Positions 1 through 64,000 of a stretch of 64,000 bases of DNA are shown here, piece by piece. Position 1 is the first letter of the stretch. Each line of letters begins with the position of its first letter. Origin of the DNA: Bacillota bacterium (GTDB taxonomy: Bacteria; Bacillota; Clostridia; Oscillospirales; Ruminococcaceae); assembly GCA_023429785.1 (NCBI GenBank), contig JAEZDD010000003.1, forward strand, positions 199,402 to 263,401, written 5' to 3'. Below the pieces are notes generated by a model, which was not told where the DNA came from, did no database searches, and saw only the letters and a list, made by a program, of their open reading frames with translations. A program made the position numbers and the translations under genes.

Positions 1-2086
1 CCGCTGTGTACAAAAGATTTCTGAAATACAGCTTGTCATACCCACCGAGCACGGGAAGAATGACAACATCGAACTCACTCCCCTGACTTTTGTGGACTGT
101 GATAGCATAAGCCAGCTCAAGATGCTCAAGCATTGCTATGTTATAGCTGCAAATTCTCCCCTCAAAATCGATGGCTACTGTTGCTTGAGCTTTATCGACT
201 TCAAGAATTATTCCTATATCGCCGTTGAAAATCCCTGTCCCGCTTTCTGCCTCACGCTTCCAGACAATGTCATAATTGTTTTTTGTCTGCATTACCTTAT
301 CATTTTCTCTGAAGGTATAAATCGGCATTTTCATTTCTGACAGCTCTTTTTTGGGCGGATTAAGCTCATTTTGAAGCTTTTTATTAAGCTCAACTATACC
401 CAGCGGCCCTTTTCTAGTGGGCGAAAGTATTTGAATATTCTCTATAGGTGAAAAATCGTATGCCTTTGGGAGTCTGTTTTTGCATAAATCAATTATGGTT
501 TCTGAGGCATGCTCATGCTCTAGCCGCTGAAAAAAGAAAAAATCATTATCTTTCTTTGAAAGGTCAGGGTAATCACCGTTTATTATTTTATGAGCATTCG
601 TTACAATACTGCTTTGTCCGGCTTGTCTGAAAATTTCCTTCAGCGAAACAACAGGGACAACCTCACTGTCTATCATATCCTTTAGTAAATTTCCAGCCCC
701 GACGCTCGGCAGCTGGTCGCTGTCACCAACCATTATCAGTCGGCAATTCAAGGGCATCGCACGAAGCAATGCGTCGAATAAAAGCGTGTCAACCATTGAC
801 ATCTCATCTATTATGACAACGTCACAGTCGAGCAAGTTCATTTCGTTGTGGACAAATTTGAACTTGTTCCCCTCGCTCGGCTCAATGTCAAGAAGGCGAT
901 GAATCGTCTTTGCGTCATAGCCGGTTAGGTCGGAAATCCGCTTAGCCGCACGCCCTGTCGGTGCCGCAATCATTACAACCATGCCTTGCTGTTCAAAAAG
1001 CGAAATGATTGCGTTTAATGTTGTTGTTTTCCCTGTACCCGGCCCGCCGGTCAAAATCATAAAGCCCTTTGAAAGTGCCTCGTTAATCGCCTTTCTCTGG
1101 AGCGTCTGATACTTTATGCCATTTTGTTTTTCATCAATATCTATCACTTCGTCGAAATCAATTTTGTTGTTGAAAAGATTGTTTCTCATATATGAAATTC
1201 TCGCCGAAATAAAATTTTCTGCGACATAATATTCTCTGAGATAAATATACTTTCTATCTTTTTTCGTGTATTCAACAAGATTCTGACTGTCAATTTCCTC
1301 CATTAAGACCTTTTTAAAAAGCTCCTTTTCAATCTGAAGCAGCGAGCAAGACTTGTCCAGCAATTTATCATAAGGGAGACAGCAGTGCCCTGAATATGTA
1401 TTTTCGACCAGAACGCAGGTTATCCCAGCCCTTATTCTATCCGAGCTATCCCTTGAAATTGATAAATCCTCCGCGATTTCTTCAGCCTTTAAAAACGGCA
1501 GCTCAATCCCAAAGCCGCATAGAACATAAGGATTTGCGTTAATCATTTCAAGTATATTTTTTCCGAAATACTTCCATGCGCTCACCCCATAGGACGGAGC
1601 GATAGCATACTTTGAGAGAGTCATCATCAGCGAGCGAATCCCAAAAACGTTCTTAAATTCAACAATTATATTCTTGCTCTTTTTTGGGGTAATCCCATCA
1701 ACCTCAGTCAGCCTTTCAGGCTCGTTTTCGAGAACGTCAAGTGTGCTTGCACCAAAGTGCTTCACAATTTTTTTCGCAAGAACCGGCCCTATCCCTTTGA
1801 TAGCACCACTAGCCAGATATTTTTGGATTGCCGAGGCGGTTGTAGGCAAAGCTCGCTCGCACAAATGCGCCTTGAACTGTGTGCCAAATTTCTGATGATT
1901 TATGTATTCACCCGTCAGGCGAAGCTCCTCACCCTCGTCAACGTTGCCGATTTCACCCACAACCGTCACAGGCTCGCCGCCGACATCAAGTGTCAGGACA
2001 GCAAATCCGTTAGCTTCATTTTTATATATTACTGAATCGACTGAGCCTTCTATATGATAAAGCTGTTTTTCCTGCATCCTTGTCAT
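1..2086 (-). CDS. recD2: RecD2-like SF1B ATP-dependent DNA helicase; C-terminus lies beyond the left window edge
   Basis: Absent from the ORF track because the ORF runs off the edge. My minus-strand translation reads MTRMQEKQLYHIEG...ILTGGPGTGKTT (Walker A)...VIIDEMSMVD (Walker B)...ITVHKSQGSEF. In-frame ATGs at 2086 and 2077. Confidence 0.85.
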   Translation of the reverse strand, partial: MTRMQEKQLYHIEGSVDSVIYKNEANGFAVLTLDVGGEPVTVVGEIGNVDEGEELRLTGEYINHQKFGTQFKAHLCERALPTTASAIQKYLASGAIKGIGPVLAKKIVKHFGASTLDVLENEPERLTEVDGITPKKSKNIIVEFKNVFGIRSLMMTLSKYAIAPSYGVSAWKYFGKNILEMINANPYVLCGFGIELPFLKAEEIAEDLSISRDSSDRIRAGITCVLVENTYSGHCCLPYDKLLDKSCSLLQIEKELFKKVLMEEIDSQNLVEYTKKDRKYIYLREYYVAENFISARISYMRNNLFNNKIDFDEVIDIDEKQNGIKYQTLQRKAINEALSKGFMILTGGPGTGKTTTLNAIISLFEQQGMVVMIAAPTGRAAKRISDLTGYDAKTIHRLLDIEPSEGNKFKFVHNEMNLLDCDVVIIDEMSMVDTLLFDALLRAMPLNCRLIMVGDSDQLPSVGAGNLLKDMIDSEVVPVVSLKEIFRQAGQSSIVTNAHKIINGDYPDLSKKDNDFFFFQRLEHEHASETIIDLCKNRLPKAYDFSPIENIQILSPTRKGPLGIVELNKKLQNELNPPKKELSEMKMPIYTFRENDKVMQTKNNYDIVWKREAESGTGIFNGDIGIILEVDKAQATVAIDFEGRICSYNIAMLEHLELAYAITVHKSQGSEFDVVILPVLGGYDKLYFRNLLYTA

Positions 2087-2096
2087 CCTTTTAATT

Positions 2097-2462
2097 CTAT
2101 TTTTGAATCATTTCGCAAAAAATATCCGGATTTTTTATAAAGCTTTCCAGCTCGCTCGGCTTGCACATATTAACCGGTTCATATTCCTCACAGAGCTTCT
2201 CGCATATTTTATATGTTTCATCTGGGCAATCCAGAGTAACAAGAAGTATATTGTAGCTGATATAGTTATCCCAGTTTTTGCTCCACAAAATACTTCTGAC
2301 AGTAAATTCGATATCGTCCATTTTCCCGCTAACCGGTATAAGCGTCACAATGCAGGACATTCTCACTCTTTTTGTCAGAAAAGCTGTTGTTATAAGCTTG
2401 ATTAAACAAACAATAAGCAAAACAGACCCTATTATTATAATTGAATAAATTAATGGCTCCAT
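2097..2462 (-). CDS. Hypothetical small membrane-anchored protein (121 aa)
   Basis: Strong RBS GAGGAGG before the ATG. N-terminal TM helix (IIIIGSVLLIVCLIKLI). Stop lies about 10 nt before the recD2 start, so probably co-transcribed. The antisense ORF 2103..2405 is judged spurious. Confidence 0.6.
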   Translation of the reverse strand: MEPLIYSIIIIGSVLLIVCLIKLITTAFLTKRVRMSCIVTLIPVSGKMDDIEFTVRSILWSKNWDNYISYNILLVTLDCPDETYKICEKLCEEYEPVNMCKPSELESFIKNPDIFCEMIQK

Positions 2463-2585
2463 ACTTACTCCTCCTCATCATAAATTTTCCTATAATACAA
2501 TTTATGATACAAAAACAAAAAGGTGAAGAATTTCGCCATTATTTTTTTCTTATTTTAATTTTACACTTTTTTTGCGGGAATTTCA

Positions 2586-2620
2586 ATAAAAAATAAAAGG
2601 TACTCTTTCGAGCACCTTTT
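2586..2620 (-). terminator. Intrinsic terminator downstream of pnp
   Basis: Minus strand: AAAAGGTGCTC-GAAA-GAGTACCTTTT followed by ATTTTTT, directly after the pnp stop at 2627. Confidence 0.75.
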
Positions 2621-2626
2621 AATATT

Positions 2627-4738
2627 TTAGTTATTTTTTTTAGCCTCAAGGTCAGCAATCGCATCTTTCCTTGAAAGATTGATTCTTCCCTGCTTGTCGA
2701 TTTCAATAACCTTAACGATTATCTCATCGCCGACTGAAACAACGTCGCTAACCTTTTCAACTCTGGCATTGTCTAGCTTTGAAATGTGAACGAGTCCGTC
2801 CTTGCCCGGAGCAATTTCAACAAATGCACCGAAGTCCATCAGTCTGACAACCTTGCCCTTATAAATTGCACCAACCTCAGGGTCGTTCCCGATTGTATTG
2901 ACTATCTGAAGCGCCTTATTAACCTTTTCTAAATCAACGCCGGAGATAAATACGTTTCCGTCATCTGTAATATCAATCTTACATTCATTTTCAGCAGAAA
3001 TCTTTTGAATTACCTTTCCGCCCTGACCGATAACCTCACGAATCTTATCAACTGCAATTTTAGTCTGAAGCATTTTTGGAGCATAGGTTCCGACAGTTTC
3101 ACGAGGCTTTGGAATCGCCTTCAGCATAATGTCATCAAGAATATATAGGCGGGCTTTTCTTGTTGTTTCGAAAGCCTCCTTGATAATATCCATAGTCAGA
3201 CCGTCAACCTTGATATCAACCTGAATAGCAGTGATTCCGTTGTGTGTTCCGCCAACCTTAAAGTCCATATCGCCATAGAAATCCTCAAGACCTTGAATAT
3301 CAATCATTGTCATCCATCTGTCGCCCTCTGTGATTAGTCCACATGAGATACCGGCAACAGGCGCCTTTATTGGAACACCGGCGTCCATTAGAGCAAGGGT
3401 TGAGCCACAGATTGAGCCTTGTGAGGTTGAACCATTTGAAGATAGAACCTCTGACACGAGTCTGTAAGCGTATGGGAATTCCTCAACTGAAGGGATAACC
3501 GGCTCTAATGCTCTTTCAGCAAGTGCACCATGCCCGATTTCACGACGTCCAGGGCCTCTTGAAGGCTTCGTTTCACCAACAGAATAGGATGGGAAGTTAT
3601 AGTGGTGCATATATCTCTTTGTATCTTCTTCGTCAAGTCCGTCAATACGCTGTGCATCACTCACAGGGCCGAGAGTTGCAATTGTGAGAACCTGAGTTTG
3701 TCCTCTTGTGAACATACCTGAGCCGTGAACTCTTGGAAGCAAGCCAACTTCAGCAGCGAGAGGTCTGATTTGGTCAAGCTTTCTTCCGTCAACACGCTTG
3801 CCCTCATCTAGAAGCCATCTGCGAACAATCTTCTTTTGAATTTTATATATACATTCGTCAATCATATACGCTTTGTCAGCGTATACTTCATCAAATTTAG
3901 CGTGAATAGCATCCTTAATCGGCTGAAGTCTGGCTTCACGAACATTTTTATCATCTGTGTCCAAAGCAATTTTAACATCAGCAGCACAGAAATTATAAAT
4001 TTCAGTGAACATTTCCTCAGGGATATCCTGTGACTCAAAGCTGAACTTTGGCTTCCCTATTTCATCCTTAATTTTGTTAATGAATGCTACAATCTTCTTG
4101 ATTTCGTCATGGCCTTTTTCAATTGCTTTAAGCATAACATCGTCCGGAACCTGATTAGCACCGGCTTCAATCATTACGATTTTTTCCATTGATGCAGCAA
4201 CAATAAGGTTCAAATCATTCTTCCCTCTTTGTTCAAGAGTTGGATTTAAAACAATTTCCCCATCAACAAGGCCGACACTTATTCCGCCGATTGGACCGTT
4301 CCATGGTATATCTGATATTGAAATAGCAATTGATGTTGCAATCATTCCGGCGATTTCCGGTGAATTATCCGGGTCAACAGCCATGACTGTCATGACAACA
4401 GATACATCATTTCTCATATCCTTTGGGAAAAGTGGTCTGATAGGACGGTCAACAACTCGAGAGGTCAGGATAGCCTTTTCTGTTGGCTTGCCTTCTCTTT
4501 TCATGAATGACCCCGGAATTTTTCCAACAGAATATAGTCTTTCTTCATAGTCAACTGATAGTGGGAAGAAATCTATCCCTTCTCTTGGCTTTGCACTTGC
4601 TGTAACGTTTGCCATTACTACTGTTTCGCCATAACGAACCCAGCATGAGCCGTTTGAAAGCTCACACATTTTCCCTGTTTCTACTGTTAATTCTCTTCCT
4701 GCGAAAGTTGTTGTAAACGTTTTAAAATTTTCGAACAT
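2627..4738 (-). CDS. pnp: Polyribonucleotide nucleotidyltransferase (PNPase)
   Basis: 703 aa with the typical PNPase N-terminus MFENFKTF...FAGRELTVETGK, two RNase PH-like cores, and C-terminal KH and S1 regions (GKVVRLMDFGAFVEI). Confidence 0.97.
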   Translation of the reverse strand: MFENFKTFTTTFAGRELTVETGKMCELSNGSCWVRYGETVVMANVTASAKPREGIDFFPLSVDYEERLYSVGKIPGSFMKREGKPTEKAILTSRVVDRPIRPLFPKDMRNDVSVVMTVMAVDPDNSPEIAGMIATSIAISISDIPWNGPIGGISVGLVDGEIVLNPTLEQRGKNDLNLIVAASMEKIVMIEAGANQVPDDVMLKAIEKGHDEIKKIVAFINKIKDEIGKPKFSFESQDIPEEMFTEIYNFCAADVKIALDTDDKNVREARLQPIKDAIHAKFDEVYADKAYMIDECIYKIQKKIVRRWLLDEGKRVDGRKLDQIRPLAAEVGLLPRVHGSGMFTRGQTQVLTIATLGPVSDAQRIDGLDEEDTKRYMHHYNFPSYSVGETKPSRGPGRREIGHGALAERALEPVIPSVEEFPYAYRLVSEVLSSNGSTSQGSICGSTLALMDAGVPIKAPVAGISCGLITEGDRWMTMIDIQGLEDFYGDMDFKVGGTHNGITAIQVDIKVDGLTMDIIKEAFETTRKARLYILDDIMLKAIPKPRETVGTYAPKMLQTKIAVDKIREVIGQGGKVIQKISAENECKIDITDDGNVFISGVDLEKVNKALQIVNTIGNDPEVGAIYKGKVVRLMDFGAFVEIAPGKDGLVHISKLDNARVEKVSDVVSVGDEIIVKVIEIDKQGRINLSRKDAIADLEAKKNN

Positions 4739-4860
4739 ATAACTGCCTCCTGTTTTTTATTTGGTAGCAGTTTTAGCAATAAATCCTAGAACCGATAAGG
4801 TTGTACGATTTAATGCTAAAAAAAATCAGCTACCATTTTTAATGGTTACAAAATAATATG

Positions 4861-4900
4861 CCAAAAGGCAGAAAGGATTTTTAACCCTGACTGCCCTTTT
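4861..4900 (-). terminator. Putative rpsO terminator or partial terminator
   Basis: Minus strand: AAGGGCAG...CTGCCTTTTGG immediately after the rpsO stop. The stem is imperfect, so readthrough into pnp is likely. Confidence 0.55.
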
Positions 4901-4910
4901 TAACACATAA

Positions 4911-5177
4911 TTACTTACGGATACCTAGCTTTTCAATGATTGAACGATATCTGTTGATATCCTTCTTCATTAGATAGTTTAAAAGATTACGTCTGTGACC
5001 AACCATTTTCAGAAGTCCTCTTCTTGAGTGATGGTCCTTTGAATGAGTCTTTAGGTGACCTGTCAAATCGTTAATTCTCTTTGTTAGAATTGCAATCTGA
5101 ACTTCAGGAGAACCTGTGTCGCCCTCGTGGGTTGCGTTAGCTTCGATAACCGCTGTTTTTTCTTCTTTTAATAGCAT
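4911..5177 (-). CDS. rpsO: 30S ribosomal protein S15
   Basis: 88 aa with ...[51 protein letters not shown], the canonical S15 sequence. Confidence 0.97.
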
Positions 5178-5283
5178 GAATACTCCACCTCTTTAAAATA
5201 TTTGCCGTCGTCATAGCAGATGGTAGGTTGACTTCCCTTTTAAAAGGCTGAATCCATAAGCCAAGGCGTGGCATAACTTTTGT

Positions 5284-5312
5284 ATTATATCATATAAAAC
5301 CACGATTGTAAA
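5284..5312 (-). promoter_or_regulatory. Putative sigma-A promoter for rpsO
   Basis: Minus strand TTTACA-17 nt-TATAAT, leaving a 5' UTR of about 100 nt before the rpsO ATG. Confidence 0.55.
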
Positions 5313-5338
5313 GTGTTTTTATTATAATATTTACTTGA

Positions 5339-6196
5339 TTACTTATTTGCTTTAAGCTTTGACGCTGTCAGAGTGTTTTCCAATAGCATTGCTCTGGTCA
5401 TAAGCCCAACTCCACCCGGAACAGGAGTTATGTATCCCGCCACCTCGCCGACACTGTCATAGTCAACGTCGCCACATAGCTTCCCGTCATCTAGCCTGTT
5501 CATTCCGACATCAATAACAACTGCTCCCTCTTTAACCATATCGGCTGTAATAAGCTTCGCCACACCAACCGCGGCAACAAGAATGTCCGCTTTCTTGCAG
5601 GTTTCTTTTAAGTCCTTTGTTTTTGAGTGGCAGATTGTAACCGTCCCGCTTTCATGTAAAAGAAGCATTGACATCGGCTTCCCGACGATATTACTTCTTC
5701 CCACAACGACACACTCCTTCCCCGAAATCGAAACACCCGTGCTCTTTATCATTTCCATAACACCGGCAGGAGTGCAGGGCAGAAAGCGATAATCCCCAAT
5801 CATTATCTTGCCCACATTAATAGGATGAAATGCGTCAACATCCTTATCCGGATTGATTGCATTGAGGACGGCCTTTTCGTCAAGGTGCTTCGGGAGCGGA
5901 AGCTGACAAAGTATCCCGTCGACCTTTTCATCATTGTTGAGCTTTTCAACAAGCTCCATCAGCTCAGCTTGGGTTGTGCTTTCCGGCAGAGCAAACTCAT
6001 AGGATGCAATCCCAACCTCCTCGCAGTCCTTTTTCTTCCCGTTGACATACACTCTTGAGGCTGGATTTTCGCCGACGATAATTACTGCCAGTCCAACACT
6101 TATATTTTTTTCTTTCAGGAGCGAAACCTCAGCCCTTACTCTTTCCTTAACCTGTGCTGAAACTTCCTTCCCGCTTATTAATTTAGCTGTTGACAT
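5339..6196 (-). CDS. folD: Bifunctional methylenetetrahydrofolate dehydrogenase/cyclohydrolase
   Basis: The track ORF is 5339..6217. The likely start is MSTAKLISGKEV at 6196, preceded by GGAGATGGGGA. FolD hallmarks are present (GRSNIVGKPM, PGGVGLMT). Overlaps the lgt 3' end. Confidence 0.93.
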   Translation of the reverse strand: MSTAKLISGKEVSAQVKERVRAEVSLLKEKNISVGLAVIIVGENPASRVYVNGKKKDCEEVGIASYEFALPESTTQAELMELVEKLNNDEKVDGILCQLPLPKHLDEKAVLNAINPDKDVDAFHPINVGKIMIGDYRFLPCTPAGVMEMIKSTGVSISGKECVVVGRSNIVGKPMSMLLLHESGTVTICHSKTKDLKETCKKADILVAAVGVAKLITADMVKEGAVVIDVGMNRLDDGKLCGDVDYDSVGEVAGYITPVPGGVGLMTRAMLLENTLTASKLKANK

Positions 6197-7373
6197 CGTC
6201 TGTATCCCCATCTCCATCTGTATCTATATCATCTGAAAAAGCTTCAGCAGCAGCATCGGCATCATTATGTTCAGCATCCTCAGAAAGCTGTTTCATATCA
6301 ACCTCGTCATCATCTAGAACTTCTTTTTTCTTCTCGGCAGGCTCGTCAAAGGCATTATCAATTTCCTTAGCCATATCAACCTTTGCCTTTGATTTTGACT
6401 TTTTAAGAGAATTATCATATTCTTCAATCTGCTTAATTGAATCCTCAGTTTCATAGAAGAATTTATAGCCACCGTTTCGCTTAATCCTGAGTCTAATTGT
6501 GAGGATAATTATCAGCGATGCGGCAACACAGCAGGCAGCGAGAACCTGTGACACTCTGATTCCTGTTCCTGAGACATAGAGACTGTCTGTTCTCAGACCT
6601 TCGATGAGCATTCTTCCAAAGCCATACCAGCCAAGATACATGAAGAATATTTCACCGTCGAATTTCCTGTGCTTCATATAAATACTTAATAAAACAAAGC
6701 CTAAAATGCACCATAGTGACTCGTATAAAAATGTAGGATGAGCGAGCAATGCCGACTGCTCAAGTCCTGGGAACTGTCTCCCCAAATCTGCCATAATATT
6801 AGCACTTGTCATTCCCCATGGGAGATTTGTAGGGGCGCCATACGCCTCCATATTCATAAAGTTGCCCCATCTTCCTATCGCCTGACCTATTAAAAAGCCC
6901 ATTGCCGCAATATCAAATAAAGGAAGCAGCTTGATTTTTCTCCATCTGGCTATCACGCCGGCTGTCAGCAAGGCACCGATTAGCCCGCCGTAAATCGCAA
7001 GCCCACCGTCACGGATACTGAATATTGCCGCCCAGTCAATCTTCCCGTCGATTACATAAGTTGACCAGCTGAATACCACATAATATATTCTGGCGAAAAT
7101 AACAGCGCCGACAACGCCGCCGATTATTGCGTCTGTTGCTCTGTCCGGGTTAATCCCAAATTTTCTGAACTTTCTAAAGCCATAGATTACCGCAAGCAAT
7201 AACCCCAACGCAATTAAAAATCCATACCAGTAAATTGCGAAATCTGTCCCCGGGATTTTGAACATAATTTTGTCAAGTGTTATCCCGTTAGTGAAAATGT
7301 TGTCATGCCCTAAGTTCGGGAAAAATACTTTATGTGGGTTTTGCTGAATAGTGTTCATAATAGCATCTGTCAT
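6183..7373 (-). CDS. lgt: Prolipoprotein diacylglyceryl transferase with a C-terminal acidic extension of about 100 aa
   Basis: The Lgt core is present (YGLLIALG, GRWGNFMN, multiple TM helices), followed by the tail ...DDDEVDMKQLSEDAEHNDADAAAEAFSDDIDTDGDGDTDDVNS. Confidence 0.9.
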   Translation of the reverse strand: MTDAIMNTIQQNPHKVFFPNLGHDNIFTNGITLDKIMFKIPGTDFAIYWYGFLIALGLLLAVIYGFRKFRKFGINPDRATDAIIGGVVGAVIFARIYYVVFSWSTYVIDGKIDWAAIFSIRDGGLAIYGGLIGALLTAGVIARWRKIKLLPLFDIAAMGFLIGQAIGRWGNFMNMEAYGAPTNLPWGMTSANIMADLGRQFPGLEQSALLAHPTFLYESLWCILGFVLLSIYMKHRKFDGEIFFMYLGWYGFGRMLIEGLRTDSLYVSGTGIRVSQVLAACCVAASLIIILTIRLRIKRNGGYKFFYETEDSIKQIEEYDNSLKKSKSKAKVDMAKEIDNAFDEPAEKKKEVLDDDEVDMKQLSEDAEHNDADAAAEAFSDDIDTDGDGDTDDVNS

Positions 7374-7387
7374 CTTAAACTCTCCTC

Positions 7388-8668
7388 TTAATTAGCTTCA
7401 ATTATTGAAATAGAAGCCTTTTTTGTGTCAAATAAATCATGCAACTTGCTGGAAACTTCCTCAAAAGAAATACTCGCCAGAACCTCGACAGTTTCAAAAG
7501 CGTCCACTCCGATAAAATGTGAATTAATCATCATTGACGCACAAGCCTCAACATTATTGAAGCTTCTGATTAGCTGCCCGTACTTGGATTTTTTAACGAT
7601 TTCAAATGTCTCCCTATCCAGTCCTTCATTTTTAACTCTTTCAATTTCGGCAATAACTCTGGCTAAAACCTCTCTTGGATTTTTCGACTCTCCGCCTAAA
7701 ATGTTTGCAAAATACCCATCACCGCTAAATACCTCTGATGAAAAGCTGGAGTTAATCAAGCCCTCGTCAAAAAGCTGTTTATACAAAGGCGATGTGCTCC
7801 CTGAGATTAGTGATAGAAGAATGCTCGCTTCCATTTCTGCCCTTATGGCATCCTTTTCTCTGACCGGCTTCGCTTTAAATCCAATATTAAAAAGTGGTGT
7901 CCCCACCGGAAGCTTTTGAACAACCTCGGGCAAATGTATCTCTTCTGGCTCGTCCTCAAATTCAGTTTCAAGCTGAATATCCTCGCTGTGCTTCAAAAGC
8001 CTGTCAGCGATTTCTAATACCTCATCGACATCACAGTTCCCAGCTATAGACAATACCATATTGTTTAGATTATAAAAAGTATGATAGCATCTATAAAGTA
8101 AATCCGCATCAATTTTCGCAATGCTTTCAACCGTCCCCGCAATATCGATTTTAACAGGATGATTGAAAAACATGCCGTTTAGTAGATTGAAAAATACTCG
8201 CCAGTCAGGGTTATCGTCGCACATCTTAATCTCCTGCCCGATGATACCTTGCTCCTTATTGACTGTTGCATCGGTGAAATACGGCTTTTGAACAAAGGAT
8301 AGCAGAATTTCAAGAGATTCTTTATAATTATCGCTGCAGCTGAACAGGTAGCAGGTTTTATCAAAGGAGGTATAGGCATTTGCATTCGCACCCGTTTTTG
8401 CATAAAGCTCAAAAACGTCACAATCCTCATTTTCAAAAAGCTTATGCTCCAGAAAATGAGCAATCCCTTCAGGAACATTGACAAAATCTTCTTCTCTGTT
8501 AGTTTTAAAGCGAGTATTAATCGAGCCGTATTTTGTCCCGAAAAGTGCTTCGGTTGTCGAAAAATTCTCCATTGGCCACACAAGGATATCCAGCCCTGAC
8601 GGATGCTTAATCTTATAGTATCTTTCGCCTGTTCTGGCATTTTGAATTATTTGCTTTTTTGTTTCCAT
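7388..8668 (-). CDS. M16 (pitrilysin/insulinase) family zinc peptidase, catalytic-type subunit
   Basis: 426 aa with an intact HxxEH motif (GIAHFLEHKLFE). The start shares one base with the upstream partner's stop (TAATG). Confidence 0.85.
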   Translation of the reverse strand: METKKQIIQNARTGERYYKIKHPSGLDILVWPMENFSTTEALFGTKYGSINTRFKTNREEDFVNVPEGIAHFLEHKLFENEDCDVFELYAKTGANANAYTSFDKTCYLFSCSDNYKESLEILLSFVQKPYFTDATVNKEQGIIGQEIKMCDDNPDWRVFFNLLNGMFFNHPVKIDIAGTVESIAKIDADLLYRCYHTFYNLNNMVLSIAGNCDVDEVLEIADRLLKHSEDIQLETEFEDEPEEIHLPEVVQKLPVGTPLFNIGFKAKPVREKDAIRAEMEASILLSLISGSTSPLYKQLFDEGLINSSFSSEVFSGDGYFANILGGESKNPREVLARVIAEIERVKNEGLDRETFEIVKKSKYGQLIRSFNNVEACASMMINSHFIGVDAFETVEVLASISFEEVSSKLHDLFDTKKASISIIEAN

Positions 8669-9945
8669 TACTCCTGAGCCTCCTTATCCAAACCCTGCAT
8701 AACATAAATTGTATCAAGCTTTAAAGCGCCCGCTGATTTTATAATATCTTCTCTTGTGATTTTGTTCAGCTCGACAATCGCCTGTTCAGGTGTATAATAG
8801 GTTTCTCTAATTGTCTGAATGAAATACCAGCTAGAGAGGTCACTCGCCGTATCGTAATTTGATTTATAATCGCCCGAAATGCTTAGTATCGCATTTTTCA
8901 TCTCATCGTCTGTGAAATCTCCCTTGGCGAGCGACTTGACCTGATTGATTATTTCTTCCTTAGCCTTAGGGATGTTATTTTTCTCGACACCACTGTCGAT
9001 AATGAGAACGCCCTTCCCCTCAACATACCCCGCCGCACAATAATAGCATAGACTAAACTTTTCACGGACATTGACAAAAAGCTTTGAAAAAGCTGTTCCG
9101 CCAAGCATTGTTGACATTAATCTGTTAGCGTATAGATTATCATTATGCGATTTAAAAGCCATGACCATTTTGCACTGATTGACGTCAAGACTTTCACTAA
9201 CCTCTGCTATTTCATTTTTAATAGTGCTGTAATTTTGGAAGGAATTTTTCACACTATTTCTGCTTATCGATAAAAATGCTTTAGTCAGCTTCTCTCTTGC
9301 AATATCTAGATTCCCGCCGCCCACATAGGAAATTTCAATCTGAGAGGTGCTTAAAAGCCTCTTGTATGCTTCATAGGTTTTTTGTGGATTAATGCTTTCC
9401 GCTCCGCTTTTTGTCCCGTATGAAGTGATTGACGACGGCTCATTCTTGTATATAGTAGCGTTCGAACGAATAATTGCATAGGTTCTTTTATCGTTAATTT
9501 CGGCTTCGATTCCGTCGATTAGCTCTTGCTTCCTCAGATTAAAATCCTTCGCCGCAAAGCCATTGTCTTCAATAATTGGCTTGAAAATACAATCAAGAAG
9601 TATATCCGTTAACTCTGATGTCAGCTTCTCGCCATTCAGTGCATATTCATCACATATACAGCTGGCTGAAATGCCGACCACCTGATTGTCAGCTAATTTA
9701 TGATTTAAGGTTGACAAACCCGCACCGTATAAACCTGAAAGCTTTTTTGTAAGCTCAGTTCTCGTCCTGAAGGTGCTGTTTGAAGTGATTAATAGATTAG
9801 GAATAATAGCATATTCTGACACAGTCGAAGCATCCAGTTTCGAGATAAGCCTGATATAAATACTATTCGATTTAAACTTGGGGTCAATGATTGTTGTGAG
9901 ATTAATGCCTTCTGAGATTTTTTCCCGATTGATTTCCATTGTCAT
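8668..9945 (-). CDS. M16 family peptidase-like protein, probably a non-catalytic partner
   Basis: 425 aa of the same size and architecture, but the HxxEH position reads IIPNLL. RBS AAGGAG lies 8 nt before the ATG. Confidence 0.8.
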   Translation of the reverse strand: MTMEINREKISEGINLTTIIDPKFKSNSIYIRLISKLDASTVSEYAIIPNLLITSNSTFRTRTELTKKLSGLYGAGLSTLNHKLADNQVVGISASCICDEYALNGEKLTSELTDILLDCIFKPIIEDNGFAAKDFNLRKQELIDGIEAEINDKRTYAIIRSNATIYKNEPSSITSYGTKSGAESINPQKTYEAYKRLLSTSQIEISYVGGGNLDIAREKLTKAFLSISRNSVKNSFQNYSTIKNEIAEVSESLDVNQCKMVMAFKSHNDNLYANRLMSTMLGGTAFSKLFVNVREKFSLCYYCAAGYVEGKGVLIIDSGVEKNNIPKAKEEIINQVKSLAKGDFTDDEMKNAILSISGDYKSNYDTASDLSSWYFIQTIRETYYTPEQAIVELNKITREDIIKSAGALKLDTIYVMQGLDKEAQE

Positions 9946-10053
9946 TAAAACAACTCCTTATATATCATAACACTTTATTATTATAGCATAATAAATTTCA
10001 AAATTCTAGTTCACATACAAATTTTACTTAAAATACAATTAAATATATTGTAA

Positions 10054-10090
10054 CCAAAAAGCAAGCTGACAATTACAAAATCGTCAGCTT
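10054..10090 (-). terminator. Intrinsic terminator ending the aro-DUF4364 transcription unit
   Basis: Minus strand AAGCTGAC-12 nt loop-GTCAGCTT followed by GCTTTTTGG. Confidence 0.7.
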
Positions 10091-10104
10091 ATCAGCAAAT
10101 ATTT

Positions 10105-10683
10105 TTAAGTTATATCCGGTATATACTCTTCATTTTCAAGCGCATAATCAAGAACCTTCCCGTAAAAATCAATCGGGTTTTTAAGAATTTTTTCTTTTAT
10201 CAGCTTTGCCTGCTCCAAGTCGGGCGCAAAAAGCTGCAAATTCATCAGAATTATATCATTATCCTTACAGCTGCACTCAATTGCATAGCCTTTTTTAACC
10301 TCGAAAATTTCGCAAATGACGTCCTGTTCAAGCTTTAGCTTCGCAAAAAGCTTCATCCCGGTTACCAAAATTTTATCTCTGAAGGATTTCGGGACAATAG
10401 TCTTAAAAGAATCTGCCCCTTCCTTCCCCATTTCAGACAAAATATAGTACTCCACGCCTTCAATGCTCTCAATTTTGATTGTTCCCGCTTCAAGCATTGC
10501 GGTTATCGCTTCTGTATAGTTAAAATAGTTCACAATGCCGCCAGAGGTTGCAATTTCAGTGAGCTGGTTCGGTGTAACAGGTCGGTTAATCTGATTCAAA
10601 AAAAAGCATATAAGAATTTTCACAGCATAAGAGTCTTTTAGCGAAAGCATCTGCGGGGTTATGAATTTTTCAAAGCTGTCCAT
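10105..10683 (-). CDS. DUF4364-family protein (putative winged-helix regulator-like)
   Basis: About 192 aa, resembling clostridial DUF4364 proteins as I recall them. The AGGAGG RBS overlaps the aroC stop. The track starts the ORF at TTG 10686. Confidence 0.65.
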   Translation of the reverse strand: MDSFEKFITPQMLSLKDSYAVKILICFFLNQINRPVTPNQLTEIATSGGIVNYFNYTEAITAMLEAGTIKIESIEGVEYYILSEMGKEGADSFKTIVPKSFRDKILVTGMKLFAKLKLEQDVICEIFEVKKGYAIECSCKDNDIILMNLQLFAPDLEQAKLIKEKILKNPIDFYGKVLDYALENEEYIPDIT

Positions 10684-10692
10684 CAAGACCTC

Positions 10693-11784
10693 CTAGAAAT
10701 TTGGGTAATTAAGCATATTTGAAAGCAAGGCAATGTTCACAGCCGCCTCAACGCAAGGGACAGCTCGCGGAACAACACAAGGGTCGTGTCTCCCCTTAAT
10801 ATTAATTATATCATTTTTCATCGAGCTATAATCAATAGTTTCCTGAGGCTGAGCGATTGACGGAGTAGGCTTGAATGCAACCTTCAAGGTTATCGGCATT
10901 CCCGAAGAAATTCCACCCAAAATACCCCCGTGGTAATTCGTTTTTGTGAGAACATGACCGTGCTCATCAACATAAAACTCGTCGTTGTTTTCGCTTCCGA
11001 GCATTTTTGAGCAATTAAAGCCGGCACCAAATTCCAAGCCTTTTACAGCCGGAATTCCAAAAATCAGCGAAGCAATATTATTCTCAAGCCCGTCAAAAAT
11101 AGGCGAACCAATACCAGCCGGAACATTAATTGAACAGCATTCAACAACACCGCCGAGAGAATCAAGAACCTCCCTCGCCTTTTCAATATCGCGAATCATC
11201 TGCTCGCCCTTTTTATCGTTTATTACAGGGAAATCCTTTTTTCTAAGCGAAATTATTTCTTCTCTGGTAACGGAGGTTACATTAAAAGGGGTGTCATTTA
11301 TGTTATGTATTGATGAAATATGCGCCCCGGTATATATCCCACGTCTTTCAAGAATTTGTGCACAAACAGCGCCGGCAAAAACAAGCGGAGCAGTCAGTCG
11401 CCCTGAAAAATGCCCGCCGCCACGAACGTCATTAAAGCCCTTATATCTTATTGCGCCGGTATAATCTGCGTGACCAGGGCGAGCCAGCTTTGAAATATTT
11501 GAATAATCCTGAGAGTGAGTGTCTTCATTAGGAATAAAAGCGCACAAGGGTGTCCCCGTTGTTTTGTTGTTAAGAAGCCCTGACATAATCTGAGGCATAT
11601 CTTTTTCACGGCGCTGGGTCGAAGTCTTATCCTTTTTCGGGGCACGTCTAGCCAAAAATGCCATTACTTCATCTAGGTTGACATATTCACCAGCCGGCAG
11701 CTTATCAATTACAACACCAATCGCGGGGCCGTGAGATTCGCCAAAAATAGATACGCTGAGGTTATTATTCCATATTGATGACAT
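10693..11784 (-). CDS. aroC: Chorismate synthase
   Basis: The track ORF runs to 11844. The likely start is MSSIWNNNLSVSIFGESHGPAIG at 11784 with a GGAGGAG RBS. Motifs include RPGHADYTG, GGGHFSGR and GRHDPCVVPRA. Confidence 0.93.
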   Translation of the reverse strand: MSSIWNNNLSVSIFGESHGPAIGVVIDKLPAGEYVNLDEVMAFLARRAPKKDKTSTQRREKDMPQIMSGLLNNKTTGTPLCAFIPNEDTHSQDYSNISKLARPGHADYTGAIRYKGFNDVRGGGHFSGRLTAPLVFAGAVCAQILERRGIYTGAHISSIHNINDTPFNVTSVTREEIISLRKKDFPVINDKKGEQMIRDIEKAREVLDSLGGVVECCSINVPAGIGSPIFDGLENNIASLIFGIPAVKGLEFGAGFNCSKMLGSENNDEFYVDEHGHVLTKTNYHGGILGGISSGMPITLKVAFKPTPSIAQPQETIDYSSMKNDIINIKGRHDPCVVPRAVPCVEAAVNIALLSNMLNYPNF

Positions 11785-13012
11785 TAAATTCTCCTCCAAG
11801 CTTTTTGTAATCCTCGAAAAAATTCGGGTATGATTTCTCAACACATTTTGCGTTTAAAATTGTCAAGGGCTTTGTGCATCTTGTAGCCGCAATCGCCATT
11901 GACATAGCAATCCTGTGGTCGTTAAAGCTGTCAACAGTTCCGCCATTAAAGGACTTCACACCGGTAATAATTAACTTGTCCGCTTCTGCTATAACATTCC
12001 CGCCAATCTCGTTGATACATTTTGATATTGAAGCAAGCCTGTCGCTTTCCTTAATCCTGAGTCGGGCAACATTGAAAATCTCAGAGGTTCCCTCGCAGAA
12101 GGACGCTAAAACTGTCAGAATCGGAACAATGTCAGGGATATCAGAAGCATCAATCTTAAATGGCTTTAACAAATTTGTATTTTTATTATAACCTATTGAG
12201 GAAATAATTTCAATGATTTTCTTGTCCCCTTGGAAACTTTGCTCAAAAATATTCAAAATTTGTATATTATTACCAATAGCGCTAGCCACATAGAAGAATG
12301 CTGCCTGTGAAAAATCGCCCTCGACGCTTGTGTCACATGGCTTGTACACTTGATTCCCTTTAATAAAATATCCATTTTCATTTTCGACAATTTCAACGCC
12401 GAATTTACTTAAACAGTCAATTGTTATGTCAACATAAGGCTTAGATTGGAGCTTTGAGGTGAGAATTATTTGTGAATTACCATTTAAAAGCGGAAGAGCG
12501 AACAATAATCCCGTGATGAACTGGGAGCTTATCCCGCCGTCGATGATGAACTCACCCGCCGATAATCCCCCGCTCACGGAAAAAGGCATTGTGTTGTTGT
12601 AATTAAAGGTCACGCCGTTTTTTGTTAATTCTAACAGGTATGGTGTGATTGGTCTTTCGGGGAGCTTCCCCTCACCAAAAAACTCGGTATTTATCCCGAG
12701 TGCCGTAACAATAGGAATTATAAACCGAAGTGTTGAGCCTGACTCATTACAGTTTATTTTTGCTGTGCTATTAACAATATCAATACCGTTAATTGTGGCA
12801 ACATCAGCATTTATATTTATTTTTGCGCCTATTGCCTCAAGAGCCGAAATCGTCGCAATAATATCCTTTGAGAGTGAAATATTGCTCACCCTTGAGGTTC
12901 CCTTTGCGAGAGCTGAACAAATTAACAGCCTGTGCGCCTGACTTTTTGACGGCGGAGCGATGACACTGCCCTTTAAAAGCTTTGGTGTGATTTCAACGTT
13001 ATACATTTTCAA
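11765..13012 (-). CDS. aroA: 3-phosphoshikimate 1-carboxyvinyltransferase (EPSP synthase)
   Basis: 415 aa with PPSKSQAHR, LNCNESGSTLRF, KESDRLA and DHRIAMS motifs. Confidence 0.95.
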   Translation of the reverse strand: MKMYNVEITPKLLKGSVIAPPSKSQAHRLLICSALAKGTSRVSNISLSKDIIATISALEAIGAKININADVATINGIDIVNSTAKINCNESGSTLRFIIPIVTALGINTEFFGEGKLPERPITPYLLELTKNGVTFNYNNTMPFSVSGGLSAGEFIIDGGISSQFITGLLFALPLLNGNSQIILTSKLQSKPYVDITIDCLSKFGVEIVENENGYFIKGNQVYKPCDTSVEGDFSQAAFFYVASAIGNNIQILNIFEQSFQGDKKIIEIISSIGYNKNTNLLKPFKIDASDIPDIVPILTVLASFCEGTSEIFNVARLRIKESDRLASISKCINEIGGNVIAEADKLIITGVKSFNGGTVDSFNDHRIAMSMAIAATRCTKPLTILNAKCVEKSYPNFFEDYKKLGGEFNVINME

Positions 13013-14057
13013 CCTCCATAAGCTTATAAAAATCCTTGATTGAAAGCTTTATGATTTCGCTTTTCCCGATATCATCGCAAACAATTATGTTTATGTTTTC
13101 GCTCTCGCGCTTTTTATCGTTTAGACAATAGCCAATCAGCTTTGAAACAGGGATGTCTGTCTTTGTCGGAAGTCCGTATTTTTCAAGGCATTTTATTAGG
13201 ACTTCAGTTGTCCCTTTTTTGGTTAGCTTAGCCTTTTCAGTGTAATCGGACATAATGCACATCCCTATAGCCACAGCCTGACCGTGAGAAATCCCGTCGA
13301 AGTTATAATGCTTTTCAATTGCGTGTCCTATTGTGTGCCCGAAATTCAAGAGCATTCTCTCCCCTTTGTCGAACTCATCAGCCTCGACAACGGATTTTTT
13401 TATATTGATACATTCGACTATAACCTGTTCTAAATTCATGTCAGCTGGATTTTCAGCTAGAGTGTTGAAAAGACTTTCGCTTCTTATCATTCCGTATTTG
13501 ATTATTTCAGCCATTCCGTCAGAAAAAATCTCTTTTGAAAGGGTTTTGATTGTTGATAAATCGCATATTACGCATAAAGGCTGCTTGAACGCGCCGACGA
13601 GGTTCTTCCCGTTTGAAATGTTCACTGCCGTTTTCCCGCCGATTGCTGAGTCGGTTTGCGCTAAAAGTGTGGTTGGAATTTGTACCACATCCATGCCGCG
13701 AAGGTATGTAGCGGCGGCGAAGCCCGTCAGGTCGCCGACTACCCCGCCACCGAGCGCAATAATAAGGTCGGAACGAGTTATCCTCATATCTGTTAAAAAT
13801 TCATAAAGCTTTATCAATACTTCATGCGATTTGCTTTTTTCGCCGTTTTGAAATACAAATGTTTCAGCTGATATATTCGACATTTTTAATGAATTTATAA
13901 CCCTTTCTGAATACAGCGCCCCGACAATATTATCTGTAACAATTACTGCCCTTTTCGACCTTGAAACCTTTGATATGATTTCGCCAGTTTTTTCAAGCAA
14001 GCCCTCTCCAACCATAATTTCGTATTTTGTCATTGCGTTCATTGTGATTGTCTGCAT
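12999..14057 (-). CDS. aroB: 3-dehydroquinate synthase
   Basis: 352 aa with GGGVVGDLTGFAAATYLRG, LLAQTDSAIGGKT and NFGHTIGHAIE motifs. Confidence 0.93.
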   Translation of the reverse strand: MQTITMNAMTKYEIMVGEGLLEKTGEIISKVSRSKRAVIVTDNIVGALYSERVINSLKMSNISAETFVFQNGEKSKSHEVLIKLYEFLTDMRITRSDLIIALGGGVVGDLTGFAAATYLRGMDVVQIPTTLLAQTDSAIGGKTAVNISNGKNLVGAFKQPLCVICDLSTIKTLSKEIFSDGMAEIIKYGMIRSESLFNTLAENPADMNLEQVIVECINIKKSVVEADEFDKGERMLLNFGHTIGHAIEKHYNFDGISHGQAVAIGMCIMSDYTEKAKLTKKGTTEVLIKCLEKYGLPTKTDIPVSKLIGYCLNDKKRESENINIIVCDDIGKSEIIKLSIKDFYKLMEVENV

Positions 14058-14078
14058 AATATTTTTCCCTTTCGAGTT

Positions 14079-15095
14079 TTATTGACAAAGCTTTTTCCCT
14101 GAGAATTCTGCCTGTGCCTTAATCTTTTTCATTACATCGGAAAATTGTGCCGGTGTGAGAGATTGTGCCCCGTCTGAAAGCGCATTTTTAGGGTCGTTGT
14201 GGACTTCAATTATGAGAGCGTCAGCTCCGCACACTATTGAAGCGAGCGAAAGCGGCTCAACGAGTGAGGTCAGCCCTGTCGCATGGCTCGGGTCAACAAC
14301 AATAGGTAGGTGTGAAAGCTGTTTTAAAAGCGGAACCGCTGATATATCAAGTGTGTTTCTTGTTTTTGGCTCAAAGGTTCTTATCCCTCTTTCGCAAAGG
14401 ATTATATTCTGGTTGCCCCCTGCCGAAATATATTCAGCCGACATCAAAAGCTCCTCAAGTGTATTCGCAAGCCCTCTTTTTAAAAGAATTGGCTTATTGC
14501 TGTGACCTAGCTCCTTGAGCATTTCAAAATTCTGCATATTTCTTGCACCAACTTGAATTATATCAACGTCAGAAAATAAGTCGAGGTGAGAAAGGCTCAT
14601 AATTTCAGTAACAATAGGAAGTCCGGTTATCTTTTTCGCTTGCAGCAAAAGCTCTATTCCGTCAGCACGAAGCCCCTGAAAGGCATATGGCGAGGTCCTC
14701 GGCTTGAATGCGCCGCCACGAAGCATCGTCGCACCGGCTTCCTTCACAGCAATAGCCGTCGTAATAATTTGCTCCTCGCTTTCGACTGAACAAGGTCCGG
14801 CGATGACATTAAGTGTTCCGCCGCCGATTTGCTTTCCGTCAACATTAATTATTGTATCATCAGGGTGAAATTTTCGGTTTGTATTTTTAAACGGCTCCTG
14901 AATACGCTGAACATTTTCAACAATTTCCTTAGCTTTTACATTTTCAATATCAATTTTTGAGGTGTCGCCGATTAAACCCAGAATGGTCTTTTGTGTTCCG
15001 TTTACAACGTTCACCTTAACGTCGAAATTATTTAACCAGTTCACCATTTCGTCTAGCTGTGCCGGGGTTGCATTTTGTTTTAAAATTACAATCAT
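14079..15095 (-). CDS. aroF: 3-deoxy-7-phosphoheptulonate (DAHP) synthase, type I-beta, with an N-terminal ferredoxin-like regulatory domain
   Basis: The track ORF runs to 15110. The likely start is MIVILKQ at 15095, with GGAGG 8 nt upstream. The N-terminal domain of about 70 aa is followed by the catalytic barrel (IAGPCSVES, GGAFKPRTSPY, DPSH). Confidence 0.93.
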   Translation of the reverse strand: MIVILKQNATPAQLDEMVNWLNNFDVKVNVVNGTQKTILGLIGDTSKIDIENVKAKEIVENVQRIQEPFKNTNRKFHPDDTIINVDGKQIGGGTLNVIAGPCSVESEEQIITTAIAVKEAGATMLRGGAFKPRTSPYAFQGLRADGIELLLQAKKITGLPIVTEIMSLSHLDLFSDVDIIQVGARNMQNFEMLKELGHSNKPILLKRGLANTLEELLMSAEYISAGGNQNIILCERGIRTFEPKTRNTLDISAVPLLKQLSHLPIVVDPSHATGLTSLVEPLSLASIVCGADALIIEVHNDPKNALSDGAQSLTPAQFSDVMKKIKAQAEFSGKKLCQ

Positions 15096-15160
15096 TTCAT
15101 TAACCTCCATATTTTATTTTGAACTTGTCGTGTAACCGTGCACAATTACAGAAAATGCAA

Positions 15161-15198
15161 ATAAAAAAGTTCGTAGCTTTTTTTAAAAGCTACGAACT
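15161..15198 (-). terminator. Strong intrinsic terminator between the leader ORF and aroF (candidate attenuator terminator; also ends pcrA readthrough)
   Basis: Minus strand AGTTCGTAGCTTTT-AAA-AAAAGCTACGAACT followed by TTTTTATTT. It ends about 50 nt upstream of the aroF RBS. Confidence 0.8.
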
Positions 15199-15221
15199 AT
15201 TACAAGCATATAAAGGATATA

Positions 15222-15335
15222 TTATCCAACTAAACTTGCCGTTGTAGCTTTCCCATATCTAAAAAACTCGAAGCCAAAATAAAAGCTCAAGCTAAAAAAG
15301 TATGTAAAGCTAAATGCAAGTGAAAGTATTAGCAT
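15222..15335 (-). CDS. Candidate Phe/Tyr-rich leader peptide (37 aa) of the aro operon
   Basis: Hand translation: MLILSLAFSFTYFFSLSFYFGFEFFRYGKATTASLVG*. RBS AAAGGGA lies 8 nt upstream. Too short for the ORF track. It sits between a consensus promoter and the terminator. Confidence 0.5.
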   Translation of the reverse strand: MLILSLAFSFTYFFSLSFYFGFEFFRYGKATTASLVG

Positions 15336-15365
15336 AATGTTTTCCCTTTCAAATTCTTTAAAGTA

Positions 15366-15394
15366 AATATACGCTAATTTAATCATTTTGTCAA
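15366..15394 (-). promoter_or_regulatory. Near-consensus sigma-A promoter driving the leader ORF and aro operon
   Basis: Minus strand TTGACA (15394-15389), a 17-nt spacer, then TATATT (15371-15366). Confidence 0.65.
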
Positions 15395-15461
15395 TACTTT
15401 TTCTAAATATTTGTATAAATCAACAAAATATACTTCATGCTAAAATTACTAAGCATTCTTA

Positions 15462-17816
15462 TTATATTTTTTTGATTTTTGCGAAGTTCGCCATTATCTT
15501 TTTTGTTCCCTTTGTGTCAAAGGCGACCTCAAGCATTGTATCATTTGACATTTTTGTTGAAACCAAAACTGTCCCCTCGCCAAAAATATTATGAGAAACT
15601 CTATCCCCGGCTGAAAAATCAATATTATTAGTAGTATGTTTTTCCGCCTTCTTTTTGTTGGCGAGCTGAGCCTGTAAGGAAATATTCGTCGGGGCGGTAA
15701 TTCCGTTATCGGAAAAGCCGTTTGACCTCTGAATTTGCTGTTGCTGGTGATTTAAGTAATCGGTTGGAAGCTCCTTAATGAACCTCGAAGGACGATTTCT
15801 GTTTGTATTTCCAAAAAGCATACGCTCAACCGAATGAGTCAGGTGAAGATTTTGCTTCGCTCTTGTGATAGCAACATATGCAAGGCGTCTTTCTTCCTCA
15901 ATATCCGCTTCACTATCCATGCTCCTCGCGCTCGGGAATATATTTTCTTCCATCCCGACAACAAAAACGTTCGGGAATTCAAGCCCTTTAGCCGCGTGCA
16001 TCGTCATCATGACAACATAATCAGCGTTTTCGTCAAGCTGGTCTATATCAGTATAAAGTGCAACCTCCTCTAAAAAGCCTGAAAGTGACGGCTCCTCCGC
16101 TTCTTCAGAATATTTCACCATAGAGGTTTTAAGCTCGTTGATGTTTTCAAGGCGCATTACGCCCTCGTCACCAAGCTCTTTCATATACTTACCATAGCCT
16201 GTTTTGACCAGCAAAATGTCAAGAAGCTCGTTAAGTGGCTTCTCACTGGCAATTTCAGTCAGATTGTCAATCATTTCAGCAAATTCAGTGAGCGATTTTG
16301 ATTTTTTAACGAGAGGAGCATAGCTTGGAGACTCTCTTAAAACCTCGATGGGAGTAACCCCTAAGTCCGATGTGATTTGTTCAAACACCGTAATAGTAGC
16401 GGACCCGATGCCACGCTTCGGCTCATTGATTATTCTTTTTAGCCTTAGCATATCAGCCGGATTATTGATAACAGAAAGATAAGCAATCATATCCCTTATT
16501 TCTTTTCTGTCATAGAACTTTTGTCCGCCAAAAATCTTATATGGTATCCCGCTGGCAATTAAAGCACGTTCTATTGAATTTGACTGTGCATTCATTCTGT
16601 ATAAAACGGCGTTGTCATTATACCTCCCGCCATTTTTAATATGCTCTAAAATATTGTCAGCAATGTATTTCGCCTCACCCGATTCGTTAGCAGCCTTAAA
16701 GACAGTGACAAGACTCCCGTCGCCGCTTGAAGTCCAGAGGTTTTTCCCTTTTCTCCCCTGATTATTTTTAATCAGCTCATTAGCAACTGTAAGAATATTT
16801 TGTGTCGAACGATAATTCTGCTCAAGGCGGATTACCTTAGCGTTATCAAACTGTTCCTCAAAAGAGAGGATATTCTCGATTGTTGCACCTCTGAATTTAT
16901 AAATACTCTGGTCATCATCCCCGACGACACATAGATTCTCATGCTTTGAGGATAACATGCAGACCAGCTTATACTGAACCTGATTTGTGTCCTGATATTC
17001 GTCAACAAGAACATATTTATACAAATTCTGATAATGGCTCAATACGTCCGGGCATTCTTCAAAAAGTCTGACAGTCAGATTAATAATATCGTCAAAGTCA
17101 ACGGCATTGGCGGCGAAAAGCTTCTGCTGATAAAGCTTATATATTTTTGCAATAACCAGCTTTCTGTAATCGCCCGAGGCTGAAGCCTCATACATTTTCG
17201 GCGTAATCATAAAATCCTTCTGTCGGCTGATTTCACCTTGAATTGATTTCGGCGGGAACATTTTCTCGGCAACCTCAAGCTCCTCAAGACAGGATTTTAT
17301 TACCCTTTGAGTATCATCTGAGTCATATATCGTGAAGCTGGATTTATATCCGATTCTCTCAATCTCTCGTCTGAGTATTCGAGCGCACGTTGAATGAAAG
17401 GTCGCCGCCATTATGCCTTGTGATTTTTCGCCAAGCATTTTTTCAAGTCTGTCCTTTAATTCCCCAGCCGCTTTGTTTGTAAAAGTGATTGCTAATATAT
17501 TCCATGGATTGACACATTCCGTTGAAATAACATCCTTTAATCTTTCGCTGTCGCTTTCCTCCCCGTCTGCATATCCCTTTAAAAACTCTATATCTTCAGC
17601 TGAAAAGTTGTTTCTTGTGCAATTATAAGCATCGCCGAAATAAACCATATTAGCAATTCTGTTAACTAATACTGTTGTCTTTCCGCTTCCGGCCCCGGCT
17701 AAAATTAGAAGTGGGCCTTTTATTGTTAAAACAGCTTCCAATTGATTTTCATTCATTCTTGTGAAATATTTTCTTAAAGCATTTCTTTTTAAAGCTTGAA
17801 TATCAATATTACTCAT
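15462..17816 (-). CDS. pcrA: ATP-dependent DNA helicase PcrA (UvrD family, SF1A)
   Basis: 784 aa with AGAGSGKTTVL (Walker A), VLVDEYQDTN, VGDDDQSIYKFRGA, and a C-terminal Tudor-like tail. Confidence 0.93.
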   Translation of the reverse strand: MSNIDIQALKRNALRKYFTRMNENQLEAVLTIKGPLLILAGAGSGKTTVLVNRIANMVYFGDAYNCTRNNFSAEDIEFLKGYADGEESDSERLKDVISTECVNPWNILAITFTNKAAGELKDRLEKMLGEKSQGIMAATFHSTCARILRREIERIGYKSSFTIYDSDDTQRVIKSCLEELEVAEKMFPPKSIQGEISRQKDFMITPKMYEASASGDYRKLVIAKIYKLYQQKLFAANAVDFDDIINLTVRLFEECPDVLSHYQNLYKYVLVDEYQDTNQVQYKLVCMLSSKHENLCVVGDDDQSIYKFRGATIENILSFEEQFDNAKVIRLEQNYRSTQNILTVANELIKNNQGRKGKNLWTSSGDGSLVTVFKAANESGEAKYIADNILEHIKNGGRYNDNAVLYRMNAQSNSIERALIASGIPYKIFGGQKFYDRKEIRDMIAYLSVINNPADMLRLKRIINEPKRGIGSATITVFEQITSDLGVTPIEVLRESPSYAPLVKKSKSLTEFAEMIDNLTEIASEKPLNELLDILLVKTGYGKYMKELGDEGVMRLENINELKTSMVKYSEEAEEPSLSGFLEEVALYTDIDQLDENADYVVMMTMHAAKGLEFPNVFVVGMEENIFPSARSMDSEADIEEERRLAYVAITRAKQNLHLTHSVERMLFGNTNRNRPSRFIKELPTDYLNHQQQQIQRSNGFSDNGITAPTNISLQAQLANKKKAEKHTTNNIDFSAGDRVSHNIFGEGTVLVSTKMSNDTMLEVAFDTKGTKKIMANFAKIKKI

Positions 17817-18009
17817 TTATCTTGCTCCATTCAAAAAATTCTAAAAACATTATAGCATAAATCTGAATAATTTAAAAGCCGTTTTATTACGATTTTTTAA
17901 TTCCATGATTAGCATTACTTTTTGTTTTGAATCTATTGTTCATTTTAACTATAGAATATATGGAAAATATATTGTATAATAAAAATAATATATCCGAAAG
18001 GAGATTTTC

Positions 18010-19281
18010 ATGAAGATTGATTCTAGAAGGAAATATAGGACAATCACCTTATACGTCTTGGTTATTATTGCTATAAGCTTATTAATGATTGTTGCAATAT
18101 TCAAATTTGACAAGCTTCTTTTGTTTTTTGGGAAAATTATTAGTGTTCTCATGCCTGTCATATGGGGATTCGTTATTGCTTATCTTTTAAACCCTTTAAT
18201 GAAAACTTTTGATAGGTTGTTGATAAGAATTATTAAAAAGGATAAGAATAGGCGACTCAGGCGAGGGCTCTCTGTCACACTAACGATGATGATTATGCTT
18301 TTAGGGTTAGGCACACTTGTTTATTTCATTGTCCCTCAGCTGGCGATTACTATGAAGCTGCTTTTGGACAGTCTCCCTAAAAATATGTCGTCAATTCAAA
18401 AATGGTTTGACAATCTCCTTGAAAACAATCCATCTCTAAAAGGTTTTATATCGAATCAATTCGTTAATATTTCTAATTACCTTGAAGGAGTCGCAACTAA
18501 ATTTCAGCCTGTGCTAAGCGATTTTATTTCTGATTTTACTGTTGGCGTATTTCGATTAATTATTGCTTTGAAGGACTTTTTAATTGGAATTGTTGTTGCT
18601 GTTTACTTTTTACTTGGGAAGGAAAAGCTTTTAACTCAAGCTAAGAAAATTATGCTTTCGCTTTTTCAGAAAAAAACCTGTGAACGAGCATTTAAGCTTT
18701 ATCACAAATCAAATGGAATGTTTATTGGATTTCTTAGCGGTAAAATAATTGATTCTTTCATTATTGGAATTATATGCTTTATAGTAATGACAATATTCAG
18801 ATTGCCTTATCCTATTTTAATCAGCGTTATTATCACTATAACAAATTTAATACCCTTCTTTGGTCCTTTTATTGGTGCAATACCAAGCGCCTTCCTAGTA
18901 ATTCTTGATAACCCACATGCACTAATCCCTTTCTTGATTTTTATTGTTATTCTTCAGGTTTTCGACGGGAACATCTTAGCCCCCAGAATTTTAGGAAATT
19001 CAACCGGCCTCCCCGCTTTCTGGGTGCTGTTTTCTATTCTTGTTGGTGGTGGCTTGTTTGGTTTTGTTGGAATGATTCTCGGTGTCCCCACCTTTGGAAT
19101 CTTATATGCTGTTTTTAAAACCTATGTTGAGACTAAGCTTGATGAAAAAAATCTTCCCAAAGAAACAATAGCATATTCCGGGAACATTGAGCATTTTATT
19201 TCACCAAAAAGAGCTAAGGATTCTCAGGATGTTGAAGAGATTTATGGGGATTATCTTCTTGGAAAAGATAATAAGAAATAA
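18010..19281 (+). CDS. AI-2E family transporter (PerM/UPF0118-like)
   Basis: 423 aa, polytopic, with a C-terminal region typical of the family (IPFFGPFIGAIPSAFLVIL...DGNILAPRILGNSTGLP). Confidence 0.85.
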   Translation: MKIDSRRKYRTITLYVLVIIAISLLMIVAIFKFDKLLLFFGKIISVLMPVIWGFVIAYLLNPLMKTFDRLLIRIIKKDKNRRLRRGLSVTLTMMIMLLGLGTLVYFIVPQLAITMKLLLDSLPKNMSSIQKWFDNLLENNPSLKGFISNQFVNISNYLEGVATKFQPVLSDFISDFTVGVFRLIIALKDFLIGIVVAVYFLLGKEKLLTQAKKIMLSLFQKKTCERAFKLYHKSNGMFIGFLSGKIIDSFIIGIICFIVMTIFRLPYPILISVIITITNLIPFFGPFIGAIPSAFLVILDNPHALIPFLIFIVILQVFDGNILAPRILGNSTGLPAFWVLFSILVGGGLFGFVGMILGVPTFGILYAVFKTYVETKLDEKNLPKETIAYSGNIEHFISPKRAKDSQDVEEIYGDYLLGKDNKK

Positions 19282-19294
19282 GTATATAAATATA

Positions 19295-19320
19295 AGCCAC
19301 TCATAAGAGTGGCTTTTTCT
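19295..19320 (+). terminator. Intrinsic terminator of the AI-2E transporter gene
   Basis: AGCCACTC-ATAA-GAGTGGCT followed by TTTTT. Confidence 0.8.
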
Positions 19321-19324
19321 ATGC

Positions 19325-19369
19325 AAAAAAAGAATGTAAAAACCTTAGGCTTCTAAGGTTTTTACATTC
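19325..19369 (-). terminator. Intrinsic terminator of the sugar ABC operon
   Basis: Perfect 16-bp stem GAATGTAAAAACCTTA / TAAGGTTTTTACATTC with a 6-nt loop. A T-run follows on the minus strand. Confidence 0.8.
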
Positions 19370-19403
19370 AAAAAAAGGGGTTATGAAGAAAGAAACTAGC
19401 AAA

Positions 19404-20270
19404 TTAGCCTTTAACGCTACCCAATGCTATACCACGAACGATATACTTAGATAGAAATAAGTATACTAGTGCAACAGGAATAATAGAAACAAATATTAAT
19501 CCATAAACTTGACCTAAATCAAATTTAGCAAAATCCGCACTTCTTAGCATGGCAATAAGAATAGGTAATGTCTTCATGTCCTTCTTGTCAAGAATAAGAG
19601 CTGGTATAAAGTAGTTGTTCCATGCCCCTGTAAAAGCAAATATCGCCTGAACAGCAATAGCTGGCTTCAATATTGGAAATACAATTCTGTTGAAGGTATA
19701 AAATTCATTTGAACCGTCAATTCTAGCAGCCTCGATTATTTCAAGAGGCAATGCACTCTCCATATACTGTTTCATAAAGAAGAATATAATTGGTGAAGCA
19801 ATTGCTGGAATAATAAGTGGAATGAATGAGTTTAATAAATCCATATCTCTAATCATGCTAACAAATCCCAATGCAGAAACCTGGGTTGGAACAATCATAA
19901 TCATTAGAATAAATGCAAAAATTGCATTTTTGAATTTAAAGGTATATGCATGAATTCCATAAGCTGTCATCGCCGAGAAGTATGTAGCTAATGCAGCTAC
20001 ACCAGCTGAAACAATAAAGCTGTTAAAAATACCTGTCAATACCGGAAGAGTATCATTTGAGAAAACGCTCTTCATATTAACTAAAAAAGATTTTCCTGGT
20101 AATAGAGAAAAGCCTTTTGCGATGTCTGGATGAGCTCTGGTTGTATTTATAATCAGAATATAAAAAGCAGCCAAAGATAAGACGGATAACAAAATCAATA
20201 CAAAATAACAAAATATTCTATAAATTGTTAGCCCTGCATTTCCAACGCTTGAGTTTTTTTGCATACTCAT
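19404..20270 (-). CDS. Carbohydrate ABC transporter permease (MalG-like)
   Basis: 288 aa with 6 TM helices and an EAA-like loop (EAARIDGSNEFYTFNRIVFPILKP). Confidence 0.9.
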   Translation of the reverse strand: MSMQKNSSVGNAGLTIYRIFCYFVLILLSVLSLAAFYILIINTTRAHPDIAKGFSLLPGKSFLVNMKSVFSNDTLPVLTGIFNSFIVSAGVAALATYFSAMTAYGIHAYTFKFKNAIFAFILMIMIVPTQVSALGFVSMIRDMDLLNSFIPLIIPAIASPIIFFFMKQYMESALPLEIIEAARIDGSNEFYTFNRIVFPILKPAIAVQAIFAFTGAWNNYFIPALILDKKDMKTLPILIAMLRSADFAKFDLGQVYGLIFVSIIPVALVYLFLSKYIVRGIALGSVKG

Positions 20271-21196
20271 TATCTTTGCCCCTTTCTATCCCTATTTGTA
20301 AATCCAAAGAAAACAATTAAGCTTAATATACCGGCAACAGCGAATAAAATTACACTGAGTGCACCAGCCATACCATAGTTTTTGCTATATAGATGGTTGT
20401 TCAAGAACATAATAAGCGTCATGCTTGTACGGTTAGGAACACCTAAGCCATTTGTTAGAATTTGTGGAACGTCAAACATCTGAAGTCCACCAATTAATGA
20501 AGTTAAAATAACATATAATAAAATAGGTCTTAATAGAGGTAGAGTTATCTTTCTAAACGCTTGTGATGATGAAGCACCATCAATTTCAGCTGCCTCATAT
20601 AGCTGTGTATCAATACCCATTATGCCAGCCATTAATAATATTGTAGTATTTCCATACCACATCAAAAAGTTCATAAGCGCAACTAATCCACGGTTTCCTT
20701 CTGTTGATGCCATAATCTGAACAGTGTCAGAAGAGTGAGTGATACTCTTGATCATATCACTAATAGGACCAATATCAGAGAAAATTGACCAGAAAAGCAT
20801 TGAAAAAGCAGCAGCCATTATTAAGTTTGGCATATAGATTATAGTCTTAAATACTCCTGTAGCTTTTAGCTTCAATCTTATATTTGTGAACCAAGAGGCA
20901 AGTATAAGTGAAACTACTATTTGAGGTATAAAACCTAAAAGCCACATAATCATTGTGTTAGAGAAATAAGTTACTAATGAATTATCAGTAAATAATGTCT
21001 TGAAATTTTGAATTCCTATATAATTAGGACCAACTGTATCTAAACCAACTTGGTAATTTTCAAAAAAACTATTATAAAACGTCGAAATTAGCGGCACTAA
21101 GCTGAAAATAGCATAAACTATAAAAAATGGTAAAATAAAAAATACTCCCCATTTGCCATAACTTATAATATTTTTATTATTTTTTAATTTTGACAT
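20270..21196 (-). CDS. Carbohydrate ABC transporter permease (MalF-like)
   Basis: 308 aa with an EAA loop (EAAEIDGASSSQAFRKITLPLLRP). Overlaps the downstream permease start by 1 nt. Confidence 0.9.
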   Translation of the reverse strand: MSKLKNNKNIISYGKWGVFFILPFFIVYAIFSLVPLISTFYNSFFENYQVGLDTVGPNYIGIQNFKTLFTDNSLVTYFSNTMIMWLLGFIPQIVVSLILASWFTNIRLKLKATGVFKTIIYMPNLIMAAAFSMLFWSIFSDIGPISDMIKSITHSSDTVQIMASTEGNRGLVALMNFLMWYGNTTILLMAGIMGIDTQLYEAAEIDGASSSQAFRKITLPLLRPILLYVILTSLIGGLQMFDVPQILTNGLGVPNRTSMTLIMFLNNHLYSKNYGMAGALSVILFAVAGILSLIVFFGFTNRDRKGQR

Positions 21197-21255
21197 TTAA
21201 ATCACCCCTTATTTGAATCATTTCGCTCGCAAAGCAAAGTAGTGCAATTAGTATT

Positions 21256-21281
21256 ATAGGGTGGGCATTGCCCACCCTAAT
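21256..21281 (-). other. GC-rich intercistronic hairpin after the substrate-binding-protein gene
   Basis: GGGTGGGC-ATT-GCCCACCC with no following T-tract. Its position, SBP then hairpin then permeases, is typical of differential mRNA-stability elements. Confidence 0.6.
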
Positions 21282-21294
21282 AATTTAAAATATA

Positions 21295-22656
21295 TTAGCT
21301 AGGTTTCTTTAGGTTTGGATATTTCTCAATTACTGCCTTGTAGAAGTTAGCTAAAGCAGTGTCCTTGTCAACCTTACCACTGAAGTAATCGTGGAATGAT
21401 GACTGAATTGCTTCGTTACAGCCTTGGTCGTAGTTTGAAATGTTCTTCAAATCAATCTTTTCAGCTGACTTAGCGAATAGAGCGATGTGGTTCTGTCCGC
21501 CTAGGAAGTCTGATTTAAATGAGCTGCTACCGATTTCTTCCATAGCTGCCTTGTTGTTTGTGTAGTCTTGTGTATCTGTTGTGATCTTCTTCATTGTAGC
21601 TGCATCACATGTTAGTGTCTTCATGATGTCCTTAACTAGATCAGCATTATCTGTTCCAGCTGCTGCACATAGCCATGTTCCACCCCAGTAGTAAGCCTGT
21701 GGTCCTTCACATACAGCGTAGTCGCCGTAGATTCCGTTACCAACTTCTTTCTTGCCGCCGTCTTTTTCAGATGTTGCAAGTGAGTTGCCTAGAAGTGTGA
21801 AGTTAATGCCCCATGTTGAGTAGAAGAATCCGAATACTTTACCTGAAGGACCCTGGTCTTTGCCCCAAGCATCAGCCCATAGAGTTGTCTTGTTGTTGTA
21901 GCCCTTGTCTGTGTATGTCTTAGTCTGGTCAACCCACTTCATGATGTTAGCATCAATTCTGATTACGTTGTCCTTATCAACCCAAGGAGCAGTAACGTTG
22001 TTTGAGAATGTTCTGTATGAATCATCATATCCAGAAAGCATCTTGTAGCCCTTAGCAGAAGCATCAGCAGCTACCTTGTCAAAGCTTGCCCAATCCTTAA
22101 GAGCATCTTGAACCTTAACTGGGTCATCTGTTCCAAGAACGTCCTTAGCGATTGATCTACGGTAAGCAAATAGACCTGGTGTAGCCTGCCATGTAACAGC
22201 CTTTAGCTTGCCATCTTTATCTGTTGCAATAGCTTGTGTATATTTGTATTGGTTAGCAAGATCTGAATCTGTTAGCCCAATGTCACCCTTAACGTCAAGA
22301 GCGTAGCTTGTGTTAACATATTTCAAAGCGTAGTCAGCTTCGATTAGGAATAGGTCGATCTTGTCATCAGCCTTAGCTGTGCTCTGAGCCTTTAGTGATG
22401 CGTCTAGCTTGTTCTGGTAAGCATTGTTATCGTTTGGTGTGATAACAAAGTTAACTTTAACATCTGAAGGTACTTTGCCAGCCTTTTCAAAATAATCTGT
22501 AAAACGATCCTTGAACTCAGTATTCCAGCAATAAATATTTAGAACTTTTCCGCCGTTTGAGAAATCACCCTTTGAGCTTTCTTCGTTCTTCTTACAACCT
22601 GCAAACATAGTAAGAGCAAGAACTGAAGCTACTGCAATTGACAACAACTTTTTCAT
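21295..22656 (-). CDS. Sugar ABC transporter substrate-binding lipoprotein
   Basis: 453 aa with a signal peptide and lipobox (LTMFAGC). Family-1 extracellular solute-binding-protein-like. Confidence 0.9.
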   Translation of the reverse strand: MKKLLSIAVASVLALTMFAGCKKNEESSKGDFSNGGKVLNIYCWNTEFKDRFTDYFEKAGKVPSDVKVNFVITPNDNNAYQNKLDASLKAQSTAKADDKIDLFLIEADYALKYVNTSYALDVKGDIGLTDSDLANQYKYTQAIATDKDGKLKAVTWQATPGLFAYRRSIAKDVLGTDDPVKVQDALKDWASFDKVAADASAKGYKMLSGYDDSYRTFSNNVTAPWVDKDNVIRIDANIMKWVDQTKTYTDKGYNNKTTLWADAWGKDQGPSGKVFGFFYSTWGINFTLLGNSLATSEKDGGKKEVGNGIYGDYAVCEGPQAYYWGGTWLCAAAGTDNADLVKDIMKTLTCDAATMKKITTDTQDYTNNKAAMEEIGSSSFKSDFLGGQNHIALFAKSAEKIDLKNISNYDQGCNEAIQSSFHDYFSGKVDKDTALANFYKAVIEKYPNLKKPS

Positions 22657-22698
22657 AATATTCCTCCTTAAATGTGCTACTCTCTCTTAGATGTAGCT

Positions 22699-23706
22699 TT
22701 ACAATTTTTTGACAGAGCCACCTTCTAACAATTCACCTTCAACCAAAATCTGTTGTGCTAACGTTGTTTTTGGATGTTCAATGTGCTCAATCAGCCTTTC
22801 CGCCGCCTGTCTCCCGAGTTCCTTAGTATTCTGATGCAAGGTCGTTAGCTTCGGGGCCATTACCTGTGAAAGGTAAATACCGTCATAACCGACAACACTG
22901 ATATCATCAGGAATCTTTAGTCCCATTTCTTCAATCACTTGGATTCCGCCAAGAATCGAAAAATCATCAGGATACATAATGCAGGTTGGAGGATTCTTGA
23001 GCGCCAGAAGTTCTCTGGTTGCTTTAACCACCGAGCCAGGATCATGGTAGTTACCGTGTTTTAAATATTCGTCAGGAACGAACATTTCAAACTTTTCACA
23101 GGTCCGATGGAAACTAGCAAGACGATTTTGAGTAACTGAAGTATCTTCACCGTATATATATGCAATTTTACTGTGACCACGGCGAATCACATAACTTATT
23201 AATTCTTTCATACCATTAACATTATCAGAGATAATAGAAGATGTGTTGTTAAAAACACAATCAATGGTAACTACAGGTATTGTACTGTTAACAAGCTCTA
23301 ATACCATCGGATCCTGAAAATCAACACTGGCAATCATAACTCCATCGCAACCGCGATAGCGACAATGCTCATAGTAACTCATTCTGCCTTCCCCAATATT
23401 GTGACTGATAAAAGTTATGTCGTAACCGCGGTGCTCCGCCACAACCTTAAAACTATCAAGCACTTGAGAAAAATATTCATGAGTTAATCCGCTGTGAGTT
23501 TTGTCAACAAAAAGCACCCCTATGTTATATGTGCGGTTTGTTTTCAAGGCTCGAGCGGCTGAGTTAAAAAAATAACCCATTTGAGCGGCAGCGTCACAAA
23601 TTTGCTTTCGTGTGGATTCGCCGACATCACGATGTCCATTAAGAGCTTTGCTAACCGTTGCGACTGATACGCCACAACTAGTAGCAACATCTTTCATAGA
23701 AACCAT
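22699..23706 (-). CDS. LacI family transcriptional regulator
   Basis: N-terminal HTH (MKDVATSCGVSVATVSKALNG) plus a periplasmic-binding-protein fold. The track ORF starts at TTG 23718, inside the GGAGG RBS; ATG 23706 is more likely. Confidence 0.9.
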   Translation of the reverse strand: MVSMKDVATSCGVSVATVSKALNGHRDVGESTRKQICDAAAQMGYFFNSAARALKTNRTYNIGVLFVDKTHSGLTHEYFSQVLDSFKVVAEHRGYDITFISHNIGEGRMSYYEHCRYRGCDGVMIASVDFQDPMVLELVNSTIPVVTIDCVFNNTSSIISDNVNGMKELISYVIRRGHSKIAYIYGEDTSVTQNRLASFHRTCEKFEMFVPDEYLKHGNYHDPGSVVKATRELLALKNPPTCIMYPDDFSILGGIQVIEEMGLKIPDDISVVGYDGIYLSQVMAPKLTTLHQNTKELGRQAAERLIEHIEHPKTTLAQQILVEGELLEGGSVKKL

Positions 23707-23767
23707 ATGTACCTCCAAGGATATAACGGGACGACTAAATTAGATAAGCATTGCTTGTGCCAAATTG

Positions 23768-23784
23768 TTACTTAATCGTTTCAC
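23768..23784. promoter_or_regulatory. Candidate LacI-family operator, copy 1, overlapping the predicted lacI-like gene TSS
   Basis: TTACTTAATCGTTTCAC, identical to the 17-mer at 24097-24113. It lies just downstream of the minus-strand promoter TTGTAT-17-TATACT (23820-23792). Confidence 0.55.
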
Positions 23785-24057
23785 TGACATTAGTATACTG
23801 CAATAACACTAAATATACAAGTGATTTCAAAAAAAAATTGGTGCATATGCTAAATTATAGAGAGATATACAAATAGCAAGGACTTTTTTTTAGCAATTTC
23901 ACATGTTTCGTTACTTTTTTGTAATTTTAGTGTTAATCGTTTTATATTTTTCCCCCAAAATGCGCTAAAATAACTAAAACAAAAACGTTTATATGTATAC
24001 TATTTGTTGTGTATTTATACAAAATTTATTTTACCAATATTTTTTTATTTGTACCTA

Positions 24058-24086
24058 TTGCATTTTTTGTGAAAATAGTATAAAGT
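24058..24086 (+). promoter_or_regulatory. Putative sigma-A promoter of the cellobiose phosphorylase gene
   Basis: TTGCAT-17 nt-TAAAGT. Confidence 0.5.
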
Positions 24087-24096
24087 ATATATAGAT

Positions 24097-24113
24097 TTAC
24101 TTAATCGTTTCAC
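24097..24113. promoter_or_regulatory. Candidate LacI-family operator, copy 2, at about +4 to +20 of the cellobiose phosphorylase promoter
   Basis: Exact 17-nt repeat of 23768-23784, with a central CG typical of LacI/CcpA-type sites. A weaker third copy, GTGTTAATCGTTTTA, lies near 23930-23944. Confidence 0.55.
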
Positions 24114-24179
24114 ATGTCGCATTTACGTTATTTGAGCGCTTTCTGAACTATACTGAGAAGGCGAGAATGGAGAGTTAAT

Positions 24180-26615
24180 ATGAAATTCGGTCATTTTGAT
24201 GACTTAAATAGAGAATATGTCATCACCACACCACTTACCCCCCTACCATGGATTAATTATCTTGGGAGCGAAAACTTTTTTTCGTTAATATCCAACACTG
24301 CTGGTGGTTATAGCTTTTATAAGGATGCTAAGCTTTTGCGTCTTACTCGTTATCGTTACAACAACTCCTCAATGGATTCAAACGGTCGCTATTACTATAT
24401 TAAAGATGGTGATACTGTCTGGAACCCAGCTTGGCAGCCTGTTCAGACCGAACTTGACGAATACAAATGCCGTCACGGCTTAGGCTACTCTGTATTTGAA
24501 TCTTCTAAGAATGGTGTTTCTTCAAAATTAACCTGTTTTGTTCCGGTTGGTGAAAACTGTGAGGTTAACCAATTAGTCATAACTAACAATTCAGCTGAGA
24601 AAAAAACTCTTACTATTACTAGTATGCTTGAATTCTGTCTATGGAATGCTGTTGACGACGCTTCAAACTTCCAGAGAAACTTCTCTATCGGTGAGGTTGA
24701 AATTGAAGGCAGTGAAATTTATCACAAAACTGAATATCGTGAAAGAAGAAATCACTATGCTGTATATGCTGTAAACGCTGAAATTGATGGCTTTGATACT
24801 GACAGAGATGCTTTCTGCGGCGCATATAAGGGCTTCTCTAATGCTGAGGTTGTTTTCTCAGGTAAGGCTAAAAACAGTGTTGCCAGCGGATGGGCTCCAA
24901 TCGGCTCACACAGCATCAATGCTGAGCTTGCTCCAGGCGAATCAAAGAGCTTGATTTTTGTTCTTGGATATATTGAAAATGCTGATGAAGAAAAATGGGC
25001 ATCACCAAATGTTATCAATAAGGCACCTGCAAAGACAATGCTTGAAAAATTCAAGACTGATGCTCAGGTAGACGCTGCACTAAAAGCACTTAGCAATCAC
25101 TGGGAAAGCTTGCTCAGCCGTTTCACTGTTAAATCAGAGGATGAAAAGCTTGACCGTATGATTAATATCTGGAATCAGTATCAATGTATGGTTACCTTTA
25201 ATATGAGCAGAAGCGCCAGCTATTATGAAAGCGGCATGGGACGTGGAATGGGCTTCAGAGATTCATGTCAGGACCTTCTTGGCTTCGTTCACTTAATTCC
25301 TGAAAGAGCTCGTGAGCGTATAATTGATATTGCTTCAACTCAGTTTGAGGATGGAAGCGCATATCATCAGTATCAGCCTCTCACAAAACGCGGCAACCTC
25401 GATGTTGGCAGCGGATTTAACGATGACCCACTATGGCTAATAGCTTGTGTTACTGCTTATATCAAAGAAAGTGGCGATTTTGGCATACTTGACGAAATTG
25501 TTCCTTTTGACAACGACGAAACTAAGGCTCAAACTTTGTTTGAACACTTATTCCGCAGCTTTAATTATATTGCAACACACAAGGGTCCTCACAATCTTCC
25601 TCTTATTGGAAGAGCTGACTGGAACGACTGCTTGAATCTGAACTGCTTCTCTGCTACACCTGGCGAGAGCTTCCAGACTTGTTCAAACTTTGAAAGCGGC
25701 AAGGCAGAAAGCGTATTCATCGGCGGTATGTTCGTTAAATACGGTAATGAATTCGCTGACTTGTGCACTAAGATTGGGAAGAATGATATGGCAGCCGATG
25801 CTAAGGCAGAAGTCAAGAAGATGTATGATGCTGTTCTTGATGCCGGATGGGACGGCGAATGGTTCGTTCGTGCTTATGACGCTTTTGAAAAGCCTGTCGG
25901 CAGTAAGGTTTGTGACGAAGGTCAGATTTTCATCGAGCCACAGGGTATGTGCGTAATGGCTGGAATCGGCGTTGAAGAAGGTCATGCTGCTAAGGCGCTG
26001 AACAGCGTTAAAGAAAAGCTCGACACTAAATATGGAATTGTTTTGTTACAGCCTGCATATACAACTTATAGATTGAATCTCGGTGAGGTTTCATCATATC
26101 CTCCTGGATATAAGGAAAATGCCGGAATCTTCTGTCATAACAACCCTTGGGTTTCTTGTGCTGAAACTGTAATCGGTAACGGTAACAGAGCATTTGAAAT
26201 ATATAAGAAAACTTGCCCGGCTTATATTGAGGAGATAAGCGAAATTCACAGAACTGAGCCTTATGTTTACAGCCAGATGATTGCCGGTAAGGATGCTGCT
26301 CGTTTCGGTGAAGCTAAAAACAGCTGGCTAACCGGTACTGCTGCTTGGACATTTGTTAACCTTAGTCAGTTTATCCTCGGAATTGTTTCAACCTATGACG
26401 GTCTTTCAGTTAATCCTTGTATTCCAAGTGACATGAAGGGCTTCACAGCAAAAAGACTTTATCGTGGAGTTATGCACAATATTACCGTTGAAAATCCTTC
26501 CGGAGTTCAAAAGGGAGTTGCCGGCATGACTGTTGATGGAGTAAAAATCCCTGGCAATGTTATTCCATTTGATTCAAGCAAAAAGGAAGTTAATGTTGTT
26601 ATCACAATGGGCTAG
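24180..26615 (+). CDS. Cellobiose phosphorylase (GH94)
   Basis: 811 aa. The N-terminus [29 protein letters not shown] and the overall length match characterised GH94 cellobiose phosphorylases. Confidence 0.9.
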
Positions 26616-26659
26616 CCTTAATTAATGCGTTTAAATTTCTTCGTACAATAATATATTTT

Positions 26660-26697
26660 TGGCTGGTTGATTTAAAATCTTCCAGCCACTTTTTTTG
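26660..26697 (+). terminator. Intrinsic terminator of the cellobiose phosphorylase gene
   Basis: TGGCTGG-15 nt-CCAGCCA followed by CTTTTTTT. Confidence 0.7.
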
Positions 26698-26701
26698 CAA
26701 C

Positions 26702-26734
26702 AAAAAATCACTCCCTGATATACAGGAAGTGATT
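26702..26734 (-). terminator. Intrinsic terminator of the pgk-tpiA-gpmI operon
   Basis: Minus strand ATCACTTCC-loop-GGAGTGAT followed by TTTTTTG. Confidence 0.65.
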
Positions 26735-26748
26735 TATATATATTTTCT

Positions 26749-28266
26749 CTATTTGATAAGCGACTTACCAGTCATTTCAGCCGGCTGTGGCAAGCCTAGA
26801 ATCTGAAGCATTGTCGGTGATAAATCAGCGAGAACGCCGTCATCACGAAGCTCGCAATCCTTCCCGACAACGATAAGCGGAACAAGGTTGGTTGTGTGGG
26901 CTGTGAATGGTGAACCATCACTTTCATACATCTGGTCAGCGTTCCCGTGGTCAGCAGTAATCAGCGCAATCCCGCCCATTTCAAGAACAGCGTCTAGGGT
27001 CATTCCCACGCATTTGTCAACCGCCTCAACAGCGGCAACAGCGGCATTGAAGTTCCCGGTATGCCCAACCATGTCGCAGTTAGCGTAGTTAAGAATTATT
27101 ACATCATATTTCCCTGAATTAATTCTGCTCACAACCTCGTCAGCGACCTCAAATGCGCTCATTTCTGGCTTTAGGTCATAGGTTGCAACCTTTGGTGAGG
27201 AAATCAATGCTCTGTCTTCATTCTTAAATGGCGCTTCAACTCCGCCATTAAAGAAGAATGTAACATGAGCGTATTTTTCTGTTTCAGCAATTCTCAGCTG
27301 AGTCAAGCCATTTTCGCTGATGTATTCGCCAAATGTGTTTGAAAGCGACTGAGGCTTAAATGCAACATGAACGTTTGGCATTGTTGCGTCGTATTGAGTC
27401 ATGCAAACAAAGAATAATGGGAAGAAACCATTTTTTCTCTCAAAGCCACTGAAGCTTTCGTCAACAAAGGTTCTTGAAATTTCTCTGGCTCTGTCCGGTC
27501 TGAAATTGAAGAAAATTACGCTGTCATTTGACGAAATTTTTCCATCCTTTGAGCATACTGCCGGAAGAACAAATTCGTCAGTAATATTATTTTCATAAGA
27601 AGCTGACATTACAGCAACCGGATTTTCGAAATATTCGCCCTCGCCATAAACCATTGCTGAGTATGCTTTTTCAACTCTGTCCCAACGGTTATCTCTATCC
27701 ATTGCATAATAACGGCCCGAGATTGTTGCAATTTCACCAACGCCAATCTCAGCCATTTTTTCAACTAAAGCTTCAACAAAGCTCTTCCCCGATGAAGGCG
27801 GAACGTCACGGCCGTCCATGAAAGCGTGAACAAAAACCTTTTTAAGCCCGGCCTTTTTGGCTAGCTCCAAAAGTCCGTATAGATGAGTGTTATGGCTGTG
27901 AACTCCTCCGTCTGAAAGAAGCCCCATTAGATGTAGTGATGTATTGTTTTTCTTGCAGTTTTCAATCGCCGCATTAAGAGTTTCATTATTGAAGAAATCG
28001 CCGTCCTTGATTGACTTTGTTATTCTTGTTAATTCCTGATAAACAATTCGACCGGCGCCGATATTTGTATGCCCAACCTCACTGTTCCCCATTTGACCCT
28101 CAGGAAGCCCAACCTCCATTCCGGAAGCGGCAATTTTAGTATTAGGGCACTTTTCAAAAACCTCATTAAGATTCGGAGTATTTGCGGCAGCAATGGCATT
28201 TCCATAGCTGTCTGGATTATATCCATAGCCATCAAGAATAATTAGCGCTAATGGTTTTTTACTCAT
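26749..28266 (-). CDS. gpmI: 2,3-bisphosphoglycerate-independent phosphoglycerate mutase
   Basis: The likely start is MSKKPLALIILDGYG at 28266 with a GAAGGAG RBS; the track extends to 28299. Motifs include MGNSEVGH and ADHGN. Confidence 0.95.
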   Translation of the reverse strand: MSKKPLALIILDGYGYNPDSYGNAIAAANTPNLNEVFEKCPNTKIAASGMEVGLPEGQMGNSEVGHTNIGAGRIVYQELTRITKSIKDGDFFNNETLNAAIENCKKNNTSLHLMGLLSDGGVHSHNTHLYGLLELAKKAGLKKVFVHAFMDGRDVPPSSGKSFVEALVEKMAEIGVGEIATISGRYYAMDRDNRWDRVEKAYSAMVYGEGEYFENPVAVMSASYENNITDEFVLPAVCSKDGKISSNDSVIFFNFRPDRAREISRTFVDESFSGFERKNGFFPLFFVCMTQYDATMPNVHVAFKPQSLSNTFGEYISENGLTQLRIAETEKYAHVTFFFNGGVEAPFKNEDRALISSPKVATYDLKPEMSAFEVADEVVSRINSGKYDVIILNYANCDMVGHTGNFNAAVAAVEAVDKCVGMTLDAVLEMGGIALITADHGNADQMYESDGSPFTAHTTNLVPLIVVGKDCELRDDGVLADLSPTMLQILGLPQPAEMTGKSLIK

Positions 28267-28334
28267 ATATTTTCTCCTTCTAAATACAACAACGGACAAG
28301 CATAACTTGTCCTGTTATATTTTTAATAATAGAA

Positions 28335-29102
28335 TTATTTTGAAGCTGCGTCAAGAAGAACAGCGAAATCCTCTGCCTTTAAAGAAGCACCGCCGATTAG
28401 TCCGCCGTCAATATTTTCTTTTGAAAGAAGTCCCTCTGCGTTCTTAGGGTTCATTGAGCCGCCGTATTGGATTGTCATTGCGTCAGCATCAGACTTTGAA
28501 TAAAGCTTAGCGACAACTCCGCGAATGTATCCGCAAACCTCCTCAGCCTGTTCATCTGTCGCAGTTTTTCCTGTTCCGATTGCCCATACCGGTTCATAAG
28601 CTATTACAACATTCTTTAGCTCCTCAGCTGATACATCCATCAATGCAATCTTTGTCTGAAGTCCGCAAATTTCTTCTGTGATGCCTTGTTCTCTTTGCTC
28701 TAAAAGCTCGCCAACGCATAGGATAACCTTTAGCCCGGCTGAAAGAGCAGCTTTTGTTCTCTTATTTACAGTTACATCAGTTTCGCCGAAATATTGTCTT
28801 CTCTCTGAGTGACCAAGAACAACGTATTCAACGCCAACCTCTTTAAGCATATCTGCTGAAATTTCACCGGTGAAAGCTCCGCTTTTCTCAAAATGGCAGT
28901 TCTGAGCCCCAACCTTAATATTTGTGCCCTTTGTAAGCTCAACAGCAGTTTCTAAATTTGTGAAAGGAACGCATATCACAACGCCGCAGCTTGCCTTTTC
29001 AGCATAAGGCTTTAGTGCCTCGATAAGAGCCTTTGCCTCAGGACGAGTTTTGTTCATCTTCCAGTTTCCAGCTATAATAGCTTGTCTTAATTCTTTTTTC
29101 AT
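28335..29102 (-). CDS. tpiA: Triosephosphate isomerase
   Basis: 255 aa with AGNWKMN, GHSERR, AYEPVWAIGTG and GGASL motifs. Confidence 0.96.
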   Translation of the reverse strand: MKKELRQAIIAGNWKMNKTRPEAKALIEALKPYAEKASCGVVICVPFTNLETAVELTKGTNIKVGAQNCHFEKSGAFTGEISADMLKEVGVEYVVLGHSERRQYFGETDVTVNKRTKAALSAGLKVILCVGELLEQREQGITEEICGLQTKIALMDVSAEELKNVVIAYEPVWAIGTGKTATDEQAEEVCGYIRGVVAKLYSKSDADAMTIQYGGSMNPKNAEGLLSKENIDGGLIGGASLKAEDFAVLLDAASK

Positions 29103-29130
29103 TTAAAAATCTCCTTATTATTATAAGTAA

Positions 29131-29151
29131 AGGCAGGCAAAAAGCCTGCCT
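29131..29151 (-). other. Intercistronic hairpin between pgk and tpiA
   Basis: AGGCAGGC-AAAAA-GCCTGCCT. The T-tract on the coding (minus) strand is weak, so this is likely a processing or stability element, or a partial terminator. Confidence 0.5.
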
Positions 29152-29162
29152 CTTTATTTTTA

Positions 29163-30380
29163 TTAGTTTTTGTCAGCGATTACTGCGATACCAGGAAGAA
29201 CCTTGCCCTCAAGGTATTCAAGAGAAGCGCCGCCACCGGTTGAAATATGGCTCATCTTGTCAGCAAAGCCAAGCTGGATAACAGCAGCAGCAGAGTCGCC
29301 GCCACCGATTATTGTTGTTGCATCTGTGTCAGCTAAAGCCTTAGCAACAGCGATTGTTCCTTTTGCCAGAATTGGGTTTTCAAACACGCCCATAGGACCG
29401 TTCCATACAACTGTTTTTGCACTCTTAACGGCGCCGGCGAATAATTCCTGAGTTTTTTCTCCGATATCAAGTCCCATTTTATCAGCTGGAATTTTGTCAG
29501 CGTCAACAACAGAAACTTCAATCGGTGCATCTATTGGGTCAGGGAAGCTTGCTGCAATTGTTGTGTCAACAGGCAGAAGAAGATTCTTTCCAAGCTTTTG
29601 AGCCTTTTCAAGCATTTCCTTACAATAATCAACCTTTTCTAAATCAACAAGTGAAGAGCCAACCTCATAGCCCTTAGCCTTTAGGAATGTATATGCCATA
29701 CCGCCACCGATGATAAGTGTATCGCACTTTTCAATCAGGTTTGAGATAACGTTTAGCTTGTCGGCAACCTTTGCTCCGCCAAGTATAGCAACGAAAGGAC
29801 GAACAGGGACTTCAACAGCATTCCCTAAATAGTTAATTTCCTTCTGCATCAGATAACCAACAGCGGTTTCTTTAATATAATCAGTCACGCCGGCAGTTGA
29901 AGCATGTGCTCTATGAGCTGAGCCGAACGCATCCATTACAAATACATCAGCCAGAGAAGCCAACTCCTTGCTGAATTCTGCGCCGTTCTTTGTTTCATCA
30001 GCGCCTCTGAAACGAGTATTCTGAAGAAGAACAACGTCGCCTTCATTCATAGCTGAAACAGCTGCCTTTGCATTTTCACCAACAACTGTATCGTCGTTTG
30101 CGAATACAACCTGCTTGCCTAATAATTCTGAAAGTCTAACTGCAACTGGAGCTAGAGAAAACTTCTCTTCCGGACCATTCTTTGGCTTTCCCAGATGAGA
30201 GCAAAGAACAACCTTTCCACCATCACTAATCAATTTCTTGATTGTTGGAAGTGCAGCGGTGATTCTGTTGTCGTTTGTAATAACTCCGTCCTTTAGCGGA
30301 ACATTGAAATCGCAGCGAACAAGAACTCTCTTCCCTTTAACGTTAATGTCATCGATTGAAACCTTATTTAGTCCTGCCAT
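29163..30380 (-). CDS. pgk: Phosphoglycerate kinase
   Basis: The likely start is [11 protein letters not shown] at 30380; the track extends to 30398. Motifs include [15 protein letters not shown] and GGGDSAAA. Confidence 0.96.
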
Positions 30381-30533
30381 ATACTGACATCCTTTCATTT
30401 ATAAATACATAATTAATAGTTGTTAAAAAATAAACAACCATTAATTATTTTATACCAATTTCTAAATATAATCAATACCTAAAAAAGATAAAAAATTCTA
30501 CAATTTTCAACTAATTTTGTATGAAATATGATA

Positions 30534-31409
30534 TTAATTATTTTTCTGAGCTTTTATCGCTATCCCAGCGACCTCAGGGCCGGCGTTATTCGCAACAGCA
30601 GCACCAATTTTTATTGTCATTGCCGGCGGATATCCAAGACGCTTTGACATTTCTTTAGTAACCTCATGCGCATGCTCATCAACGCTACCTTTTATAATAA
30701 TATATGGAGTATGAGGAATCATATTCTTGCACGCTGTATCAGCAATTTTTGGAATAATATTTTTATTACCTCTTATTTTATCAATTACATTCGATTTTCC
30801 GTCAACCATCTGAATGAGCGGGCGAAGACCTAAAAGCTCACCCATAAATGCGGCGGCGGCACTGACACGACCGGAACGCTTAACCTGTTCAAGCGAATAT
30901 GGAACAAAATATAACTCAACGCATGAAAACCAATCTTTAAGATATGAGATTATTTCATCCGATGTTGCGCCTTTTTTCGCTTTAATCGCCGCTTCAACAA
31001 CACAATATCCATATCCTGCTGTGTATGAAAGCGAATCAATGACATGAATCCTAAACTTCCCTTTTGCGTTTGGATTTTCTTCAAAAAAGGTGTCGATAGC
31101 CAATAATGCAGAGCTGTATGTACTAGACCCTGTTGAAGAAATTGTAACATTTATTATATCAGTATATCCCTCGTCAAAAATCTCCTTATAAGCTTCAACA
31201 AAGCGAAATGCAGTAATTTGAGCTGTGGTTGGGAGTTCAGTAGCCGTCCTTAGAAATTCATAGAATTCATCGTTTGTGATAGTTTCTCTTTCGATATAGC
31301 TCTTTCCGTCCACAATAAGCGGAAAGCCAAGTATTTTTATACCTAGCTCGGATTCATGCTCAGCCGAAATATCACAAGCAGAGTCAGTCATTATTTTGAT
31401 TTTTTGCAT
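30534..31409 (-). CDS. DegV family fatty-acid-binding protein
   Basis: MQKIKIMTDSACDI... is a typical DegV N-terminus. GGAGG RBS. The start lies 2 nt after the trmL stop. Confidence 0.88.
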   Translation of the reverse strand: MQKIKIMTDSACDISAEHESELGIKILGFPLIVDGKSYIERETITNDEFYEFLRTATELPTTAQITAFRFVEAYKEIFDEGYTDIINVTISSTGSSTYSSALLAIDTFFEENPNAKGKFRIHVIDSLSYTAGYGYCVVEAAIKAKKGATSDEIISYLKDWFSCVELYFVPYSLEQVKRSGRVSAAAAFMGELLGLRPLIQMVDGKSNVIDKIRGNKNIIPKIADTACKNMIPHTPYIIIKGSVDEHAHEVTKEMSKRLGYPPAMTIKIGAAVANNAGPEVAGIAIKAQKNN

Positions 31410-31411
31410 AA

Positions 31412-31909
31412 TTACCTCCATGTATATTTAGTCAGCGAGCCTTGCCTGTTTAAGTCAGGGAAATCCCACTGTCTTAAAATTTCATAGGCTGCTATAGCAA
31501 CAGAATTAGATAAATTCAGACTTCTTAATTCAGGACGCATAGGAATCCTCACACAATTTTTCTGATTTTCATAGAGGATTTCTTCAGGCAACCCTTTATC
31601 CTCTCTCCCAAAAAAAATATATGAGTTGTTTGGATATTTCACTTCGCTATATACATTCTGCCCTTTTGTTGTAAAAAAATAATAGTTCCCTTTATTTTTA
31701 TCAAAGAATTCCTCAAGGTTTTCATAATAATGAACGTCAAGCTCATCCCAATAGTCAAGCCCGGCTCTTTTCAATGACTTGTCTGAAATTTCAAAGCCGA
31801 AGGGTTTAATTAAATGAAGACTTGCCCCCGTAACCGCACAGGTCCTTGAAATATTCCCTGTATTTTGTGGGATTTGTGGCTCGACAAGAACTATATTCAA
31901 TTTATACAT
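31412..31909 (-). CDS. trmL: tRNA (cytidine/uridine-2'-O)-methyltransferase TrmL (SpoU/TrmH family)
   Basis: MYKLNIVLVEPQIPQNTGNISRTCA...NLSNSVAIAAYE, SPOUT motifs. Confidence 0.85.
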   Translation of the reverse strand: MYKLNIVLVEPQIPQNTGNISRTCAVTGASLHLIKPFGFEISDKSLKRAGLDYWDELDVHYYENLEEFFDKNKGNYYFFTTKGQNVYSEVKYPNNSYIFFGREDKGLPEEILYENQKNCVRIPMRPELRSLNLSNSVAIAAYEILRQWDFPDLNRQGSLTKYTWR

Positions 31910-32021
31910 CACACTTACTCCCATTATACCATACTAATAAAAATGTCGCAATATTTTTATTTATGTATATTATTTTATTATTCTGCTGAGTTTAAACAAC
32001 AATGGTAATGATATTATAATT

Positions 32022-32052
32022 AAAAAGCTAACTTATAGCGTCGAGATAAGTT
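32022..32052 (-). terminator. Putative terminator after pdxK
   Basis: Minus strand AACTTAT-8 nt loop-ATAAGTT followed by AGCTTTTT. Confidence 0.5.
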
Positions 32053-32072
32053 GTAGAAGAAATCCAGCATTG

Positions 32073-32933
32073 TCATAAGGTCTCAAACTCCCTCAAAGTC
32101 ATATTCTGAACCAGCCAGCTTAATACCGACTCAATCATTATCCCGTTTCGTGGCTCTGTCGAATAGCTATAGGTTGTTTTTATAGCCAGCTCCGCAAAGC
32201 TGGTCGCACGATTTATCGCAATAGGAAGACTATCACCTTTTAAAAGAGAGCCGACAAGCACACTTGAAAAAACATCACCTGAGCCGGGATAATTAACCGG
32301 AACATAATCGCATGAAAGCTTCCAGAACGAATTGTTATCTTTATCATAGCCGACATTGCAATTTGTCCCGTCAGCTAAAATTATGCTTGTCATTACGACT
32401 ATTCTCGGGCCTTTTTCTGAAAGGCGGACGAGCCAGCTTTTCGTCTGTTGAGTCGTCATTGGAGCAGTCGGGAATTTCTCATTTAATAGAATTGCCGCTT
32501 CAGTTAGATTCGGCGTTATAACATCAGCAATCCTGACCAGCTCAATCATTCTCTTGCAAAGCTCAAAATTACAGGTTTTATACGCTTTCCCGTGGTCGCC
32601 CATAACAGGGTCAACAACCTTTAGCGAGTCAGGGAAGCTCTGAAAAAACTCAAGACAATGGTCAATCTGACCTGTTGAAGCTAAAAAACCACTGTATATG
32701 CAATCAAAGCTTTCCTTCAAGCGCTTGTAATGCTCTAGCGCCGGAACAGTATAATCAGTCATATCCCTTAAAACCACATCACCAAAGCCGCCTGTATGCG
32801 AGGATAGTATTGCAGTTGGAACCGGGCATACCTGAACGCCCATAACTGACAAAATTGGAATTATTACAGTTAAGGAGCATCTTCCTATCCCAGACAAGTC
32901 GTGAATTGCCGCAACTTTTTTGTTAGAATTCAT
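32073..32933 (-). CDS. pdxK: Pyridoxal/pyridoxamine kinase
   Basis: 286 aa with VAAIHDLSGIGRCSL...DPVMGDHGK...GSGDVFSS, ribokinase-superfamily PdxK/PdxY type. Confidence 0.85.
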   Translation of the reverse strand: MNSNKKVAAIHDLSGIGRCSLTVIIPILSVMGVQVCPVPTAILSSHTGGFGDVVLRDMTDYTVPALEHYKRLKESFDCIYSGFLASTGQIDHCLEFFQSFPDSLKVVDPVMGDHGKAYKTCNFELCKRMIELVRIADVITPNLTEAAILLNEKFPTAPMTTQQTKSWLVRLSEKGPRIVVMTSIILADGTNCNVGYDKDNNSFWKLSCDYVPVNYPGSGDVFSSVLVGSLLKGDSLPIAINRATSFAELAIKTTYSYSTEPRNGIMIESVLSWLVQNMTLREFETL

Positions 32934-33128
32934 TGAAAAGCCCCCCGTTTTTTGTCAAAATTATTTTTATACCAAAATATTCAACAATTATTATAGCATA
33001 AAAATGTTTTTTTAACAATAATGTTTAATTTATTTTAATATTTATAGATTTTTATTGGAAAAAATATTTTGGCATAATTGCTTTTTTATTTCAAATAATA
33101 GTATTAATCTTTTGAGGAGGATTTAAAT

Positions 33129-33302
33129 ATGAACGCTGGACCATTTATTAAAGGAATGTCTGTTGGGCTGACCGTCGGTGCTATAACATATGCAATGACA
33201 AACGTAACTTCAAGACAAAAGAAACGTATGAAGAAAACCGCTAATAACGCTATGAGATCATTCTCTTCCGTTATTGAAGGCATTTCTTATATGATGCACT
33301 AG
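33129..33302 (+). CDS. Unannotated small protein (57 aa), probably membrane-associated
   Basis: Below the ORF-track cutoff. GAGGAGG RBS 7 nt before the ATG. MNAGPFIKGMSVGLTVGAITYAMTNVTSRQKKRMKKTANNAMRSFSSVIEGISYMMH*. A strong terminator follows directly. Confidence 0.55.
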   Translation: MNAGPFIKGMSVGLTVGAITYAMTNVTSRQKKRMKKTANNAMRSFSSVIEGISYMMH

Positions 33303-33311
33303 TCAGACAAT

Positions 33312-33344
33312 AAAAAATCGGCACATAATGTGCCGATTTTTCTT
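33312..33344. terminator. Bidirectional terminator shared by the sORF (+) and the PadR-PspC operon (-)
   Basis: AAAATCGGCACA-TAA-TGTGCCGATTTT flanked by A-runs and T-runs on both sides. Confidence 0.8.
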
Positions 33345-33542
33345 TTAAAAGGTTTTGCTTTTTGTCGGGACGATTATTGCTGCTATAATATATGCAAGCA
33401 ATCCAGCCCCCGCGCTGAAGCATGATAGAACAACTGTCCCTAATCTGACAATGCTGTAATCCAAATTGAAATACTCTGCTAACCCTCCGCATACTCCTGC
33501 GAAAATTTTCCCGTCCTCAACACGATAAAGTTTTTTTGGCAT
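33345..33542 (-). CDS. PspC domain-containing small membrane protein
   Basis: 65 aa. KLYRVEDGKIFAGVCGGLAEYFNLDYSIVRLG is the PspC-domain signature, followed by one TM helix. Confidence 0.8.
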   Translation of the reverse strand: MPKKLYRVEDGKIFAGVCGGLAEYFNLDYSIVRLGTVVLSCFSAGAGLLAYIIAAIIVPTKSKTF

Positions 33543-33546
33543 AAAA

Positions 33547-34353
33547 TTATCCTCCTATATAAATATTTACTGCACCGATACCATTACTTATGCTAAAATC
33601 ATTTTCCCCATTAATGTTCTTAAAATCATTTGCGCTGCGTCCATTGATTCTAACATCTCCAAGGCCATTTCTAACATCAAATTTATAATCACTTGTATTT
33701 CCCGATAGATTCATTCTCACTTCGCCGATTCCGCCTTTAATATTACACTTCCCTGCTATTTTTCCGTTATAGCTGACTTCACCGATGCCGGCATTTAAAT
33801 CAAATTCTGTAAATGTGCAATCATACAGCCTTTGTGAACCGATGCCACTTTTGAACTTCGCATATTTCGCACTTAGCTTGTTATAAATTCCTTCACCGAT
33901 ACCGCAATCTATATTAATATTATCCGCATTAATATCTGAAAGCTCAAATTTCCCGGCGCCGGTTTTCACCTTAACATCTTCAAACTTAACATCTCGAGGT
34001 ATATAAACCGTTAAATTCGTGTTCCCATACCATCCAAAGCCGAAATGAAATACATCCCTTTTATTTTCAACAACCAGTGTATTATTTCTCACTTCACAAT
34101 TAATCGAGTCCTTATCAATGTTATCAGCCTCAACCTTAAAGGCCTCGCCTGTCTTTATCTGCATAGTGCCATATTTAAATTCTATATCCAGATTAGTTAT
34201 CTTTTCATTATTAAATTCCTTTGTAAATGATTCTTCATCGTGAAAATTAAAACCGTCTGTCGCAATTCCCAATCCAATACCCCCAAATAATAATACAAAC
34301 CCAATAATAATGAAAATAACTGCAACTATAACGCTAGTATGTCTTTTTTTCAT
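33547..34353 (-). CDS. DUF4097/LiaG-like putative beta-helical membrane-anchored protein
   Basis: 268 aa with an N-terminal TM helix, then repeated G-x-G-E/D-V strands (GIGEVSYNG, GIGEVRMNL, GLGDVRING, GIGAVNIYI). Confidence 0.75.
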   Translation of the reverse strand: MKKRHTSVIVAVIFIIIGFVLLFGGIGLGIATDGFNFHDEESFTKEFNNEKITNLDIEFKYGTMQIKTGEAFKVEADNIDKDSINCEVRNNTLVVENKRDVFHFGFGWYGNTNLTVYIPRDVKFEDVKVKTGAGKFELSDINADNINIDCGIGEGIYNKLSAKYAKFKSGIGSQRLYDCTFTEFDLNAGIGEVSYNGKIAGKCNIKGGIGEVRMNLSGNTSDYKFDVRNGLGDVRINGRSANDFKNINGENDFSISNGIGAVNIYIGG

Positions 34354-34358
34354 ATTTT

Positions 34359-34982
34359 CTAACTCCTTCCGCTGAAAATGTTTTTAAACAATCTTCCTAT
34401 CCCTTGGAAAAGCGCTTTTATTCCAGAGAATAGAAGCCTTGTTAACGGTGCAACAACAAGTATTGTTAATCCAATGCAGATAAATCCAATCCCGAATAAT
34501 AAAATTGAAAATGCCGGATTAACAAACAGGTTTATGGCGCCAAAAACAATAGAACAAATTGTTATTGCTCCGAATGCTATCAAAAGCGCAAAGGGTATTG
34601 TCAAAAGTCCGACCAGCAATCCGAGTGCGCCGCTCACAAATCCAATCCATATTGGAAAAGTTATTATAATTATAAGAATAATAAGAGCTGTCCTCGTCGA
34701 ATTGTTATTGCTTTGTGACTGTGCCGCATAAGCAGTCTGTGGTGGCGTGAATGTTGGAGCCGGGTTGCTATTAGCTGTATCCTCTGTGTCAACTCCACTT
34801 TCCTTTAAAATTGTCTGGGCCAGCTCCTTCGGGTCACCAAGGCTTGAAATCACTGCCTGCTCATTGTCAGCTCCGGCATCTTCAAAAAATTCGGCATAAT
34901 ATGCTATAGCTGATTCTCTTTCTTCATAAGGAAATCTGTTAAGGTTATCCCTTAACTCATTTAGAAATTCATTCTTTTTCAT
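34359..34982 (-). CDS. DUF1700 (HAAS-type) membrane protein, PadR-associated
   Basis: N-terminus MKKNEFLNELRDNLNRFPYEERESAIAYYAEFFEDAG is typical of DUF1700. C-terminal TM helices. 4-nt overlap with the padR stop. Confidence 0.75.
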   Translation of the reverse strand: MKKNEFLNELRDNLNRFPYEERESAIAYYAEFFEDAGADNEQAVISSLGDPKELAQTILKESGVDTEDTANSNPAPTFTPPQTAYAAQSQSNNNSTRTALIILIIIITFPIWIGFVSGALGLLVGLLTIPFALLIAFGAITICSIVFGAINLFVNPAFSILLFGIGFICIGLTILVVAPLTRLLFSGIKALFQGIGRLFKNIFSGRS

Positions 34983-35296
34983 ATTTGTCCTCCGTTCAAT
35001 ATTATCAGGTCAATACTTTTTTTATAGCTCTTCCAGTCCTCTTGATATTCGACTAGCGCCGCGATGCCCTTAGGCGTAACTTTATAATACCTTCTGTTTC
35101 GTCCCATATATGACATATCATAAGTTTCAAGGCAACTGTCTTTTTGCAATCGTCTGAGAACCGGATATAATGTTGATTCAGAAATTTCCATTGCCGAGCG
35201 AATTTCCTGAGTTATTTTATAACCATAGGTATCTTCCTTTTTGACAATAGCCAAAACCATCGCATCTAACAAGTTCGAGCTAATAGGGAATGCCAT
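34979..35296 (-). CDS. PadR family transcriptional regulator
   Basis: LLDAMVLAIVKKEDTYGYKITQEIRS...STLYPVLRRLQKD, a PadR winged helix. The track starts the ORF at GTG 35305. Confidence 0.88.
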   Translation of the reverse strand: MAFPISSNLLDAMVLAIVKKEDTYGYKITQEIRSAMEISESTLYPVLRRLQKDSCLETYDMSYMGRNRRYYKVTPKGIAALVEYQEDWKSYKKSIDLIILNGGQI

Positions 35297-35327
35297 AAGC
35301 CTCACCTCATCCTATATCGTTTACTAT

Positions 35328-35356
35328 ATTATACGTCGTATAATAATATTTGTCAA
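35328..35356 (-). promoter_or_regulatory. Consensus sigma-A promoter of the padR operon, with an overlapping 15-nt palindrome as candidate PadR operator
   Basis: Minus strand TTGACA-17-TATAAT. The palindrome TTATACG-N-CGTATAA (35329-35343) overlaps the -10 hexamer and spacer. Confidence 0.6.
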
Positions 35357-35371
35357 TACATAATATACAAG

Positions 35372-35413
35372 ATATAAAAAATTAAAAGCTCTGCCAAAAA
35401 CGGCAAAGCTTTT
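35372..35413 (-). terminator. Intrinsic terminator after the AraC-family gene
   Basis: Minus strand AAAGCTTTGCC-loop-GGCAGAGCTTT followed by TAATTTTTT. Confidence 0.65.
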
Positions 35414-35416
35414 TAA

Positions 35417-36235
35417 TCATTTTTTGTATAAATTCCTGAATTCATTGGGTGAAATAAGCTCATATCGCTTGAATAATGCACAGAAATAGCTGGCATCATT
35501 AAATCCGACTCTTTCAGCTATTTCATTAATTGAACTTTCCGTTGAAAGCAAAATTTCTTTAGCATTTTTTATCCGGATTCTAGCTATGTATTCGAATGGT
35601 CTAGTATTAAGGCACTCTTTAAAAAGTCTGCATATATATTGCGGAGAATAGCCTGATACTAGAGAAAGCTCTTCAAGAGTAATGTCCTTCGAAAATTTTT
35701 CATCGATATAAGCGAGAATCGGCTTCAGACTTAAAATCTTCGCATCCTCATTTTTGCTTGAAAACATCTTCTTATGAATACTTAATTCTATCAAAAAAGC
35801 ATATAGGGTATGACTGTTTTTATATCCGCAGAAATTTGAATCAGCATAGCAATGCTTAAAAATGTTATCAAAAAAATCCTGGGCTACGCATTTTTCTTTA
35901 AGCTTAATAATGCATAAATCCGATAGATTCAATGGCTTTAACAATCGTGGTACATCACAGCCGTCAAAAATCAACCGGTTTAATACACACATTCCTTCAT
36001 TTATAAATTGATATTCCGTATTTGGAGGAGCAATTATTACATTAAAGGTGTTGATGCTATACTCCTTTTTTCCCCATTTTAATTTTGCCTCACCGTCAAC
36101 AACCATTACGAGCTGATAATACGGAAACCCTTCTTCTCTGAATGAGCTTTTAGGATGGTATCCGCATTCAACGCCAATAATGTAAATAGGAAGATCTCTT
36201 TCTTCGCCTATACTAGGATAAATACAATTGTTCAA
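35417..36235 (-). CDS. AraC family transcriptional regulator
   Basis: 272 aa with a cupin-like N-terminus and a C-terminal double HTH (...YICRLFKECLNTRPFEYIARIRIKNAKEILL...GFNDASYFCALFKR). Confidence 0.85.
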   Translation of the reverse strand: MNNCIYPSIGEERDLPIYIIGVECGYHPKSSFREEGFPYYQLVMVVDGEAKLKWGKKEYSINTFNVIIAPPNTEYQFINEGMCVLNRLIFDGCDVPRLLKPLNLSDLCIIKLKEKCVAQDFFDNIFKHCYADSNFCGYKNSHTLYAFLIELSIHKKMFSSKNEDAKILSLKPILAYIDEKFSKDITLEELSLVSGYSPQYICRLFKECLNTRPFEYIARIRIKNAKEILLSTESSINEIAERVGFNDASYFCALFKRYELISPNEFRNLYKK

Positions 36236-36319
36236 TTAAATCCCTCAATTAATAGTTAATAAAATGATTATACCAAATTTTTTACTATAAATACAATATT
36301 TCTACAATAATTTCAAAAT

Positions 36320-38272
36320 TTATTCACAAATTGTAATCCACTCGTCGAATTTTTCTGATAAAATTGCTTTCAAACTATCTAATTTGTTACATTTTTGAGC
36401 CATAAGCTGATAGTCTGAAAAAATCTCCGGCAACAATATTTCAGCTTCTATTTCGTTAATCTGCTCCTGAAGCAGTTCAATATCATTTTCGAGGGACTTT
36501 ATCTGATTTTTTCTTTGGACCTCTATTGAACGCTGTTCACGGCTTTTGTAGGTCTTCGTTTTATTTTCGGCAGTCTGTTGCTTTTGCCTTTCGATTTTCT
36601 GTTGTTCGATTATTTTCTGCTCCTCCTGCTCCTGTTCTTGCTTTTGAGCCACATAAAAATCGAAGTTGCCCTTGTATTCATCTGCATTATCTGCGCCAAG
36701 CTCTAAAATTTTCGTTGAAATCTTATTAAGAAGGTATCTGTCATGCGAAACGAAAATAATCGTTCCATCAAAGGCCTCAAGAGCCTGCTCAAGCACTTCC
36801 TTTGTTGCTAGGTCAAGATGATTTGTCGGCTCGTCGAGGATTAAAACATTGCCCCCCTCGTGCATCATTATGGCAAAGCAAAGCTTCGCCCTTTCACCGC
36901 CGCTTATTACTTTGACCGGCTTAAACACGTTTTCACCAGTTAGAAGCACCTTCCCGAGCAGTGTTCTCAAGGATTGCTCCGTTTCTCTGGGGTAACGCCT
37001 GTGAAGCTCCTCAAGGACAGTGTTGTTGAAATTCAGATGTGAATTCTCCTGTTCAAAATAGCTGATTTTGACGTTATTCGCCCAGTGAATTTTCCCACGC
37101 TTTTTGGGCAGCTTCCCTTGAATTAGCTTTAATACCGTTGACTTCCCTATCCCGTTCGGGCCTATTATGCCAACCTTCTCGCCTCGGCGGACTTCAAAGC
37201 TGAGGCATGAAATCAATAGCTTTTCGTTTTCACCTTCACCCACTGAAACCTCAAGATTATCCACCTTTAAAATTTCCTTAGGCGGGATAATATCATATTC
37301 CAGCGTTATTTTGGGTGGCTTTTGATATGTCAAGGGTCTTTCAAGGACTTCAATTTTTTCAAGGGCACTTTCACGGCTTTTCGCCATATTCGCTGTCGAT
37401 GCCCTGACCTTATTCTTGTTGATATAATCCTGAAGCTGTGCTATCTGAAGCTGTTGCTGCTCATATTCCTTAATCTGACGCTCAACAAGCATTTCCTTCT
37501 GAACAACATAGCTTGAATAATCGCCCTTAAACGCTGTCAGCTGTCCTCGTTCAATTTCACAAATTTTAGTACATATTCTGTTTAAAAAATATCTATCGTG
37601 GGAAACTATTAATAGTGCACCCTTATACGATTGAAGATAATTCTCAAGCCACATCAGTGTTTTAAAGTCAAGATGATTGGTCGGCTCGTCAAGGATAAGT
37701 AGGTTTGGATTTTCAAGCAAGAGCTTCGCCAATGCTAGCCGTGTTTTTTCTCCGCCGCTCAGCGTCGAGATTTTTCTGTCGGTCGGTGTGTTCTCAAAGC
37801 CCATACCATTAAGTATAGTCTTGATTTTCACATCTATAAGATAGCCCTCCTGATTTTCAAAATATGCACTGATACTTGCATATTCAGATGAGGCGGATGA
37901 ATACTTATCTTTGTCGGCATTAATATCAAGGGCGGCGATAAGCCCTTCAAGCTCTCTCATTCGTTTTGATATATCAATGAGCTTTGAAAAGGTTGACAGC
38001 ATTTCCTGTAGGATTGTATTGTCATTATCAAGTCCGCTGTTTTGTTTTAAAAAACCGATGGTGTCATTTGAGGATATAGCTATTGCGCCCTTCCCGTCCT
38101 GAGTTTTGTCAAACTCCTCAATGCCGGTGAGGAGTTTCAATAAGGTGGTTTTCCCGCAGCCATTCACACCGATAAGACCTATTCGGTCGTTATCCTCTAT
38201 AGTCATATTTATATTTTTAAGAATTTGATTCCCGTTATAATATTTGTTGACGTTATCTAAACTTACCAGCAT
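36320..38272 (-). CDS. ABC-F family ATPase (two ABC domains, no TM domain, C-terminal coiled coil)
   Basis: 650 aa with Walker A motifs GVNGCGKTT and GPNGIGKST, two LSGGE signatures, and a Q/E-rich linker and tail. Confidence 0.9.
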   Translation of the reverse strand: MLVSLDNVNKYYNGNQILKNINMTIEDNDRIGLIGVNGCGKTTLLKLLTGIEEFDKTQDGKGAIAISSNDTIGFLKQNSGLDNDNTILQEMLSTFSKLIDISKRMRELEGLIAALDINADKDKYSSASSEYASISAYFENQEGYLIDVKIKTILNGMGFENTPTDRKISTLSGGEKTRLALAKLLLENPNLLILDEPTNHLDFKTLMWLENYLQSYKGALLIVSHDRYFLNRICTKICEIERGQLTAFKGDYSSYVVQKEMLVERQIKEYEQQQLQIAQLQDYINKNKVRASTANMAKSRESALEKIEVLERPLTYQKPPKITLEYDIIPPKEILKVDNLEVSVGEGENEKLLISCLSFEVRRGEKVGIIGPNGIGKSTVLKLIQGKLPKKRGKIHWANNVKISYFEQENSHLNFNNTVLEELHRRYPRETEQSLRTLLGKVLLTGENVFKPVKVISGGERAKLCFAIMMHEGGNVLILDEPTNHLDLATKEVLEQALEAFDGTIIFVSHDRYLLNKISTKILELGADNADEYKGNFDFYVAQKQEQEQEEQKIIEQQKIERQKQQTAENKTKTYKSREQRSIEVQRKNQIKSLENDIELLQEQINEIEAEILLPEIFSDYQLMAQKCNKLDSLKAILSEKFDEWITICE

Positions 38273-38381
38273 TTTTTTCTCCCATTGTTTTTTTGTTGTT
38301 ATTATTTATTATTATAAAATATATTAATAGAAATGGCAAGTTTTATTGTTGACCTTTGCCTTTCTGTTTTGAGGTGATTTT

Positions 38382-39146
38382 ATGCAGGGTCAAAGACTCT
38401 TGCCCATTGCAATAAATGTCGGGAAGCTTATGCTTGAATGCGGAGCTGAAATTTATCGTGTTGAGGAATCTATTATCCGAATTTGTAAGGCATATGGCGC
38501 TAAAAGCGTCGAAGTCTTCGCGATACCGTCTAGTATAATTGTGACCCTTAATATGGACGGGGACGAGTTCATTACGCTATCAAAAAGAGTTTTTGTTAAA
38601 GAAACGGACCTAGACAAGATGGATAAGCTGAACGGTCTCTCAAGATTAATATGCAGCAGCTACCCTGAGGCTGATGAGATAGAAGAAAAAATTGATGAAA
38701 TAATGAATAGCAAGGTATATAATCAGCCAATAATTTTATTAGCATACGCAATAACCCCCGCAACCTTCTGCTTCTTTTTCGGCGGGAACCTTAAAGACGC
38801 CGCCTCGGCATTAATTATCGGCATAATTATTAAATTCACATTAGATGGATTAATAAGATTTAATGCAAATGTAATATTTACTAACATTATTTGCAGCGCT
38901 GTTGGCTCGATTTTTGCTATACTTTGTGTTAGAATAGGAATAGCTGATAATCATGACAAAATTATTATCGGGACAATAATGCTCCTAGTCCCCGGCTTGA
39001 TTTTAACAAATTCAATGAGAAGCTTCATGATGGGTGACCTGATGGCCGGAATGCTTTTGCTTATTGAAGCCTTGCTTGTTGCTATAGGAATAGCAATTGG
39101 TGTTGCGCTCATTCTTACCATTTTCGGCGTCAACACATTTTCTTGA
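38382..39146 (+). CDS. Threonine/serine exporter family protein (ThrE N-terminal, DUF1212-type)
   Basis: 254 aa starting GKLMLECGAEIYRVEESIIRICKAYG, then TM helices. Confidence 0.85.
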   Translation: MQGQRLLPIAINVGKLMLECGAEIYRVEESIIRICKAYGAKSVEVFAIPSSIIVTLNMDGDEFITLSKRVFVKETDLDKMDKLNGLSRLICSSYPEADEIEEKIDEIMNSKVYNQPIILLAYAITPATFCFFFGGNLKDAASALIIGIIIKFTLDGLIRFNANVIFTNIICSAVGSIFAILCVRIGIADNHDKIIIGTIMLLVPGLILTNSMRSFMMGDLMAGMLLLIEALLVAIGIAIGVALILTIFGVNTFS

Positions 39147-39161
39147 GAATGAGGGCTTTAT

Positions 39162-39632
39162 ATGAAAATTTTTCTTGAATGCTTTTATTCTTTCGTCGGC
39201 TCTATTTGCTTCGCTGTTATATTTAACATCAAGGGCAAAAAAGTAATTTTCGCCGGACTTGGCGGGGCGTTAAGTCAATTTGCTTACGTTTTCCTTGGTT
39301 TTGTTTTCACCTCTGAAATAACTCAATATCTTTTTGCAACTATTATTACCGCAATTTATGCGGAAATTATGGCTAGGCTTAATAAGTCGCCGGCGATTGT
39401 ATTCCTCGTTCCATCAATTATTCCTCTGGTTCCCGGCGGAATGATGTATTATTCAATGGAGCTTTGTATAGCCGGAAAAACCGATGATTTCATAAAGCTT
39501 CTTCTTGAAACTATCGGCGTCGCAGGTTCACTCGCAATGGGGATACTTATTGTTTCTTCTGTTAATAAGGTTTTAAGAGTGGCTTCAAACAGACGAAATA
39601 AACTTTTTAAAAAAAAGAAAACCGTTTTATAA
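39162..39632 (+). CDS. Threonine/serine exporter family protein (DUF3815-type partner)
   Basis: 156 aa, polytopic, adjacent to the DUF1212-type gene as is usual for split ThrE. Confidence 0.85.
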   Translation: MKIFLECFYSFVGSICFAVIFNIKGKKVIFAGLGGALSQFAYVFLGFVFTSEITQYLFATIITAIYAEIMARLNKSPAIVFLVPSIIPLVPGGMMYYSMELCIAGKTDDFIKLLLETIGVAGSLAMGILIVSSVNKVLRVASNRRNKLFKKKKTVL

Positions 39633-39641
39633 ATAAATTAT

Positions 39642-40745
39642 TTGAAAGGAATGGTGGGCAGCATGCTCAAAAAGGTCGCGTCAATATTCCTGGCTCTTGC
39701 CATTATATCATGCTTCGCTGCCTCAGTTTTTGCTGAAGATAAAACTAATAATAAATCCTCCCCGACTTCGATGCTGGTTTTAGGGGATTCAATTTCAACA
39801 GGCTATGGGCTTCAAAACTATAATCTTGATATGACAAAAACGACAAGCTATGCGAATCTTTTGGCTCAAAAGTATTCTGTCAAAAATACATATTTTAATA
39901 TGGCATTTGACGGACAAACATCAGAGCAGCTCGCAAGCAATTTAAACCGCAAGCTTTATGACGATTATATAAAAAAATCGGATGTAATCCTGATTTCAAT
40001 CGGCGGTAATGACGTCATGGACATCCTGAGCAAGGCTGTGATTGAAGCACTGGGAATGAGCAAGAATTCAACGGTAATGGACATTAAAAATATTGACTTC
40101 ACTAATACTCAGGTATATAAAAATCTGATAAACTACATTACATCCAATAAATTGAATATTCTTCGCAAGCAGATTGTTTCAGAATTTCAAAAGAATTTTC
40201 TGACTATTTATCAATACATCCATAAATTAAACCCGAATGCTTATCTTATTTTTCAGACAGTTTATAACCCTTTCAGCGGAGTTAAAAATATTGAAATCGT
40301 CAATAATCTCGCCGAGCTGATTATCCCTCGTGTCAATAAGATAATCACTTCAAATTCAACAGTAAGGATAGACGGAAAAACCGAAAAAATGTATGATTAC
40401 ATTGACACCTATAGTGCTTTTTATTCAAAGGCAAGTCAGTATACTAATATCTTAAACTTGGATATTCACCCTAATGCCGATGGCCATAAGGTGATTTTTG
40501 AAATGTGTGACAAGCTGATATCAAAGCATTATAATATAGCGACAGATGTAATTCTTAATCAGCCTCAAGCCTCAATCAAAAACTCAGCCTCAAGCAGCAA
40601 TAATTTAACCGGCAATGCAATAATGTCAAGCACTAATGTCGGCAATTCAATTCAAAGAACTTTTATTATTATGATTTCAACCGGCGTTTTTGGGATAACT
40701 TTACTTGCGGTTTATATGTATAAGAAAAAGAATAAGAAGAAATAA
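39642..40745 (+). CDS. Secreted or anchored SGNH/GDSL hydrolase family protein
   Basis: Signal peptide, a GDSIS block (LVLGDSISTGYG), GGND, a late DxxH-like HPNADGH, and a C-terminal TM helix plus KKKNKKK. The probable true start is ATG 39663 (MLKKVAS). Confidence 0.8.
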   Translation: MKGMVGSMLKKVASIFLALAIISCFAASVFAEDKTNNKSSPTSMLVLGDSISTGYGLQNYNLDMTKTTSYANLLAQKYSVKNTYFNMAFDGQTSEQLASNLNRKLYDDYIKKSDVILISIGGNDVMDILSKAVIEALGMSKNSTVMDIKNIDFTNTQVYKNLINYITSNKLNILRKQIVSEFQKNFLTIYQYIHKLNPNAYLIFQTVYNPFSGVKNIEIVNNLAELIIPRVNKIITSNSTVRIDGKTEKMYDYIDTYSAFYSKASQYTNILNLDIHPNADGHKVIFEMCDKLISKHYNIATDVILNQPQASIKNSASSSNNLTGNAIMSSTNVGNSIQRTFIIMISTGVFGITLLAVYMYKKKNKKK

Positions 40746-40758
40746 AATAATGAAATAT

Positions 40759-40792
40759 AAAAAAGGTATTGGATAATTCCAATACCTTTTTA
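40759..40792. terminator. Bidirectional terminator between convergent genes
   Basis: AAAAGGTATTGGA-TAAT-TCCAATACCTTTT. Confidence 0.8.
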
Positions 40793-40810
40793 TGTAACTA
40801 ATAAAAATTA

Positions 40811-41320
40811 TTATTTGTAGAATGCGAACTTGCCGATTATTGGAAGCGGCTTATCCTTGTTGTTAACAACATTCATAATGCCCATAATCATTAATACAAG
40901 AACTGCAATTCCTAATGCCCAGCTTAGTAATCCAAATAATGCAATTACCCATCCAGCTGTTTCATAAGTACCTGTTCTGTATCCCCAAAGAACTATTTCA
41001 GTCTTGAAAATAGAAGCAAAAATAGCACGAAGGATTGAAATTACAATTAAACCACCAATTGAAAGAATTGACAAAATAATACCCTGTCCAACATTGAATT
41101 TTACTCTTGGGTCATTCTTTTCTTGAACGAATAATCCAATCAGCCATAGAATACCGATATATGCCAAAATCGAATAAGTTTTCTTGTTATCAGTTGCCTG
41201 TGCAGTAAACTGATAATTATTCTGTGCTGGCTGTTGAGCTTGCTGAGTGCTTGCTTGTTGTTCACATGAACATACTTGACCGTCCTCAACTTGAGAACCA
41301 CATTTTGTACAAAAAGCCAC
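40811..41320 (-). CDS. Zinc-ribbon plus multi-TM (DUF4870-like) membrane protein
   Basis: GTG start with AGGAGG 8 nt upstream. N-terminal CxxC...CxC ribbon (FCTKCGSQVEDGQVCSC), a Q-rich linker, then TM helices. Confidence 0.65.
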   Translation of the reverse strand: MAFCTKCGSQVEDGQVCSCEQQASTQQAQQPAQNNYQFTAQATDNKKTYSILAYIGILWLIGLFVQEKNDPRVKFNVGQGIILSILSIGGLIVISILRAIFASIFKTEIVLWGYRTGTYETAGWVIALFGLLSWALGIAVLVLMIMGIMNVVNNKDKPLPIIGKFAFYK

Positions 41321-41565
41321 GAAATCATCCTCCTAAAATTTTTATGAATAACATTGCTATTCACTAAAATTATATTTTAATAAGGATAAAAATTCAAGTA
41401 GTATTTAACTTATTTTAAATATTTTGTTAAAATATACAAATTATTACACCAAAAAATAGCTATTTTTAAGCATTTATTAATTTAAAATATCCGGCAAGCA
41501 GACTATCAACATTGTAACATTTTTATTGTTACCTTAATGCTAGCTAATTCGTCACAAAGGTGTCT

Positions 41566-41610
41566 AAATAGAAAAACACGTTGAAGGTGAAGCTCACAAA
41601 CAACGTGTTT
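41566..41610 (-). terminator. Terminator downstream of tRNA-Pro
   Basis: Minus strand AAACACGTT-19 nt-AACGTGTTT followed by TTCTATTT. Confidence 0.6.
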
Positions 41611-41612
41611 AA

Positions 41613-41689
41613 TGGTCGGAGTAGTGAGACTCGAACTCACGGCATCTAACTCCCGAAGCTAGCACTCTACCAAACTGAGTTATACCCCG
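41613..41689 (-). tRNA. tRNA-Pro (anticodon CGG), CCA encoded
   Basis: Hand-folded cloverleaf: acceptor CGGGGTA/TACTCCG, D arm ACTC..GAGT, anticodon stem CTAGC/GTTAG with loop TTCGGGA, T arm GTGAG-TTCGAGT-CTCAC, discriminator A plus CCA. Confidence 0.9.
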
Positions 41690-41697
41690 ACTTATCT

Positions 41698-41725
41698 ATT
41701 TTATCACATTTTAAACAAATTTCAA
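41698..41725 (-). promoter_or_regulatory. Putative promoter of tRNA-Pro
   Basis: Minus strand TTGAAA-16-TGaTAAAAT (extended -10). The predicted TSS lies only 2-3 nt before the mature 5' end. Confidence 0.5.
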
Positions 41726-41743
41726 TACTTTATAAAAAATTTT

Positions 41744-42025
41744 TTAAATATCAATAATTATTGCATCCTCAACTTTCATATCATTGCTTTGCTTCTTTTT
41801 AATGTCGCTTTTTTTTGCATTCAAAAATACAGTATCAAATATGCCGCTGAAAAAGCTATAGGTTTTCCCGAAGGCTTTAAAAATGCTTTTCTTTTTCTTT
41901 CTATTTTTATTTTTATTGTCGGATGGCTTTTCTCTTGTAAATAAATACGCAACAAGCAAAGAAACAATTGCAATGACAACAGCTTTTGCGTTAATTATAT
42001 TGTTTTCAGTTTTAACCTTATACAT
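41744..42025 (-). CDS. Hypothetical small Lys-rich membrane protein (93 aa)
   Basis: Internal ATG of track ORF 41744..42280, with RBS GAAAGGTGA. MYKVKTENNIINAKAVVIAIVSLLVAYLF...KNKNRKKKKS. The upstream part of the track ORF overlaps the SRP RNA and is rejected. Confidence 0.45.
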   Translation of the reverse strand: MYKVKTENNIINAKAVVIAIVSLLVAYLFTREKPSDNKNKNRKKKKSIFKAFGKTYSFFSGIFDTVFLNAKKSDIKKKQSNDMKVEDAIIIDI

Positions 42026-42136
42026 AAAGTCACCTTTCAAGTCAGCGAATTTTTTATTAATTTTGCTTATACTAATTATATTATTCTTTTTGACAAAAGG
42101 CAAGATTTTTTCATTGTTAAAACGCAATTTTCCCAC

Positions 42137-42165
42137 TTGAAATAAAAAACCAGATGTGATATAAT
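42137..42165 (+). promoter_or_regulatory. Consensus promoter of the SRP RNA gene
   Basis: TTGAAA-17-TATAAT with an upstream TG (extended -10). Confidence 0.65.
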
Positions 42166-42171
42166 ATAAGT

Positions 42172-42342
42172 CTATTAACGGAATTTTGGCGGTTTGGCCC
42201 TGTTCAATCCGAGATATAGGTGTGCGGGTCCTGTGCAATGAAACACTGTGAATCATGTCAGGCGGGGAACCGAGCAGCATTAAGCGGAACGTTTTGTGTG
42301 CCGCAGATTGCCTGCATGCCTATATGTCGGATTGATTTTTTT
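42172..42342 (+). ncRNA. ffs: Signal recognition particle RNA (4.5S/scRNA-like)
   Basis: GTCAGGCGGGGAACCGAGCAGC...GTGTGCCGCAG...GCCTGC matches the conserved domain IV of E. coli 4.5S RNA (GUCAGGUCCGGAAGGAAGCAGC...GUGUGCCGG). A 17-bp closing helix (42204-42220 with 42319-42335) is followed by a T7 run. The ffs-dnaX-ebfC-recR synteny is the same as in Bacillus. The ends are approximate. Confidence 0.7.
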
Positions 42343-42367
42343 ATAAATTTTAAAGGAGTGTTTGTGA

Positions 42368-43960
42368 ATGTATAAGGCACTATATAGAAAATGGCGTCCT
42401 TTAACCTTTGATGATGTTGTTTCCCAGCCTCATATTACAACCACTTTGAAAAATCAGCTTATCTCTGAAAAAACCGCGCATGCTTATCTTTTCACAGGCT
42501 CAAGGGGGACCGGGAAAACCACCTGTGCCCGTATTTTCGCAAAGACAATTAACTGCCCAAATGAGAAGGGCGGTATGCCTTGTCTTGAATGTGAAATTTG
42601 TAAGGGTGCCGACGCCGGAACTCTTTCGGATATAATCGAAATTGACGCCGCCAGCAACAATGGCGTTGATGACATTCGCGATATTCGTGATTCCGCCATT
42701 TATACCCCTGAGCTATGCAGATATAAAATATACATCATCGACGAGGTTCATATGCTTTCAGCAAATGCCTTCAACGCATTACTGAAAATCATGGAGGAAC
42801 CACCGAGCTATGTTAAATTTATCCTTGCTACCACCGAGGTTCACAAGGTTCCCGCCACTATTTTGTCGCGATGTCAAAGATATGATTTCAGAAGAATTTT
42901 GAATGCTGATATTGTTGAGAGGCTTTTGTTTATTTCCGGCGAAGAAAATATCACCATAGATAAAAATGCGGCAGAATTGATTGCCAGAATTGCCGACGGC
43001 GGAATGAGAGATGCACTTTCGCTTTTAGACCAATGCATCGCTTTTTCTAATAGTGTAACACTTGAAACAGTCAGCGCAGCGGCCGGAATAGCCGGACGTG
43101 ACTATCTGTTCAGTCTTCTTGAAGCTATTGTCAGTCATAATGCCTCAGAGGCAATTTCAATAATCGACAGGCTATATTCCATGTCGAAGGATATGCAGAG
43201 GCTTTGTGAAGAGCTTTTATCCCAGATGCGAAATCTTATGCTAATCAAAACCGTTCCCGAAAAGACTAATCTTTTAGCCTGTATGCCTGACGAAATTGAA
43301 AAGCTCAATGAGCTTTCTGAAAAAATCAGCCTTGAGGGAATTTTACAGAAAATGAATAATTTGCAAGAATGCAATGAAAGACTGACTCGCTCTCTTTCAA
43401 AGAGAATTGAGCTTGAAATGTGTTTAATCAGGCTTTGCACACCTGCTTCTAATATTTCTCCAAATGCCGGTAATATTCAAATCGATAATTCTGAGCTTCT
43501 TGACCGAATTTCTAAAATTGAACAGGCTGTCAGTCGTGGTGAAAATGCTCAAAGCAAGCCGGTCGTCAAAAAGGAAGAGGCAAAGCCCGCTGTCCAAAAT
43601 GAGCCGGGTGTTGATATGTCAAATATCACTCCGAATATGCTGAAGCCACTCGAAAGCTGGCCTGACATACTTGAACAGTTTAACAGGATTAACCCCGCTG
43701 TATCAGGTTCGCTTCAAGGCTCACAGGCATTTGTATATGACAATTTACTGCTGATTATCGCACAGAATGAATTCTTTTTAAAGCTATTTAAGATAAAAGA
43801 GAATGCTATATCTCTTGGTGAGGTTGTTAAGGCTAACTTGGGAAAGTCTTTTGTTATCAGGGCTAAATGCAATGCTTCAACTCAAAATATTGAGGAGAAC
43901 CCTGTGGACAAGCTGATTTCTAAGGCTAAAAAAACTGATATCCAAGTTGAAATAAAATAA
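42368..43960 (+). CDS. dnaX: DNA polymerase III subunit gamma/tau
   Basis: 530 aa with MYKALYRKWRP..F.DVVSQ, GSRGTGKTT, IYIIDEVHMLS and SRCQRYDF motifs. Confidence 0.95.
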   Translation: MYKALYRKWRPLTFDDVVSQPHITTTLKNQLISEKTAHAYLFTGSRGTGKTTCARIFAKTINCPNEKGGMPCLECEICKGADAGTLSDIIEIDAASNNGVDDIRDIRDSAIYTPELCRYKIYIIDEVHMLSANAFNALLKIMEEPPSYVKFILATTEVHKVPATILSRCQRYDFRRILNADIVERLLFISGEENITIDKNAAELIARIADGGMRDALSLLDQCIAFSNSVTLETVSAAAGIAGRDYLFSLLEAIVSHNASEAISIIDRLYSMSKDMQRLCEELLSQMRNLMLIKTVPEKTNLLACMPDEIEKLNELSEKISLEGILQKMNNLQECNERLTRSLSKRIELEMCLIRLCTPASNISPNAGNIQIDNSELLDRISKIEQAVSRGENAQSKPVVKKEEAKPAVQNEPGVDMSNITPNMLKPLESWPDILEQFNRINPAVSGSLQGSQAFVYDNLLLIIAQNEFFLKLFKIKENAISLGEVVKANLGKSFVIRAKCNASTQNIEENPVDKLISKAKKTDIQVEIK

Positions 43961-43987
43961 ACCATATTTATAAAAGGAGTATTTTTT

Positions 43988-44335
43988 ATGAAAGCAAGAT
44001 TACCACAGGGAATGGGCGGAGGCCCGCAAAATATGAACGCAATGCTAAAGCAGGCTCAGAAAATGCAGGATGATATCTCTCTTCTTCAAGCGGATATTGA
44101 AACAAGAGAATTTTCGGCATCTGTTGGCGGCGGGGCTGTTGACATCAAAATCAACGGAAAGCGAAATGTTGTTGCACTTAACATAAAGCCTGAGGTTGTT
44201 GACCCTGAGGATGTTGAAATGCTTCAGGATTTAATCATGAGCGCATTTAACGAGGCAGTTAGAGTTCTTGACGAAACTTCTGAGGCTGAAATGCAAAAGC
44301 TGACCGGCGGAGTTTCTATCCCTGGGTTATTCTAA
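43988..44335 (+). CDS. ebfC: YbaB/EbfC family nucleoid-associated protein
   Basis: 115 aa with [13 protein letters not shown]...GGGAV. Located between dnaX and recR. Confidence 0.93.
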
Positions 44336-44937
44336 TGGCAGAGAGTAATCCGCTCCCACTCATTTTGTTGGCTGAGCATTTTGCTAAGCTCCCCGGAATA
44401 GGGATGAAAACCGCACAGAGGCTTGCTTATTTCATTTTGTCAATGCCTGAAGCTGAGGCGAAAAGCTTCGCTGACGCAATACTTCATGCTCATAAAACAA
44501 TTCACAGCTGTAAAATTTGTCAGAATCTAACCGATGCCGAAACTTGCACCATATGTAATGATACTAGGCGTGACCTTTCGACGATTTGCGTTGTTGAGGG
44601 GCCTAAGGATGTTTCTGCATTTGAGAGAACAAATGAATACAAGGGTGTTTATCACGTTCTTCACGGCTTGATTTCGCCGATTGACGGGGTTACCCCTGAC
44701 AGACTTAGAATTAAAGAATTGCTTTCACGGATTCAAAGCGGGAATGTTGCCGAGGTAATAATGGCTACGAACCCAACCGTTGAGGGTGAGGCAACGGCAA
44801 TGTATATCTCGAGGCTTTTAAAGCCACTCGGGATAAAAGTGACACGTCTTGCATTCGGTATACCCATCGGGGGAATACTTGAATATGCTGATGAGGTTAC
44901 TCTTTTTAAAGCGCTTGAAAACAGAAACGAAATATAA
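44335..44937 (+). CDS. recR: Recombination protein RecR
   Basis: 200 aa with [14 protein letters not shown] (HhH), a C4 zinc finger ([16 protein letters not shown]) and a Toprim domain. Confidence 0.95.
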
Positions 44938-44964
44938 AAGGAACGAGCTTTCGTTCCTTTTTTG
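44937..44964 (+). terminator. Intrinsic terminator after recR
   Basis: AAAGGAACGA-GCTT-TCGTTCCTTT followed by TTTG. tadA starts only about 18 nt later. Confidence 0.8.
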
Positions 44965-44981
44965 CTGATTGAGGTGATTAT

Positions 44982-45449
44982 ATGGACAGGCATGAATTTT
45001 TTATGGAGAAGGCTTTGGAGCTGGCTCTGCAAGCTTATGACATTGGAGAAGTGCCGGTTGGCGCAGTTGTCATAAAAAAATCAACCGATGAAATTGTCGG
45101 AAAAGGTTTCAACCGTCGAGAATGCGACCTTTCGCCGCTTTCTCACGCTGAAATTATCGCAATAGCTCAAGCCAGCAAAACGCTTGGCGGCTGGCGACTG
45201 ATTGACTGTGAGCTTTATGTCACGCTTGAGCCATGCCCTATGTGTACCGGAGCTATCATCAACTCACGAATTGATACTGTGGTTTTTGGGGCATTTGATA
45301 AAAAAGCCGGCTCTTGCGGCTCGGTTATTAATTTATTTGAGCTCCCGTATAATCACAAGGCGGAAGTTTTCAGTGGTGTGCTTGAGGATAAATGCTCCGG
45401 CATTTTAAGCAATTTTTTCAAAGAGCTGAGAAATAAAAAGGGCGGATAA
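44982..45449 (+). CDS. tadA: tRNA adenosine(34) deaminase
   Basis: 155 aa with HAE (SHAEIIAI) and PCPMC (EPCPMCTGA) zinc motifs. Confidence 0.9.
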   Translation: MDRHEFFMEKALELALQAYDIGEVPVGAVVIKKSTDEIVGKGFNRRECDLSPLSHAEIIAIAQASKTLGGWRLIDCELYVTLEPCPMCTGAIINSRIDTVVFGAFDKKAGSCGSVINLFELPYNHKAEVFSGVLEDKCSGILSNFFKELRNKKGG

Positions 45450-45458
45450 CCACTTTTT

Positions 45459-46088
45459 TTATTTCGTTCCAAATATTCTGTCGCCGGCATCACCGAGACC
45501 GGGCACAATATAGCAGTTTTCGTTTAGCCTTTCATCAAGATTCCCGCAATATATTTCAATATCAGGGTGAGCCTCGCTCAATGCCTTCAGCCCCTCCGGC
45601 GCCGCAATAATCGCCATGAATTTAATGCTTGTGCAGCCTCTTTTTTTAATAAAATTGATTGCCGCTATTGCCGAGCCTCCGGTCGCCAGCATAGGGTCAA
45701 GAACGAGCGTCGTCCTCTCACTCATGTTTTCGGGGAGCTTGCAGTAATACTCGTGCGGCTCATGGGTTTCATGGTCACGGAACAACCCGATATGCCCGAT
45801 TTTTGCCGACGGCACAAGTGCAAGTATACCATTCACCATGCCCAGCCCGGCACGGAGGATAGGGACAATCGCAATCTTCTTCCCTGACAGCATTTTAACG
45901 GTTGCTCTTTGAATCGGTGTTTCTATTTCGACGTCTTCAAGAGGGAGGTCTCTCAATGCTTCAAAGCCCATCAGCATTGATATTTCTTCAATTAATCCGC
46001 GAAAATCCTTTGTCCCTGTGTTCACATCACGAAGCAAGGAAATTTTATGCTTTATCAGCGGATGCTCAAAAATTGTGATATTGTTCAT
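45459..46088 (-). CDS. upp: Uracil phosphoribosyltransferase
   Basis: 209 aa with [30 protein letters not shown] and GLGDAGDR motifs. Confidence 0.95.
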
Positions 46089-46216
46089 CTTTATACTTCC
46101 TATTCATAATACTATTAAATTTACATATCAGGTTAAATTAAAAATTTATATCGTACATAATTTTCTAAAGTAATATTATTTCAAAAAATACTTATAATAT
46201 TACTTTTCAAAAAGGC

Positions 46217-47044
46217 TTAGCATGATTTTAGAAAAGCAATTTCTATCCTGTTAATAAGCTTCGTCATATCTTCCTTATGTCTTTTATTTCTGACCTTTTT
46301 AATATTGTCAAGGACAATGTCCCTTGCGTATTCTTTCCGGTTTGTATTAACATAAATTAGCCCTAGATATAAGTCGGCGTTAATTTTGTCTCTTTGACTT
46401 TTTGCATAGCCCTTCGCGTATAAAAAATTGGTCTCAGCTTTTATTAAATTCCCTTGTGAGTATTCAAAGACGCCAAGATTATTGCAAATCGACGAAGCAT
46501 ATTCACCGCGGCAATAATATTTTTCGATGTATTTTTCAGAAAGCTTGAGAACATATTTTGCGTTATCAAGCTGATTTGTCATCACATAATAATATACAAT
46601 ATCGCTGTAAAATTTCGCTTTCATTGAATTAGTCAGGTTTTCAACATCTATACTTTTGACTGTTTCAAAAACCTTTTCATAGTCTCTTTGCTGTTCATAA
46701 TTGTTGGCAAGCAATAGTTGCAACCGTGCCTTTTTTAAAGCGAATTTTTCGCTCGCAATCTGTCTTTCCAGCTCGTTAATATATTCTCTTGAATCTCCGT
46801 GTTCTTTAAAAATTTCACTTAGCTTATTCATTAATATATACTCCCTTATAATATAAGCAATGGAAAGTATGAGCGAAATTACTAATGCGGACTCGAATGC
46901 AGTGAGAAAAAAATAGGTCTGAGAAATACTTATATTAAAAATTAAATTGATTATTACAATTAATCCGCCGATGAAAATACCCGCTATCATTGATATAATA
47001 ACAGCGAATGCAAGCGAAATGCCAGAAAGCTTAAATATGCTCAT
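46217..47044 (-). CDS. Hypothetical membrane-anchored TPR-like protein
   Basis: Two N-terminal TM helices, then helical repeats rich in Y/N/K (TPR-like). The start ATG is preceded by GGGGTG. The track starts the ORF at GTG 47053. Confidence 0.6.
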   Translation of the reverse strand: MSIFKLSGISLAFAVIISMIAGIFIGGLIVIINLIFNISISQTYFFLTAFESALVISLILSIAYIIREYILMNKLSEIFKEHGDSREYINELERQIASEKFALKKARLQLLLANNYEQQRDYEKVFETVKSIDVENLTNSMKAKFYSDIVYYYVMTNQLDNAKYVLKLSEKYIEKYYCRGEYASSICNNLGVFEYSQGNLIKAETNFLYAKGYAKSQRDKINADLYLGLIYVNTNRKEYARDIVLDNIKKVRNKRHKEDMTKLINRIEIAFLKSC

Positions 47045-47139
47045 TAAAAACACCCCTTTACCTCATATATTATCACAATAAATGCCTAATGTAAACAAAA
47101 TGGATGCAGCATTTTTTCTGTTTCTTTATTATGTCCCGA

Positions 47140-47180
47140 ATAATATAAAGCTCTCAACTTTTACGTCAAGAGCTTTATTT
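47140..47180 (-). terminator. Putative terminator after glgA
   Basis: ATAAAGCTCT...AGAGCTTTAT hairpin with only a weak T-tract on the minus strand. Confidence 0.45.
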
Positions 47181-48590
47181 TTACATATCACTGTATAAAC
47201 CGATGTAAAGATTCGCTGAAGTTTTCCAGCTGAAATCCTCCCTCATAGCATGACTGACGAGCTTCCCCCATTTCATTCTCTCGTCATAACGAGCCCTCGC
47301 TCTTGTAACTGCATATAGCATATCGTGAGCATTATATGTCTTGAAGGTGAAGCCGTTCCCGCCTTTATCCCCGCAGTCAACGATACTGTCGCGGAGGCCG
47401 CCTGTTTCACGGACAATCGGAATTGTTCCGTATCTTAATGCAACCATTTGCGCCAGCCCGCAAGGCTCACTTTGTGACGGCATCAAAAACATATCAGAAC
47501 CGGCATAAATTCTTCTAGCCAAGTCAGGGAAAAAGCCAATGGTTACGCTCACCTTGTCAGGATATCTGTACTGCATTTCCTTAAAGAAATCTTCATATAT
47601 TTTTTCACCCGAACCAAGAATAGCTATCTTAAAACCTAATCTTATAATATCCTCAAAAACATATTTAATAAGGTCAATCCCCTTATGTGAAACAAAACGA
47701 GTGACAATGCCTATTATCGGCTCCTTCCCGGCTGAAAGCCCGAGTTCTTCCAGGAGCTTCTCCTTGCAGACATTCTTCCCGATTTTTTCCTCAACGGTAA
47801 AATTCGCCGGAAGGGCTGGGTCGGTTTCTGGATTATAGGAATTTGTATCAATCCCGTTTAAAAAACCACAAAGCTTGAACTGCTTATTTTTAAGCACTCT
47901 GTCAAGCCCGTGAGAAAACCACGGGTCAAGAATTTCCCACGCATAGCTCGGGCTGACTGTTGTAATCTTATCGGCTGCTTCTATGGCTGATTTCATGAAG
48001 TTGACACAGCCGTCATATTCAAGAAGGTTTGTATGATACAATGGAATTCCCATGATTTCATTAATCAGTTCTAAGCCGTATTTCCCCTGATACTGGATAT
48101 TATGTATAGTGAAAACAGTTTTAATCCCTTCATACCCCGCACGGTAACGATAAAAAATGTCGTAATATACAGGGACTAAAGCTGTCTGCCAGTCATTTGC
48201 GTTAATGACATTCGGCTTAAAGTCAATATTTTCAATCAGCTCAAGAATAGCCCTTGAAAAGAAAACAAATCTTTCTGCATCATCATAAAATCCATATAAG
48301 CCCTGACGGCCGAAATAATACTCGTTGTCAAGAAGATAGTATGTAACTCCGTTTGCCTCGGCTGTATAAACGCCGCAATACTGCTTCCTCCATGCAACGT
48401 CAACAGTGAAGTTCGTTAAAAAGGTCATTTCTTCTTTTAGCTCAGACTTAATGGAGCCGTACATTGGGATGACAACCCTGCAATCATGCCCCTCCTCATT
48501 GATTGCCGCCGGAAGAGAGCCGGCAACATCAGCTAAACCACCCGAAGCGATAAAAGGCGTCGCTTCACTTGCTGCATACAAAATATTCAT
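47181..48590 (-). CDS. glgA: Glycogen synthase (ADP-glucose type, GT5)
   Basis: 469 aa with MNILYAASEATPFIASGGLADVAGSLP and PSQSEPCGL motifs. Confidence 0.95.
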   Translation of the reverse strand: MNILYAASEATPFIASGGLADVAGSLPAAINEEGHDCRVVIPMYGSIKSELKEEMTFLTNFTVDVAWRKQYCGVYTAEANGVTYYLLDNEYYFGRQGLYGFYDDAERFVFFSRAILELIENIDFKPNVINANDWQTALVPVYYDIFYRYRAGYEGIKTVFTIHNIQYQGKYGLELINEIMGIPLYHTNLLEYDGCVNFMKSAIEAADKITTVSPSYAWEILDPWFSHGLDRVLKNKQFKLCGFLNGIDTNSYNPETDPALPANFTVEEKIGKNVCKEKLLEELGLSAGKEPIIGIVTRFVSHKGIDLIKYVFEDIIRLGFKIAILGSGEKIYEDFFKEMQYRYPDKVSVTIGFFPDLARRIYAGSDMFLMPSQSEPCGLAQMVALRYGTIPIVRETGGLRDSIVDCGDKGGNGFTFKTYNAHDMLYAVTRARARYDERMKWGKLVSHAMREDFSWKTSANLYIGLYSDM

Positions 48591-48614
48591 TCCATATCCT
48601 CCTTATTCTGCGGG

Positions 48615-49739
48615 CTATACGCTTGCACCCTTTCCAACAAACAATGGATATACATTTGAGCCGTTTAAAACTCTATAGCTCCCCACTGTTACGTTCTTAT
48701 CTGTAATTACATAATTAAGATTTGATTTGTTGCTGATAACGGAATCCTGCATAATTATCGAATTTTTCACGATTGCATTCTTCCCGACCTTAACGCCTCT
48801 GAAAATTATTGAATTCTCAACCTCACCTTCGATAATACAGCCATCAGCAACGAGTGAATTTTTGACTATTGCACTGATTCCATATTTGCATGGTGGGTTA
48901 TCCCTGATTTTCGTATAAATTGGCGCCTTTGATAAAAACAGCTGATTTCTGTTTTCTTGATTTAAAAGCGACATATTTGATGTGAAATAGCTCTTCATGC
49001 TATCAATTCTGGTGAAATAATCATTATACTGATAGGTGAAGATGTTAAGCTTTTTAACCATTGCCTGTATAACATCCCGCTCAAAGCTATATAAACTTCT
49101 GCATGCCGACTGCTGTGCCATTTCAATCAAAAAGTCCTTTTTAACCACAAACATATTCATACTCATATTGCAAAGCCCACTGATTTGAGGATTGATTAAA
49201 ACATCATAGACTTTATTGTCTTCATCTGTTGCAACAACCGTTGAAAAACGAGTCTGCTCCATTGAGTAAATACCTTTATTGCAAACCATTGTAATATCGG
49301 CATTATTATCTATGTGAGCCTTTAAAACAGGACGAAAATCCATATTGGTAACAATATCGCAATCGGACATAATAACATATTCAGTAGCCGAATGCTTTAT
49401 GAAATTAACAACTCCGGACAAAGCGTCAAGACGGCCTTTATACATTCCGCTCGAAACATTACCGAATGGAGGGAGAAGATGGATTCCGCCTTTTTTCCTT
49501 GCTAAATCCCATTCACGGCCCGAGCCAAGATGGTCAATAAGCGACTGGAAATTAGATTTCGTGATTATTCCGACCTCGGATATACCAGAGTTCACCATAT
49601 TCGATAAAGGAAAATCAATGAGTCTATAGCGTCCGCCATAGAGTATTGAGCCCATTGTTCTGTATTTCGTTAAATCCTCTATTGTCGTATCATGCATATT
49701 TGAAAAAATCAGTCCTAAAACATTACTCATATTTGGCAT
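48615..49739 (-). CDS. glgD: Glucose-1-phosphate adenylyltransferase, GlgD (regulatory) subunit
   Basis: 374 aa, a GlgC paralogue directly downstream of glgC, with a divergent N-terminal nucleotide-binding loop (GLIFSNMHD in place of LAGGQGSRL). Confidence 0.9.
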   Translation of the reverse strand: MPNMSNVLGLIFSNMHDTTIEDLTKYRTMGSILYGGRYRLIDFPLSNMVNSGISEVGIITKSNFQSLIDHLGSGREWDLARKKGGIHLLPPFGNVSSGMYKGRLDALSGVVNFIKHSATEYVIMSDCDIVTNMDFRPVLKAHIDNNADITMVCNKGIYSMEQTRFSTVVATDEDNKVYDVLINPQISGLCNMSMNMFVVKKDFLIEMAQQSACRSLYSFERDVIQAMVKKLNIFTYQYNDYFTRIDSMKSYFTSNMSLLNQENRNQLFLSKAPIYTKIRDNPPCKYGISAIVKNSLVADGCIIEGEVENSIIFRGVKVGKNAIVKNSIIMQDSVISNKSNLNYVITDKNVTVGSYRVLNGSNVYPLFVGKGASV

Positions 49740-49754
49740 TATACTTCTCCCCCT

Positions 49755-50957
49755 CTATATACTTTCTGATACAATCTGTTTTGGGAGCACCTTTGTATCT
49801 GAAGATATAGTAATGTCATGACCAACTACAGCAACGCCCCAGTCATTTTTATTGATAATATTCTCCGGTCTTGCGCCAATCACGCAGTTTTCACCGATAA
49901 CGCTATCCTCGCCGACTATTGCATACTCAATAACAGCACCGGCTTTAACATGCGAACCCGGCATAATTATGCTGTCACGAACGACTGCGCCGGTTTCAAT
50001 TGTTACTCCCTCAAAAATCATCGAAAAATCAACAGTTCCGTCGATATATGCCCCCTCGGTAATCATTGAATTCTGAATTTCAGCATTAATGCCGACACTA
50101 TGCGGCGGCTGAACAGGATTTCGTGAATATATCTTCCAGCTTGGGTCATATAGGTCAAGATTGACATTCGGATTTAAAAGGTCCATATTTGCTTCCCAAA
50201 GGCTGTCAATAGTCCCGACATCCTTCCAGTATCCCTCAAATGGATACGCGTAAATATTTTCATCATGCTCAAGTATTGAAGGGATAATGTTCTTCCCAAA
50301 ATCCTTTGTTGCTTCCTTATCCATTTCGTTTTGAATTAAATAGCTTTTAAGTATGTCAAAATTAAAAATATAAATTCCCATTGAGGCGAGTGTGCTTTTT
50401 GGCTGCTTTGGCTTTTCCTCAAATTCGAAAATCTTCCCCTCTGAATCAGCATTCATTATTCCGAATCTTGATGCTTCCTCCGTTGTAACATCAAGGACAG
50501 CTATTGTGCAGTCCGCTTTCTTTTCCTTATGAAAAGCGAGCATTTTTGAATAGTCCATTTTATATATATGGTCACCGGACAGAATAATAACATATTCCGG
50601 ATTGTATCTTTCTATAAAGCTGAGGTTTTGATATATCGCATTAGCTGTCCCCTCATACCACTGCGCACCGGATGCTGACTGATAGGGCGGAAGCATATGA
50701 ACCCCGCCATGAATCCTGTCCAAATCCCATGGCTGACCGTTCCCGATATAATCGTTTAAAGCCAGGGGCTGATACTGAGTCAAAACACCAACAGTGTCGA
50801 TATCCGAATTAATGCAGTTTGACAAAGGGAAATCAATGATTCTATACTTCCCGCCAAACGAAACCGCCGGCTTAGCAACTTTTTGGGTCAATGCATAAAG
50901 TCTGCTCCCCTGACCGCCGGCTAAAAGCATAGCGACACACTCTTTTTTATAAAACAT
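49755..50957 (-). CDS. glgC: Glucose-1-phosphate adenylyltransferase
   Basis: 400 aa with [37 protein letters not shown] and a C-terminal left-handed beta-helix. Confidence 0.95.
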
Positions 50958-51029
50958 AAAGACACCACCTAATATAAAAAATAAAATAAAATAATCTGGT
51001 TTTAGCTTCCCGGCTATTTAAGGCTCTTT

Positions 51030-52952
51030 TTATTCTTCCGAAATTTTCTTTTTAGTCGGAGCTTTCCTTTTTTTAAAAAACATGACCGACAATGGAGGGA
51101 TTTTTAAGCTTATCGAATTTTCATATCCGTGCATAGGAATCGCCTCGGATTTAATACTTCGGTTTGAAACCTCTTCACCGCCGAATTTCGCTGAAGTCGA
51201 GTTAAATGCCTCGAGATACACGCCGTTTTCAGGGACACCAATTCTATATTCATCTCTCCCTACAGGGACGAAATTGCAAACGGCAATCAGCTCGTTCCCG
51301 CTGTCATCTAATCTTCTGAATGCGGTTATGCTTTGTTTGTAGTCATCGTGAGATATCCACTTAAAGCCGTCCCACGAATCGTCATTCTCCCACAGAGGGG
51401 GATTTTTTAAATAAAACGTATTAAGGCTCTTCACAAACTCATGAAAATTCTTGTGGTTCTCAAAATCATCAATCAAAAACCAGTCAAGCTGTTTCTCATA
51501 ATTCCATTCGCTAAACTGTGCGAATTCCTGACCCATAAACAACAGCTTTTTCCCAGGATGAGCCATCATATAGCACAGGAAGGCTTTTGCACAGGCAAAT
51601 TTCTGCTCAATGGTTCCAAACATTTTATTGACTAAAGAACCCTTCCCGTGAACCACCTCGTCATGCGAAATCGGGAGCATATAGTTCTCAGAAAAGCAAT
51701 AAAAGAAAGAGAAGGTCAGCTTGTCATGATTAAACGCACGATAAATAGGGTCAAGCGTGAGATAGTGAAGCATATCATTCATCCAGCCCATATTCCACTT
51801 GAAATTAAAGCCAAGCCCGCCAACATCAGTCGGCTTTGTTACAAGCGGCCAGGAGGTTGACTCCTCAGCAATAACTAATGTGTTCGGATTTCTCGAAAAA
51901 ATTGCCTGATTTAACTTCTTTAAAAAAGTGACGGCCTCAAGATTTTCACGCCCACCATTCTTATTCGGCGTCCATTCGCCATTTCTTCTGTCATAATCAA
52001 GATATAATATTGAAGCGACAGCATCGACTCTTATCCCATCTATATGATATTTTTCAAGCCAATACAGTGCATTTGAAATAAGAAAGGAGCATACCTCTGG
52101 CTTCCCATAATCAAATACTCGCGTGCCCCACGCTAAATGCTCACGCTTTTTTGGGTCAGTGTATTCAAAGCAGCAGCCACCGTCCCATTCATAAAGCCCA
52201 GCCTCATCCTTTGGGAAGTGTGCGGGAACCCAGTCAAGGATAACCCCTATCCCCGCCTTGTGGCACTTATTAATGAGCTTCATAAAATCACAGGGAGTCC
52301 CAAAACGTGAGGTTGGGGCAAAATATCCAATCCCCTGATAACCCCATGACCCATCATAAGGATATTCGGCAAGCGGCATCAACTCAATATGCGTATAGCC
52401 CATTGATTTAACATAAGGAACAATTTCGTCAGCGAATTTTTCATAGCTTAAAAAGCTCCCATCCTCATTCTGCTTCCATGAATTTAAATGAACCTCATAA
52501 ATATTAATCGGGCTTTTATATACATTTATCTCTTTCTTTTTATCCTGCCATTGCTGGTCTGTCCACTTAAAGCTTGAAATGTCATATATTTTTGTCCCGG
52601 TCGCGGGCTTTGTTTCCATATGGACTCCAAAAGGGTCAGCCTTCATCTTGACTTGACCGTTCATCCCTTCAACGCTATACTTATATGTGTCAAAGTCCTT
52701 TAAATCCTTGATGAAAGCCATCCAGACCTGGTCGCTTATTTTCTTCATAGGATTAGCATTTATGTCCCAGTTGTTAAAATCACCAACGACAGAAATTGAT
52801 TTCGCGTTCGGCGCCCATACCCGAAATTCATATCCCATGTTTTTCGTCGAATTTACATAATGTGCCCCAAAAAAATCCGCCGCATCATAATTCGTTCCTT
52901 GATGAAATAAATATATCGGGAGTTCATAATTTTTTGGTAGTTTCTGTTTCAT
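51030..52952 (-). CDS. glgB: 1,4-alpha-glucan branching enzyme (GH13)
   Basis: The likely start is MKQKLPKNYE at 52952 with an AGGAGG RBS; the track extends to 53012. Motifs include DWVPAHF, GIRVDAVASI, IAEEST and ISHDEVVHGK. Confidence 0.95.
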   Translation of the reverse strand: MKQKLPKNYELPIYLFHQGTNYDAADFFGAHYVNSTKNMGYEFRVWAPNAKSISVVGDFNNWDINANPMKKISDQVWMAFIKDLKDFDTYKYSVEGMNGQVKMKADPFGVHMETKPATGTKIYDISSFKWTDQQWQDKKKEINVYKSPINIYEVHLNSWKQNEDGSFLSYEKFADEIVPYVKSMGYTHIELMPLAEYPYDGSWGYQGIGYFAPTSRFGTPCDFMKLINKCHKAGIGVILDWVPAHFPKDEAGLYEWDGGCCFEYTDPKKREHLAWGTRVFDYGKPEVCSFLISNALYWLEKYHIDGIRVDAVASILYLDYDRRNGEWTPNKNGGRENLEAVTFLKKLNQAIFSRNPNTLVIAEESTSWPLVTKPTDVGGLGFNFKWNMGWMNDMLHYLTLDPIYRAFNHDKLTFSFFYCFSENYMLPISHDEVVHGKGSLVNKMFGTIEQKFACAKAFLCYMMAHPGKKLLFMGQEFAQFSEWNYEKQLDWFLIDDFENHKNFHEFVKSLNTFYLKNPPLWENDDSWDGFKWISHDDYKQSITAFRRLDDSGNELIAVCNFVPVGRDEYRIGVPENGVYLEAFNSTSAKFGGEEVSNRSIKSEAIPMHGYENSISLKIPPLSVMFFKKRKAPTKKKISEE

Positions 52953-53102
52953 AATTATTCCTCCTAATCTTCTATTTCTATTGTAACAATTCGTGTTAAA
53001 AATAGCAAGCATTTTGTTATATTTTCATGAAGATATATATAAGCTAACAGCATATTTTGTTTGTTATTACTAAATATTTAGGGCAATTTTTAAAAATTCA
53101 AA

Positions 53103-55394
53103 CTAATTGTTCAAACACATTTTCGAAACGATTATTGTGATATCGTCAGCATGATTTTCTATTGTGAACTGCTTGGCTGATTTTATCATTTTTTCAGCTA
53201 AATCATTCGCTGACATGCTTCTGTTTGAAATGACAACCTGCCTTAAAGTTTCAAGTGATTCTTCAACGACGCCGTCGGACGCATTAATGATAACGTCATT
53301 TGGTTTTAGCTTTAGGTTCATTTTAACCGGTTTAATATCCTGCAAAATCCCAATAGGGAGAGAGCTAGCCTCGATTTTTTTAAACTCATCTCCACGCACC
53401 AGATAGGTCGCCGAAGCGCCGGCTTTCACAATATCAAGCGTTCCATCGTATAGATTCACTATTGAAATATCAACGGTTGCGAAGCTTTCTTCCCATGCTT
53501 TAACCCTCATTGATGAATTTATCAGTCGTATTGCAGATGAATAGCCTATTCCTGCCCTTATCAGACGTGAAATTAAACTGGATGCAAGAAGCGAATCCAG
53601 CTGTGCTCGTCTTCCGCTCCCCATTCCATCAGAAAGAACAATATATGCCTCACCCTGATTATCCACGAAAAGCTCATAGGAATCGCCGGTTATCTCTGCC
53701 CTGCTTCCCGGCAGCTGTGAAGCGCCTATATCAATACTATATTGAGGCTTTTCCCACATTTCAATTCGTGTGAGCCCGTTGACAGTCGAATATCTTGGCA
53801 TTTCAAGCTCTCTTTCAACAATATTCGAAATATCAGAGCAAAGGTCAAGGTCATTGAATTTTAAAATTTTCGGGACATAAGCTTCAATAGTCAAGCTCCC
53901 ATAGCTGTTAATAAAAACGCATACCTTTGAATTAATTATTCCATGCTTAGAGAGATATGTAGTAACTTTTTTCGACAAATTCTGGTCTGACGTCGAATAA
54001 TTCGTCAGCTGAGTGCTTAATGAGGATAGCATTTCCTCCATTGCTGAAAACTGGTCCGACAGCATAACTCTCATTTCCTTGAGCTTTTGCCCTAATTTCG
54101 ATTGGTAGCTAATTTCACTATACAACGTATTGAATTCATACTCAAGTAAATTTTTCTTTACACAATGATTCAGCTCAGTCGGGAAGTCGGCGAAGGACAC
54201 CTTCCCTAACAAATTCAGCATTGTTTCAATTTTATAAAAGCAATCATTTGTCTCATTGAAATTATCCTCCCAACACAGAAGATTGTTCTTACACTTCCCG
54301 CATACGTTTTCGCATACCTTTGAAACCAAATCCTGTTCTGCCGATTTTTTCTCCATCGCCATCGAAACCTTATTAATTGACTCCTTCACATCATTTATTG
54401 TCTGAGCTGCGAAGTTTAGCCTTTCGCCGGCATTCTGAGCTATTACCTCACCTGAATATCTGGATACTCCGACGGATTGCAGAGCCTGTGACCATACCGA
54501 TGATGGGATAACGATGAAAATTACTGTCGCTATCGCCGAATCCAGAAGCATGGGGAAGGTGTCAAAGGATATCCCTATCGCAATCATGCCCACTATGTTC
54601 GCAGTAATAAATGAAATTATTACCGCCACTATTCCAAGCTCAGCGAAAAGCCCGGCAATAAGCCCGGCACAAGCAAGCAGCATTGTACTTCGTCCGAGAG
54701 TCGGAGAGCATAGAATAATGCCACAGGATGTCAGCACTCCACATACCGCCCCGCCTAAATGCTTATACTTTTTTATTGCTAAAAGCATGACAAGAACTCC
54801 CAGAATTCTCCCGAAATTGATGCTGGCAAAGTCTATTGACGTTAGTGTCGCAAGCGTCAAAACATAAATCACCCCGAGAGATGCCCCGGCTATACCTGAA
54901 ATCGGAATAGTCAGCTCCTTTCGATATGAATTAACTGCCAATAATATAAAATATGTTGTGCATCCGCATAATATTGCCTGAGATATGCGTAAAAATAGTG
55001 AAGTGTATGTAAAATTAAATAGAAATAACAGCCCGATTCCAAAGCCCAGCATCAGAATGCAGGAAATCAAAGCCGTTTTAATCGCTGAGATTTTTTTCTG
55101 ACCTATTTCAGTCACGACAAACCGTATCCCAAGGATAGAAAGCATTGCGCAGATTTGTGGAAGAGCTTCTATTGCTGTCCCATTAAAAAAATAAGCAATG
55201 AGGCTCGCCGCAAATGTTGCAATTCCGCCAGTGAAGCTCGCACAAGCAACTATCGCAACATTCAGAGGCGACAGCCCGCCGGTGATTGTTGTAACAGAAG
55301 TTATTATTCCGAGAGCGCCAAAAACTAAAAGAGTCGTTATCCCGCCTAATGATTTGTTCTCTTCCCTTACCTGATATGCCTGATTTTTTAACAT
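53103..55394 (-). CDS. spoIIE: Stage II sporulation protein E (membrane PP2C phosphatase)
   Basis: About 10 N-terminal TM helices, a central region, and a C-terminal PP2C domain (GDSYELF..LSDGMGSG...ASDGVVE). The track ORF extends to 55475; Met-28 (MLKNQAYQ) at 55394 is the likelier start. Confidence 0.9.
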   Translation of the reverse strand: MLKNQAYQVREENKSLGGITTLLVFGALGIITSVTTITGGLSPLNVAIVACASFTGGIATFAASLIAYFFNGTAIEALPQICAMLSILGIRFVVTEIGQKKISAIKTALISCILMLGFGIGLLFLFNFTYTSLFLRISQAILCGCTTYFILLAVNSYRKELTIPISGIAGASLGVIYVLTLATLTSIDFASINFGRILGVLVMLLAIKKYKHLGGAVCGVLTSCGIILCSPTLGRSTMLLACAGLIAGLFAELGIVAVIISFITANIVGMIAIGISFDTFPMLLDSAIATVIFIVIPSSVWSQALQSVGVSRYSGEVIAQNAGERLNFAAQTINDVKESINKVSMAMEKKSAEQDLVSKVCENVCGKCKNNLLCWEDNFNETNDCFYKIETMLNLLGKVSFADFPTELNHCVKKNLLEYEFNTLYSEISYQSKLGQKLKEMRVMLSDQFSAMEEMLSSLSTQLTNYSTSDQNLSKKVTTYLSKHGIINSKVCVFINSYGSLTIEAYVPKILKFNDLDLCSDISNIVERELEMPRYSTVNGLTRIEMWEKPQYSIDIGASQLPGSRAEITGDSYELFVDNQGEAYIVLSDGMGSGRRAQLDSLLASSLISRLIRAGIGYSSAIRLINSSMRVKAWEESFATVDISIVNLYDGTLDIVKAGASATYLVRGDEFKKIEASSLPIGILQDIKPVKMNLKLKPNDVIINASDGVVEESLETLRQVVISNRSMSANDLAEKMIKSAKQFTIENHADDITIIVSKMCLNN

Positions 55395-55506
55395 CTCAAT
55401 CACCACTAAATATAAATTTACCTTATAAAGGCTAATGCTATAATTATACAATTTGTATAACAAAAATAATGTCATAACTGTGTGGCGAATAATAGGATAT
55501 TTGCAA

Positions 55507-55541
55507 TAAAAAAACCTATTTAAAAGAATGTTTTAAATAGG
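55507..55541 (-). terminator. Intrinsic terminator after rsmA
   Basis: Minus strand CCTATTTAAAA-CATTC-TTTTAAATAGG followed by TTTTTTTATT. Confidence 0.8.
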
Positions 55542-55550
55542 CTGTGCTTA

Positions 55551-56411
55551 TTAAATTATTACCTTGAGGGCTTCAGAAAATTCTATAAAATTTTCCATTG
55601 AAAGCTGTTCAGGGCGGATATTTGAGCTTAGCCCCAGGCTTTCTAAAACCTCAAAAACCTTTTGCTTATCAATAGAAAGTGATGCCGACACAGAATTCGC
55701 CAGAGTTTTTCTCCTTTGTTCAAATGAACCTCTCACAACCTTGAAGAAAAATTTTTCGTCGGTCACACCCTCGGGGGTTTTCTTCTTAACATCAAACCTC
55801 ACAACGCAGGAGTCAACATTCGGCGCCGGCATAAAGCTCCCCTTTGAAACATTAAAAAGAATTTTAGGGTCGCTGAAATATCTCACAGCAACAGTCACAG
55901 CCCCCATTTCACGAGTCCCCATTTCAGCACAAAGCCTCAGACCCGCCTCCTTTTGAACCATAACAGTGACCGATGTGATAGGCAGTCTTTTTTCAAGCAG
56001 CATCATTATTATCGGCGAGGTAATGTAATATGGGAGGTTTGCACATACTGCAACCTCAAGCCCAGCGAATTCATCATCAATTAATTTCGCAATATCAATT
56101 TTCATTACATCAGCGTTAATTATCTTCACGTTATCATATTCCTTGAGGGTTTCGGCAAGAATGGGCAAAAGCCGTTCATCAATTTCAACAGCGACAACCT
56201 TGTCGGCATTTTTAGCCAGCTCATTTGTTAAAACGCCTATGCCTGTCCCTATTTCGATTACACCAAAGCCTTTTCCGGCATTCCCTTGTTCCGCTATTTT
56301 TGGACAAATACTCGGATTAATTAAAAAATTCTGCCCAAGTGTTTTTGAAAAAGAAAAGCCATGCTTTTCAAAAAGCTGTTTTATTACATTTATATTCGAT
56401 AAATTATCCAT
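55551..56411 (-). CDS. rsmA: 16S rRNA (adenine1518/1519-N6)-dimethyltransferase
   Basis: 286 aa with FSKTLGQNFL, EIGTGIG and NLPYYITSPI motifs. Confidence 0.95.
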   Translation of the reverse strand: MDNLSNINVIKQLFEKHGFSFSKTLGQNFLINPSICPKIAEQGNAGKGFGVIEIGTGIGVLTNELAKNADKVVAVEIDERLLPILAETLKEYDNVKIINADVMKIDIAKLIDDEFAGLEVAVCANLPYYITSPIIMMLLEKRLPITSVTVMVQKEAGLRLCAEMGTREMGAVTVAVRYFSDPKILFNVSKGSFMPAPNVDSCVVRFDVKKKTPEGVTDEKFFFKVVRGSFEQRRKTLANSVSASLSIDKQKVFEVLESLGLSSNIRPEQLSMENFIEFSEALKVII

Positions 56412-56547
56412 TAATACCTCAAAATTTCTATGATTATTTTTATATTATTTTAACATTAATATAAAATAATGTAAAGGCTTGCAAATTGGTAGAGAATTTA
56501 TTATAATCTATTATAACCAATTAATTATAATTCTGGGAGGTACATAA

Positions 56548-57036
56548 ATGAATAGACGTGACAAAATCAATTATTATCTTGATATTGCTGAAACTGTTCT
56601 GGAGCGTGGGACTTGCCTTAGAAGGAACTTCGGCGCAATTATTGTTAATAATGATGAGATTGTTTCAACCGGGTATGTTGGGGCGCCAAGAGGACGAGCA
56701 AATTGCGTTGACCTAGGTTATTGCACACGCGAAAAGCTGAACGTCCCTAGAGGGCAAAGATACGAGCTGTGCCGTTCTGTTCACGCTGAGGCGAATGCAA
56801 TTATTTCTGCTTCACGCAAGGATATGCTAGGCTCGACAATCTACCTCGCTTGTCATGATGCAAAAACTGGCGAGCTGTTCGGCGACGTTGAGCCATGCTC
56901 AATGTGCAAGAGATTAATTATAAATGCTGGAATTCAGACTGTTATCGTCAGGATGACAAAGGATAAATATAAGACTATCAACGTTGACAGCTGGGTTGAA
57001 AATGATGAATCAATTAACGGCACCGAAGGGTATTAA
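56548..57036 (+). CDS. Deoxycytidylate (dCMP) deaminase family protein
   Basis: 162 aa with HAEANAI and PCSMCKRLIINAG zinc motifs, ComEB/dCMP-deaminase-like. Promoter TTGCAA-17-TATAAT upstream. Confidence 0.85.
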   Translation: MNRRDKINYYLDIAETVLERGTCLRRNFGAIIVNNDEIVSTGYVGAPRGRANCVDLGYCTREKLNVPRGQRYELCRSVHAEANAIISASRKDMLGSTIYLACHDAKTGELFGDVEPCSMCKRLIINAGIQTVIVRMTKDKYKTINVDSWVENDESINGTEGY

Positions 57037-57050
57037 ATAATATTAAGATG

Positions 57051-57080
57051 GCACACCAAAAAACGGTGTGTTATTTTTTT
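57051..57080 (+). terminator. Intrinsic terminator after the dCMP deaminase gene
   Basis: GCACACC-7 nt-GGTGTGT followed by TATTTTTTT. Confidence 0.7.
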
Positions 57081-57268
57081 ATCACATAGCTAATGTATTG
57101 ACAAATGGTTTATATAATGCTAATATGAGGTCAGCTAATAAATATGGTATAAAAATACTCATATTCTCCAAAACGGCACCATATATTGTGGTATAATCAT
57201 TTTAATTTTTTATTATTTTTTCCGCCCCCCAAAAGCTCGCTGTATCAAAATAAACAAGGAGGTTTATT

Positions 57269-57997
57269 ATGAGTGAAGCAATTGCTAAGGTTCATTCTTA
57301 CGAGACTTTCGGCGCTGTTGACGGGCCGGGCATTCGCTTTATAGTTTTCCTTCAGGGGTGTTGCTTGCGGTGCTTGTTTTGTCATAATCCTGATACATGG
57401 GAATGCGGAGTCGGGAAGGAAATCACCGCCTCAAGGCTCATTAAAAAAATTATTGATTATAAGAATTATATCGCCCGAGGCGGGGTCACTATTTCCGGCG
57501 GTGAGCCTTTGCTTCAAGCTCAGTTCTGTGAGGAGCTTATTGATGAATGCCATAAGGAAAATATCAGTGTCGCTATCGACACATCGGGGTCAGTCCCTTT
57601 AGAAAAGTCGAGAAAAGCGATACTCAAGGCGGATTATATTCTTCTTGATCTGAAGGATATAGACAGCGAGGATTGCAAAATTCTGACCGGAATGGGGAAT
57701 GAAAATGCAATCGCGACCTTGAGATTCTGTGAAGAGAACAACAAGACAGTATGGATTCGCCATGTTTTACTCCCTCAATATACATTAAATTATGATAAAC
57801 TGCGTCGGCTCGGCGAGTTTTTAAGTGCGTTTAGTTGTATACAAAATCTTGAAATCCTCCCTTATCACACTATGGGGCTTTTTAAGTGGGAAAATCTCGG
57901 GATAGAATCTAAAATCAAAAGCATTAATCCTCCCTCCTTTGAGGAGATAAAAATGGCGGAAAAAATACTTGCCGATTGCGGTCTGAAAATAGTTTAG
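57269..57997 (+). CDS. pflA: Glycyl-radical enzyme activating protein (pyruvate formate-lyase activase type)
   Basis: 242 aa. SYETFGAVDGPGIRFIVFLQGCCLRCLFCHNPDTW carries the CxxxCxxC radical SAM cluster and the typical PflA N-terminus. Confidence 0.88.
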   Translation: MSEAIAKVHSYETFGAVDGPGIRFIVFLQGCCLRCLFCHNPDTWECGVGKEITASRLIKKIIDYKNYIARGGVTISGGEPLLQAQFCEELIDECHKENISVAIDTSGSVPLEKSRKAILKADYILLDLKDIDSEDCKILTGMGNENAIATLRFCEENNKTVWIRHVLLPQYTLNYDKLRRLGEFLSAFSCIQNLEILPYHTMGLFKWENLGIESKIKSINPPSFEEIKMAEKILADCGLKIV

Positions 57998-58030
57998 CCT
58001 TCTTGCACTAATCCGCAGGGAGGTTTTTTG
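57998..58030 (+). terminator. Putative terminator after pflA
   Basis: CCTTCTTGC-8 nt-GCAGGGAGG (two G-U pairs) followed by TTTTTTG. Confidence 0.6.
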
Positions 58031-58101
58031 TTATTGTTAAATAAGGTATTGCCTTTTAAAAGAATTGCGTTTAGAATAATGCTAAAGGTTGGTGGTTAAA
58101 A

Positions 58102-59409
58102 ATGAGCAGCAATACAATAATTAGTTTAAAAAACGGTGAATTTGATGACAGTATTCGTGCAACTTATTGTTGCAGTATTGATGAAGCTAAGCTATACACC
58201 GAAAGATTCCTTAATATTATTGACGGATATAATAAAACCTTTGGAGCTGAAAGTGATTTCAGGCTTTTTTCTGCCCCGGGGAGGACAGAAATATGCGGAA
58301 ATCACACTGACCATCAGCACGGGAATGTTCTGTGCGGAAGCGTCAATCTCGACGTTATTTCAGCTGTTTCTTTGAATTCATCGAATGAAATCCGCATTAA
58401 GTCAGAGGGGTATCCTATAGATATAATAAATATAAATGACTTGAGTATAAACTGTGAGGAGTATAATCTCTCCATTTCATTAATTAGAGGTATCGCCTCA
58501 AGGTTCACTCAGCTGGGATTCAAAATCGGCGGGTTTAACGCTTATACTACTTCAAATGTCCTCAAAGGCTCGGGGCTTTCTTCTTCGGCGGCTTTTGAGG
58601 TTCTTGTCGGCAACATTTTTAACTCGCTATTTGCTGAAAATGAAGTCAGCCCTGTTGATATTGCAAAATTCGGGCAATACGCTGAAAATGTTTATTTTGG
58701 GAAGCCTTGTGGACTGATGGACCAAATGGCGTCAGCCGTCGGCGGAGTTATTGCCATTGACTTTTATGATGCTGAAAAACCCGTGGTTGAGAAAATCGAC
58801 CTTTCACTTAACGGCTACGCTTTATGTATAATTGATAGCGGCGCTGACCATGCTGACCTGACGGATGAATACGGCGCAATAACCGGCGAAATGAAGTCTG
58901 TCGCAAATTTTTTCAATAAGAGCTATTTGAGAGAAGTCCATGAAAATGATTTTTTCTCAAATTTAACGGAAGTCAGAAGTGCAACAAGCGATAGGGCGGT
59001 CCTCCGAGCCATTCATTATTTTAACGAGAACAAAAGGGTGTCAGAGCTGATTGATGCGTTAAGAGATAACAACATTGAAGCCTTTATAAAGCTGATAATT
59101 GAGTCCGGTCACTCATCTTTTATGTATCTTCAAAACGTTTTTGCAACCTCTCAGCCACAACATCAAGCTGTTTCGCTCGCTCTCGCCTTATGCGAAAAAT
59201 TGCTCAAGGGGAAAGGGGCATACCGTGTTCACGGCGGGGGCTTCGCCGGAACTGTTCAGGCTTTTGTTCCGCTTGAAATGCTCGAGGAGTTCAAGAATGA
59301 AATTGAGAAATTCATCGGTGACGCGATGTGTCACATTTTAAGCATACGCCCTGTGGGTGGCTGCGAAATAAAAAGAAATTCTGAACTGAGTTATTATTAT
59401 TATGGCTGA
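58102..59409 (+). CDS. galK: Galactokinase (GHMP kinase family)
   Basis: 435 aa with PGRTEICGNHTDHQHG (galactokinase signature) and GSGLSSSAA (GHMP motif). Confidence 0.85.
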   Translation: MSSNTIISLKNGEFDDSIRATYCCSIDEAKLYTERFLNIIDGYNKTFGAESDFRLFSAPGRTEICGNHTDHQHGNVLCGSVNLDVISAVSLNSSNEIRIKSEGYPIDIININDLSINCEEYNLSISLIRGIASRFTQLGFKIGGFNAYTTSNVLKGSGLSSSAAFEVLVGNIFNSLFAENEVSPVDIAKFGQYAENVYFGKPCGLMDQMASAVGGVIAIDFYDAEKPVVEKIDLSLNGYALCIIDSGADHADLTDEYGAITGEMKSVANFFNKSYLREVHENDFFSNLTEVRSATSDRAVLRAIHYFNENKRVSELIDALRDNNIEAFIKLIIESGHSSFMYLQNVFATSQPQHQAVSLALALCEKLLKGKGAYRVHGGGFAGTVQAFVPLEMLEEFKNEIEKFIGDAMCHILSIRPVGGCEIKRNSELSYYYYG

Positions 59410-59515
59410 ATTAAGCTTCGACTCTGAAAATTGCAACTTGAAATTTCACCAGCAAAAGAGTATAATGAATTGGGTAATTTAAGAAGCTTATCTCTAAAAC
59501 TAAGGAGGACAAATT

Positions 59516-60535
59516 TTGAAGAAAATACTTGTTACCGGCGGTGCTGGATTTATCGGGAGTCATACTGTCGTTGAGCTTATTGAGGCTGGCTATGAGGTTA
59601 TCGTTATGGATAATTTTAAAAACTCGAAGCCTGAATCACTTAACAGAATCAGAACTATCACCGGCAAGGACTTTAAATTTTATGAAACGGATATGTGTGA
59701 TTTCGATGCTGTCTGCAAGGTATTTGAAGAATGCAAGCCTATTGACGCTGTTATTCACTTTGCCGGACTAAAGGCAGTGGGTGAATCTGTTCAAAAGCCT
59801 TTGGAATATTACAGCAATAACATAATCGGCACTTTAATGCTTCTTGATGCTATGAGGAAATATGACTGCAAGAAGATAGTTTTCTCTTCCTCTGCAACAG
59901 TTTACGGTTCAAATGCCCCTATCCCTTATAAAGAAGAATTTGTTATTCCAGCAAATGCATCAAGCCCATATGGGACTACAAAAATAATGATCGAAAAAAT
60001 ATTGATTGACCTTTGCAATGCTGATAAGGATTTTGGAGCAGTTTTGCTAAGATATTTTAATCCAATCGGCGCACACGAAAGTGGCTTAATTGGAGAAGAT
60101 CCAAACGGAATTCCAAATAATTTAATGCCTTATATTGCACAGGTTGCAGTGGGTAAGCTTCCGTGCCTCAATATTTTTGGAAACGATTATGACACTCCCG
60201 ACGGGACTTGCATACGTGATTATATCCATGTTGTTGATTTAGCAAAAGGACATTTATCCGCACTTGATTATATACTTGAAAAAACAGGCGCTGAGCCAAT
60301 CAATCTTGGAAATGGAAAGGGCTCAAGCGTGCTTGAAGTCGTTTCTGCTTTTGAAAAAGCTTCAGGAAAAACAATTGCTAAGAAATTTGCGCCTCGCCGA
60401 ACAGGTGACCTTGCTTGTTTCTATGCTGATACTGAAAAGGCAGAAAAGCTTCTGAACTGGACAGCTAAACTAGACCTTGAAAAAATGTGCGTTGACGGTT
60501 GGAATTTCACCTCAAAAAATCCAAACGGCTTATAA
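59516..60535 (+). CDS. galE: UDP-glucose 4-epimerase
   Basis: TTG start with an AAGGAGG RBS. Motifs VTGGAGFIGSH, SSSATVYG and YGTTK. Own promoter TTGAAA-17-TATAAT upstream. Confidence 0.93.
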   Translation: MKKILVTGGAGFIGSHTVVELIEAGYEVIVMDNFKNSKPESLNRIRTITGKDFKFYETDMCDFDAVCKVFEECKPIDAVIHFAGLKAVGESVQKPLEYYSNNIIGTLMLLDAMRKYDCKKIVFSSSATVYGSNAPIPYKEEFVIPANASSPYGTTKIMIEKILIDLCNADKDFGAVLLRYFNPIGAHESGLIGEDPNGIPNNLMPYIAQVAVGKLPCLNIFGNDYDTPDGTCIRDYIHVVDLAKGHLSALDYILEKTGAEPINLGNGKGSSVLEVVSAFEKASGKTIAKKFAPRRTGDLACFYADTEKAEKLLNWTAKLDLEKMCVDGWNFTSKNPNGL

Positions 60536-60545
60536 TCAAATATTA

Positions 60546-60578
60546 TAAAAACCTCCGGAATTAACCGGAGGTTTTTTG
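60546..60578. terminator. Bidirectional terminator between galE (+) and the rubrerythrin locus (-)
   Basis: AAAACCTCCGG-AATTAA-CCGGAGGTTTT with T-runs on both strands. Confidence 0.85.
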
Positions 60579-60590
60579 TTTATGTTATTA

Positions 60591-60722
60591 TTATTTGAAG
60601 TATCTGTCAAGCAAGCCTTTGAATGCACAGCCGTGGCGAGCTTCATCCTTAGCCATTTCGTGAACTGTATCGTGGATTGCATCATAGCCAAGCTCCTTCG
60701 CTCTTGTAGCAAGCTTTTTCGA
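60591..60722 (-). pseudogene. Duplicated 3'-terminal fragment of the rubrerythrin gene (last ~43 codons), with no start codon of its own
   Basis: About 97% identical over about 125 nt to 60753-60885. It encodes ..[42 protein letters not shown], compared with the authentic C-terminus ..[43 protein letters not shown]. Confidence 0.75.
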
Positions 60723-60749
60723 GAAAATGCTTGTAACAATTAAATATAA

Positions 60750-61298
60750 TTATTTCGTAAAGTATCTGTCAAGCATGCCTTTGAACGCACAGCCGTGGCG
60801 AGCTTCATCCTTAGCCATTTCGTGAACTGTATCGTGGATTGCATCATAGCCAAGCTCCTTCGCTCTTGTAGCCAGCTTTTTCTTCCCCTCACAAGCTCCA
60901 TTTTCAGCCATGTATCTCATTTCAAGGTTTTTCTTAGTTGAAGGTGTAACAACCTCGCCTAAAAGCTCAGCGAATTTAGCGGCGTGCTCAGCTTCCTCAT
61001 AGGCTGCCTTTTCATAGTACATTCCGATTTCAGGATAGCCCTCTCTGTGAGCAACCCTAGCCATAGCAAGATACATTCCAACCTCTGTGCATTCGCCCAT
61101 GAAGTTTTGTCTCAAGCCTTCAATTACCTCTGCATCAAGACCGGCAGCAACACCAACCTTGTGCTCGTCAGCCCAAACTAGTCCCTGTGCAACAGCCTCG
61201 TTGAACTTCTCCTTAGGCGCCTTGCATTGTGGGCAAGCATCCGGTGCACTTTCACCCTCGTGAACATAACCGCAAACTGAACATACGAATTTTTTCAT
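60750..61298 (-). CDS. rbr: Reverse rubrerythrin (N-terminal rubredoxin-like domain plus ferritin-like diiron domain)
   Basis: 182 aa with N-terminal [10 protein letters not shown]...CPQCKAPK, then diiron ExxH motifs ([15 protein letters not shown]). Confidence 0.9.
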
Positions 61299-61360
61299 AA
61301 AAATACCCTCCTAATAATTTAAACTTATTATAGTCATTTAATGCTCTTGTCTTTATAACT

Positions 61361-61389
61361 AGTATACCACTTTAGTATACATTTGTCAA
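61361..61389 (-). promoter_or_regulatory. Consensus promoter of rbr with an embedded GTATACT direct/inverted repeat as candidate operator
   Basis: Minus strand TTGACA-17-TATACT. GTATACT-AAAGTG-GTATACT spans the spacer and the -10 hexamer. Confidence 0.55.
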
Positions 61390-61474
61390 TACTAAAAATA
61401 AAAAAATTCAAATTGTATAAAAATTATTGTTATGGTATTATAATGTTATTGCTTTTGACTTTTGGAGGGATGAT

Positions 61475-63214
61475 ATGAAAACTATTTTATGCGGAATTAA
61501 TGCTAAGTTCATACACACTAATTTAGCAATAAGACAAATTAAAGGTTATGTTGAGGCTAATTCAAACTATGAAATTAGCTTGCTTGAATTCACTATAAAT
61601 AATTATATAAATGAAATATTCGAAGAAATTTACATTAACAAGCCTGATGTAATAGGTTTTTCCTGCTATTTATGGAACATTGAACTTGTTCAGAAGCTGA
61701 TTGTTCTTTTAAAAAAGCTTTTGCCTGACATAATTATCATTCTCGGCGGACCTGAGGTTTCATATTCGCCTATAAAAATTCTTAAAGAAAATCCATGCGA
61801 TTTCATCATATGCGGTGAAGGTGAAGGAGCTTTCTGCGAGCTGTTAAGCGAAATTGCTTCGACGAAAAAATATGAAATGGTTAAAGGAATAGCTTATAAA
61901 AGCATTGTGGGCGAAATTATTCAGAACGATAAGAGCGAGTTTTTGGATATGTCGCTTTTGCCCTTCCCGTATACTGATTTTCATGAAATTGAAAATAAAA
62001 TTTGCTATTATGAGGCGTCAAGGGGTTGCCCCTTTAAGTGTGCTTACTGCATTTCGTCAGTTGAAAACGGCGTGAGATTTTCCCCGCTTGAAAAGGTTCT
62101 CAGCGAGCTTAAAATCTTCCTTGATGAAAATGTCCGACAGGTGAAATTCGTCGACAGAACCTTTAATTGCAATAATGCTTTCGCTATGAGCATTATAAAA
62201 TTTCTTATTGATAATGACAATGGCGTGACTAACTTTCATTTTGAGATGGCGGCTGAGCTTTTGACAGATGAGATAATTGCTTTGCTATCTTTAGCTAGAC
62301 GTGGGCTTTTTCAGCTTGAAATCGGCGTCCAGTCCACAAATTTAGAGACACTTAATGCTATTTCACGAAAAAGTGATTTTTGCTGGCTATCACAATGCGT
62401 TAAAAAGCTTTTAGTCCCTCAGAATGTTCACCTGCATTTAGATTTAATTGCCGGACTGCCCCTTGAGAATTTTGAAAGCTTCAAAAAATCCTTCGACGAC
62501 GTTCATTCACTTTCCCCGCATCAGCTTCAGCTTGGATTTTTAAAGATATTGAAGGGCTCAAGAATGGAAAGCTTATGCGATGAGTTTGAGATTTTGCATT
62601 CGCCCTTCCCCCCTTTCGAGTTTTTAAAAACGCACTGTTTGTCCTTTGATGAAGTTATTGTACTCAAAAGCATTGAAGAAATGGTTGAAATTTATTATAA
62701 CACGAACCGTTACTGTCATGCTGTTGAGTTTTTAAGAGGGTATTGTGAAAGCTATTTCGACCTGTATCTTCGGCTTGCTGAATACAAAAATAAAAAAGGC
62801 ATCGGCTCACTCGTTCATAACAAGCAATTTTCCTATGCCTTTTTAATTGATTTTGTTGCCGATAATTTTTCGGAGTATGTTGCTCAGGCTTTCAACAGTG
62901 TACTAAAGCTGGATTTCCTGCTCCACGAGAAGCCCCGCTCCCTTCCTGAATGGGCAAAAAGAGTCGATAACCAGATTTCTAAGGATGAAATCTATGACTT
63001 TATTGTTAAAAAAGATGATTCTTTCATCAGCGAGCTTTTGCCGGAATATTCTGACTGTCAGCGAAAGCAGCTTTTGAAGCTCGTTCATGTTGAAATGTTC
63101 TCGATTAACCCTTTCACGCTTGAAAAATCAGAAACGACCTTACTGTTTAACTATCGAAGCCGTGATTTATGGAATAACGCGATGGCTATTCAGATTGAAT
63201 TAGGGTTGGCTTAA
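61475..63214 (+). CDS. B12-binding domain radical SAM protein (DUF4080-type C-terminus)
   Basis: The likely start is MKTILCGINAKFIHTNLAIRQ with a GGAGGG RBS; the track starts at TTG 61427. The radical SAM cluster is CPFKCAYC. It has an N-terminal B12-binding-like Rossmann half and a long C-terminal domain. Confidence 0.85.
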   Translation: MKTILCGINAKFIHTNLAIRQIKGYVEANSNYEISLLEFTINNYINEIFEEIYINKPDVIGFSCYLWNIELVQKLIVLLKKLLPDIIIILGGPEVSYSPIKILKENPCDFIICGEGEGAFCELLSEIASTKKYEMVKGIAYKSIVGEIIQNDKSEFLDMSLLPFPYTDFHEIENKICYYEASRGCPFKCAYCISSVENGVRFSPLEKVLSELKIFLDENVRQVKFVDRTFNCNNAFAMSIIKFLIDNDNGVTNFHFEMAAELLTDEIIALLSLARRGLFQLEIGVQSTNLETLNAISRKSDFCWLSQCVKKLLVPQNVHLHLDLIAGLPLENFESFKKSFDDVHSLSPHQLQLGFLKILKGSRMESLCDEFEILHSPFPPFEFLKTHCLSFDEVIVLKSIEEMVEIYYNTNRYCHAVEFLRGYCESYFDLYLRLAEYKNKKGIGSLVHNKQFSYAFLIDFVADNFSEYVAQAFNSVLKLDFLLHEKPRSLPEWAKRVDNQISKDEIYDFIVKKDDSFISELLPEYSDCQRKQLLKLVHVEMFSINPFTLEKSETTLLFNYRSRDLWNNAMAIQIELGLA

Positions 63215-64000
63215 CAATTTTCAGCGTATCCTCTTCAACAATGAGCTTTAGCTCGTCGCCTTTTAAAATTTCGCCCTCGAGGATTTTTTGCGAAAGCATA
63301 TCCTCAACCTCGGTCGAAATAACCCGACGAAGCGGTCTTGCCCCATAGGCTGTTGAAAAACCATCTTTTGCGATTTTCTTTATTGCTTCTTCAGAATATA
63401 TTATTGATATTCCCAGCAATTTAAGACGGTCTGACAGCTCGTTTAAGAGCTTCGTTGATATTTTTTCAATGTCGTTTTTGTCGAGCGTTCTGAAAATAAT
63501 AGTATCATCAAGTCTGTTTAAAAACTCCGGCTTGAATTGCTGCTTTAGTTCATTGAGAATTTCAGATTTTATATTTTTTTCATCCATCTCGGCTATTGTG
63601 AAGCCGAGATTTTTTTTGTCTATTATTTTTTTTGCCCCGAGATTTGAGGTCATTATTATTACTGTATTTTTGAAAGAAACCCTTCTCCCCTGCGAATCGG
63701 TAACAAAACCGTCCTCAAGGATTTGAAGAAGAATATTGTATACATCAGGGTGAGCTTTTTCAATTTCGTCGAGAAGGACTATTGAATATGGGTTTCGCCT
63801 GATTTTTTCTGTGAGCTGTCCCCCCTCATTATAGCCGATATAGCCCGGCGGCGAACCGATGAGCTTCGAGACATTGTGCTTTTCCATATACTCTGACATA
63901 TCAAGCCTAATCACAGATGATTCGTTCGCAAAAAGACATTCAGCGAGAGCCTTGCAAAGCTCCGTCTTTCCGACACCCGTAGGCCCTAAAAATATGAATG
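63186..64000 (-). CDS. Clp/Hsp100 AAA+ ATPase (ClpC/ClpB-like), C-terminal part; N-terminus lies beyond the right window edge
   Basis: The D2 module is recognisable: GPTGVGKTELCKALAE (read by hand from 63999-63950), RLDMSEYMEKHNVSKLIGSPPGYIGY, VLLDEIEKAHPDV, GARPLRR. The track shows only the part from an internal Met. Confidence 0.88.
   Translation of the reverse strand, partial: FIFLGPTGVGKTELCKALAECLFANESSVIRLDMSEYMEKHNVSKLIGSPPGYIGYNEGGQLTEKIRRNPYSIVLLDEIEKAHPDVYNILLQILEDGFVTDSQGRRVSFKNTVIIMTSNLGAKKIIDKKNLGFTIAEMDEKNIKSEILNELKQQFKPEFLNRLDDTIIFRTLDKNDIEKISTKLLNELSDRLKLLGISIIYSEEAIKKIAKDGFSTAYGARPLRRVISTEVEDMLSQKILEGEILKGDELKLIVEEDTLKIVKPTLIQSE

Follow-up and report, generated by a model that had tools for sequence, protein, structure and literature searches.

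A probable ribosome-mediated attenuator with aromatic sensor codons upstream of the aroF operon in Clostridia

The window, i.e. the whole stretch of 64,000 nucleotides analysed here, contains four genes of the common aromatic pathway and a DUF4364 gene that are arranged as one operon on the minus strand. According to Pfam, the product of the first gene, aroF, is a DAHP synthase that carries a ferredoxin-like domain at its N terminus. Between the promoter in front of this operon and aroF itself lies an intrinsic terminator, which raises the question of how transcription of the pathway passes this site and what governs the passage. The evidence presented below makes it very probable that the leader is a ribosome-mediated transcription attenuator of aroF-aroB-aroA-aroC, which senses charged tRNA-Phe and tRNA-Tyr and, in most relatives, also tRNA-Trp. 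The operon comprises the following features.

10062–15095, minus strand: regulated operon, delimited by Pfam assignments and a terminator scan
15095–14079, minus strand: aroF, first gene of the operon, with its ATG at 15095 and a Shine-Dalgarno sequence GGAGG at 15108–15104
14057–12999, minus strand: aroB
to 11765, minus strand: aroA
to 10693, minus strand: aroC
10686–10105, minus strand: DUF4364 gene, last gene of the operon
10091–10062, minus strand: operon-end terminator, from the terminator scan

Upstream of aroF the leader is composed of a promoter, a short open reading frame (ORF) and the terminator. Two parts of the ORF, referred to as segments 1 and 2, are complementary to each other, and segment 2 is in addition complementary to the 5' arm of the terminator.

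15366–15394, minus strand: sigma-A-type promoter, with TTGACA at 15394–15389, a 17-nt spacer and TATATT at 15371–15366
15343–15349, minus strand: Shine-Dalgarno sequence AAAGGGA, 7 nt 5' of the leader ATG
15222–15335, minus strand: leader ORF of 37 codons plus TAA, with the ATG at 15335 and the stop codon at 15224–15222
15303–15332, minus strand: segment 1 (5' part of the ORF, codons 2–11), anti-antiterminator arm, including CUUGCA and UAGCUUU
15261–15293, minus strand: P1 hairpin within the ORF, AGCUUGAGC / GCUUCGAGUU
15233–15254, minus strand: segment 2 (3' part of the ORF, codons 28–35), GGGAAAGCUACAAC GGCAAGU, partner of either segment 1 or the terminator 5' arm
15185–15254, minus strand: antiterminator hairpin, formed by segment 2 and the terminator 5' arm with an additional inner helix GCAAGU:GCUUGU
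15159–15198, minus strand: intrinsic terminator (attenuator), AGUUCGUAGCUUUU-AAA-AAAAGCUACGAACU followed by UUUUUUAUUU

Transcription presumably starts near position 15359, as judged from the promoter. The short ORF in this 5' leader of a biosynthetic operon possesses its own Shine-Dalgarno sequence and start codon and encodes the peptide MLILSLAFSFTYFFSLSFYFGFEFFRYGKATTASLVG. Its 9 Phe and 3 Tyr codons, i.e. 12 aromatic codons out of 37, are all located within residues 8–27, and the leader is thereby enriched in codons for end products of the pathway. A longer version of 54 codons, beginning at an ATG at 15386, was dropped since this ATG is situated within the promoter spacer, 5' of the presumed transcription start. 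The promoter TTGACA-17-TATATT, the ribosome binding site with ATG 15335, the terminator and the 37-codon ORF with its aromatic cluster had all been proposed in a sequence-only reading of this stretch, and each was recovered at the minus-strand position given there.

Taken by itself, the single sequence is a weak observation, because aromatic-rich ORFs beginning with ATG are not very rare in the AT-rich DNA of the window: among 622 small ORFs, three contain at least 7 aromatics per 12 residues. The two others (18161–17949 and 21152–21072) are regarded as chance occurrences, since both overlap larger genes. The significance of the leader ORF derives from its conservation, which was analysed in 80 aroF loci of Oscillospiraceae/Ruminococcus-type Clostridia with 65–87% AroF identity. 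The combination of promoter, Shine-Dalgarno sequence and start codon, aromatic ORF and terminator recurs in 63 of these 80 loci. A TTGACA-17-TAnnnT promoter is found in 59 of the 63, at a distance of 24–67 nt 5' of the leader ATG and with a perfect -35 element in all but one, compared with none in 63 stretches of the same length within aroF. The start codon is ATG in 62 loci and GTG in one (L079), and nearly all leaders display a Shine-Dalgarno-like AGGA, GGAG or GGGA 5' of it. Every leader-bearing locus contains the terminator, which ends 22–240 nt (mostly 25–90) 5' of aroF and shows many compensatory changes between relatives; the distance from the leader stop codon to the terminator 5' arm is mostly 17–58 nt. 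Most of the loci that lack the leader ORF lack the terminator as well (ten such loci).

The related ORFs have a median of 37 codons, with 7 Phe, 3 Tyr and 1 Trp. In 60 unique leader peptides, Phe, Tyr and Trp account for 28% of all residues (19%, 7.2% and 1.6%, respectively) versus 4% in AroF (2.7%, 1.1% and 0.4%). Moreover, aromatic columns of the alignment swap nearly always among Phe, Tyr and Trp and not to Leu, Ile or Val, and both TTT/TTC and TAT/TAC vary between related leaders. Insertions and deletions in the conserved core of the ORF measure 3 or 6 nt, and the start codon is aligned in 21 of 22 sequences, L016 being misaligned at this point. Together, the start signals, the frame-preserving indels and the aromatic-for-aromatic swaps argue for translation of the leader being under selection. 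The aromatic run is also tied to its position: related loci totalling 457 kb contain 57 small ORFs of this aromatic richness, and 50 of them lie within 450 nt 5' of aroF on the same strand, a zone that covers 4% of the strand-bases. In distant relatives the aromatic run and the terminator alone are kept (e.g. MKTQKSYFYFYFNSRF), while the RNA sequence is different.

The terminator hairpin (15198–15168) has a 14-bp stem and a 3-nt loop with a predicted energy of -15.8 kcal/mol and is followed by TTTTTTATTT. It is positioned between the leader ORF and aroF, 50 nt 5' of the aroF Shine-Dalgarno sequence, and a promoter scan of the interval from the terminator to aroF returned no promoter-like site, in agreement with the earlier claim that transcription of the aro genes has to pass through the terminator. 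The minimum-energy fold of the full-length leader (-53.9 kcal/mol) is composed of the 1:2 helix, P1 and the terminator. In this fold, CUUGCA and UAGCUUU (15320–15306) pair with AAAGCUA...GGCAAG (15251–15235), which is the 1:2 helix that had been predicted for codons 6–10; the duplex has an energy of -15.7 kcal/mol in the window. When the RNA is cut before the 3' arm of the terminator, folding pairs 15251–15241 with 15197–15186 instead, so that segment 2 and the 5' arm of the terminator form the antiterminator proposed before. The resulting hairpin encloses the leader stop codon and has an energy of -21.2 kcal/mol in the window (z = -3.7 versus shuffles). Masking of the RNA by a ribosome, a check recommended in the sequence-only reading, gave the same pairing of 15251–15241 with 15197–15186 in the truncated RNA for a ribosome at any of codons 8–25.

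An alignment of 22 leaders by MAFFT and RNAalifold yielded P1 and the terminator alone as consensus helices. The alternative helices were assessed by duplex tests on each sequence, because the region from the ORF to the terminator aligns poorly. For the 2:3 helix, pairing of segment 2 with the cognate terminator 5' arm exceeded pairing with non-cognate arms (p<=1e-4), and the best duplex is located at codons 28–34 in the window as well as in close relatives. On alignment A1, both partners have changed in 9 of 10 pairs, a count matched by none of 500 shuffles. Most members of the FTYFF subgroup share the extended antiterminator hairpin, with z-scores mostly between -2 and -5. In the distant subgroups L004/5, L024-27, L043-49 and L065/75 the z-scores of the terminator-arm duplex are weak or misplaced, and the 2:3 pairing is claimed for the leaders outside these subgroups. 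For the 1:2 helix, cognate duplexes have a mean energy of -16.7 kcal/mol versus -11.2 kcal/mol for non-cognate ones (permutation p<=1e-4), and on alignment A1 75% of the cells pair versus 38–53% in slid controls. The covariation of this helix in the MAFFT alignment is modest, its conserved core being free of changes on both sides. As a negative control, segment 1 and the terminator 5' arm displayed no cognate-specific complementarity (p = 0.42). Folding, cognate tests and compensatory changes thus support the view that 1:2 and 2:3 represent conserved alternative helices. The antiterminator and the terminator are mutually exclusive by folding as well as by the cognate and A1 tests, and the 5' strand of the 1:2 anti-antiterminator, which includes codons F8 and F10 and borders on Y12–F14, would be covered by a ribosome stalled at sensor codons. 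This is the four-segment arrangement envisaged in the sequence-only reading, the ORF with its start signals and aromatic codons and the terminator being present in the 63 loci described above.

P1 caps the 1:2 stem and has an energy of -9.0 kcal/mol in the window. Its loop encodes Phe-Tyr-Phe, and a tract of 6–7 U following the stem encodes Phe-Phe. A hairpin followed by at least 5 U was detected in 18 of 60 unique leaders versus 2% of shuffles, which makes P1 with its U-tract a candidate for an RNA-polymerase pause signal or a weak terminator. It is conceivable, albeit rather doubtful, that P1/U6-7 (15293–15261) provides a NusA/NusG-dependent programmed pause or a translation-suppressed early terminator and at the same time serves as aromatic sensor codons. 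In this case, the same bases would hold the polymerase for the ribosome and test the supply of aromatic tRNAs, a dedicated answer to the weak transcription-translation coupling reported for Firmicutes, and the leader family, abundant in gut Oscillospirales, would be an integrator of Phe, Tyr and Trp for the common shikimate pathway.

From these elements the following mode of action may be deduced. The strong constitutive promoter would give rise to a leader RNA of about 200 nt encoding the 37-residue peptide, with sensor codons that span the 3' end of segment 1 as well as P1 and its U-tract, up to just before segment 2. If aromatic aminoacyl-tRNAs are plentiful, the ribosome would reach the stop codon inside the antiterminator hairpin, and due to this location segment 2 would be occluded or paired again with segment 1. 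With segment 2 unavailable, the 14-bp terminator would form and transcription would end about 65 nt 5' of the aroF start codon. If Phe or Tyr is scarce, the ribosome would stall within codons 8–25, either over segment 1 or between segments 1 and 2, and would thereby leave segment 2 free to pair with the emerging 5' arm of the terminator, allowing the polymerase to read through into aroF. A leader that is not translated would adopt the 1:2 helix and the terminator, which would represent the default off state.

Several results have to be reconciled with this mode of action. A ribosome at the stop codon (codon 38) ends about 15 nt 3' of segment 2, and a fold with this simple mask still gives the antiterminator, so that the off state would depend on steric exclusion from the 43-nt loop or on 1:2 forming again. 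In the truncated RNA the antiterminator is thermodynamically favoured even without a ribosome, which implicates that the kinetic order of folding must matter. In the fold test, a ribosome stalled at Tyr27, the last aromatic codon, would mask segment 2. Moreover, transcription and translation are reportedly poorly coupled in Bacillus subtilis, and a leader-peptide mechanism is therefore less obvious in Firmicutes.

The short ORF could also be a stand-alone gene for a hydrophobic membrane peptide or a type I toxin, with aroF expression depending on a separate promoter or on leaky read-through that does not respond to aromatic amino acids. The peptide is indeed hydrophobic, the ORF has its own promoter and terminator, and gene calling has occasionally turned it into an annotated protein in public data (17 clusters). 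However, a Pfam search with the peptide revealed no family, and the interval between the terminator and aroF is devoid of promoter-like sites. The genomic context likewise points to the operon. A search with a profile built from 26 leader peptides led to three homologues at 11 contig places, and in each a DAHP-synthase gene is next downstream. In 39 of 42 matches to the DNA motif a DAHP-synthase gene follows, two of the others being located on truncated contigs and one, L115, which lacks aroF, on a chimeric or rearranged contig. A pattern scan of metagenomes returned almost exclusively one species, a relative of Hominimerdicola aceti, and adds specificity but little diversity. Among all contexts examined, none was found in which the leader peptide occurs away from a DAHP-synthase operon, i.e. 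in the independent and varied surroundings expected of a separate gene and named in the sequence-only reading as evidence against attenuation, irrespective of the upstream neighbor (pcrA in the window; a glycosyltransferase, GntR or peptidase M16 gene in other loci). Furthermore, a membrane helix would be expected to exchange its aromatic residues for Leu, Ile or Val, and a simple gene has no need of conserved, mutually exclusive helices between the two parts of the ORF and the terminator. A stand-alone gene is accordingly very unlikely.

Termination might be controlled by an RNA-binding protein or a ligand acting at P1 and segment 2, comparable to TRAP, PyrR or a riboswitch, with the ORF being incidental or auxiliary. 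In favor of such control, GUCUUUACAUAC, P1 and UGGCGUGUAAAGAAAGC are more conserved at the nucleotide level than counting of codons requires, a DUF4364 gene is co-transcribed, and TRAP and T-box are, according to the sequence-only reading, usual for aromatic genes of Firmicutes. However, segment 1, P1 and segment 2 of a ribosome-sensing switch account for all conserved blocks, the start signals, in-frame indels and aromatic swaps point to selected translation, and distant relatives share the aromatic run and the terminator despite a different RNA sequence. A cmscan of positions 14000–16500 against Rfam 15 at E<=10 gave no T-box, riboswitch or leader-family match within 15160–15400, as had been anticipated for the T-box; at gathering thresholds the whole window contains an SRP RNA and one tRNA as the only matches. 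In addition, no (G/U)AG repeat array was noticed. Control by such a factor is consequently judged unlikely. It is finally conceivable that the leader is a general sensor of translation of the erm or bmrCD type, in which any slowing of the ribosome relieves termination and the Phe and Tyr codons are a by-product of a U-rich hairpin or pause site. U-tracts and U-rich loops yield UUU codons as a matter of course, and aromatic-rich ORFs occur by chance in the AT-rich DNA of the window. Yet the enrichment extends to Tyr (UAU/UAC) and Trp (UGG) codons, and at fixed positions Phe, Tyr and Trp substitute for one another, for which U-richness offers no explanation; GC-rich relatives retain their aromatic runs (SSFYYYFSFTF in L052 with 58% GC upstream; YAFYFGFTFY in L060). 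Since the leader is, moreover, associated solely with the gene for the first committed step in the synthesis of aromatics, a sensor of this general kind is highly improbable.

A ribosome-mediated attenuator in front of aroF would explain how the common aromatic pathway is regulated in many gut and rumen Clostridia, including Oscillospiraceae, the Ruminococcus albus group and Hominimerdicola, for which one would have presumed control by a T-box or TRAP. As a large conserved family it would join the short list of leader-peptide attenuators of amino acid operons in Firmicutes, and it bears on the reach of ribosome-coupled attenuation in bacteria whose transcription and translation are believed to be uncoupled. 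The natural variants, which differ in the Phe:Tyr:Trp ratio and in the presence of a Trp codon or of the P1 U-tract, constitute a ready covariation data set. In genome annotation, the ORF deserves to be listed as a leader peptide rather than as a hypothetical protein, and deletion of the attenuator would be an obvious route to derepression when these anaerobes are engineered for aromatic production.

Comparison with known systems revealed that the principle is not new. In Corynebacterium glutamicum, aroR is an experimentally known Phe/Tyr leader peptide controlling aroF (Mentz et al. 2013, PMC4046766; Neshat et al. 2014, summarised in PMC11802643); it carries Phe-Tyr-Phe, and when Phe is limiting, read-through rises and the aroF operon is induced (PMC11802643). 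Both leaders represent ribosome-mediated attenuators, proposed in the case of the window, with Phe and Tyr sensor codons before a DAHP-synthase gene. Unlike the actinobacterial aroR, which by its description has the Phe-Tyr-Phe triplet alone, the leader of the window contains 12 aromatic codons, none of them for Trp, and would accordingly be blind to this amino acid; most Clostridial leaders contain a Trp codon as well, and a subfamily of them possesses the in-ORF hairpin with a U-tract. A second precedent is uORFC-13-1, a predicted motif with Phe codons 5' of aroF in Acholeplasma and environmental sequences, for which 24 representatives encoding 'at least one' Phe were reported without an antiterminator model or experiment (Brewer et al. 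2021, PMC8632094). Judged by this description, it resembles the leader of the window in its occurrence solely 5' of aroF, its -35/-10 elements, ribosome binding site and start codon and its position directly before an intrinsic terminator, and its Phe-coding U-run with an extra base-paired substructure matches P1 with the U-tract. Its reported sources, however, are Acholeplasma and unassigned environmental sequences, whereas the leader of the window is Clostridial and has no match in Rfam 15. The earlier suggestion that such a leader might be undescribed therefore does not hold for the principle, for which aroR (tested) and uORFC-13-1 (predicted) precede it; the widespread Clostridial family appears to be uncatalogued.

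With the leaders of E. coli pheL, pheST and trpL, the leader of the window shares the four-segment logic of 1:2, 2:3 and 3:4 pairing and the placement of sensor codons in or after segment 1. The E. coli leaders also have a pause hairpin by which ribosome and polymerase are kept in step. They differ in being proteobacterial and in sensing a single amino acid in front of terminal-branch genes or a synthetase rather than the common pathway, and the Rfam models Phe_leader, Trp_leader and His_leader do not match the leader of the window. The same phylum and mechanism class are represented by the His leaders of the Bacillus cereus group, C. difficile and Erysipelotrichales (PMC2965389, PMC9413887) and by the Leu-rich leader peptide of the S. 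aureus ilv-leu attenuator (PMC5794164); these control non-aromatic operons and show that Firmicutes employ leader-peptide sensing side by side with T-boxes. In B. subtilis tlrB (yxjB), NusG-dependent pausing synchronises RNA polymerase and ribosome, and a stalled ribosome prevents termination (PMC6851288). While tlrB senses an antibiotic via an arrest motif and not the charging of tRNA, its combination of a leader peptide with a pause hairpin might serve as a model for the role that P1 and its U-tract could play as a pause site in the Clostridial leaders.

The promoter, ribosome-binding site, 37-codon Phe/Tyr ORF and terminator that the sequence-only reading had listed in front of aroF, the DAHP synthase gene heading the shikimate operon, were all confirmed by reading of the minus strand. 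The leader and its surroundings comprise the following features (segments 1 and 2 are the 5' and 3' parts of the leader ORF, P1 is a hairpin inside it):

15462–17816: pcrA, upstream neighbour of the leader (Pfam)
15394–15389 and 15371–15366, minus: promoter, TTGACA, 17-nt spacer, TATATT (sequence reading and promoter scan)
15349–15343, minus: SD sequence AAAGGGA of the leader ORF, 7 nt 5' of its ATG
ATG 15335 to TAA 15224–15222, minus: leader ORF, translated as MLILSLAFSFTYFFSLSFYFGFEFFRYGKATTASLVG
about 15332–15303, minus: segment 1 (minimum-energy fold)
15293–15265, minus: P1 hairpin at the apex of the 1:2 stem (minimum-energy fold)
15254–15233, minus: segment 2 (minimum-energy fold)
15198–15168, minus: attenuator terminator, 14-bp stem, 3-nt loop, then TTTTTTATTT (terminator scan)
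15108–15104 and 15095, minus: SD sequence GGAGG and ATG of aroF, ~50 nt 3' of the terminator
10105–10686, minus: DUF4364 gene, last of the aroF-aroB-aroA-aroC operon, directly 5' of the operon terminator
10091–10062, minus: operon-end terminator (terminator scan)

With 11 of 12 matches, the leader promoter ranks among the best promoter-like sequences of the 10.5 kb scanned and, as had been claimed, the scan lists no such site between the terminator and aroF. All residues of the aromatic run, 9 Phe and 3 Tyr, lie within residues 8–27 of the peptide, and the terminator hairpin has an energy of −15.8 kcal/mol. According to Pfam, the leader is followed by aroF, aroB, aroA, aroC and the DUF4364 gene, AroF being a DAHP synthase whose N-terminus carries a ferredoxin-like domain. 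At gathering level, Rfam matches in the 64-kb window are limited to a tRNA gene (41616–41689, minus) and a small SRP RNA (42222–42320, plus); neither a T-box, correctly expected to be absent, nor a riboswitch was found. RF03531 n00280, 'C. difficile sRNA included into helicase gene', matches inside the pcrA CDS (15826–15926, minus) below threshold, with 39.6 bits (E=2e-4) where the gathering score is 65.2; conservation of the helicase CDS is the most likely cause.

An aromatic density of 7 or more residues in 12 is reached by 3 of the 622 small ATG-ORFs of the AT-rich window, and the leader ORF taken alone exceeds chance only weakly. The two besides the leader ORF were rejected, both overlapping larger genes and looking like AT-rich chance products:

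17949–18161, minus: antisense to the N-terminus of the AI-2E transporter gene
21072–21152, minus: inside the 20270–21196 ORF

A genome scan with AroF yielded 80 loci (65–87% identical) from MAGs and isolates of Oscillospiraceae, Ruminococcus, Hominimerdicola, Ruminiclostridium-type and other Clostridia. The aromatic run, whose conservation upstream of aroF orthologues had been put forward as a check, is present in 63 of the 80, where an SD sequence and a start codon (ATG in 62, GTG in L079) open an ORF with a dense Phe/Tyr/Trp run; examples of the peptides are MYSVISSAVFTYFFFAFSFFFGFRFFWRVKKAALRLGE, MKTQKSYFYFYFNSRF and MFANFYYGFYFYYGKRD. A strong terminator follows in these loci, mostly 17–58 nt 3' of the ORF stop, and ends 22–240 nt, mostly 25–90 nt, before aroF. 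Ten loci without leader ORF are also devoid of the terminator (L028, L041, L042, L048, L050, L051, L061, L062, L067 and L073) and presumably use another mode of regulation; the upstream region of several of them is more GC-rich. Throughout the 457 kb of loci, 50 of 57 aromatic-rich small ORFs sit in the aroF leader zone of 450 nt, equivalent to 4% of the strand-bases searched, and two of the seven outside it are the same leader located further upstream. Moreover, a TTGACA-17-TAnnnT promoter is found 24–67 nt 5' of the leader ATG in 59 of the 63 loci (−35 perfect in all but one) and in none of 63 control stretches inside aroF. This promoter is unusually invariant across taxa with an AroF only ~65% identical to that of the window. 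Conservation thus settles the element as more than chance. The MAG OH_HBrB_48 contains two aroF paralogues (L003 and L037), both preceded by an aromatic-rich leader and a terminator that differ between the two (MLILAAVFAFTYFFSLNYFWFGFNCRVKASTAG and MKSASKKVNANHIFFYCTGYYPSASFSAEK).

Several lines of evidence indicate that the leader ORF is translated and selected for aromatic codons. In an alignment of 22 leaders, start codon and core are in register, and indels in the conserved core are of 3 or 6 nt only. The residue share in 60 unique leader peptides is 19% for Phe, 7.2% for Tyr and 1.6% for Trp, compared with 2.7%, 1.1% and 0.4% in AroF; Phe and Tyr are both found in all 60 peptides and Trp in 33. 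Both synonymous codons (TTT/TTC, TAT/TAC) are used in the aromatic columns, and replacements there are almost exclusively aromatic (F to Y, F to W, Y to F), whereas Leu, Ile and Val would be expected in a merely hydrophobic peptide. Since the run is kept in GC-rich relatives (SSFYYYFSFTF in L052), U-richness is not its cause. A single Trp codon (TGG), followed by CGT, is situated directly 3' of the U-tract in 15 of the 22 aligned relatives (codon 26). The window leader has lost it, displaying AGA-TAT (Arg-Tyr) at this position (15260–15255, minus), so that its attenuator would not sense Trp.

The enrichment of Tyr and Trp, together with the exclusive link to aroF, makes a generic translation sensor highly improbable. 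Operation of the switch by a protein or ligand is unlikely, given that translation is supported and that distant relatives retain the aromatic run and terminator alone. A stand-alone peptide or toxin gene, which the sequence-only reading had considered in the form of a peptide found away from aro genes, hardly comes into question either: among 5.8 billion proteins searched with a profile, only 17 called homologues were found, and all inspected contexts head DAHP-synthase operons while their upstream neighbours differ. Likewise, an exact P1-core pattern matched metagenome contigs 42 times, with aroF ~185 nt downstream in 39; the other three matches lie on two truncated contigs and one chimeric contig.

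Leader and terminator are separated from aroF by a SAM-dependent methyltransferase gene in one lineage (L085–L088, 3001–5072; L044, 1227–2337), where the attenuator heads a methyltransferase-aroF-aroB operon. In L115 (12247–13309), from a human-gut metagenome, the leader and the first ~17 AroF codons are fused to RecN-like sequence, probably a chimeric assembly or rearrangement.

The element is real, and its reading as a leader-peptide attenuator is essentially right. The 266-nt leader is far more stable than shuffles (z = −5.2), and its full-length minimum-energy fold consists of the proposed segment 1/segment 2 stem, P1 at its apex and the terminator. In RNA ending 5' of the terminator 3' arm, 15251–15241 pairs with the terminator 5' arm (segment 3, 15197–15186), and an inner GCAAGU:GCUUGU helix lengthens this pairing. 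The resulting antiterminator, a single extended hairpin around the leader stop codon, has an energy of −21.2 kcal/mol (z = −3.7); most of the FTYFF subgroup, the close relatives of the window, form such an extended hairpin, with z mostly −2 to −5. Because MAFFT aligns the variable middle region poorly, pairing was tested sequence by sequence, comparing cognate with non-cognate duplexes at 46 loci with distinct terminator arms. Cognate duplexes are preferred for segments 1 and 2 (mean −16.7 versus −11.2 kcal/mol) and for segment 2 and the terminator 5' arm (−9.9 versus −7.7), both with permutation p<=1e-4; no cognate preference is seen for segment 1 with the terminator 5' arm, which served as negative control (p=0.42). 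The three-way complementarity is visible by eye: in the order segment 1, segment 2, terminator 5' arm, the sequences are UAGCUUU, AAAGCUA and GUAGCUUU in the window, AGUCUUU, AAAGACU and GUAGUCUUU in L011, and CGCAGUCU, GACUGCG and CGCAGUC in L019. On the 22-leader alignment, 70% of cells pair in the 2:3 helix (38–50% with a slid partner) and 75% in the 1:2 helix (38–53%). Covariation, which the sequence-only reading had proposed to test for 2:3, is found in this helix, where both sides changed in 9 of 10 pairs, a value reached by 0 of 500 shuffles, but not in the conserved core of 1:2. The structures of the switch are demonstrated, and conservation in 63 of 80 loci together with the pairing tests supports the proposed four-segment attenuator of trpL/pheL type.

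The aromatic codons extend from the 3' end of segment 1 (F8, F10) via Y12–F14 and the P1 loop (F18-Y19-F20) to the U-tract (F24-F25). When window folds were masked by a ribosome, as the sequence-only reading had suggested, the antiterminator formed with the ribosome at any of codons 8–25; among codons 8–27, only a stall at Y27 masked segment 2. A ribosome stalled at codons 8–25 would keep segment 2 exposed and prevent its pairing with segment 1, favouring the antiterminator. At the stop codon, the ribosome would be inside the antiterminator hairpin, and segment 1, freed behind it, would recapture segment 2, allowing the terminator to form. When the ribosome at the stop codon is represented by a simple footprint mask, the 2:3 helix can still form in the window fold, so that the off state would rely on steric exclusion or on 1:2 re-pairing. 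From these folds we infer the ribosome positions, kinetics and physiological response; the stall logic would be the classical one of trpL and pheL.

P1 is one of two RNAalifold consensus helices and is directly followed by U6–7 in the subfamily of the window. Of 60 unique leaders, 18 have a hairpin with at least 5 U, compared with 2% of shuffles; the feature is not universal in the family. P1 is proposed to pause RNA polymerase until the ribosome arrives, analogous to the trp leader pause hairpin and to NusG-dependent pausing in the B. subtilis tlrB leader (PMC6851288). P1 and the U-tract might serve a double role, as pause signal and sensor codons.

No family of Rfam 15 matches the leader, which places it outside Phe_leader, T-box and similar families. 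Leader peptides are documented in Firmicutes for His and Leu (PMC2965389, PMC9413887, PMC5794164), and literature searches turned up no aromatic leader peptide described from Clostridia. To this extent 'possibly undescribed' holds, but two systems precede it. The C. glutamicum leader peptide aroR contains Phe-Tyr-Phe, and the aroF operon is induced under Phe limitation (PMC4046766, PMC11802643); the principle of an aroF leader peptide is shared and therefore not new. The predicted uORFC-13-1 motif of Brewer et al. 2021, always upstream of aroF, comprises promoter, RBS and start codon, a U-run coding for Phe, an additional stem and a terminator, and comes from Acholeplasma and unassigned environmental sequences (PMC8632094); by its published description, it fits the Clostridial leader strikingly well. 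In conclusion, the leaders represent a new, large and well-conserved group of leader-peptide attenuators, specifically of aroF, and extend these to gut and rumen Clostridia, where they would sense two or three aromatic amino acids.
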